This document shows, piece by piece, positions 1 through 32,000 of a stretch of 32,000 nucleotides of DNA. The DNA lies in NCBI GenBank assembly GCA_013306035.1, contig JABUBF010000006.1, positions 1 to 32,000 on the forward strand, given 5' to 3'. How positions within the stretch are numbered: position 1 is the first letter of the stretch; every line of letters begins with the position of its first letter. Position numbers and translations under genes: made by a program. The notes below the pieces were generated by a model that saw nothing but the letters and a program-made list of their open reading frames with translations, searched no databases and was not told the DNA's origin. Origin of the DNA: Nitrososphaerota archaeon (GTDB lineage Archaea; Thermoproteota; Nitrososphaeria; Nitrososphaerales; UBA57).

Positions 1-157
1 CAGAACGACCGCCATATCCTCCAGAACGATTATTATCTCCTCCAGAACGACTGCCGTATCCTCCAGAACGACCGCCATATCCTCCAGAACGATTATTATC
101 TCCTCCAGAACGACTGCCGTATCCTCCAGAACGACCGCCATATCCTCCAGAACGATT
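1..157. repeat. Perfect 63-bp tandem repeat (2.5 copies visible, may continue left of the window), coding for a 21-aa GGY/RSGG unit of the helicase tail
   Basis: Bases 1-63 and 64-126 are identical, and 127-157 match the first 31 nt of the unit. The period is a multiple of 3 and in frame with the helicase. Confidence 0.9.
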
Positions 158-1423
158 GCCTCCGTAACGTCTGCCTCCTGACGAACTTCTATTCGGACTT
201 CCCCTACCGTATCTTGGAGAACCTCCTCTTCCATTTCTTCGTCCTGATTTAGCAAAACTTTCTTCGTCTAATGGAATCTCATATCTATAAATCTGCTTAC
301 CTTTGAAACTAGTGACATTAGTTTTAATCTCTCTTTTCAGTTCTACAAAATCTCTTGTTTCCCTGCCTGCAACTATTGTTATTGCCTTTCCAATAACTTC
401 TGTTCCTATCCTTGCAGTTCTTCCAATCCTGTGAAAATATGAATCTCTATTTTTTGGCACATTATAATTTATAATATAATCTACATTTTCAACATGTATT
501 CCTCTACTGAGCAAATCTGTTGCAACTATTATGCGTGTTCTTTTATCCTTGAAATTCCTCATAGATCTATCTCTTTGCGATTGACTCATGTCTCCATTTA
601 TTACTACTGCTTTAATTTCTAACCCTCTTAATACTTTATGTATTCTATTCGAGTCTGATTTTGTTCTACAGAATATTATTCCTTTTTCTGGTTTTATGTC
701 TTCTATTAATTCAATTAATAAATCTTGTTTATTCCTTTCACTATTTACACATAGATAATATTGCTCTAATTTTTCTTCTGAAATCTTATTATCTTCATGT
801 ATCATAATTCTTTTGGCTTGTGTTTGATATTTTTTTGCTAATTGAACAATTGGTTGAGGAAATGTAGCTGAAAATAACGCTGTTTGATGTTTATTTTCTA
901 TCGATCTTATTATGAATTCTATATCTTCAATAAATCCCATTTCTAACATTGTATCTGCTTCATCTATTACCAAAAATTTAACCCAATCAAGATTTACTAC
1001 TCCTCTTTCAATAAAATCAATTAATCTTCCAGGGGTGGCAACTATTAAACTTGGATTTCTTCTTATGGAAGCTTTTTGAATATTTGGTGATTCTCCACCA
1101 CACACTTTTGTCATTCTTAAGCTCTTATATCTTGAAATACTCTTTATTTCCTTACTTACCTGCTCTGATAATTCTCGTGTTGGTACCAAGATTAATGCTT
1201 CTATATCCCTTGTTTCAGCCTTTATCATCTGGACTATTGGAATCCCAAATGCTAATGTTTTTCCTGTTCCAGTATTTGACTGGGCTATTACATCTTCTCC
1301 ATCTAGAAGTAAGGGTATTGCTTTTTCCTGGATCTCCGTTGGCTCTTCTATTCCTTCTTTGCTTAATGTTGAAATTAATTCTTTATCAATTTCAATGTCA
1401 TTGAAAACTAACTTTATACTCAC
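1..1423 (-). CDS. DEAD-box ATP-dependent RNA helicase with Gly/Arg/Tyr-rich C-terminal repeat tail; C-terminus cut by window edge
   Basis: Own minus-strand translation from GTG at 1423 (in-frame stop just upstream at 1432-1430). It shows FNDIEIDKELISTLSKEGIEEPTEIQEKAIP (Q motif), AQSNTGTGKTLAF (motif I), VATPGRL, VIDEAD (motif II), SAT, LSRGIHV and HRIGRTAR (motif VI). The tail then reads ...GGYGGRSGGDNNRSGGYGSRSGG. It is absent from the ORF track because no stop lies within the window. Confidence 0.9.
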   Translation of the reverse strand, partial: MSIKLVFNDIEIDKELISTLSKEGIEEPTEIQEKAIPLLLDGEDVIAQSNTGTGKTLAFGIPIVQMIKAETRDIEALILVPTRELSEQVSKEIKSISRYKSLRMTKVCGGESPNIQKASIRRNPSLIVATPGRLIDFIERGVVNLDWVKFLVIDEADTMLEMGFIEDIEFIIRSIENKHQTALFSATFPQPIVQLAKKYQTQAKRIMIHEDNKISEEKLEQYYLCVNSERNKQDLLIELIEDIKPEKGIIFCRTKSDSNRIHKVLRGLEIKAVVINGDMSQSQRDRSMRNFKDKRTRIIVATDLLSRGIHVENVDYIINYNVPKNRDSYFHRIGRTARIGTEVIGKAITIVAGRETRDFVELKREIKTNVTSFKGKQIYRYEIPLDEESFAKSGRRNGRGGSPRYGRGSPNRSSSGGRRYGGNRSGGYGGRSGGYGSRSGGDNNRSGGYGGRSGGYGSRSGGDNNRSGGYGGRS

Positions 1424-1526
1424 TAATATTCACGAATATCAACCATGTGGTTGCTTATAAAATCCATGCCAAAAATTTATCAGATTACGACAATCTTAAT
1501 ATTTACCAAATTCGAGTTTTGAAGTA

Positions 1527-2813
1527 ATGTCAACCGATTATGATGTGATTATAGTTGGCGCAGGGCCTGCAGGTTCAGCAGCTGCATATAGCCTAGCAAA
1601 AAATGGGCATCATGTCTTAATGCTAGAACGCGGAAAGGAACCAGGCTCTAAAAATGTATATGGCGGCAGAATATACCCTTATTCTCTTTCCCAATTAATT
1701 CCTAATTTTGCAGAAGATGCTCCCATTGAACGAAACGTTACAAAAGAAAGTATTATGTTTATGACAGAGAAATCTAGTTTCCAAACTAATTTCTCTTCTG
1801 GCGAATCAGTTAATCATGGTTTTACTGCTTTTCGTTCTAAATTTGATAGTTGGTTTGCAAATAAAGCAGTCGACGCCGGTGCAGAATTATTTCCTGAAAT
1901 AAAAGTTGACGATGTTATTGTCGACGAAAATAAATCAATTATAGGAATAAAGAGTGGATCTGATGAAATCACTTCAAAATTAGTTATTGCTGCCGATGGT
2001 GCTACATCTATTATTGCTAAAAAAGCAGGACTTAGAAATCAATTCCAATCGGAACATTTTTCTGTTGGAGTTAAGGAAGTTATAGAACTACCTGAAGATG
2101 TAATTAATGATCGATTCTGCATTAACGATGATAAAGGCGCTGCATTAGTTTGTGTAGGTTTTCCAACTAACTATCTACGTGGCGGCGCATTCATTTATAC
2201 AAATAAATCTTCTATTTCAATTGGTCTAGTTGTTAAAGGCATTGATCTTGTTGACAATAAAACTAAAGTCTCATCGCTCATTAATAATTTCAAAAATCAT
2301 CCTGATATTTCTTGTATAGTAAAAGATGGTAAAGTAGCAGAATATAGCGCGCATTTAGTTCCGGAAGCAGGTTATAATATGTTGCCTAAATTATATGGAG
2401 ATGGAATATTGGTGTGCGGAGATGCTGCAGGTATGTTGCTCAATAACGGGTATACATTTCGCGGTGTTGATCTTGCCATATCCTCTGGAATAGCTGCTGC
2501 AGAAACCTTTATGACATCTCAAAAAATCAATGATTTCTCAAATTCATCCTTATCTAATTATGAAAAATTACTTTACAAATATAACGTACTTACTGATATC
2601 AAAAAATTCAAAAAAGGACCCAAGTATATGGAAAATAAACGACTTTATTCTGATTATCCTAGGTTGATTTGTAATATTTTTGAAAATCTCTATAATATTG
2701 ACGGAAACTCTCAAAAACTTATGCGTGAAATTATTCGCAGCTCTATGAAGAATAATAAAGTTTCATCAATTAATTTGATATTGGATTCTCTTAAGGGATC
2801 TAATGCTCTTTAA
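1527..2813 (+). CDS. fixC: FixC-type FAD-dependent ETF-quinone oxidoreductase
   Basis: N-terminal DVIIVGAGPAGSAAA...LERG...GSKNVYGGRIYPYSL...APIERNVTKE. Later AEYSAHLVPEAGYNMLP...GDGILVCGDAAGM...GYTFRGVDLAISSG. It is collinear with my memory of E. coli FixC along its full length and lies next to the ETF genes. Confidence 0.85.
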   Translation: MSTDYDVIIVGAGPAGSAAAYSLAKNGHHVLMLERGKEPGSKNVYGGRIYPYSLSQLIPNFAEDAPIERNVTKESIMFMTEKSSFQTNFSSGESVNHGFTAFRSKFDSWFANKAVDAGAELFPEIKVDDVIVDENKSIIGIKSGSDEITSKLVIAADGATSIIAKKAGLRNQFQSEHFSVGVKEVIELPEDVINDRFCINDDKGAALVCVGFPTNYLRGGAFIYTNKSSISIGLVVKGIDLVDNKTKVSSLINNFKNHPDISCIVKDGKVAEYSAHLVPEAGYNMLPKLYGDGILVCGDAAGMLLNNGYTFRGVDLAISSGIAAAETFMTSQKINDFSNSSLSNYEKLLYKYNVLTDIKKFKKGPKYMENKRLYSDYPRLICNIFENLYNIDGNSQKLMREIIRSSMKNNKVSSINLILDSLKGSNAL

Positions 2814-2814
2814 T

Positions 2815-3795
2815 TTATTTATTTTTTAATTTAGTAATTAATTCTGGAATTATCTCGAACAAGTCACCTACTATTCCATAGTCGGCAAATTTGAAAATTG
2901 GCGCATTTTTGTCTTTATTCACGGCTACTATACATTTTGAATTTATCATCCCAACTTGATGTTGTATAGCTCCTGATATTCCGAATGCAATGTATAAATT
3001 CGGCGAAACAATTTTGCCTGTTTGCCCTACTTGTTCTGAATGTGGTCTCCAACCTGCATCAACTACTGCTCTTGATGCACCAACTGCTGCATTAAGAATT
3101 TCTGCTAATTCTTCAATTAATTTAAAATTCTCTGGTTCCTTCATTCCTCTTCCTCCAGATACTATTGTTGAAGCTTCTGATACATCCAATACCTCTTTTT
3201 GTGGCTGTATTATTTCTCTTAATATTGGTAATTTCTTATCTTTTGATATATTAACATCAATTTGTTTTATCGAAATCTCATTTGCTTCAATTTTCTCAAT
3301 TGCAAATGAATTTGACTTCAATGAAACTACTATCGGGGTTTTACTGAATCTTAATGTCTGAATAATCTTTCCAGCAAAAATTGGACGTTTTATCTCATAT
3401 CCATCTTCTACTATTGAAATATCTATACATTCAGTTACTAAATTATAACCTATATTGGCTGCTATTCTTGGCGCTAAATCTTTTCCAATTGAACTACCTG
3501 AAAATAATATTATTTCTGGTTTCAATTCATTTATTGTATGCAGTAATGAATCTCTGTATAATTCAGGTGAATATTTACTTATTTTGTCTGTAGATCCAAT
3601 TAACAATGAATTTATCCCAAATTCATTAATCTGCGTAGAATTATTCTTCTCATATTCTCCTATAATAATTACCTTATTGTCTAGATTCTTCTTTGATGAT
3701 ATCTTTCTAGCCTCTGAAAGTAATTCTAATGCCGAATTCTTAATTTCTTTATTCTTAGATTCAATTACAGTTAGTATACATGACATAAATATCAC
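2815..3795 (-). CDS. etfA: Electron transfer flavoprotein alpha subunit (FixB/EtfA)
   Basis: 326 aa. The C-terminal FAD-binding half carries VSGGRGM...RAVVDAGW...QVGQTGKIVSP.LYIAFGISGAIQH..G. It directly abuts the etfB stop. Confidence 0.85.
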   Translation of the reverse strand: MIFMSCILTVIESKNKEIKNSALELLSEARKISSKKNLDNKVIIIGEYEKNNSTQINEFGINSLLIGSTDKISKYSPELYRDSLLHTINELKPEIILFSGSSIGKDLAPRIAANIGYNLVTECIDISIVEDGYEIKRPIFAGKIIQTLRFSKTPIVVSLKSNSFAIEKIEANEISIKQIDVNISKDKKLPILREIIQPQKEVLDVSEASTIVSGGRGMKEPENFKLIEELAEILNAAVGASRAVVDAGWRPHSEQVGQTGKIVSPNLYIAFGISGAIQHQVGMINSKCIVAVNKDKNAPIFKFADYGIVGDLFEIIPELITKLKNK

Positions 3796-4551
3796 CTAGA
3801 TTAATTTTCTCTCTTCTCTAAGTATTCTTATTAACTCAGGAACTGCTGATTTATCTTCTCCAATGATTATCCCTTCTTCTCTCTTCTTTGGATATTCTAA
3901 TCTAATTAACTCTGAATTATTATTGTCATTAACATCAACATCTATTGTATTGATTGATTTCTTCTTGGCTGCCATCAAATCTTTTAATGAAGGATATCGT
4001 AATTCGTTTTTACCTTTTTCATGTGTTATAATTACTGGAAATTCTCCTTCAAATACCTCTACCGAACCTTCTACTTCTCTATTTGCTACAATCTTATTAT
4101 CTTCTATAACAAATTCTGAACAATTTGAAATACATGGTATGCCATTAATTTCTCCAATTATCATTCCTACTTGATTATTATCTTGATCAACTGATTTCTT
4201 CCCGAATAATATCAGATCATATTGTTTCTTCTTTATCTCATTTGTGATTATGTTAGCTATTGCCATACAATCATTAATTGAATTATCTGTTTGAAGATGT
4301 ATTGCTTCATCGGCTCCCATTGCTAATGCCTTCGTTAAAGATTGTTTCACACGTTCTGGCCCAAGTGAAATTACCGTAATATTTATAGTATTGTCTTTAT
4401 CCTTCAATCTCAGAGCTTCTTCTAGTGCATATTCATCAAATGGATTGATTCCATATTTTATTCCATTATCCTCGATTGTTTTATTATCTTCTGAAATTTT
4501 TAGTTGTGACGCTGTATCTGGTACTTGTTTTATACACACTGCAATGTTCAT
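3796..4551 (-). CDS. etfB: Electron transfer flavoprotein beta subunit (FixA/EtfB)
   Basis: 251 aa. MNIAVCIKQVPD...INPFDEYALEEALRLK... is a typical ETF-beta N-terminus. It is operonic with etfA. Confidence 0.85.
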   Translation of the reverse strand: MNIAVCIKQVPDTASQLKISEDNKTIEDNGIKYGINPFDEYALEEALRLKDKDNTINITVISLGPERVKQSLTKALAMGADEAIHLQTDNSINDCMAIANIITNEIKKKQYDLILFGKKSVDQDNNQVGMIIGEINGIPCISNCSEFVIEDNKIVANREVEGSVEVFEGEFPVIITHEKGKNELRYPSLKDLMAAKKKSINTIDVDVNDNNNSELIRLEYPKKREEGIIIGEDKSAVPELIRILREERKLI

Positions 4552-4632
4552 ATCAAGATTTCCATAAGTTCTTTTTACATTTTACCTTTGCGATATCGTT
4601 TTATTTCTTATTTACTATTTTTAATGATATAA

Positions 4633-5994
4633 TTGACTAATAAGAAACTTTTTGGAACAAATGGCATTAGATTCATTCCTGGTAAGGACTACGGCCTTGA
4701 TTTTATTGTAAATATGGGTCTGAGTATTGGTTCCTTTTTTGAAGGCAATAATATAATAGTTGGATATGATGGCCGTCATTCTAGCCCTTCTATTTCTCGT
4801 GCTATCTCTGCAGGATTAATGGAATCTGGAAAGAACGTTGTTTTTGCTAATATGGTCCCAACTCCTAGCATTCAATTAATTACAAAGAATTCTTTTGACG
4901 GCGGCGTAATGATTACTGCATCTCATAATCCTGCTGAATATAACGGAATCAAAGTAATTTCTTCTACTGGAATTGAAGTTTCAAGATCCGACGAAAACAT
5001 AATTGAGGATATCTATTTCCAGAAAAAATATTCAAGAAAAGATTGGCAAGGAGTAGGAAATATGACATTTAATAGTTCTGTAATAACTGATTATATCAAT
5101 TCTGTAATAAAAAATGTTGATTCTTCGTCTATCAAAAAGCGTAAACTAAAAATTGTTATCGATTCTGGAAATGGCACTCAGGCCTTAAGTGCCCCATTTA
5201 TTGCTGAAGATCTTGGATGCGAAGTAATCACTCTAAATAATCATATCGATGGGAATTTCTCTGGACGTGGAGGTGAGCCTACTCCTAAAACATTAGATTT
5301 TCTATCTAAATCTGTTATTGAAAACAATGCAGATATTGGCGTTGGATATGACGGAGATGGTGATAGAAGTATATTCTGCGATGAAACTGGTACTGTTTTT
5401 TGGGGTGATAAATCAGGAACTCTTGTAGGAGAACATCTTATTCAAAAAGGTATTAAATCTCCTATTGTTACCACTATTGCTACTTCACAAATAATTGAAA
5501 AAATTGCATCAAAATATGACGTTGAAGTGTATCGTACTAAAGTAGGTAGTGTAGACGTTTCACATAAAATGATAGAATTAGATTCTAAATTCGGTTTTGA
5601 AGAAAATGGCGGATGCCTTTATTCTCCTCATGTTGCCGTAAGAGACGGAGCAATGGGTACTGCACTTATGCTTGAATTGTTGTCTTTTTCAGATAAAAAA
5701 CTCTCTCAACATCTTTCTATTTTACCACAATTTTATCAGCACAAGACTAAATTCTCCTGTCCAATTAATTCTCGTGACTCGATTATTTCTAACATTGCAT
5801 CTTCTTTATCTGAAACAATTAATCAAACTGACGGTCTTAAAATTCTCTGGAATGATAACAGTTGGTCTTTAATTCGTCCAAGTGGAACTGAACCTATTAT
5901 AAGATTATTTAGTGAATCTGATAGCCAAACTCATTTAGACACAATAACTGAGAACTGTTCAAAATTGATTAACGATTTAATTAATGACTTGTAG
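4633..5994 (+). CDS. Phosphohexomutase (phosphoglucosamine / phosphomanno-/phosphoglucomutase family)
   Basis: Catalytic Ser loop TASHNPAEYNGIK, Mg loop GYDGDGDR, sugar loop GFEENGG and phosphate loop RPSGTEP. The start is TTG, with no in-frame ATG nearby. Confidence 0.8.
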   Translation: MTNKKLFGTNGIRFIPGKDYGLDFIVNMGLSIGSFFEGNNIIVGYDGRHSSPSISRAISAGLMESGKNVVFANMVPTPSIQLITKNSFDGGVMITASHNPAEYNGIKVISSTGIEVSRSDENIIEDIYFQKKYSRKDWQGVGNMTFNSSVITDYINSVIKNVDSSSIKKRKLKIVIDSGNGTQALSAPFIAEDLGCEVITLNNHIDGNFSGRGGEPTPKTLDFLSKSVIENNADIGVGYDGDGDRSIFCDETGTVFWGDKSGTLVGEHLIQKGIKSPIVTTIATSQIIEKIASKYDVEVYRTKVGSVDVSHKMIELDSKFGFEENGGCLYSPHVAVRDGAMGTALMLELLSFSDKKLSQHLSILPQFYQHKTKFSCPINSRDSIISNIASSLSETINQTDGLKILWNDNSWSLIRPSGTEPIIRLFSESDSQTHLDTITENCSKLINDLINDL

Positions 5995-7297
5995 AGTCAC
6001 TGAGTAAATTCTTTATCTGATTCTCATATTCATCAATTAAATCCCGTGCATCTTTCTCATTATTTGCCTCAACTGACAATCTTATGCATTTCTCTGTATT
6101 TGATGGCCTAATTAATACCCATTTATCATCATTAGGCGTGATCTTTATTCCATCAATGAATGTTACATTATCTAATTTCAAAAAATGTTCTTTTATTACA
6201 TCGAAATTTTCTGGATTCGTCTTTATCTTTATCCTTTTTTGTTTAAATTTCTCAATGTCCGAGAATATACTATCTAAATTTCCATAATTCTCCACTAACC
6301 TCGAAACCATTAAAGCTAATAGAATTCCATCTCTACATAAATTAAATTCCGGATAAATAAATCCTCCACTACTGCCTTCTCCTCCTACCTGACATTTCTC
6401 ACTTTGAATCTTTTCTAATACACTAATTTCTCCTACTGGTGTTGTATGTATCTCACAATTGATTTTTTTTAGATAATTGATTATGGATAAGGAACTGTCT
6501 ATACTAATTGCCGCTTTTTCCAATTTAAATCTCTGTTCAATATATTTTATACCTGCTAATAGAGAAAAATCAGGAGGGATCTTATCACCTCTTTCATTTA
6601 GTATTACTAATCTGTCAACATCTGCATCAAATGCAAATCCTACATTGCACTCATTTTCTACTATTAATTTTGAAAGTGATTTCAATGGATCCTCAGTCGG
6701 ATCAATTATTCGATTAAATGTTCCTGACGAGTCATTTACTGTATAAACCCGACATCCTAGTTTTATAAAAATATCTTTCACAAATATACACGCTGCCCCT
6801 CCTCCTAAATCCATACCTATTTTTAACCCATGAAATCTCTCGTCTTTAAAGAATTCGAGTAAATCATCGTAATAACATGTTTCTAGTTCTTTCTTTGTAC
6901 CCGTGAATGAATAATTCTTTATGTTTTTGTTATTCAATTCATCTGGTTTAATTATTCTTCCTGGCCTAATGATTAATTTTAAACCGTTCCATTCTTTTGG
7001 ATTGTGTGAAGATGTTATACATACTCCTCCGTCTAAATTATTCTTTTTAACATGACGAAATACTGATGGTGTTGACGTTACTCCTAAATCCTCTACATTG
7101 CACCCTTCTGCTAATAGACATGAAAGAACTACTTGATGAAGCATTTCTGACGTTGATCTCGTATCCCTCCCAATTGCACAAGTTTTTATCTCCTTTGAAC
7201 TGACAAAATTATAAATCGTGTCTAATATGTCATTACCGAACAAATCTTCTCCCATTATGCCTCTTAACCCGGATATCGTTAAAACAGCCACATTCAT
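5981..7297 (-). CDS. Second, divergent phosphohexomutase paralogue
   Basis: TSSHNPKEWNGLK, FDADVDR, GGEGSSGG and RPSNTEK loops in the canonical order. It is convergent with the previous gene and overlaps its 3' end by 14 nt. Confidence 0.75.
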   Translation of the reverse strand: MNVAVLTISGLRGIMGEDLFGNDILDTIYNFVSSKEIKTCAIGRDTRSTSEMLHQVVLSCLLAEGCNVEDLGVTSTPSVFRHVKKNNLDGGVCITSSHNPKEWNGLKLIIRPGRIIKPDELNNKNIKNYSFTGTKKELETCYYDDLLEFFKDERFHGLKIGMDLGGGAACIFVKDIFIKLGCRVYTVNDSSGTFNRIIDPTEDPLKSLSKLIVENECNVGFAFDADVDRLVILNERGDKIPPDFSLLAGIKYIEQRFKLEKAAISIDSSLSIINYLKKINCEIHTTPVGEISVLEKIQSEKCQVGGEGSSGGFIYPEFNLCRDGILLALMVSRLVENYGNLDSIFSDIEKFKQKRIKIKTNPENFDVIKEHFLKLDNVTFIDGIKITPNDDKWVLIRPSNTEKCIRLSVEANNEKDARDLIDEYENQIKNLLSDSTSH

Positions 7298-7373
7298 ATT
7301 ATATTGGACCTGATGTTAACTTTTGCCATGAATTAGCAACATTTTTGACCAACAGTTCTATTGAGTATAATTA

Positions 7374-7814
7374 ATGATTAGATTTCCTTTCAAAGCTAAT
7401 TCCAAATATTTCTATGCATTTCTTTCAATAATTGCAGTTAGCCTGATACTTCTAGTAATCACTCGAGCAGTACGTGGTTTGTCTGCAATTGTACTGAGTA
7501 TATTAACTATATTGATCTTTCTTTATTGGTCTAATGAGATAAGACTAATTCTAAAAAAACAACCTGGATTGGGAATAATTCGTTCATCAAACAAATTCAC
7601 TTACGAGTCTATAGACACTAATAACGGGTTGAATATAATTGCACAAATTACTGGACAACATTCTGAACTGAAAGTCGTATTCATCCCTGGAAAAATTATT
7701 ATAACTAGCAATAATGGTCTATCTGAAAAAATTAAAATACCAAAAAATCTTCTACTTAAGAAACACGATTTCAAAAATGGTACTTTGATTATTAATTTAT
7801 TATATGATATCTAA
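7374..7814 (+). CDS. Membrane protein with two N-terminal TM helices and a C-terminal Hsp20/alpha-crystallin-like segment (tentative)
   Basis: Hydrophobic stretches FYAFLSIIAVSLILLVI and LSAIVLSILTILIFLYW. The C-terminal pattern YESIDTNNGLNIIAQITG...LKVVFIPGKIIITS...KIKIPKNL...FKNGTLIINL resembles the sHSP core (…NGVL.I.L). Confidence 0.4.
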   Translation: MIRFPFKANSKYFYAFLSIIAVSLILLVITRAVRGLSAIVLSILTILIFLYWSNEIRLILKKQPGLGIIRSSNKFTYESIDTNNGLNIIAQITGQHSELKVVFIPGKIIITSNNGLSEKIKIPKNLLLKKHDFKNGTLIINLLYDI

Positions 7815-8329
7815 ATAAATAAAATTTCAATTAAAGCTCCTATTCCAAGTAAGACGAAATTAATTATTATTATTGCCAAGACTCTTGTAAATTCTATCTT
7901 GAATTTTCTTTTAACTAATCCGCGTATTATGTATATACTCTCTGTCATACTCGCTGCATACGCTATGAATTCTAACCAGAAAAATGGGGTTAATGCCGTT
8001 AATCCATATAGTAATATTCCAGAAAACCCTACACTCGCACCTGCCGCTCCAAATACCATTCCTGTCTGAAAAATTACTAACAACCCGAATACGAATCCCA
8101 ATATCGGTAATAACATTATTAATGAAATTCGATAATTATTCAAGAAAATTTTCTTTACATCAATGTCGTCTGGAATTAATTCTTTAGCTTCTTCTAATAT
8201 TTCTGATACTTGTTCTACATTCAACGGGAATGCAGATCCAATTGCTCCAATTAGTACTGTGAATATAAGAACGAAAATAAATGAATTAATCCAATATTTT
8301 GGGAAAATATATTTGATTCTATTTCGCAT
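7811..8329 (-). CDS. Polytopic membrane protein, SpoIIM/DUF95-like (tentative)
   Basis: 172 aa with about 5 TM segments. The FLNNYRISLIMLLPILG...FQTGMVFG pattern is reminiscent of the SpoIIM family. It overlaps the convergent upstream gene by 4 nt. Confidence 0.45.
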   Translation of the reverse strand: MRNRIKYIFPKYWINSFIFVLIFTVLIGAIGSAFPLNVEQVSEILEEAKELIPDDIDVKKIFLNNYRISLIMLLPILGFVFGLLVIFQTGMVFGAAGASVGFSGILLYGLTALTPFFWLEFIAYAASMTESIYIIRGLVKRKFKIEFTRVLAIIIINFVLLGIGALIEILFI

Positions 8330-8337
8330 AATTGAAT

Positions 8338-8619
8338 CTATAAGTTTAATATGATAAATAATATGCCCAATGCTGTTGTCATAGTGGCTAATGTAACAAC
8401 TACTGCTAATCCTGCACCTCTTGGTCTTGGCGTACCACCTTTGAATAATCCTCCAGGAATTAACATTAGACCTAATGCTAATACAAACATCGATGTTGCA
8501 TGCAAGCCTTGAATGAATGTATCAGCCGGAAACAAAAAATTTGTATCATACGACGCCCAAATACCAAATGCACCAGCAATTGTAAATGCCAATGCTGGAA
8601 ACAGTATTTCCCAATCCAT
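8338..8619 (-). CDS. Small hydrophobic membrane protein (3 predicted TM), unknown function
   Basis: 93-aa ORF, strongly hydrophobic, on the same strand and closely spaced with its neighbours. Confidence 0.45.
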   Translation of the reverse strand: MDWEILFPALAFTIAGAFGIWASYDTNFLFPADTFIQGLHATSMFVLALGLMLIPGGLFKGGTPRPRGAGLAVVVTLATMTTALGILFIILNL

Positions 8620-8680
8620 GAAAAAATCATGTATTTATAAAAATAAAAACCTTGCTTTCTCGTTAAAATTCATTAATTAT

Positions 8681-9529
8681 TCAAGTCTTTTCGATAATAC
8701 ATCCTTTTTCAAATAATTCTCTTATATTTGTGACTAAAATCAATGGTGATATTGTTAAAATCACTAATGTGATTAGTAGAAAAATCTGTTGATAAAATAC
8801 ATTTGATAATGATAATAATAAGGGAGTTCCAGTAATTATTGAAATCCCAACTGAACCAGGTAATATACTTGTCAATAATAAACCAGCACATGTTGGGCAT
8901 GCTGTAAATAGACCTGTCAAAGCCCCTATACTCAATAACCATTTTTCATTATTCTTTGGCCTATTACTAAACGCAAATGCCATAAGCATTACATTCCAGG
9001 ATACTAATGCTGAAATTAGGATTAATAATAATAAGCTCACAGGAATTAAAATTGCTCCTATGTGTTCTGTTATATAGATTGCAACATTAGGATATTGACC
9101 TGGCGATCCACAACAATAGACTATTTTGATTGAAGGTATTGATACATTAAAAGCGTCGGAAAAAACTATCTCTGGCTGATAAACGATTATTCCTGAAATT
9201 ATCGAAAAAAATATTACATATAATCCTGAAGAAATAATAAATATTCTTCTGTATTTCATTTTTGCAAATAGATCATATGTGAGGGATTTTAAGTCTATTG
9301 AGGTTAAATTATTAGATAGCTTCAAATTTTTTTGTGTAATTAATATCTTCTCAATTTGTATTACAATCATTAGCATTCCGATTAATATGCTAATTATGTA
9401 TAATGAAGCCACATATTGTACTAAATTGGTAAGATTCTGAAAATAATTATTAATTATCTCTGCATATGTGATAGAACTACTGATTATTATCACGAGTCCA
9501 AGAATTACCCACCCGTAATTATATTTCAA
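8681..9529 (-). CDS. Polytopic membrane protein with CC and CPTC cysteine motifs, unknown function
   Basis: 282 aa with about 7 hydrophobic segments. It carries IVYCCGSPGQYPN and LFTACPTCAGLLL motifs. Confidence 0.5.
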   Translation of the reverse strand: MKYNYGWVILGLVIIISSSITYAEIINNYFQNLTNLVQYVASLYIISILIGMLMIVIQIEKILITQKNLKLSNNLTSIDLKSLTYDLFAKMKYRRIFIISSGLYVIFFSIISGIIVYQPEIVFSDAFNVSIPSIKIVYCCGSPGQYPNVAIYITEHIGAILIPVSLLLLILISALVSWNVMLMAFAFSNRPKNNEKWLLSIGALTGLFTACPTCAGLLLTSILPGSVGISIITGTPLLLSLSNVFYQQIFLLITLVILTISPLILVTNIRELFEKGCIIEKT

Positions 9530-9593
9530 TATTGATATTCTGCTTTAATGATTTAAAAAGTAAAGCCTAATTAATATCAATCTGATAAAAACA

Positions 9594-9785
9594 ATGTTGG
9601 CTCGTAACTGGTTAGAACCATTTAACTTTACTTTTGCATTATCTTTCCTACTTACAGGCCTTATCTTTCCGTTTCCAGCATTAGATAAATCTAGTTTACT
9701 TGTTCAAGGTCTTAGATTTGGCATGATATTCTTGGGCCTCTATCTTGTTTTTGGTATAATGAAAAAACGCCGTAATAAAAATTAA
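9594..9785 (+). CDS. Small two-TM membrane protein, hypothetical
   Basis: 63-aa ORF with two hydrophobic helices and a basic C-terminus (KKRRNKN). It is the only plus-strand ORF in this block. Confidence 0.3.
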   Translation: MLARNWLEPFNFTFALSFLLTGLIFPFPALDKSSLLVQGLRFGMIFLGLYLVFGIMKKRRNKN

Positions 9786-9786
9786 C

Positions 9787-10353
9787 TTATTTGAAAATCT
9801 TTAGTTGTTTTGCCAATAGATAAAATACATATCCTACAGATACTATTCCTAACTGAGTAATTAGCGTTAGTAACATTACCGGCAACATATTGAATCCTGT
9901 TACTGAAATTCCTACATATGACAGCCACAGTGATATTAATAATACGAATATCAGTGGTCCTATTATATTTCCTGGACTCTTATATTGCCTAATAAAGAAC
10001 AATCCTAAAAACGTGAATAATGGAGATAAAAGATCAATGGCACCTACTTTTGAAGTTGTGGCAATTACTAAATGACCTAGTGTTATCCCAAATATTGCAG
10101 CCATACCAAAGAATGCAATGAATGGCGCTAACATGAATCCAGGAATTATTGTTAATAATACATGTAACTTTTCTGACGCAATTACTTCCCCTGAAGGATC
10201 TATTGCAGTTAACAAACTACTCGGCAATAAAGTAAAAATTGATGTTTCAGGTAATCCTAGACTTCCTGCTGCAGTAATTCCAGCTGTAATTACAAATAAA
10301 CCGAAACGACTTGTATTGAATATTCCCTTTAATGGATTATTTTGTTTCGACAA
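9787..10353 (-). CDS. Polytopic membrane protein (5-6 TM), unknown function, immediately downstream of coxC
   Basis: 188 aa and hydrophobic throughout. Its start lies 1 nt after the coxC stop, suggesting co-transcription. Confidence 0.5.
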   Translation of the reverse strand: MSKQNNPLKGIFNTSRFGLFVITAGITAAGSLGLPETSIFTLLPSSLLTAIDPSGEVIASEKLHVLLTIIPGFMLAPFIAFFGMAAIFGITLGHLVIATTSKVGAIDLLSPLFTFLGLFFIRQYKSPGNIIGPLIFVLLISLWLSYVGISVTGFNMLPVMLLTLITQLGIVSVGYVFYLLAKQLKIFK

Positions 10354-10354
10354 T

Positions 10355-11218
10355 TTATGCTACCGCCTGAAAATATGATAAACCATCTTGCCACAAAAAT
10401 GCAAATAAGAATAACCAAACAATATGTACAAAGTGCCAATAGGTTCCCGCAGCTTCTAAAAATCCGTGATTCTTCTCATCAAATTGATTTCTAAATGCTT
10501 TGATCGTTACTACGGAATTTGCAATCACTCCTGCAATAACATGTACTCCATGAATTCCTGTTAACAAAAAGAAAGACGCTCCAAACAAACCATCTCTGGG
10601 AGTTAATTCACCTGTTGTTAATAGATTTGGCCATTCATATCCCATTTGTATTACTACAAATCCTAATCCTAAAATTACTGCCCCTAGAAAACCAAATTTT
10701 ACTGCTGTTTGATTTCCTTTCTTTACACCCGCAGTCGACCATTCAATCATAATGCTACTGACAATTAATAATCCAGTTTGAATACTTGGAATTACAACAT
10801 CAAGATGATGTAGTCCTTCTGGAGGCCATACTGCATAAGCTGACCTTAGATAGAAATACGCTACAAACGCTCCTCCGAAGAATGCTATCTCCGACAAAAG
10901 AAACAAAGCAGTTGGAAAACCAACATCTCCTATTTCATGAAACTCGCCAGGAGTACCTCCTGCCTTTACCATGTGTTCGGCTTCCTTTGTAATCTTTGGC
11001 CACCTTGGTATTTCTCCTCTAAGGAAGATGAATATCAATAAAACAAATAACCCAACTAATCCTGCTCCTAATTGTAAGGAGAACCCTTTTAGCATGAAGA
11101 TTACTCCAGCTGCAACAAACGCTCCAGCTCCTAAACCTATCAAAGCAGGCATATAAGAATGAATTTCACTCGTATCTACATGATGTTCAAATTCTACCTT
11201 TTCTTCATTATTAGTCAT
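10355..11218 (-). CDS. coxC: Heme-copper (cytochrome c / quinol) oxidase subunit III
   Basis: C-terminal GIHGVHVIAGVI...GTYWHFVHIVWLFLFAFLW matches the subunit III signature (YWHFVD.VWLFLF). Seven hydrophobic segments. Confidence 0.85.
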   Translation of the reverse strand: MTNNEEKVEFEHHVDTSEIHSYMPALIGLGAGAFVAAGVIFMLKGFSLQLGAGLVGLFVLLIFIFLRGEIPRWPKITKEAEHMVKAGGTPGEFHEIGDVGFPTALFLLSEIAFFGGAFVAYFYLRSAYAVWPPEGLHHLDVVIPSIQTGLLIVSSIMIEWSTAGVKKGNQTAVKFGFLGAVILGLGFVVIQMGYEWPNLLTTGELTPRDGLFGASFFLLTGIHGVHVIAGVIANSVVTIKAFRNQFDEKNHGFLEAAGTYWHFVHIVWLFLFAFLWQDGLSYFQAVA

Positions 11219-11293
11219 CCTAAGTCAAAAATTTTATATCAATAACCACATTTAACTTTTTTTTCCTAATAACATTTAATTAAATTATATACT

Positions 11294-11608
11294 TTGTTAA
11301 TATTATTGAATAAATTATCATATCTTGCTGAATTGGAAGAATTGAGAAGACAACAAATCTCTGATAAAGTCTCTAAATACAGAAAATTCTCTATCTTTCT
11401 TGCCATAATAATTCATGTTATTGCATTTGTTACCGGAATAGTAATGCTAGTCATACTATCTTATTCCTTTACTACTTTCCTTGTTTTTCACGCTACTATG
11501 CAGATTCTTGCATATCTGAATATATACTACGGACCGAAATTGTATGAAAAACAACTTAGAAAAAAAGCAATTAAACCCGACCCTCTGATGTTAAATAAAT
11601 TTAAATAA
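11294..11608 (+). CDS. Hypothetical membrane protein (start uncertain, TTG)
   Basis: 104-aa ORF with two hydrophobic helices, divergent from coxC. There is no in-frame ATG near the 5' end. Confidence 0.35.
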   Translation: MLILLNKLSYLAELEELRRQQISDKVSKYRKFSIFLAIIIHVIAFVTGIVMLVILSYSFTTFLVFHATMQILAYLNIYYGPKLYEKQLRKKAIKPDPLMLNKFK

Positions 11609-11677
11609 ATTTTACCAAATCTGGAAGGAGTAGAAATCCTAATATATTAAATCGATGCACTAAAATTTGGCTAAACA

Positions 11678-11935
11678 TTGGGAATACTTTCAACTTTTGA
11701 TAGAATTGTTTGGGGATTGACTATTGTTGTAACATTTATTGTATTATTTATTATAGGCGGAGGTTTTATGTTGTCTTGGTATCCTGATCCAATCGACGCA
11801 CGTGCTGCTATGATTAAACAATATTATGATCTCGTTTATGTTGCTGGAATGTTCGTTTCTGCTTTGTTTGTAGGGACATTCTTTTATTTGATATTTAAAT
11901 TCTGGGATCGTTCACAGCCTGCAGGTCTCGAATAA
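11678..11935 (+). CDS. Small two-TM membrane protein immediately upstream of subunit II (possible oxidase accessory, subunit IIa-like)
   Basis: 85 aa with a TTG start. Its stop lies 2 nt before the coxB ATG. It has two hydrophobic helices, and the second ends in FKFWDRS, like the post-TM segment of longer subunit II proteins. Confidence 0.45.
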   Translation: MGILSTFDRIVWGLTIVVTFIVLFIIGGGFMLSWYPDPIDARAAMIKQYYDLVYVAGMFVSALFVGTFFYLIFKFWDRSQPAGLE

Positions 11936-11937
11936 TT

Positions 11938-12363
11938 ATGAATACATTAGAAAAATTAGAATGGGCAACAATTATCGGAGCTACTATTCTGTTATTTGGA
12001 TTGGCTGCATTAGCTCTTCCTGTTTTAGACGCATTAGATAATCCTGATTATTATGGAGAGCCTGATTATATTGTTAATGTTGTAGCAAGTCAGTGGTCTT
12101 GGAACTTCATTTATCCTGATGGATCAGAATCTGGCGAACTAAAAATTAAACAAGGCGATATAGTTAGACTGGAACTAGAAAGCAAAGATGTTATTCACAG
12201 TTTCTACGTTCGAGAAATGGGATTTAAAGTTGATATAATACCTGGTAGAACTAGAATTCATATAATTCTTGCTGAAACTCCTGGCGAGTACTGGATTCAA
12301 TGCGCAGAATTCTGCGGTGCTTATCATGGCGGTATGAGAACTAAGGTAATTATTGAGGAATGA
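11938..12363 (+). CDS. coxB: Heme-copper oxidase subunit II (CuA domain, single N-terminal TM)
   Basis: CuA ligand pattern H(SFYV)...CAEFCGAYHGGM (H, C-x-E-x-C-x3-H-x2-M). It sits directly upstream of subunit I. Confidence 0.9.
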   Translation: MNTLEKLEWATIIGATILLFGLAALALPVLDALDNPDYYGEPDYIVNVVASQWSWNFIYPDGSESGELKIKQGDIVRLELESKDVIHSFYVREMGFKVDIIPGRTRIHIILAETPGEYWIQCAEFCGAYHGGMRTKVIIEE

Positions 12364-12369
12364 TAAAAG

Positions 12370-13902
12370 ATGGAAATTAAAGAAGTTAAGAAAGAGGCAA
12401 CTGCACAAAAAGAACATAAGAATTTCTATTCTAGTTGGAAGACTATCCTAACTACTACTCATCACACCGACATTGGTGTAATGTATTTGGTATTCTCTCT
12501 ATTTTTCTTCTTTATGGGAGGTTTTGCTTCATTACTTGTTAGATATGGACTAACTCGCGGAGGTTCAATAGCTCCTGAGGCATATTCGAGTTTATTTACA
12601 ATTCATGGCGTTAGTATGATATTTCTGTTTGTAATCCCTGCTTGGGCAGGTTTCGGAAACTATCTCGTTCCAAAATATATTGGAGCTAAAGATATGTATT
12701 TCCCAAAACTTAACGCATTAGGTTTCTGGTTATTACCTCCTGCAGGTTTTCTTATTTGGGCCGGTATGCCTAATGTAGGATGGACTGCTTATGCACCATT
12801 GTCTGTTTATGCAGCTGGTTGGGGTATGGATATGACTATCCTTGGCCTTCACTTGTTAGGAACATCGTCGATTATCGGCGGTCTTAATTTTATAGTTACA
12901 ATCATGAAGATGAGGGCTCCTGGTGTTACCTATAGAAACATGCCTTTGATGGTCTGGACACAACTGACTACTTCTTTCTTACAAGTTCTTGCTACACCAG
13001 TTCTCGCCATGGTTTTGACCTTATTGTTATTAGACAGAAATCTTGGAACAGGATTCTTTAACCCTGCTCTTGGCGGAGATCCTATAATGTGGCAACATCT
13101 ATTCTGGTTCTATTCACATCCTGCAGTATATATCATGGTTTTGCCAGGAATGGGTCTAATATCACAAATCTTACCAAGTATGTCAAGACAAAGAATATTT
13201 GGCTATAGCTCTATTGCAGTCTCTACTGCATTGATTGGATTCTTAGGTTTTGGTGTATGGGCACATCATATGTGGACTACTGGATTATCTATTACTGCAC
13301 GTGTACCGTTTATGTTTGTGACTATGGCTATTGCTATACCGTCAGGTGTAAAAGTCTTTAACTGGGTTGCTACATTGTATGGCGGCAAGATTAAGCTCAG
13401 CACTCCTATGCTTTTCAGTCTAAGCTTTATTCTTAGTTTTATTATTCAAGGAGTTGAAGGTGTTTTCCTTGCTGCTATTCCATTAGACTATCAACTTCAA
13501 GATACATATTATGTAGTAAGTCATCTGCATTATGTTCTGTTTGGAGTCTCAGCTCAAGCTGTTTTTGCAGGAATTTATTATTACTTCCCATATATGACTG
13601 GTCGAAAATACAATGAAACACTAGGACAACTTCATTTTGCTTTGACTACTGTAGGAATGTATACGCTATTCACTGCCATGTTATTCTTGGGACTTGCTGG
13701 AGCACCTAGAAGATATTACCAATATCTTCCAGAATTCTTCAATCTTAATGTAGCTGCATCATTTGGCGCTATTTTAATTGCATTTGGCGCACTTGTATTC
13801 TTGTATAATATCCTGTCTAGTTGGTATCGAGGTCCTCTTGTTGAAAATCAAGAAGATCCATGGAAACTCGCTGACTACGGTTTGAAAGAATGGCCTGATT
13901 AG
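12370..13902 (+). CDS. coxA: Heme-copper oxidase subunit I
   Basis: 510 aa with 12+ TM segments. It has WFYSHPAVYIMVLPGMG (the HPxVY motif with cross-link Tyr), WAHHMW (CuB His pair) and VSHLHYVLF. Confidence 0.95.
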   Translation: MEIKEVKKEATAQKEHKNFYSSWKTILTTTHHTDIGVMYLVFSLFFFFMGGFASLLVRYGLTRGGSIAPEAYSSLFTIHGVSMIFLFVIPAWAGFGNYLVPKYIGAKDMYFPKLNALGFWLLPPAGFLIWAGMPNVGWTAYAPLSVYAAGWGMDMTILGLHLLGTSSIIGGLNFIVTIMKMRAPGVTYRNMPLMVWTQLTTSFLQVLATPVLAMVLTLLLLDRNLGTGFFNPALGGDPIMWQHLFWFYSHPAVYIMVLPGMGLISQILPSMSRQRIFGYSSIAVSTALIGFLGFGVWAHHMWTTGLSITARVPFMFVTMAIAIPSGVKVFNWVATLYGGKIKLSTPMLFSLSFILSFIIQGVEGVFLAAIPLDYQLQDTYYVVSHLHYVLFGVSAQAVFAGIYYYFPYMTGRKYNETLGQLHFALTTVGMYTLFTAMLFLGLAGAPRRYYQYLPEFFNLNVAASFGAILIAFGALVFLYNILSSWYRGPLVENQEDPWKLADYGLKEWPD

Positions 13903-13908
13903 TAGTCG

Positions 13909-14334
13909 ATGAATCGCTTAAAGATTCTTTCAATATCTTCTACTATAGGCGTCTATATGTTAATTGTTCTTGGCGGAATTACTACTCAGAGTGGTTCAGG
14001 TATGGCTTGTCCTGATTGGCCTTTATGTTTTGGCGAACTTCTCCCTAATCTCACTACGACTGTCTTGATTGAAATGTCTCATCGTTATCTGGCCATGATT
14101 GTGGGTTTTCTTATACTTGGTACATTTATTGTTTCTTATCGTTCCTATAGGAGTGAAAAATCTCTTCTTACCTCGTCTGGCATTGCACTTGTATTGGTTA
14201 CCATGCAAGCATATATTGGCATGCTTACTGTAACATCAATTCTAGACCCTGCAATCGTCACTATTCATCTAGCTGTATCTACAGCCTTGTTTGGTTTCTC
14301 TGTTGTTACTGCTTTATTATCATTGCGAACATGA
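13909..14334 (+). CDS. ctaA: Compact (half-size, 4-TM) heme A synthase CtaA/Cox15
   Basis: GGITTQSGSGMACPDWPLCFG (the CtaA N-terminal Cys pair), EMSHRY in TM2 and TIHLAV in TM4. At only 141 aa it covers one of the two repeats found in standard CtaA. Confidence 0.7.
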   Translation: MNRLKILSISSTIGVYMLIVLGGITTQSGSGMACPDWPLCFGELLPNLTTTVLIEMSHRYLAMIVGFLILGTFIVSYRSYRSEKSLLTSSGIALVLVTMQAYIGMLTVTSILDPAIVTIHLAVSTALFGFSVVTALLSLRT

Positions 14335-14347
14335 TTGATAATGAAAT

Positions 14348-15022
14348 ATGCAATATCTTAAAAACCGAAATAATCCAAAAAATCTATTTCAAGATGGTCT
14401 GTTGCAAATCATTCTTGGAAATGCATTCATCTTATTATTGACCTCTTCTACATTAGAACGTTACGAAGTACAGAATCTATTTTTTCATATCATGATTGAA
14501 CATATATTATATATTTCAATTGGTTTTCTTTTTGCATCAGGTACTGATTCTGTAATTAAATCATTCAAATATAATTCATCAAATTACCAAAGACAAATCT
14601 TACAATATTACTCTAGGTATCTTATACTTAATAATCGATTTAATCCATTTGGTATGATTACGGGATTACTATTTCTCATATCATTATTTTACTGGCATAT
14701 TCCCTCTAATTTTGATACTGCAGTTGTTGATCTCAATTCACATATAACAATGCACTTTAGTATAATTCTCTCTGGAATGTTTCTTTATTCTAGCTTTAAG
14801 ATGATTTCACGCATACAGTCACTCATCTTCATATTATCTATTGATAAAACAATGGGGGTTTTAGGTTTCTTTCTAGCCAGTGGAAATTCTCAGATTTATC
14901 AAACATATCCTCTCTCCGTACAAATGACATCTGGATTTTGGATGATAATTATGATGGTCGGAATTGATTTAATATGTATACTTCTAATTCTAAAAACTTT
15001 CTTCATTTCTACACCTAAATAA
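14348..15022 (+). CDS. Polytopic membrane protein, possibly Bacillus-type CtaG (caa3 assembly factor) family
   Basis: 224 aa. LFFHIMIEHILYISIGFLFASG resembles the HM.QH..L motif of Caa3_CtaG proteins. It lies between ctaA and ctaB. Confidence 0.4.
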   Translation: MQYLKNRNNPKNLFQDGLLQIILGNAFILLLTSSTLERYEVQNLFFHIMIEHILYISIGFLFASGTDSVIKSFKYNSSNYQRQILQYYSRYLILNNRFNPFGMITGLLFLISLFYWHIPSNFDTAVVDLNSHITMHFSIILSGMFLYSSFKMISRIQSLIFILSIDKTMGVLGFFLASGNSQIYQTYPLSVQMTSGFWMIIMMVGIDLICILLILKTFFISTPK

Positions 15023-15060
15023 TCAAAGGATTTAATAATTGGAAAATAGGTAAAAATCAT

Positions 15061-15231
15061 ATGTTTGACATAATCAATCTTGTTTTTAACATATTTGTAA
15101 TGTTGTCAGGTTCTGAACAGCATAATGACCAAGAAACTAAAAAATTAATTGTTATATTAGCTGTTATTTTCCTAGTTCTTGGAATTGCTTATCTTCTATG
15201 GCAATCATTTTATGTAATTCCATCAGAGTGA
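15061..15231 (+). CDS. Small ORF (56 aa) with C-terminal TM helix, hypothetical
   Basis: Own translation: MFDIINLVFNIFVMLSGSEQHNDQETKKLIVILAVIFLVLGIAYLLWQSFYVIPSE. It fills the ctaG-like/ctaB gap. It is not listed in the supplied ORF track, whose shortest entry is 60 aa. Confidence 0.25.
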   Translation: MFDIINLVFNIFVMLSGSEQHNDQETKKLIVILAVIFLVLGIAYLLWQSFYVIPSE

Positions 15232-15241
15232 AATACCCCGA

Positions 15242-16159
15242 ATGCCATCTAATTCAATTCCGATAAATTATAGAAATCTAGCATCTCATCTTATAGAAGT
15301 CTCTAAACCTTCAATAATATACCTTCTTGATTTTGTGGCTATTTCTGCATTATTAATTGCATATCTTGGTGAATACACTACTAATCCTATTAGTTTCAAT
15401 ATAGTTGCTGGACTTCTTATTGCAGGTACTCTTTCTTCTGCAGGCTCTGCTGCATTGAATTGTTATCTAGATCGTGACATTGACATTAAGATGGAAAGAA
15501 CTAAAAATCGCGCTAGTGCAACTGGCCAGCTTTCACCCAATATTACTCTGATTTATGGAATTATTATGATCACAATCGCGGCAATTGTTTCTACTGTCTT
15601 TCTTAATTTATTGACTACAGGAATGATCCTGTTAGGCTCCTTCTTTTATGTTTTTATTTACACGATATGGCTAAAACGAAGGACTACTTGGAATATTGTA
15701 ATTGGAGGCTTTGCAGGTAGTGCCGCTGCATTTGCAGGGTGGACTGCTATTACTGGACAACTTAACCTCATTGCTATTCTTATGGGAACTTTAGTTTTTA
15801 TCTGGACTCCTTCACATTTCTGGGCATTGGCATTATTGAAAGACGACGATTATACCGAAGCAGGTATTCCTATGCTACCTGTTGTTGTAGGTAAAGTAAA
15901 AGCTGCACGTTACACTATAATCAATACTCTTTTGTTAATTCCATTTTCATTGGTCTTTGTCTTATTGGGATTTGGTTATGTCTATCTTGTAATTTCTGTT
16001 ATATTTGGAATCTTATTATTATATAGTAATGTAAAATTACTTAAGAACCCTGCCGACAAAAAAATCGCTCTTACTGCATTCAAATTTTCTAGTCCATATC
16101 TTGCGATAATATTTATTGCATTGATTTTGGATATTTTATATAGGATTCCTATTTTTTAG
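15242..16159 (+). CDS. ctaB: Protoheme IX farnesyltransferase (heme O synthase)
   Basis: UbiA-family motif NCYLDRDIDIKMERTKNRA and a second Asp-rich region (LKDDDY). About 8 TM segments, in the oxidase cluster. Confidence 0.9.
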   Translation: MPSNSIPINYRNLASHLIEVSKPSIIYLLDFVAISALLIAYLGEYTTNPISFNIVAGLLIAGTLSSAGSAALNCYLDRDIDIKMERTKNRASATGQLSPNITLIYGIIMITIAAIVSTVFLNLLTTGMILLGSFFYVFIYTIWLKRRTTWNIVIGGFAGSAAAFAGWTAITGQLNLIAILMGTLVFIWTPSHFWALALLKDDDYTEAGIPMLPVVVGKVKAARYTIINTLLLIPFSLVFVLLGFGYVYLVISVIFGILLLYSNVKLLKNPADKKIALTAFKFSSPYLAIIFIALILDILYRIPIF

Positions 16160-16665
16160 TTTTTTGATTCTACTGTTATTTCTTCTTTAACAATTTCTTT
16201 GTGTTTTTCTTCTACTGATTTTTTTACTTCTTGTAAACTTGAATCCATTCCGTTAATAACTTGCTTTCTTACATGTAGTCTATCGATAATTATTCCAATT
16301 ATGAAATTTGGAAGGATATAATCTGCTTCAAATGTTACCTTAGTTGTATCATTTATTTCCTCAAAGTTTACTGTAATTACATTCTTTTTGAATGGTCCAT
16401 TTAATGCTTTTGACACAATTTTCTTATTCTTAGTTACTTGACATGTTATACTATCCCATTGCATAGTTCTACCTCCAAATTCACCTACGATTCGCATTAC
16501 CGTTCCAACTCCCCATCCTTCTGTAATCTTGATAGGAATAATTTTCATTTTTGCTTCTTCTGGAAAATGACCTGCTACATGCTCTGGTCTTGCATAATAC
16601 ATGAAAACATCTTCTACAGGTGCTTCCATTATTATAGTTCTAGATACTTTACCCATTTTGAACAA
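16156..16665 (-). CDS. SRPBCC/START-fold (polyketide cyclase-like) domain protein
   Basis: 169 aa. The I.AP.E.VF.Y...PE start and overall pattern are typical of the SRPBCC superfamily. This is a weak, motif-level call. Confidence 0.45.
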   Translation of the reverse strand: MFKMGKVSRTIIMEAPVEDVFMYYARPEHVAGHFPEEAKMKIIPIKITEGWGVGTVMRIVGEFGGRTMQWDSITCQVTKNKKIVSKALNGPFKKNVITVNFEEINDTTKVTFEADYILPNFIIGIIIDRLHVRKQVINGMDSSLQEVKKSVEEKHKEIVKEEITVESKN

Positions 16666-16719
16666 TATAATAGAATAATTATGAATACTTATATCTTTTG
16701 GATATTACCATTTTAGAAA

Positions 16720-16941
16720 TTAATCATCTATCATTTGCATATTTGAAATATCTCCGGATACTTCATCAATCTCTAATGTATATGAAAATATGTCACTTGT
16801 ATCATTTTGTTTTGCAGAAAAACTTACTATCCATGTCGATGAATCATTATCAAAATTAATTGTTTTTAGTTCATTCCATTGTATATATCCAAAAAGATTT
16901 ACATATTCTGTCGCTTTTTTTATTATTTCGTCTTTATTCAT
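16720..16941 (-). CDS. Hypothetical small acidic protein
   Basis: 73-aa ORF, 2 nt downstream of the dehydratase gene on the same strand. Confidence 0.35.
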   Translation of the reverse strand: MNKDEIIKKATEYVNLFGYIQWNELKTINFDNDSSTWIVSFSAKQNDTSDIFSYTLEIDEVSGDISNMQMIDD

Positions 16942-16943
16942 TT

Positions 16944-17249
16944 TTAATCTAGAAAAATTTTCTCAAAATCGTCCATAATCTTTGCTAATTTAAAATCAAA
17001 ATTACTTATTCCTCCAACATCATGAGTTGTAAGTTCTACATTGATCTTATTATATACATTAAACCACTCTGGATGATGATTCATTCTTTCTATCTCAATT
17101 GCCATTCTGGTCATAAATGCGAATGCATCTCCAAAGTTCTTAAATTCGAATGTCTTTTTAATACGATCCTTATCTAGTGTCCAGTTACTTATCTTTGATA
17201 ATCCTAATTCTATCTCATTAGAATCTAATTTTCTATAGATTTCATCCAT
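16944..17249 (-). CDS. Pterin-4-alpha-carbinolamine dehydratase (PCD/DCoH family)
   Basis: [49 protein letters not shown] matches the PCD signature (HHP...V.V.L.TH..GG.). Confidence 0.85.
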
Positions 17250-17365
17250 AATTATGTAGCGTTGCGGTACTTTTTTATTCTTTTCTGTACTTTATTATTT
17301 CGGTCTCGCGACCCGCGGTATTATCTTATGATTTTCCGCAGGCCCGCGGTAGCTCAGCTTGGTAG

Positions 17366-17378
17366 AAATATTGCCAAA
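17366..17378 (+). other. tRNA intron 1 (13 nt, between nt 22/23 in the D stem; boundary can slide 1 nt with the same product)
   Basis: Relaxed BHB: central helix TGGT (17360-63) / GCCA (17373-76), with 3-nt bulges AGA (17364-66) and AAA (17377-79). Removal restores the GAGC half of the D stem. Confidence 0.7.
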
Positions 17379-17393
17379 AGCTTCCGGCTGTAG

Positions 17394-17437
17394 GGTTAAG
17401 CCTTGGCTTATCCGAACAGTTTGCCAAGCACACAGGA
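17394..17437 (+). other. tRNA intron 2 (44 nt, canonical position 37/38)
   Basis: Full hBHBh'. The outer helix is the anticodon stem TCCGG/CCGGA, and the central helix is CTGT (17388-91) / ACAG (17432-35). The bulges are AGG (17392-94) and GAA (17436-38). The inner helix has GT/AC plus 6 bp CTTGGC (17402-07) / GCCAAG (17423-28). Confidence 0.85.
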
Positions 17438-17453
17438 ACCGGACTGTCGTCGG

Positions 17454-17472
17454 AGGGCTTATGCTCGACGAA
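17454..17472 (+). other. tRNA intron 3 (19 nt, between nt 53/54)
   Basis: Central helix CGTC (17448-51) / GACG (17467-70), bulges GGA (17452-54) and AAT (17471-73). The inner hairpin is GGGC/GCTC with a TTAT loop. Confidence 0.75.
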
Positions 17473-17478
17473 TTCAAA

Positions 17479-17499
17479 TTGGATAAAAATCCATGAATG
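17479..17499 (+). other. tRNA intron 4 (21 nt, between nt 59/60)
   Basis: Central helix TTCA (17473-76) / TGAA (17494-97), bulges AAT (17477-79) and TGT (17498-500). The inner hairpin is TGGAT/ATCCA with an AAAA loop. Confidence 0.75.
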
Positions 17500-17583
17500 T
17501 CCGACCCGCGGGACCATTTTTATTAACTATAATTTGATTTTGAAAAAATTATTCACTTTCTATAAATCTATTCGAATTAGAAA

Positions 17584-17600
17584 ATATATATATATAAAAG
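17584..17600 (+). promoter_or_regulatory. TATA-box-like element upstream of the aEF-1alpha gene
   Basis: ATATATATATATAAAAG lies about 30-40 nt upstream of the TTG start at 17628, consistent with archaeal TATA spacing and a short leader. Confidence 0.35.
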
Positions 17601-17627
17601 ATATCACTGAATTATTAGGTATTAATA

Positions 17628-18935
17628 TTGGCAGAAAAACCCCATCTTAATTTAATTGTAGCAGGTCATGTAGACCAAGGTAAATCTACTATAATTGGTC
17701 ACCTTCTTGTTGACCTCAAAGTCATTGACGAACGAACTATTGACAAATATGCAGAAGAATCTGAAAAAACAGGTAAAGGTGATACATTCAAGTACGCATG
17801 GGTTATGGATAATCTGAAAGACGAAAGAGAACGTGGTGTTACTATTGACTTGGCTTTTAAGAAATTTGAAACTCCAAAATTTGATTTTACACTTATTGAT
17901 GCACCTGGACACAGAGATTTTATTAAAAATATGATTACTGGTGCTTCTGAAGCAGATGCCGCTGTTCTTTGTGTTTCTGGTAAACCTGGAGAAACAGAAA
18001 TTGCTATTGGTGTAGGCGGACAATCTAGAGAACACTGCTTCTTACTCAAAACTTTAGGTGTAAAACAAATGATTGTTGCCATTAATAAAATGGATGCCAC
18101 TGAAGTCGGTTATAAAAAAGAAAGATATGAAGAAGTAAAAGTTAAAGTTGAAGAAATGATAAAAAGTGTTGGTTGGGATGTCTCAAAGACTCCTATTATC
18201 CCTGTTTCAGGATGGAAGGGTGATAACCTCATCCATAAGGGAGATAATCTTGCATGGTATGACGGTAAAACTATTTACCAAGCATTTGATGATTTCGAAG
18301 TAATCGCACCCCCTGTTGATAAACCATTGAGACTTCCACTTCAGGATGTCTACTCTATTACTGGTGTTGGAACTGTTCCAGTCGGAAGAGTCGAAACTGG
18401 TACATTCAAAGTAGGAGACAAAGTTATTATCATGCCTAGTGGCGCAATTGCTGAAGTAAAATCTATTGAATCTCATCATGTTGATATGAAACAAGCATCT
18501 GCAGGCGATAATATTGGATTTAACCTTCGTGGCGTTGATAAAAAGGACATTCGTCGTGGTGATGTAATTGGCCCGGTCGATAACCCACCTAAAGTTGCTA
18601 AAGAATTTACCGCACAGATCATTGTTGTACATCATCCTACTGCTATAGCCCCTGGCTATACTCCTGTTATACATGCACATACTTCACAAGCTGCTGCAAC
18701 TATAACAGAATTAGTTTCTAAACTTGATGCACGAACTGGAGGTGTTTTAGAAGAAAAACCTAAAGCACTAAAAACTGGAGATGCTGCAATTGTAAAGATT
18801 CAACCATTAAGACCATTATGCCTTGAAACATTTACTGAATTTCCACAACTGGGAAGATTTGCACTAAGAGATATGGGTACAACCATAGCTGCTGGTGTAG
18901 TTAAAGAAATCAATGCAGAATGGGACCTAAAATAA
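17628..18935 (+). CDS. tuf: Translation elongation factor aEF-1 alpha
   Basis: KPHLNLIVAGHVDQGKST (G1), DAPGHRDF (G3) and NKMD (G4) in a 435-aa full-length architecture. The start is TTG. Confidence 0.95.
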   Translation: MAEKPHLNLIVAGHVDQGKSTIIGHLLVDLKVIDERTIDKYAEESEKTGKGDTFKYAWVMDNLKDERERGVTIDLAFKKFETPKFDFTLIDAPGHRDFIKNMITGASEADAAVLCVSGKPGETEIAIGVGGQSREHCFLLKTLGVKQMIVAINKMDATEVGYKKERYEEVKVKVEEMIKSVGWDVSKTPIIPVSGWKGDNLIHKGDNLAWYDGKTIYQAFDDFEVIAPPVDKPLRLPLQDVYSITGVGTVPVGRVETGTFKVGDKVIIMPSGAIAEVKSIESHHVDMKQASAGDNIGFNLRGVDKKDIRRGDVIGPVDNPPKVAKEFTAQIIVVHHPTAIAPGYTPVIHAHTSQAAATITELVSKLDARTGGVLEEKPKALKTGDAAIVKIQPLRPLCLETFTEFPQLGRFALRDMGTTIAAGVVKEINAEWDLK

Positions 18936-18950
18936 ACTCTATTAATTCTT

Positions 18951-18981
18951 GATGTTAATATCAATTCATTATATTAACATC
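18951..18981 (+). terminator. Perfect 11-bp inverted repeat (GATGTTAATAT-9 nt-ATATTAACATC) 15 nt after the tuf stop; terminator hairpin or operator
   Basis: Read directly: arms 18951-61 and 18971-81 are exact reverse complements. A T-rich stretch follows. Confidence 0.3.
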
Positions 18982-19066
18982 ATTAATTTTATATATGATT
19001 TATTATAAATACCTAATTTTTTATTAAATAATAATATCTGTAGCCAATACTTTAATATATTCTTGA

Positions 19067-20140
19067 ATGTATAACCTAGTGATTAATTTGACGTCGGTAA
19101 GTTTAAAGAATATTTCTAAACGTTTTAAAAATGCAGAATCTGACGCTGTTTCAAATGTTGATCTAACAATTGAAAATAAAGAATTTTTAGTTATCTTAGG
19201 ACCTTCTGGAAGTGGTAAATCTTCATTATTACGTCTAATTGCCGGTCTAGAAGAATCAACTTCTGGCGAAATATACTTTGGAAACGAATTAATGAATGAT
19301 GTATCTCCTCGTGAACGTGATGTGTCTATGGTCTTCCAAAACTTTGCTTTATTCCCAAATATGACTGTTTTTGAAAATATTGCTTTTCCTATACGTGCTT
19401 CAGGAAAGGATACTACAAATCTTGGCGATGAAGTTAAACGAATTGCTAGTTTGTTACAGATAGAAAACCTCTTAAAAAGAAAACCTGGTGCATTGAGTGG
19501 CGGTGAACAACAACGTGTTTCCCTTGGTCGTGCTATAATTAAAAAACCAAAGATATTTCTTATGGACGAACCTTTGTCCAACCTTGACGCATCTCTCCGT
19601 GCTGAATTGCGCGCAGAAATTAAAAAACTTCATAAAAAATTAGGTATAACTTTCATTTATGTTACACATGATCAGACTGAAGCTATGACTATGGCAGACC
19701 GTATTGCATTAATTAAAGATGGAAAAATACTCCAAGTTGATAAACCTGAAAAAATCTATAATTCACCAAATCAATCTTGGATTGGATCATTCCTTGGTTC
19801 GCCTCCAATGAACCTTATTCATTCTGTTAATTCAGGTAACTCTTTAATTATTGCGTCACAAAAAATCAATTTCAAGTCTTCTGTAAAAAGTAATAAAGTT
19901 GTGGTAGGAATCAGACCTGAAAAGATATATATAACTTCTGAAAAAGGCAGACTTACTGGTTCAGTTTTATCTACTGAATATCTAGGCGATAGTAAAATCA
20001 TTAACGTGAAATTAGACGATTACATCATAAAAGTTAAAGTCCCAAATGATTCAGTGTTCTCCAACGACCACGTTATTAATCTGGATTTCTCAGATAACGA
20101 TATAAGATTATTTGATATAGATGGCAAACATTTAGGGTGA
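19067..20140 (+). CDS. ABC transporter ATP-binding protein (MalK/UgpC/PotA-like, with C-terminal regulatory/TOBE-like domain)
   Basis: Walker A GPSGSGKS, Q-loop, signature LSGGEQQR, Walker B IFLMDEP and H-loop VTHD. A 120-aa C-terminal extension follows. Confidence 0.9.
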   Translation: MYNLVINLTSVSLKNISKRFKNAESDAVSNVDLTIENKEFLVILGPSGSGKSSLLRLIAGLEESTSGEIYFGNELMNDVSPRERDVSMVFQNFALFPNMTVFENIAFPIRASGKDTTNLGDEVKRIASLLQIENLLKRKPGALSGGEQQRVSLGRAIIKKPKIFLMDEPLSNLDASLRAELRAEIKKLHKKLGITFIYVTHDQTEAMTMADRIALIKDGKILQVDKPEKIYNSPNQSWIGSFLGSPPMNLIHSVNSGNSLIIASQKINFKSSVKSNKVVVGIRPEKIYITSEKGRLTGSVLSTEYLGDSKIINVKLDDYIIKVKVPNDSVFSNDHVINLDFSDNDIRLFDIDGKHLG

Positions 20141-21027
20141 CTAACTTGAAAGTTCCATATATCTTTCTTATTCCATGTCTTGTTATAATCTTCCTCACAC
20201 TTGTAGGTCCCGTATTACAGTCATTTCTTTTGAGCTTATCGGAGTTTTCATTAGTCAATCCTTCACAAGCTCCTGTCGGATTTCAAAATTATATTGCACT
20301 TTTATCTGATTCGATATTCTGGAAATCAATTCAAGTTACTTTGTTTTTAGTTTTTGGTTCAGTAGTTATTGAATTCGTAGTTGGCATATTCCTTGCATTA
20401 TTAATCACAAGTTCAGGACCAAGAGCTAGAAGTATATTTTCATCAATTTTTATAATTCCTATTGCAATTGCTCCAATAGTTGTAGGTATTTTATGGTCTC
20501 CAAACTCTGTTTTTGACGATCTTAATACTTTGCTGTATTATGGCCTTTCACTTGGAGTATATATTGATACTACTCGACCGTTTATCTATTATTCGCTAAT
20601 TATGATTTCTGACGCTTATATTTGGGCTCCACTCCTAATGTTAGTTACAGTTGCAATCATTCGTTCAATCCCAAGAGAGCAATATGAAGCTGCTGAGGTT
20701 ATGGGAGCTTCTTCTTGGACTAAATTTAACAAAATAACTTTTCCTGCAATCATCTCGTCTCCAGCAATAATTGTAACTTTACTTCTAAGAATGGCTGATG
20801 CATTTAGAATGTTCGAAATTCCTTATGCGTGGAATTTCTGGCTTGGACAAGATTCTGAACTGGGCGCGTCTGTAGACACTGTTAGTGTTTTAATGTGGAA
20901 AATGTTCTCATCTACTATGTATGATTTTCCTATCGCACAAATTACTACAATTGCAATTGTTCTATTAATTATGACATTATCTATTTGCGCACTTGTCTTA
21001 AAAAGGTCTTCTACTTTACTGGATTGA
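20137..21027 (+). CDS. ABC transporter permease (MalF/UgpA/PotB-type)
   Basis: 6 TM segments and the EAA loop EAAEVMGASSWTKFNKITFP. The GTG start overlaps the ATPase stop (GTGA). Confidence 0.85.
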   Translation: MTNLKVPYIFLIPCLVIIFLTLVGPVLQSFLLSLSEFSLVNPSQAPVGFQNYIALLSDSIFWKSIQVTLFLVFGSVVIEFVVGIFLALLITSSGPRARSIFSSIFIIPIAIAPIVVGILWSPNSVFDDLNTLLYYGLSLGVYIDTTRPFIYYSLIMISDAYIWAPLLMLVTVAIIRSIPREQYEAAEVMGASSWTKFNKITFPAIISSPAIIVTLLLRMADAFRMFEIPYAWNFWLGQDSELGASVDTVSVLMWKMFSSTMYDFPIAQITTIAIVLLIMTLSICALVLKRSSTLLD

Positions 21028-21030
21028 TGA

Positions 21031-21909
21031 ATGATGAGTCAAACTAATAAAAATAATTCTCGATATATCAGATACATATTATTAATATTTGCATCTCTTT
21101 GGGTTCTATGGCCTATCTCAATTATGATTGAGGAAGGATTTCGTGTAGATATAGGTCCAGCGTTTTCTGGACGTGGAGCTAGTTTTGTTGGGGAATTCTT
21201 CCAAGGACAAGGAGGAATTAGATTCACGACTATTGAATACGTTAAAGCACTTAAAGTAGAAGCCTATCCTAGACTACTTGTTAATAGTAGTATAATAGCT
21301 GTCAGCAGTGTAGTTGTTGCTATCCTTGCAGGGCTTCCTGCTGGTTTCACCATGGCCATGTATAAGTTTCGTGGTAAGACATTCATTACTTATGCGTTAC
21401 TTGCAATGAGAACAATCTCTCCATTTGCAGTATTATTGCCATTCTTCTTGATATATGGAAGACTGGGATTGTTTGATACATATCAGGGTATGGCCTTCGT
21501 TTATCTGATCATTAATTTACCAATAATCACTATGATGATGAGAGGATTCTTTAAAGATATTCCAAAAGAAATATTTGAAGCTGCATTTATGTCTGGCGCA
21601 TCTGACTCGTATATCTTAAGAAAAGTAGCATTACCTTTGGCCTTACCTGGTCTTGCAGCAGCAGCTGTATTTGCTTTTGTTGGTACTTGGAATGAATTCT
21701 TTTATGCATTATTCTTAACTGGCACAGTAACCAAAACCGTTTCACGTGGTGTATGGTCTGGTTTCTCTGAATCAATTGAATCTTTCAAAATCCTCGAATT
21801 TGACGAACTAAATGCAGGTGGCACTCTTGCTATTATTCCCGCAGTTATACTTTCACTTGCAGTTCAAAGATATCTTGCTCGGGGAGTTACTCTTGGTGCT
21901 GCAGAATGA
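21031..21909 (+). CDS. ABC transporter permease (MalG/UgpE/PotC-type)
   Basis: 6 TM segments and the EAA loop EAAFMSGASDSYILRKVALP. Confidence 0.85.
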   Translation: MMSQTNKNNSRYIRYILLIFASLWVLWPISIMIEEGFRVDIGPAFSGRGASFVGEFFQGQGGIRFTTIEYVKALKVEAYPRLLVNSSIIAVSSVVVAILAGLPAGFTMAMYKFRGKTFITYALLAMRTISPFAVLLPFFLIYGRLGLFDTYQGMAFVYLIINLPIITMMMRGFFKDIPKEIFEAAFMSGASDSYILRKVALPLALPGLAAAAVFAFVGTWNEFFYALFLTGTVTKTVSRGVWSGFSESIESFKILEFDELNAGGTLAIIPAVILSLAVQRYLARGVTLGAAE

Positions 21910-23267
21910 TGGAATCACGAAATAATCAAATTGCCATAGCAGTAGCATTAATTCTGCTTCTCGGAACTGTTGTTGTTTATTTTTCACTAGGACCATCTGT
22001 TACTGTTGACGTTCTTCCATCTGGAGAAAACGAATTAATTTCGTTAGCTCAAGAATCAGGTCGATTGAATATATTTGTAGACGATGAAATTTATGACGAA
22101 TCATTTTTCAATTACATAGATAATGAATTTTCTACTAAATATGGTATTGATGTAGAAATCACAACTGGACATTGGTCTGGTATACAGACATCATTGATTA
22201 ATGAAAAAGTTTCTGGACGTAATTCTGGTTCCTTTGATTTAGTTATACTTAATGACGAAGCAACTGCACGTTTAATCGAGAAAAAATTAACATTTTCACA
22301 AACGGGCAGTATTATTTCTGATATTTCGACTAGTCCTGTTACTGACGAAGTACTAAAGTCAAAGATCGCTGGTGTTGATAACGATGGTTCAGGTATAACT
22401 TTGTGGTTTGATGTATATTCTTACATGTATAATTCAGAAGAATTTTATAAATTTGAAAATGTATATTGTTACTTAGGATTAGTTGGCGAAGATGACGACG
22501 ACGACGATGACGACGGTTCAGGAAGTGGAGATGATGACGACGACGAAGACCGATGTCCTACTGCCGAAGATCATGATGACGATGATGACAATAACGGTTC
22601 AGGAAGCGGAAACGATGACGATGATGATGACGAAGTAGAAGGCGTCTTTTTCCCTAGTCCAGTTGACGATAAAGCAGGCGCGGCATTAGTTGTAAATACA
22701 GTCCTTCACTATGGAAGCTCTGGATATTATGAATCATTCTATGACTCTTCATTAGAATCTGAATGGCCAGAATTATTGAACTTTGAAATTGAGGACGAAC
22801 CTGAAATGGAAGGAATGGATGAGTTATTTGGCGAAATTGAACCAGAACTTGATATGAGTTCCATTCTTGAAGTCTTTGACGACGAAGAGGTTCTAGTCGG
22901 ATACTTTAGATACGGCTCCATTTTACTTGAATCAATTCAAGGAGAAATTAGCGATGAGATTGAAGTATATTTCGGCATTGAAGGCAGTGTAAAAACCAGT
23001 GTTCATGCAACCATTCCATTTAATTCTCCAAATAAAGCTGCTGCGACTTTGATGATTAATGAAATCCTTGGCGAAAATTCACAACGACAGATTGCGACGA
23101 TTTACGGAAGTTATCCGTCTGCTAATGCTGAAATGATCGATGATGTATTTGGCAACGCTCAATTCTTTATTCCATTTGATGATTTTTCTGATTCATTATC
23201 TGAATGGCCTTATTATTCTTATCCAATCAACATTCTTGACATGTGGCGTGTATTATTTGAAGGATAA
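21906..23267 (+). CDS. Membrane-anchored extracytoplasmic solute-binding protein with a large poly-Asp insertion
   Basis: The ATGA start/stop overlaps the permease gene. There is an N-terminal anchor IAIAVALILLLGTVVVYF. The C-terminal IPFNSPNKAAATLMINEILGENSQ resembles the conserved SBP family-1 segment (IP..A.N...A..FINFLLS.E.Q). The acidic insert spans 22488-22640. Confidence 0.6.
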   Translation: MMESRNNQIAIAVALILLLGTVVVYFSLGPSVTVDVLPSGENELISLAQESGRLNIFVDDEIYDESFFNYIDNEFSTKYGIDVEITTGHWSGIQTSLINEKVSGRNSGSFDLVILNDEATARLIEKKLTFSQTGSIISDISTSPVTDEVLKSKIAGVDNDGSGITLWFDVYSYMYNSEEFYKFENVYCYLGLVGEDDDDDDDDGSGSGDDDDDEDRCPTAEDHDDDDDNNGSGSGNDDDDDDEVEGVFFPSPVDDKAGAALVVNTVLHYGSSGYYESFYDSSLESEWPELLNFEIEDEPEMEGMDELFGEIEPELDMSSILEVFDDEEVLVGYFRYGSILLESIQGEISDEIEVYFGIEGSVKTSVHATIPFNSPNKAAATLMINEILGENSQRQIATIYGSYPSANAEMIDDVFGNAQFFIPFDDFSDSLSEWPYYSYPINILDMWRVLFEG

Positions 23268-23270
23268 ATT

Positions 23271-23717
23271 ATGATTGATTCTATTCTTCATAAAGGAAAT
23301 AATATTCTAAATAAATTAAACAAAAAGAATGTCACTGCTATAGTTCTTGTTTTTCTTTTACTATTCGTCTTCTCATTAAGATACAATGCAATAAATCTGA
23401 GTAATCAATATACTTCTGATTTAGAATTCGAAATTCGTAATATCCCAAAAGATCAACTTTATAATGCGTCTTTCATTCACAAAGTTCCAGTATCGATACT
23501 TACTGTAGAAGGAAATGGAAAATCTATTGAAATCAAATATGTAACTCTTGTTAATCTGATATCCGGAAAACATTATATTGATCTTAGCGATTATGACAAT
23601 TTTGATTCCATTAAAACTAAAAACTACTATTTACCGGGAAAATATACTGTATACGTTACGATTGAAGATAATGTCTTACAGCTCGAATATGAAAGGTATA
23701 TAGGACGACTTGCCTAA
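23271..23717 (+). CDS. Hypothetical membrane-anchored protein, last gene of the ABC operon
   Basis: 148-aa ORF starting 3 nt after the SBP stop. It has one N-terminal TM helix (VTAIVLVFLLLFVF) and a beta-rich remainder. Confidence 0.4.
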   Translation: MIDSILHKGNNILNKLNKKNVTAIVLVFLLLFVFSLRYNAINLSNQYTSDLEFEIRNIPKDQLYNASFIHKVPVSILTVEGNGKSIEIKYVTLVNLISGKHYIDLSDYDNFDSIKTKNYYLPGKYTVYVTIEDNVLQLEYERYIGRLA

Positions 23718-23736
23718 GTTTAATATCTTAATTCCT

Positions 23737-24141
23737 TTAAAATTTCTTAGTAACTTTCTTTATGTGATTTATTATCGTATCCATTGATGTTCCAGGACCA
23801 AAATTACCTGTAATACCATTTTTCTCTAATTCTTCTTTATCTTCTTCAGGTATTATCCCTCCACCAATTATTGCTATGTCATTTACTCCTTTATTCTCGA
23901 GATATTTCTTTACTTCTGGAAAAGCTGTTAAATGAGCTCCATTGTGCAGACTTAATGCTATTGCGTCTACATCTTCATCAATCGCTATACTTGCAACCTG
24001 TTCAGGCGTTGGTAATAATCCGCTATAAATAACTTCCATCCCCGCATCTCTAAATGCCCTGCATAAAACCAAAACTCCTCTGTCATGAGCATCTAACCCT
24101 GGTTTTGCAACTAATATTCTGATCTTTTGTGCCATTGACAA
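23737..24141 (-). CDS. Methylmalonyl-CoA mutase small subunit (B12-binding domain)
   Basis: The KPGLDAHDRG (DxHxxG cobalamin-binding motif) and GGGIIP patterns, 134 aa, downstream of the catalytic subunit. Confidence 0.9.
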   Translation of the reverse strand: MSMAQKIRILVAKPGLDAHDRGVLVLCRAFRDAGMEVIYSGLLPTPEQVASIAIDEDVDAIALSLHNGAHLTAFPEVKKYLENKGVNDIAIIGGGIIPEEDKEELEKNGITGNFGPGTSMDTIINHIKKVTKKF

Positions 24142-24150
24142 TCTATCCTT

Positions 24151-25869
24151 CTAAAATATCTGTGGCTCTTTCCATTCTCCAAAGACCTGCCTTCCTACGT
24201 CAACTATTTCTTGTAGTGTTGCATACGCTTGTACTGCCTTTATTGTATCATACATACAATTTTTATCATTATTCTCATATGTCTTTCTTAAATTCTCTAA
24301 TGCCTCGTTTACTTTTTTACTGTCTCTATTTCTCTTAAGCTCATTTAATCTGTTTATCTGAATCTTTTGCGCTTCATTATCTACTTTTAGTATCTCAATC
24401 TTGTCTTCTTCTATTTCTGCATATTTATTCACACCGACAATTACTTCTTTCTCTTTTTCTATATCTAATTGACTACGATAAGCTGTTTCCGCAATTTCTT
24501 TTTGCAGATATCCTTTTTCTATTGCGCTGATTACTCCTCCTATCTCATCAATCTTTTCAAAATATCTATAGGCTTTTTCTTCTAATTCGTTTGTCAGATG
24601 TTCTAAATAATATGATCCCCCCAAAGGATCTACAGATTGTGCTACCCCTGTTTCTTCTGCGATTATTTGTTGAGTTCTTAATGCAACTTTAACCGCTTGT
24701 TCAGTTGGCAATGCCCATGCCTCATCATAAGAATTTGTATGTAAAGACTGTGTACCCCCTAATACTCCTGCAAGTGCCTCAATTGCCGTTCTAACAATAT
24801 TGTTCATTGGTTGTTGCCAAGTTAATGAAGCGCCAGACGTTTGTGTATGAAATCTTAATGCTAAAGACGATCCTTTTTTTACTCCATATTTTTCTTTCAA
24901 TACAGTTGCCCATATTCTTCTCGCCGCTCTGAATTTTGCTATTTCTTCAAAGAAATTCATCGTACAATTGAAAAAGAATGATAATCTGGGCGCAAATTCT
25001 TCTACTTTTAAGCCTGCTTTTTGACCCAATTCTAAATATGTAAATCCGTTTGCTAATGTAAAAGCCAATTCTTGTGCTGCATTTGATCCTGCTTCTCTTA
25101 TGTGATATCCACTAATACTTACATAATTCCATTTTGGCATTTCTTTCGTACAATATTTCATCATATCACGAATTATTCTCATATGATCTTTTGGTGGATA
25201 CGCCCATTCTTTTTGTGCAATGTATTCTTTTAGAATGTCAGTTTGAACCGTTCCTCGTAATTCATTTAATGAAATATTATTCTTTAATGCTACAGATGCA
25301 TACATTGCAGTCAATATAGACGCAGGTGCATTAATTGTCATTGAAGTACTTACTTTATTCAATGGAATTTCTTTAAATAAAACTTCCATATCTTCAAGAG
25401 AAGATATATTGCATCCACATTTTCCTACTTCGCCTTTTGATCTATCGTTGTCTGCATCATACCCATATAATGTTGGCATATCGAATGCAATACTTAAGCC
25501 AGTCTGTCCATTCTTTATCAAATACTTCAATCTATTATTTGTGTCCTCGGGTGTTCCAAATCCAGAAAACATTCTCATAGTCCATTTTTTTCCTCTATAC
25601 ATATTTGGATATGGTCCTCTAGTATATGGAAATTCACCGGGCATTGAATAATCTTGATTTCCCTGTAAATCCGAATGTGAATATGATGTCTTTACGTCTA
25701 TTTCTGACGTAGTAGAAAAATCATTGTTATTATTTGCGTTTTTTTTATTCCAAGGGTCTAAAACCTCATTTTCCCATCTCTTTATATTTTCATTTGATTT
25801 ACTGTTTTCCTCTTTAATTTTAGTTAATTGATTTATCTTATTCTTCCAGTAATTTTCCGTCTCAAGCAA
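24151..25869 (-). CDS. Methylmalonyl-CoA mutase large (catalytic) subunit
   Basis: PGEFPYTRG, RMFSGFG, SIAFDMPT, TINAP and RFHTQTSG motifs. The start is apparently TTG. Confidence 0.95.
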   Translation of the reverse strand: MLETENYWKNKINQLTKIKEENSKSNENIKRWENEVLDPWNKKNANNNNDFSTTSEIDVKTSYSHSDLQGNQDYSMPGEFPYTRGPYPNMYRGKKWTMRMFSGFGTPEDTNNRLKYLIKNGQTGLSIAFDMPTLYGYDADNDRSKGEVGKCGCNISSLEDMEVLFKEIPLNKVSTSMTINAPASILTAMYASVALKNNISLNELRGTVQTDILKEYIAQKEWAYPPKDHMRIIRDMMKYCTKEMPKWNYVSISGYHIREAGSNAAQELAFTLANGFTYLELGQKAGLKVEEFAPRLSFFFNCTMNFFEEIAKFRAARRIWATVLKEKYGVKKGSSLALRFHTQTSGASLTWQQPMNNIVRTAIEALAGVLGGTQSLHTNSYDEAWALPTEQAVKVALRTQQIIAEETGVAQSVDPLGGSYYLEHLTNELEEKAYRYFEKIDEIGGVISAIEKGYLQKEIAETAYRSQLDIEKEKEVIVGVNKYAEIEEDKIEILKVDNEAQKIQINRLNELKRNRDSKKVNEALENLRKTYENNDKNCMYDTIKAVQAYATLQEIVDVGRQVFGEWKEPQIF

Positions 25870-25994
25870 TATTATTAATCCCTATGTAAAAACTAAAAAT
25901 ACTACTTTAATTCATTTCGGTATTATCAAATAAAAATTCGTCAAATGGCAAAGTTATCAAATTATATATTTACCATAATACAAAATATTAGCCT

Positions 25995-26936
25995 ATGACT
26001 AATGATTTTATTAGTTCTATATTGTCAGGTGACAGGCGAGCTATTGCAAAAGCAATTTCTATGATTGAAAACGAAGATTCAAAAATTAGTAATATAATCT
26101 CTGAAATATATCCAAAAACTGGAAATGCCTTTGTTATAGGTATTACTGGACCGCCAGGTACTGGAAAAAGCACATTGATTAATCGATTAATTGAAAATTA
26201 CCGTAAACTTGATAAAAAAATCGGTGTTATTGCAATAGACCCTTCTAGTCCTATCACCGGCGGTTCATTATTAGGTGATCGATTACGTATGAGTAATCAT
26301 AATCTAGACCCTAATGTATACATTCGAAGTATGTCTTCTGGAGATAAATCTGGAGGTTTATCTCGTTATACTAGACGAAGTTTATCTATTCTTGATGCTT
26401 CAGGACTTGATATAATAATTGTAGAAAGTGTCGGCGCTGGACAATCTGAAGTTGATATATTAAAAATTACGGATGTCGTAGTAATTGTCTTGATGCCTGA
26501 ATTGGGGGACGATATTCAAATTTACAAAGCAGGTCTTATGGAAGTTGGAGATATATTTGTAGTAAATAAATCAGACCTTGACAGTTCCGACCAAATGTAT
26601 ACAAAATTACTTAATGCATCAAAAATAAAAAATGACAAATGGATGACACAAGTGATTAAAACTAATTCTATAACCGGTTCTGGCATTGATCGTCTTATTA
26701 CTTCAATATCTGAAAGGAAAAAATTTATTACAGAATTATCCGTACATACCTCGATTAATGAAAATAGAATAAAAAATGAAATTCTTGATGTTATGTTGGA
26801 TGATTTTTCTAAATCATTAAGTAAGAAAATACTAAATCACTCTGATTTTCAGAATATTGTAGATCAAGTATTAATGAAAAAAATGGATCCTGAACAGGCT
26901 GCGACGATACTGAAAAAACGACTTAATTATGAGTAA
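25995..26936 (+). CDS. meaB: MeaB/ArgK G3E-family GTPase (methylmalonyl-CoA mutase chaperone)
   Basis: GITGPPGTGKSTL (P-loop), AIDPSSP.TGGSLLGDR, VESVGAGQSE and NKSD. It is divergent from the mutase genes. Confidence 0.9.
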   Translation: MTNDFISSILSGDRRAIAKAISMIENEDSKISNIISEIYPKTGNAFVIGITGPPGTGKSTLINRLIENYRKLDKKIGVIAIDPSSPITGGSLLGDRLRMSNHNLDPNVYIRSMSSGDKSGGLSRYTRRSLSILDASGLDIIIVESVGAGQSEVDILKITDVVVIVLMPELGDDIQIYKAGLMEVGDIFVVNKSDLDSSDQMYTKLLNASKIKNDKWMTQVIKTNSITGSGIDRLITSISERKKFITELSVHTSINENRIKNEILDVMLDDFSKSLSKKILNHSDFQNIVDQVLMKKMDPEQAATILKKRLNYE

Positions 26937-26941
26937 TTTCT

Positions 26942-27691
26942 CTATTCTCCTCTATCAATTATTCTTGAAATTGAAGCAATAACTTCTACTATTCCTTCAT
27001 TATTTACAGTCGATGTCGGTATCAACTCATCTATGATATTGGATTCTACAACACTCTCTGCCATTCTACTCGTCAGATCATATATTTCTCCCCCTTCCTT
27101 GAGATCATCTAATAATTCTGAAAAATCATCCGCCCATTTCAATATTCTGGCTTGTTCATCTTTTATTAAATCCTTTTTTGTTAATATTGATACCTGTGGT
27201 ATTCCTAACCTCAACTTTATTGAACTTGCTAAAAGAGCAATCGATAGAAAAGTTGATGGATCAGAGACTAATGTAGAATCAAATAAAAATAAATTCACAT
27301 TTGCCTCATTTCTTATATTCTTAACAAAATATGGTCCACTATTTCTATATGCAAATAATTCAATCTGCCCCGGAGTATCTATGAATACATAATCTGGATT
27401 ATATTCATCTATTTCTTCTTCGATTTGTTCTAATTTAGTTGCAATTAAATCAGAAGCTAAAACCAAAGATCCATTTGGCCCTAGATTATATTTGTCCATA
27501 ATCTCTTTCAAATTTATATAATCTCTAATATCTACATCAATTCCATATGGTACGTTGCTTACTCCCGGATCCAGATTGACAGTAATTACATTTTTACTTT
27601 CTTGTTGATACCAGTTAGATAAAATTCCAGTTAAGTTACTTTTTCCTGAACCTGCGGTTCCTGTTAAAAATATATTCTTCATCTGTAACAA
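26942..27691 (-). CDS. GPN-loop GTPase
   Basis: GTAGSGKS P-loop, NLDPG, the LGPNGS (GPN) motif, DTPGQIE and TKKD. Confidence 0.8.
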   Translation of the reverse strand: MLQMKNIFLTGTAGSGKSNLTGILSNWYQQESKNVITVNLDPGVSNVPYGIDVDIRDYINLKEIMDKYNLGPNGSLVLASDLIATKLEQIEEEIDEYNPDYVFIDTPGQIELFAYRNSGPYFVKNIRNEANVNLFLFDSTLVSDPSTFLSIALLASSIKLRLGIPQVSILTKKDLIKDEQARILKWADDFSELLDDLKEGGEIYDLTSRMAESVVESNIIDELIPTSTVNNEGIVEVIASISRIIDRGE

Positions 27692-27754
27692 TTATTTTTG
27701 TGCTATTTAGTTTTTTATAAAGAGTTAAGCGTAATAATATATATTTTTATGTTT

Positions 27755-28555
27755 ATGAAGTTTGAAATTATCTCAATAGGTAATGAACTTCTTTCTGGCA
27801 GAACATTAAATTCCAATCTACAAACCATTTGTCAGAAACTTACAGACATTGGTTGTAATGTTTCACGTTCTTATGTTATTCGAGATGATCCTACTGAAAT
27901 TTCTCATGTTTTGAATTTATGTATTTCCAGTGATTCTGACTGGATTATTATCTCTGGCGGTCTTGGACCAACTTTCGACGATATGACTCTATCATGCATC
28001 TCTTCTACCCTCAATTTACCTCTAGAAATCAACGATATTGCACTGGAAATGATAATCACAAGGTATACTGATTTGGTCAAAAAGAATATTATTGAATTTT
28101 TCTCTCTTACTGACAGCAGGAAAAAAATGGCTATGCTCCCAAAAAATTCAATTCCCTTGAAGAATAACGTTGGTACTGCTCCTGGGGTATTGATTAAATA
28201 TGAAAATAAAAATATTGTTTGCCTCCCTGGGGTTCCTAAAGAAATGGAAAGTATTCTGATTAACGAGGTATTGCCAACTATTGATACTAATAAAATCAAT
28301 AAAATAAAATCAAAAGTACTATTTATTACTGGAATTACTGAATCGGAACTTGCTCCAATTATTAATGATTTTATATTAAATCGAAATAACTTGTATATAA
28401 AATCTCATCCAAAAGGAATTTCTAACGGTGTTTATCACATTGAACTTGTTATATCGTTCCAATCAAATGATTTCTCTGACTCTTTGATTAATTCAATCAT
28501 TAAAGACTTGATTACTTCTATAAAAATAAAAACAAATATTACTGTTGATGAATAG
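27755..28555 (+). CDS. CinA-like MoCF/molybdopterin-binding domain protein (COG1058-type)
   Basis: MKFEIISIGNELLSGRTLNSN...ISGGLGPTFDDMT...PGVPKEM is typical of the CinA N-terminal domain. The track ORF starts at 27698, but the hydrophobic extension overlaps a TATA-like run (27732-27748). ATG 27749 or 27755 is preferred. Confidence 0.7.
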   Translation: MKFEIISIGNELLSGRTLNSNLQTICQKLTDIGCNVSRSYVIRDDPTEISHVLNLCISSDSDWIIISGGLGPTFDDMTLSCISSTLNLPLEINDIALEMIITRYTDLVKKNIIEFFSLTDSRKKMAMLPKNSIPLKNNVGTAPGVLIKYENKNIVCLPGVPKEMESILINEVLPTIDTNKINKIKSKVLFITGITESELAPIINDFILNRNNLYIKSHPKGISNGVYHIELVISFQSNDFSDSLINSIIKDLITSIKIKTNITVDE

Positions 28556-28557
28556 CA

Positions 28558-28773
28558 CTATTTCTTTTTCTTATCGGACAGCCACCATTGAAGATAATCA
28601 TTTCCTCTTTGTGAATTGTCATCATCGTCATATTGTTTGTCTCTTATCTTGTCTCTCAGATTTACTAATTCATCTCTACTTAAAAATAACCCACAACTTT
28701 TACATGCCATTTTTCTTGTCGAATAATCAAAATTCATAGATCTATCACATTCGGGACATTTCGTTATAGCCAT
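28558..28773 (-). CDS. Small Zn-ribbon protein with acidic/basic tail
   Basis: CPEC-x15-CKSC four-Cys ribbon. I prefer the internal start MAITKCPEC at 28773, because TTTAAATATAAGG (28803-28791, minus strand) sits about 25 nt upstream, suggesting a leaderless mRNA. The track ORF extends to 28860. Confidence 0.5.
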   Translation of the reverse strand: MAITKCPECDRSMNFDYSTRKMACKSCGLFLSRDELVNLRDKIRDKQYDDDDNSQRGNDYLQWWLSDKKKK

Positions 28774-28790
28774 TAATAAATTCGCTTTAT

Positions 28791-28803
28791 CCTTATATTT
28801 AAA
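28791..28803 (-). promoter_or_regulatory. Consensus-like archaeal TATA box (TTTAAATATAAGG on minus strand) for the Zn-ribbon gene
   Basis: It matches the TTTAWATA consensus, centred about 25 nt upstream of ATG 28773. Confidence 0.4.
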
Positions 28804-28964
28804 ACTGTTCAAATAAATCATGCATAAATTTACTACTGATGTTGTTATGTGTGATTTCACAAAATACTAGTTTATTATATGAATATTGGTTATATGTATA
28901 GTAAAATCAATAATAATTGAACAAACGTAAGGTTAATATAGCCATGATTGAATAAATATAATTC

Positions 28965-30155
28965 ATGGTTGCTGGAGATATAGCTTGGCTTTTAACAGCC
29001 TCGGCACTAGTATTGCTCATGACACCTGGACTCGCTTTTTTTTATGGCGGTTTGGTAAGAGCAAAAAACGTTCTAAATTTAATGACTCAATGTTTCATGA
29101 TTATGGGACTTGTTAGCATTATCTGGGTTCTTTGGGGTTATTCATTAGCGTTCGGTCCTTCGATCGGCGGTTTTGTAGGAAATCCATTAACCCATCTTGG
29201 ATTGGCAGGAATCAGTGGAGCTGAAGCTCAAAGCTTTGCAATGTTCCAAATGATGTTTGCTATCATTACACCTGCACTAATTGTTGGTGCAATAGCTGAT
29301 AGATTCAAATTTACAACACTTATTGTGTTTGTTGCTTTATGGTCGACATTAGTATATTCACCTATTGCTCACTGGGTGTGGGGAGAAGGAGGATGGTTAT
29401 TCACAATGGGAGCACTTGACTTTGCTGGCGGAACTGTAGTTCACATATCCTCAGGTTTCTCTGCACTGGTAGCTGCTATTGTAGTAGGAAAGCGCAGTGG
29501 AAAGCTTGACAAATTCAAACCACATAATATTCCATATGTCTTACTAGGAACTGGTTTACTCTGGTTCGGTTGGTTTGGTTTTAATGCAGGAAGTGCACTT
29601 GCAGCAAATGATGTTGCTGTTAATGCATTTCTTGTAACTAATACTTCTGCTGCTGCAGGAGCACTTATGATGATGTTCCTAAGCATGCGTTCAACAGGAA
29701 AACCAAGTGCAGTAATGTTTGCCTGTGGAGCAGTAGCTGGACTAGTTGCTATCACACCTGCATCAGGATTTGTCGGCCCTGTAGCTGCAATTCTTATTGG
29801 TGCTGGAGTTGGGCTTGTCTCATGGTTTGCAATTCAGTTCAAAAATAAACGTGGATGGGATGATTCTCTAGACGTATGGGCTGTTCATGGAATGGGCGGT
29901 GTCTGGGGAGCATTAGCAACAGGTTTGTTTGCCTCATCTGCTTATGGCCTTGGCGTTGATGGAATCTTTAGCGGTGGTGATATCTCAGTATTTACAACTC
30001 AGATTATTGCAGTTGTTGCAACTATTGCCTATGCTGGAACCGTAACTTTCATACTATTGAAAGTTCTCGATAAGACCATTGGTTTACGTGTAGATGCCAA
30101 AGACGAAGAAGCTGGAATGGATATCTCTGTTCATGCTGAAGAAGCATACAACTAA
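28965..30155 (+). CDS. amt: Ammonium transporter (Amt/MEP/Rh family)
   Basis: LLMTPGLAFFYGGLVRAKN, DFAGGTVVHISSG, FGWFGFNAGS and VHGMGGVWG signatures. 11 TM segments. Confidence 0.95.
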   Translation: MVAGDIAWLLTASALVLLMTPGLAFFYGGLVRAKNVLNLMTQCFMIMGLVSIIWVLWGYSLAFGPSIGGFVGNPLTHLGLAGISGAEAQSFAMFQMMFAIITPALIVGAIADRFKFTTLIVFVALWSTLVYSPIAHWVWGEGGWLFTMGALDFAGGTVVHISSGFSALVAAIVVGKRSGKLDKFKPHNIPYVLLGTGLLWFGWFGFNAGSALAANDVAVNAFLVTNTSAAAGALMMMFLSMRSTGKPSAVMFACGAVAGLVAITPASGFVGPVAAILIGAGVGLVSWFAIQFKNKRGWDDSLDVWAVHGMGGVWGALATGLFASSAYGLGVDGIFSGGDISVFTTQIIAVVATIAYAGTVTFILLKVLDKTIGLRVDAKDEEAGMDISVHAEEAYN

Positions 30156-30164
30156 TCATAAATT

Positions 30165-30210
30165 GAATCAATCGAATTTAATATTCGATTGATTCTTTAT
30201 TTATTTATAC
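30165..30210 (+). terminator. 13-bp perfect hairpin (GAATCAATCGAAT-TTAAT-ATTCGATTGATTC) followed by a T-rich tract, 10 nt after the amt stop
   Basis: Arms 30165-77 and 30183-95 are exact reverse complements, followed by TTTATTTATTTAT. Confidence 0.45.
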
Positions 30211-30275
30211 ATAAGGTAATATTATTAACAATACTCTCTCAATCAATTGTGATTATATTGTCTGAATGGATTGTT

Positions 30276-31145
30276 ATGTCCGGACCATCATCTATAGAAC
30301 TCTCTACTTCTATTTCTGACTCACTTGGAATTGAATTATTTGAAGTTGAGAATAAATCATTTCCAGACGGTGAACATAAAGTTCGTATACATAGTGAAGT
30401 TCAAAATAAAAATATAATTCTTGTACAATCTCTATATCCATTAGTAGATCATCATTTTATGCAGTTTCTATTCACTACCTACAAATTGAGCCAGATGGGT
30501 TCAAAAGTTTATGCTTGTGTTCCATATCTTGCTTATGCACGTCAAGATTTAGAATTTCAACGTGGGGAAGTTGCCAGTCTTGCCGTTGTATCTAGATTAT
30601 TTCGATCAATCGGCGTGAATTCATTATTAACTGTTGATATTCACAGTACCCATGGCTTAGGATACTTTTCCTTTCCAACTTACAGCGTTTCTGCAATGCC
30701 TTTATTGGCTAAATATGTAGAAAATAATCTTGATTTGAATTCTCCACTTGCAGTATCTCCTGATTTTGGAGGTTCTTCTCGCGTAGAAGCTTTCTCTAAA
30801 TTACTTGACATAGAGTTTATTTCTCTAAAAAAGACTCGTAGCCGAACCACTGGGGAAGTTATCATGGAAGAAAGCAATGTGGAAGTTAAAGGACGTGATG
30901 TATTATTGGTGGATGATATGATTAGTACAGGCACAAGTATTGTTCGTGCAGCTAATTACTTGAAAAAACTTGGCTCAAAACGTATTATAACTCTTTGCAC
31001 TCATGCCTTACTGGTAAATGACGCTGTTGATGCTATCAAAGCTGCGGGAGTTGATGAAATTATCTCTACTAATACAATTCCTAATGACGTGAGTAAAATA
31101 GATGTTACTGAAATCATCGTCGACCACTACAAATCCTTACGATAA
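30276..31145 (+). CDS. prs: Ribose-phosphate pyrophosphokinase
   Basis: FPDGEHKVRI, YLAYARQD and the PRPP loop VLLVDDMISTGTS. The track start at 30189 adds a hydrophobic, non-homologous extension. ATG 30276 is preferred, and GTG 30249 or TTG 30258 are possible. Confidence 0.8.
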   Translation: MSGPSSIELSTSISDSLGIELFEVENKSFPDGEHKVRIHSEVQNKNIILVQSLYPLVDHHFMQFLFTTYKLSQMGSKVYACVPYLAYARQDLEFQRGEVASLAVVSRLFRSIGVNSLLTVDIHSTHGLGYFSFPTYSVSAMPLLAKYVENNLDLNSPLAVSPDFGGSSRVEAFSKLLDIEFISLKKTRSRTTGEVIMEESNVEVKGRDVLLVDDMISTGTSIVRAANYLKKLGSKRIITLCTHALLVNDAVDAIKAAGVDEIISTNTIPNDVSKIDVTEIIVDHYKSLR

Positions 31146-32000
31146 TTCCTTTATCAGTATTTTTGTCTTATCTGGGGATTTTCCACAACTTGGAAGGAGC
31201 GAACTAATCTCTATCCTTGAATCCAATGATATTCATTATGACATTGTGGATGAGAATTCTAGAATAATTATTCTTTCATTTGTAAATTATAAAAATTATT
31301 ATGAAGATTTGTTCAAAAGAATTGCTTATTGTAACTATTTCGGAACTCTTTTATTTACTTACGATATTAATTCTAGCAATCTACATCCTCACGCAAATAG
31401 TATCACATACCTTAAAAATTATCAAACATTTTCAGTTAGAAAAATAAATGTCTCAACTAAACTTGATAATACATATGAAAGCATTATTGGAGGATTGATT
31501 AAAAATCTAACTCCACATCTGAACGTAGATTTAACTTCTCCTGATGTTAGTTTGATCGCTTGTAAATTCAATAATTTACTACTGATCTTCTCAAATCATT
31601 TAATTTCTAGTGAACCTCGTTGGATTAATCGTCGACCTCGGGCTCGCCCATTTTTTCTTCCATTTGCCATACATCCAAAATTATCTCGAGCTCTGGTTAA
31701 TCTGTGCAGATTAAATCCTGGACAAATACTTTTAGATCCATTTTGCGGAACGGGTAGTATAGGTATTGAATCATGTTTACTTAATGTCCATTTTATTGGC
31801 ATTGATATCTCAAAAAAGATTTGTTTTGGAGCACAGCGAAATTTCACTCATTTTAATTTAGAAAATTCTAATATTATTCATGCAGATTCATTAAATATTC
31901 CTCTTTCTTCTATTGATGGGATTGTTACTGATTTTCCTTATGGTAGAAGCACCATCAAAAAATTCTCTGATAATGTGAAATTTATGGATAAATTTTTTGA
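31102..32000 (+). CDS. THUMP-domain tRNA (guanine-N2) methyltransferase, Trm11/Trm-G10 family; C-terminus cut by window edge
   Basis: Own translation gives FVLSGDFPQLGRSELISILES..., then LDPFCGTGSIGIE (SAM motif I) and IVTDFPYG (motif IV). The frame is open from ATG 31102 to the window end. The start is uncertain, and 31102 would overlap prs by 44 nt. Confidence 0.75.
   Translation, partial: MLLKSSSTTTNPYDNSFISIFVLSGDFPQLGRSELISILESNDIHYDIVDENSRIIILSFVNYKNYYEDLFKRIAYCNYFGTLLFTYDINSSNLHPHANSITYLKNYQTFSVRKINVSTKLDNTYESIIGGLIKNLTPHLNVDLTSPDVSLIACKFNNLLLIFSNHLISSEPRWINRRPRARPFFLPFAIHPKLSRALVNLCRLNPGQILLDPFCGTGSIGIESCLLNVHFIGIDISKKICFGAQRNFTHFNLENSNIIHADSLNIPLSSIDGIVTDFPYGRSTIKKFSDNVKFMDKFF

Follow-up and report, generated by a model that had tools for sequence, protein, structure and literature searches.

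A predicted four-intron tRNA-Tyr(GUA) gene with a six-nucleotide micro-exon in a heterotrophic marine thaumarchaeon

The stretch of DNA analysed here, referred to as the window, is 32,000 nucleotides long and consists of ordinary core chromosome, with genes for ETF, phosphoglucomutases, the cox operon, heme o synthase and EF-1alpha, as well as an ABC transporter, methylmalonyl-CoA mutase, an ammonium transporter and PRPP synthetase. Among its relatives ASW8_bin1 comes closest, with 95% nucleotide identity over 8 kb; this MAG has been assigned to the heterotrophic marine Thaumarchaeota, or pSL12-like clade, with genomes of ~1 Mb (bioRxiv 10.1101/2019.12.22.886556; PMC7300363). The host belongs to this clade and is not a Nitrosopumilus-type ammonia oxidiser. 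Slightly beyond the middle of the window lies a complete tRNA-Tyr(GUA) gene, the features of which are listed in Table 1. The gene had been described as the only GC-rich island, which is incorrect, since positions 60-212 and 22482-22576 equal its GC content at the 80-nt scale. The latter stretch is located inside an Asp-rich ORF (21906-23267), and the former is repetitive, with no ORF called on the + strand; reading it by eye, we take it to be an RGG-type coding repeat on the - strand that runs off the window. A hidden second tRNA at 60-212 was considered and dismissed, as this stretch is a repeat and not a tRNA.

Table 1. Features of the tRNA-Tyr locus. Exon contents are given in tRNA positions, and a slash within a bulge marks the cut.
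Feature	Position	Strand	Description
Upstream inverted repeat	17312..17342	+	Imperfect, conserved, adjoins the tRNA 5' end; candidate for either a leader hairpin or a palindrome close to the promoter
tRNA-Tyr(GUA) gene, complete	17343..17516	+	174 nt, five exons, four introns, encoded CCA; read from the sequence
Exon 1	17343..17365	+	Positions 1-22: acceptor 5' strand, U8, A9, D-stem 5' strand, D-loop, G22
Intron 1	17366..17378	+	Site 22/23, 13 nt, AAATATTGCCAAA; central helix 17360-63 TGGT with 17373-76 GCCA; bulges AG/A and AA/A
Exon 2	17379..17393	+	Positions 23-37: D-stem 3' strand, U26, anticodon-stem 5' strand, C32, U33, G34-U35-A36, G37
Intron 2	17394..17437	+	Canonical site 37/38, 44 nt; central helix 17388-91 CTGT with 17432-35 ACAG; bulges AG/G and GA/A
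Intron 2 segment TTGCCAAGC	17421..17429	+	Complementary to the D-loop GCTTGGTAG at 17357-65
Exon 3	17438..17453	+	Positions 38-53: A38, anticodon-stem 3' strand, variable loop CUGUC, T-stem 5' strand
Intron 3	17454..17472	+	Site 53/54, 19 nt; central helix 17448-51 CGTC with 17467-70 GACG; bulges GG/A and AA/T
Exon 4	17473..17478	+	6-nt micro-exon UUCAAA, T-loop positions 54-59
Intron 4	17479..17499	+	Site 59/60, 21 nt; central helix 17473-76 TTCA with 17494-97 TGAA; bulges AA/T and TG/T
Exon 5	17500..17516	+	Positions 60-76: U60, T-stem 3' strand, acceptor 3' strand, A73, CCA
T x5	17517..17521	+	Directly 3' of CCA; likely archaeal oligo-T terminator (putative function)

When the four introns are removed, a 77-mer remains that ARAGORN calls tRNA-Tyr(gta) from position 1 to 77. 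Its 7-bp acceptor stem, CCCGCGG/CCGCGGG, is followed by A73, the encoded CCA and the T-run, and these elements, as well as the sequence and coordinates, are as had been described in the first-pass annotation. T-rich sequence is likewise found 3' of CCA in syntenic relatives. The spliced form folds into a cloverleaf with a 4-bp D stem (GCUC/GAGC), a 5-bp anticodon stem (UCCGG/CCGGA), a 5-bp T stem (GUCGG/CCGAC), a 7-nt anticodon loop with U33, and the T-loop UUCAAAU, and the nucleotides required for tertiary contacts (U8, A14, G18-G19, G15:C48, U54-U55-C56, A58 and G53:C61) are all there. The pair C1:G72, together with A73 and the anticodon GUA, forms the set of identity elements for archaeal TyrRS, which differs from the His set, and this full set was found in the spliced sequence. 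The predicted mature product is a canonical class I tRNA of 77 nt with C1:G72, A73 and an encoded CCA. The Tyr(GUA) identity proposed earlier is borne out by the ARAGORN call on the 77-mer, by the blind alignment described below, and by 31 + 6 + 6 related loci.

The unspliced gene at 17343-17516 gives no tRNA match with either ARAGORN or Rfam, the latter at gathering and at permissive thresholds, and a permissive Rfam scan of 17250-17600 returned only chance matches. That the Rfam tRNA model RF00005 misses the raw gene is expected with four introns inside. The same model accepts the one-intron orthologues that were tested (53.9-56.5 bits) and one two-intron orthologue (44.8 bits), and orthologous genes with three or four introns are not accepted. 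In practice, genes of this kind escape both ARAGORN and Rfam, so that tRNA-Tyr can seem to be absent from these genomes.

The introns were located by aligning the genes to an intron-less tRNA-Tyr template, in which long insertions were free of length cost and the coordinates of the first-pass annotation were not used. Boundaries were subsequently slid, within the range of ambiguity, to the register of the bulge-helix-bulge (BHB) motif, in which the last six exon nucleotides comprise four helix and two bulge nucleotides, and the intron end is built alike. A BHB motif was defined as a 4-bp central helix with two 3-nt bulges on opposite strands and a cut after the second bulge nucleotide. In the window, this blind parse recovered the four introns of Table 1, at the same sites and with the same lengths as had been drawn before. 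The central helix is paired at 4/4 positions at all four junctions, with one G.U pair in junction 1, and a 3-nt bulge lies 3' of each strand. The chance of finding a 4/4 helix in the required register is ~0.02 per junction, and each junction coincides with the exact insertion point relative to orthologues without that intron, which read as exactly joined sequence wherever one of the three non-canonical introns is lacking; for these two reasons the junctions are beyond what chance would produce. The BHB rule also fits most of the orthologue introns that were parsed, and a few of these pair fewer than four helix positions. Comparison with the orthologous tRNA-Tyr loci thus upheld the gene identity, the four sites and the BHB geometry.

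Around this common core the four introns differ. Intron 1 has no inner helix and a 6-nt loop, and resembles a bulge-helix-loop motif. It is invariant inside the clade of the window and missing at the exact site in 24 of the 31 orthologues, and the 22/23 intron of L002 is 18 nt long and does have a proper inner helix. Intron 2 uses the anticodon stem as outer helix and has only a partial inner helix. Its homologue in all Nitrososphaerota and Bathyarchaeia orthologues is a canonical intron of 44-70 nt. Intron 2 also contains a hairpin (17394-17413) with a covarying pair, 54:69 of the alignment, that is U.U, A-U or U-A. Intron 3, missing in 23/31 orthologues, has an inner helix GGGC/GCTC round a tetraloop and no outer helix, and at two of the four pairs of this inner helix both partners have changed in a compensatory manner (G-C to A-U, and C-G to U-A). 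Intron 4 has the inner helix TGGA/TCCA, in which an A-U pair is replaced by C-G in L004 and L038, and its outer helix, the T stem, forms only once intron 3 has been removed. The 59/60 site is also occupied in Bathyarchaeia and in other Nitrososphaerota. Judged from their predicted pairing, three of the four introns are relaxed forms, and the core of helix plus bulges alone is common to all four.

The two T-arm junctions share a nucleotide. At junction 3, U54 (17473) takes the third place in the bulge, and at junction 4 it is the first nucleotide to be paired; because both motifs need it, they can never both be canonical at once. The claim that every junction can be drawn with BHB geometry therefore stands as far as the 4/4 core and the 3-nt bulges are concerned, but does not extend to simultaneous canonical motifs at junctions 3 and 4.

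Two observations could speak for a real gene that has been parsed wrongly, either with fewer introns, such as one large intron in the T-arm, or with another identity, such as tRNA-His(GUG). The template alignment leaves a 1-nt sliding ambiguity at three junctions, and ARAGORN, when only the anticodon intron was left in, placed this intron one nucleotide off and returned His(gtg). However, the BHB rule, with its cut after the second bulge nucleotide, sets the intron at 37/38 and the anticodon as GUA, the combination of C1:G72 and A73 is the archaeal Tyr set and not that of His, and the Hadarchaeota orthologues L003 and L013 are called tRNA-Tyr directly by ARAGORN. The His call was accordingly rejected as an artefact of the 1-nt shift. 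A single T-arm intron would yield the T-loop UGAAUGU, without U55 and C56, and in orthologues in which 59/60 is the only T-arm intron (L014, L017, L022 and L024), GTCGG-TTCAAA reads as a continuous exon, so that the micro-exon is joined to exon 3. We consider a misparsed gene exceedingly improbable, and continue with the five-exon tRNA-Tyr(GUA) gene.

Orthologues were collected by searching one genome per GTDB species with the exact 23-mer of exon 1, which yielded 31 loci (L001-L031) from Nitrososphaerota, Bathyarchaeia and Hadarchaeota; the identity of exon 1 across these loci is by construction, exon 1 being the search pattern. The mature sequence is near-identical as well, with the window and L023 differing, in our own comparison, at 6/74 positions, four of which are compensatory T-stem changes, and the canonical introns are homologues that share the segment complementary to the D-loop. 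One intron per gene is found in 7 of the 31 genomes, two in 6, three in 10, and four in 8. The occupied sites are six in number (22/23, 30/31, 37/38, about 43-45, 53/54 and 59/60), and although some lineages share 22/23, 53/54 and 59/60 with the window, the intron sets differ. The exact four-intron set of the window occurs in six genomes (L004, L006, L010, L020, L021 and L031), and L011 and L012 carry four introns in another set (30/31, 37/38, 53/54 and 59/60), with spliced forms that ARAGORN calls tRNA-Tyr. The clade of the window is without the widespread 30/31 intron. Four introns are thus not a one-off, as they occur in 8/31 species-level genomes from the exon 1 search and in two combinations. 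The six-site series in one orthologous tRNA is a natural series of gain and loss, which could be used to test models of the origin and movement of BHB introns. Judged by sequence likeness, the 22/23 intron may have been born as an intragenic copy of the anti-D-loop segment of intron 2 (Table 1), and if true, this would be a concrete case of the birth of a BHB intron at a new site.

A decaying or silent tRNA-Tyr pseudogene full of insertions, with a clean copy doing the work elsewhere, would also be missed by standard tools, as this locus is, and a second, intron-poor tRNA-Tyr may be located outside the 32-kb window. However, decay would bring changes in the exons, and this is not what was found. 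When nine distinct sequences of the clade were aligned, 0/77 exon columns and 22/99 intron columns were variable (Fisher p = 1e-6). The six genomes with the same architecture keep the gene order pterin-4a-carbinolamine dehydratase, tRNA-Tyr, EF-1alpha, at 79-95% nucleotide identity to the window, and exons are invariant over flanks that have diverged to this extent. Moreover, the intron changes are compensatory, every insertion has a 4/4 BHB core, and the CCA, the T-rich tail and the synteny are all kept. Among the sequences compared, this shows that the exons are under purifying selection and that the intron changes preserve the predicted structure. Six assemblies, independent of one another and made from different samples, carry the 174-nt gene without a single difference, and the same four-intron design recurs in a further six contigs from marine metagenomes; a metagenome scan for genes with the 22/23 intron likewise returned only this design and no five-intron relatives. 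Given the invariant exons, the compensatory introns, the six identical assemblies and the six marine contigs, an assembly artefact or a pseudogene is very unlikely. The segment 17343-17516 is, with high probability, a functional four-intron tRNA-Tyr(GUA) gene of a heterotrophic marine thaumarchaeon, a reading that is drawn from comparative sequence analysis.

Multi-intron tRNA genes with BHB motifs are well known in Thermoproteales and have been documented in Thaumarchaeota. The limit for archaeal tRNA genes has been given as 'a maximum of three introns' (Fujishima & Kanai 2014, PMC4033280) and as 'two or even three' (Chan et al. 2011, PMC3218864), and three introns per gene is also the maximum in the tRNAscan-SE 2.0 paper (PMC8450103), in agreement with the ceiling given in the first-pass annotation. 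Full-text literature searches found no report of an archaeal tRNA with four introns, and unpublished annotation of such genes is possible. The three-intron tRNAs of Thermoproteales (Pyrobaculum, Thermofilum) are processed by a broad-specificity (alpha-beta)2 EndA, and some of their introns are so close together that one goes before the motif of the next can form (PMC4033280, PMC8450103, PMC3218864). In contrast to these genes, which have at most three introns, the gene in the window has four, with a 6-nt micro-exon between two T-arm introns, and it comes from a mesophilic marine thaumarchaeon whose genome is ~1 Mb in size, not from a hyperthermophilic crenarchaeon. The thaumarchaeal set of tRNAscan-SE 2.0 comes from the same phylum and comprises 107 non-canonical introns of the BHB type, for which a clade-specific BHB model was made (PMC8450103), but here too the maximum is three per gene, against four in the window. 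A further case is the tRNA-Ile(UAU) of Cyanidioschyzon merolae, which is interrupted by introns at 37/38 as well as in the D-stem and the T-loop, and for which RT-PCR showed an ordered removal, the outer introns going before the canonical one; this gene, however, is eukaryotic and nuclear, has no more than three introns, and lacks a pair of T-arm introns round a micro-exon (PMC3728597). The kind of gene is therefore known, and what is new is the number of introns, four, and the 6-nt micro-exon between overlapping motifs. In the documented range, the intron ceiling for a single tRNA gene would move from three to four, and one of the four-intron clades has a highly streamlined genome of ~1 Mb, where purging of introns would be expected.

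In the processing that we propose, a precursor of at least 174 nt would be transcribed from the tRNA-Tyr locus, archaeal EndA would excise the four BHB introns, and an RtcB-type ligase would rejoin the exons. The mechanism itself, EndA plus ligase, is ordinary, and neither EndA nor RtcB is encoded within the 32-kb window. Since intron 1 is without an inner helix and intron 3 without an outer helix, these two would need an enzyme of relaxed specificity, and the EndA of Thaumarchaeota is of the broad-specificity (alpha-beta)2 type, with activity on relaxed BHB motifs (PMC5829648, PMC4090602). In the T-arm, cutting at both introns before ligation would free the untethered hexamer UUCAAA, and the two motifs share U54, so that processing there would have to be sequential. 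Splicing would proceed stepwise, with intron 3 (53/54) going first and intron 4 (59/60) following, and the restored T stem would then provide the outer helix of a strict BHB motif for intron 4. With a micro-exon placed between overlapping motifs, the order of splicing becomes a sharp experimental question.

Partition-function folding was done for all 15 intermediates. In the full precursor, the probability of the central helix was 0.47 for intron 1, 0.46 for intron 3, and 0.78 for intron 4. When intron 4 was taken out first, the helix of intron 3 dropped to 0.09, and when intron 3 was taken out first, the helix of intron 4 had a probability of 0.33-0.48, with the bulges 90% unpaired. These folds suggest that intron 3 would be removed before intron 4. 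For the canonical junction, nearest-neighbour folding gave a central-helix probability of 0.00 in every intermediate, and the same value was obtained for control orthologues with one, two and three introns, two of which are tRNAs accepted by Rfam. Folding is thus uninformative on the canonical junction, as it fails equally on these controls.

The segment of intron 2 that is complementary to the D-loop has counterparts in the orthologues. A contiguous complement of the D-loop (AGCTTGGTAG), 9-10 nt long and 7-10 nt away from the 3' end of the canonical intron, was found in 23/23 distinct long canonical introns. Beside the window's TTGCCAAGC, the variants are CTACCAAGCT, CTATCAAGCT, CTACTAAGCT, CTACCGAGC, CTACTGAGC, CTATCAGGCT and CTGCCAAGC, which differ by transitions only, each of them keeping a wobble pair, with the D-loop held constant by the exact exon 1 selection. 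Pairing of the D-loop with intron 2 dominates the minimum-free-energy folds of the window precursor and of orthologues with one, two and three introns. Together with the covarying stem of the upstream repeat, this raises the thought that, within a four-intron gene, the D-loop/intron 2 pairing and the upstream hairpin form an obligatory alternative fold, which gates or orders splicing or recruits a modification enzyme. Against this, the constancy of the D-loop follows from the way the orthologues were selected, several lineages have a partner inside the intron itself (GCTTG-like), thermodynamic folds of tRNA precursors are unreliable, and no known factor is implicated. We therefore regard such an obligatory role as rather unlikely. 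A selected alternative fold of the Nitrososphaerota and Bathyarchaeia tRNA-Tyr precursor, made of the canonical intron and the D-loop with adjacent pairing of the anticodon loop, is a similarly tentative proposal; if true, this fold would be in competition with the BHB motifs and would thereby control either the order of splicing or an intron-dependent modification. The four-intron gene with ordinary EndA processing is the reading that we retain.

Several other elements were considered at this locus and rejected. The idea that intron 2 encodes a box C/D guide RNA was dismissed, as neither a C box nor a D box was seen by eye. The 9-nt sequence CCCGCGGTA (17312-20) in the upstream region duplicates tRNA positions 1-9, and a fifth intron of 31 nt was tried there in ten registers; the sole register that pairs is a trivial palindrome, CGCG/CGCG, and the duplicate is lost in L004 and L006. 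Removal of the 5' leader by EndA, with the 3' cut at 17342/17343, was likewise set aside, as inspection by eye found no complementary TGCG-type strand upstream. The upstream inverted repeat may or may not be part of the tRNA system. Its stem changes in a compensatory manner, and reads GCGG/CCGC in the window, ACGG/CCGT in L006, L036 and L037, and GTGG/CCAC in L004 and L038. Finally, intron 1 repeats, in its 3' part, the anti-D-loop segment of its own lineage; introns 1 and 2 both contain TTGCCAA in the window, and both contain CTACCAA in L002.

The canonical intron (37/38) of the tRNA-Tyr(GUA) gene contains a short stretch complementary to the D-loop. All 23 distinct canonical introns found among the 31 species-level orthologous loci (L001-L031) carry such a complement of 9-10 nt, and it lies at a constant spacing from the 3' end of the intron. 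The only substitutions in this anti-D-loop segment are transitions, each of which keeps a wobble pair. In the predicted minimum-free-energy fold, the pairing between D-loop and intron, together with an adjacent GCUGU/ACAGU helix, would replace the bulge-helix-bulge (BHB) motif.

A match to part of this segment occurs in the D-arm intron at 22/23. In the clade of the window, the 3' part of this intron (17372-17378) is identical to the anti-D-loop segment of the canonical intron (17421-17427), both reading TTGCCAA, and in the orthologous locus L002, introns 1 and 2 both contain CTACCAA, which is that lineage's own version of the anti-D-loop segment. These matches suggest that the D-arm intron was derived from an intragenic copy, as seen in two lineages only, where the match could be a coincidence. 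Over all tRNA-Tyr orthologues, six intron sites are occupied. Outside the clade, the Nitrososphaerota MAGs KW1-S08_208 and XS84Bin3 (L011 and L012) have a different four-intron layout, with introns at 30/31, 37/38, 53/54 and 59/60, and a five-intron tRNA-Tyr gene was not found among the orthologues.

Coordinates of features at the tRNA-Tyr locus and in orthologous loci
Feature	Locus	Position	Remark
TATA-like box 1, A/T-rich	window	17271-17279	in 93-nt divergent spacer
TATA-like box 2, A/T-rich	window	17290-17299	in 93-nt divergent spacer
Imperfect inverted repeat	window	17312-17342	together with conserved block that starts at about 17300; last nt is tRNA position -1
Adjacent helix GCUGU/ACAGU	window	17387-91 with 17416-20	
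Anti-D-loop segment	window	17421-17429	pairs with 17357-17365; same element in L001-L031
5S rRNA gene	L005	6228-6348	about 0.5 kb from tRNA-Tyr
5S rRNA gene	L023	614-732	about 5.2 kb from tRNA-Tyr

Immediately upstream of the gene, the imperfect inverted repeat is kept within the clade, with compensatory changes in its stem (GCGG/CCGC, ACGG/CCGT and GTGG/CCAC), and in the window the repeat opens with a 9-nt copy of tRNA positions 1-9. It may represent a structured 5' leader or a palindrome near the promoter. Further upstream, a pterin dehydratase gene (start codon 17249, minus strand) is divergent from tRNA-Tyr. In the spacer between the two genes, the strongly conserved sequence TTTTTTATT is separated by ~26 nt both from the start codon of the dehydratase gene and from the point (about 17301) where the conserved block begins, and it may be a putative bidirectional promoter common to both genes. 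Some of the distantly related orthologous loci, from Hadarchaeota and an unclassified archaeon, have a 5S rRNA gene 0.5-5.2 kb from tRNA-Tyr, a linkage not seen within the 32,000-nt window.

GC-rich repeats were also noted elsewhere in the window. Positions 1-212 hold a tandem-like repeat (ccagaacgaccgccatatcctcc...) that, when the minus strand is read by eye, looks like a candidate Gly/Arg-rich (RGG-type) coding repeat that would extend beyond the window edge. An ORF at 21906-23267, adjoining ABC-transporter permease genes, encodes long poly-Asp runs with GSGSG between them, and this repeat causes a local GC peak, especially at 22482-22576.
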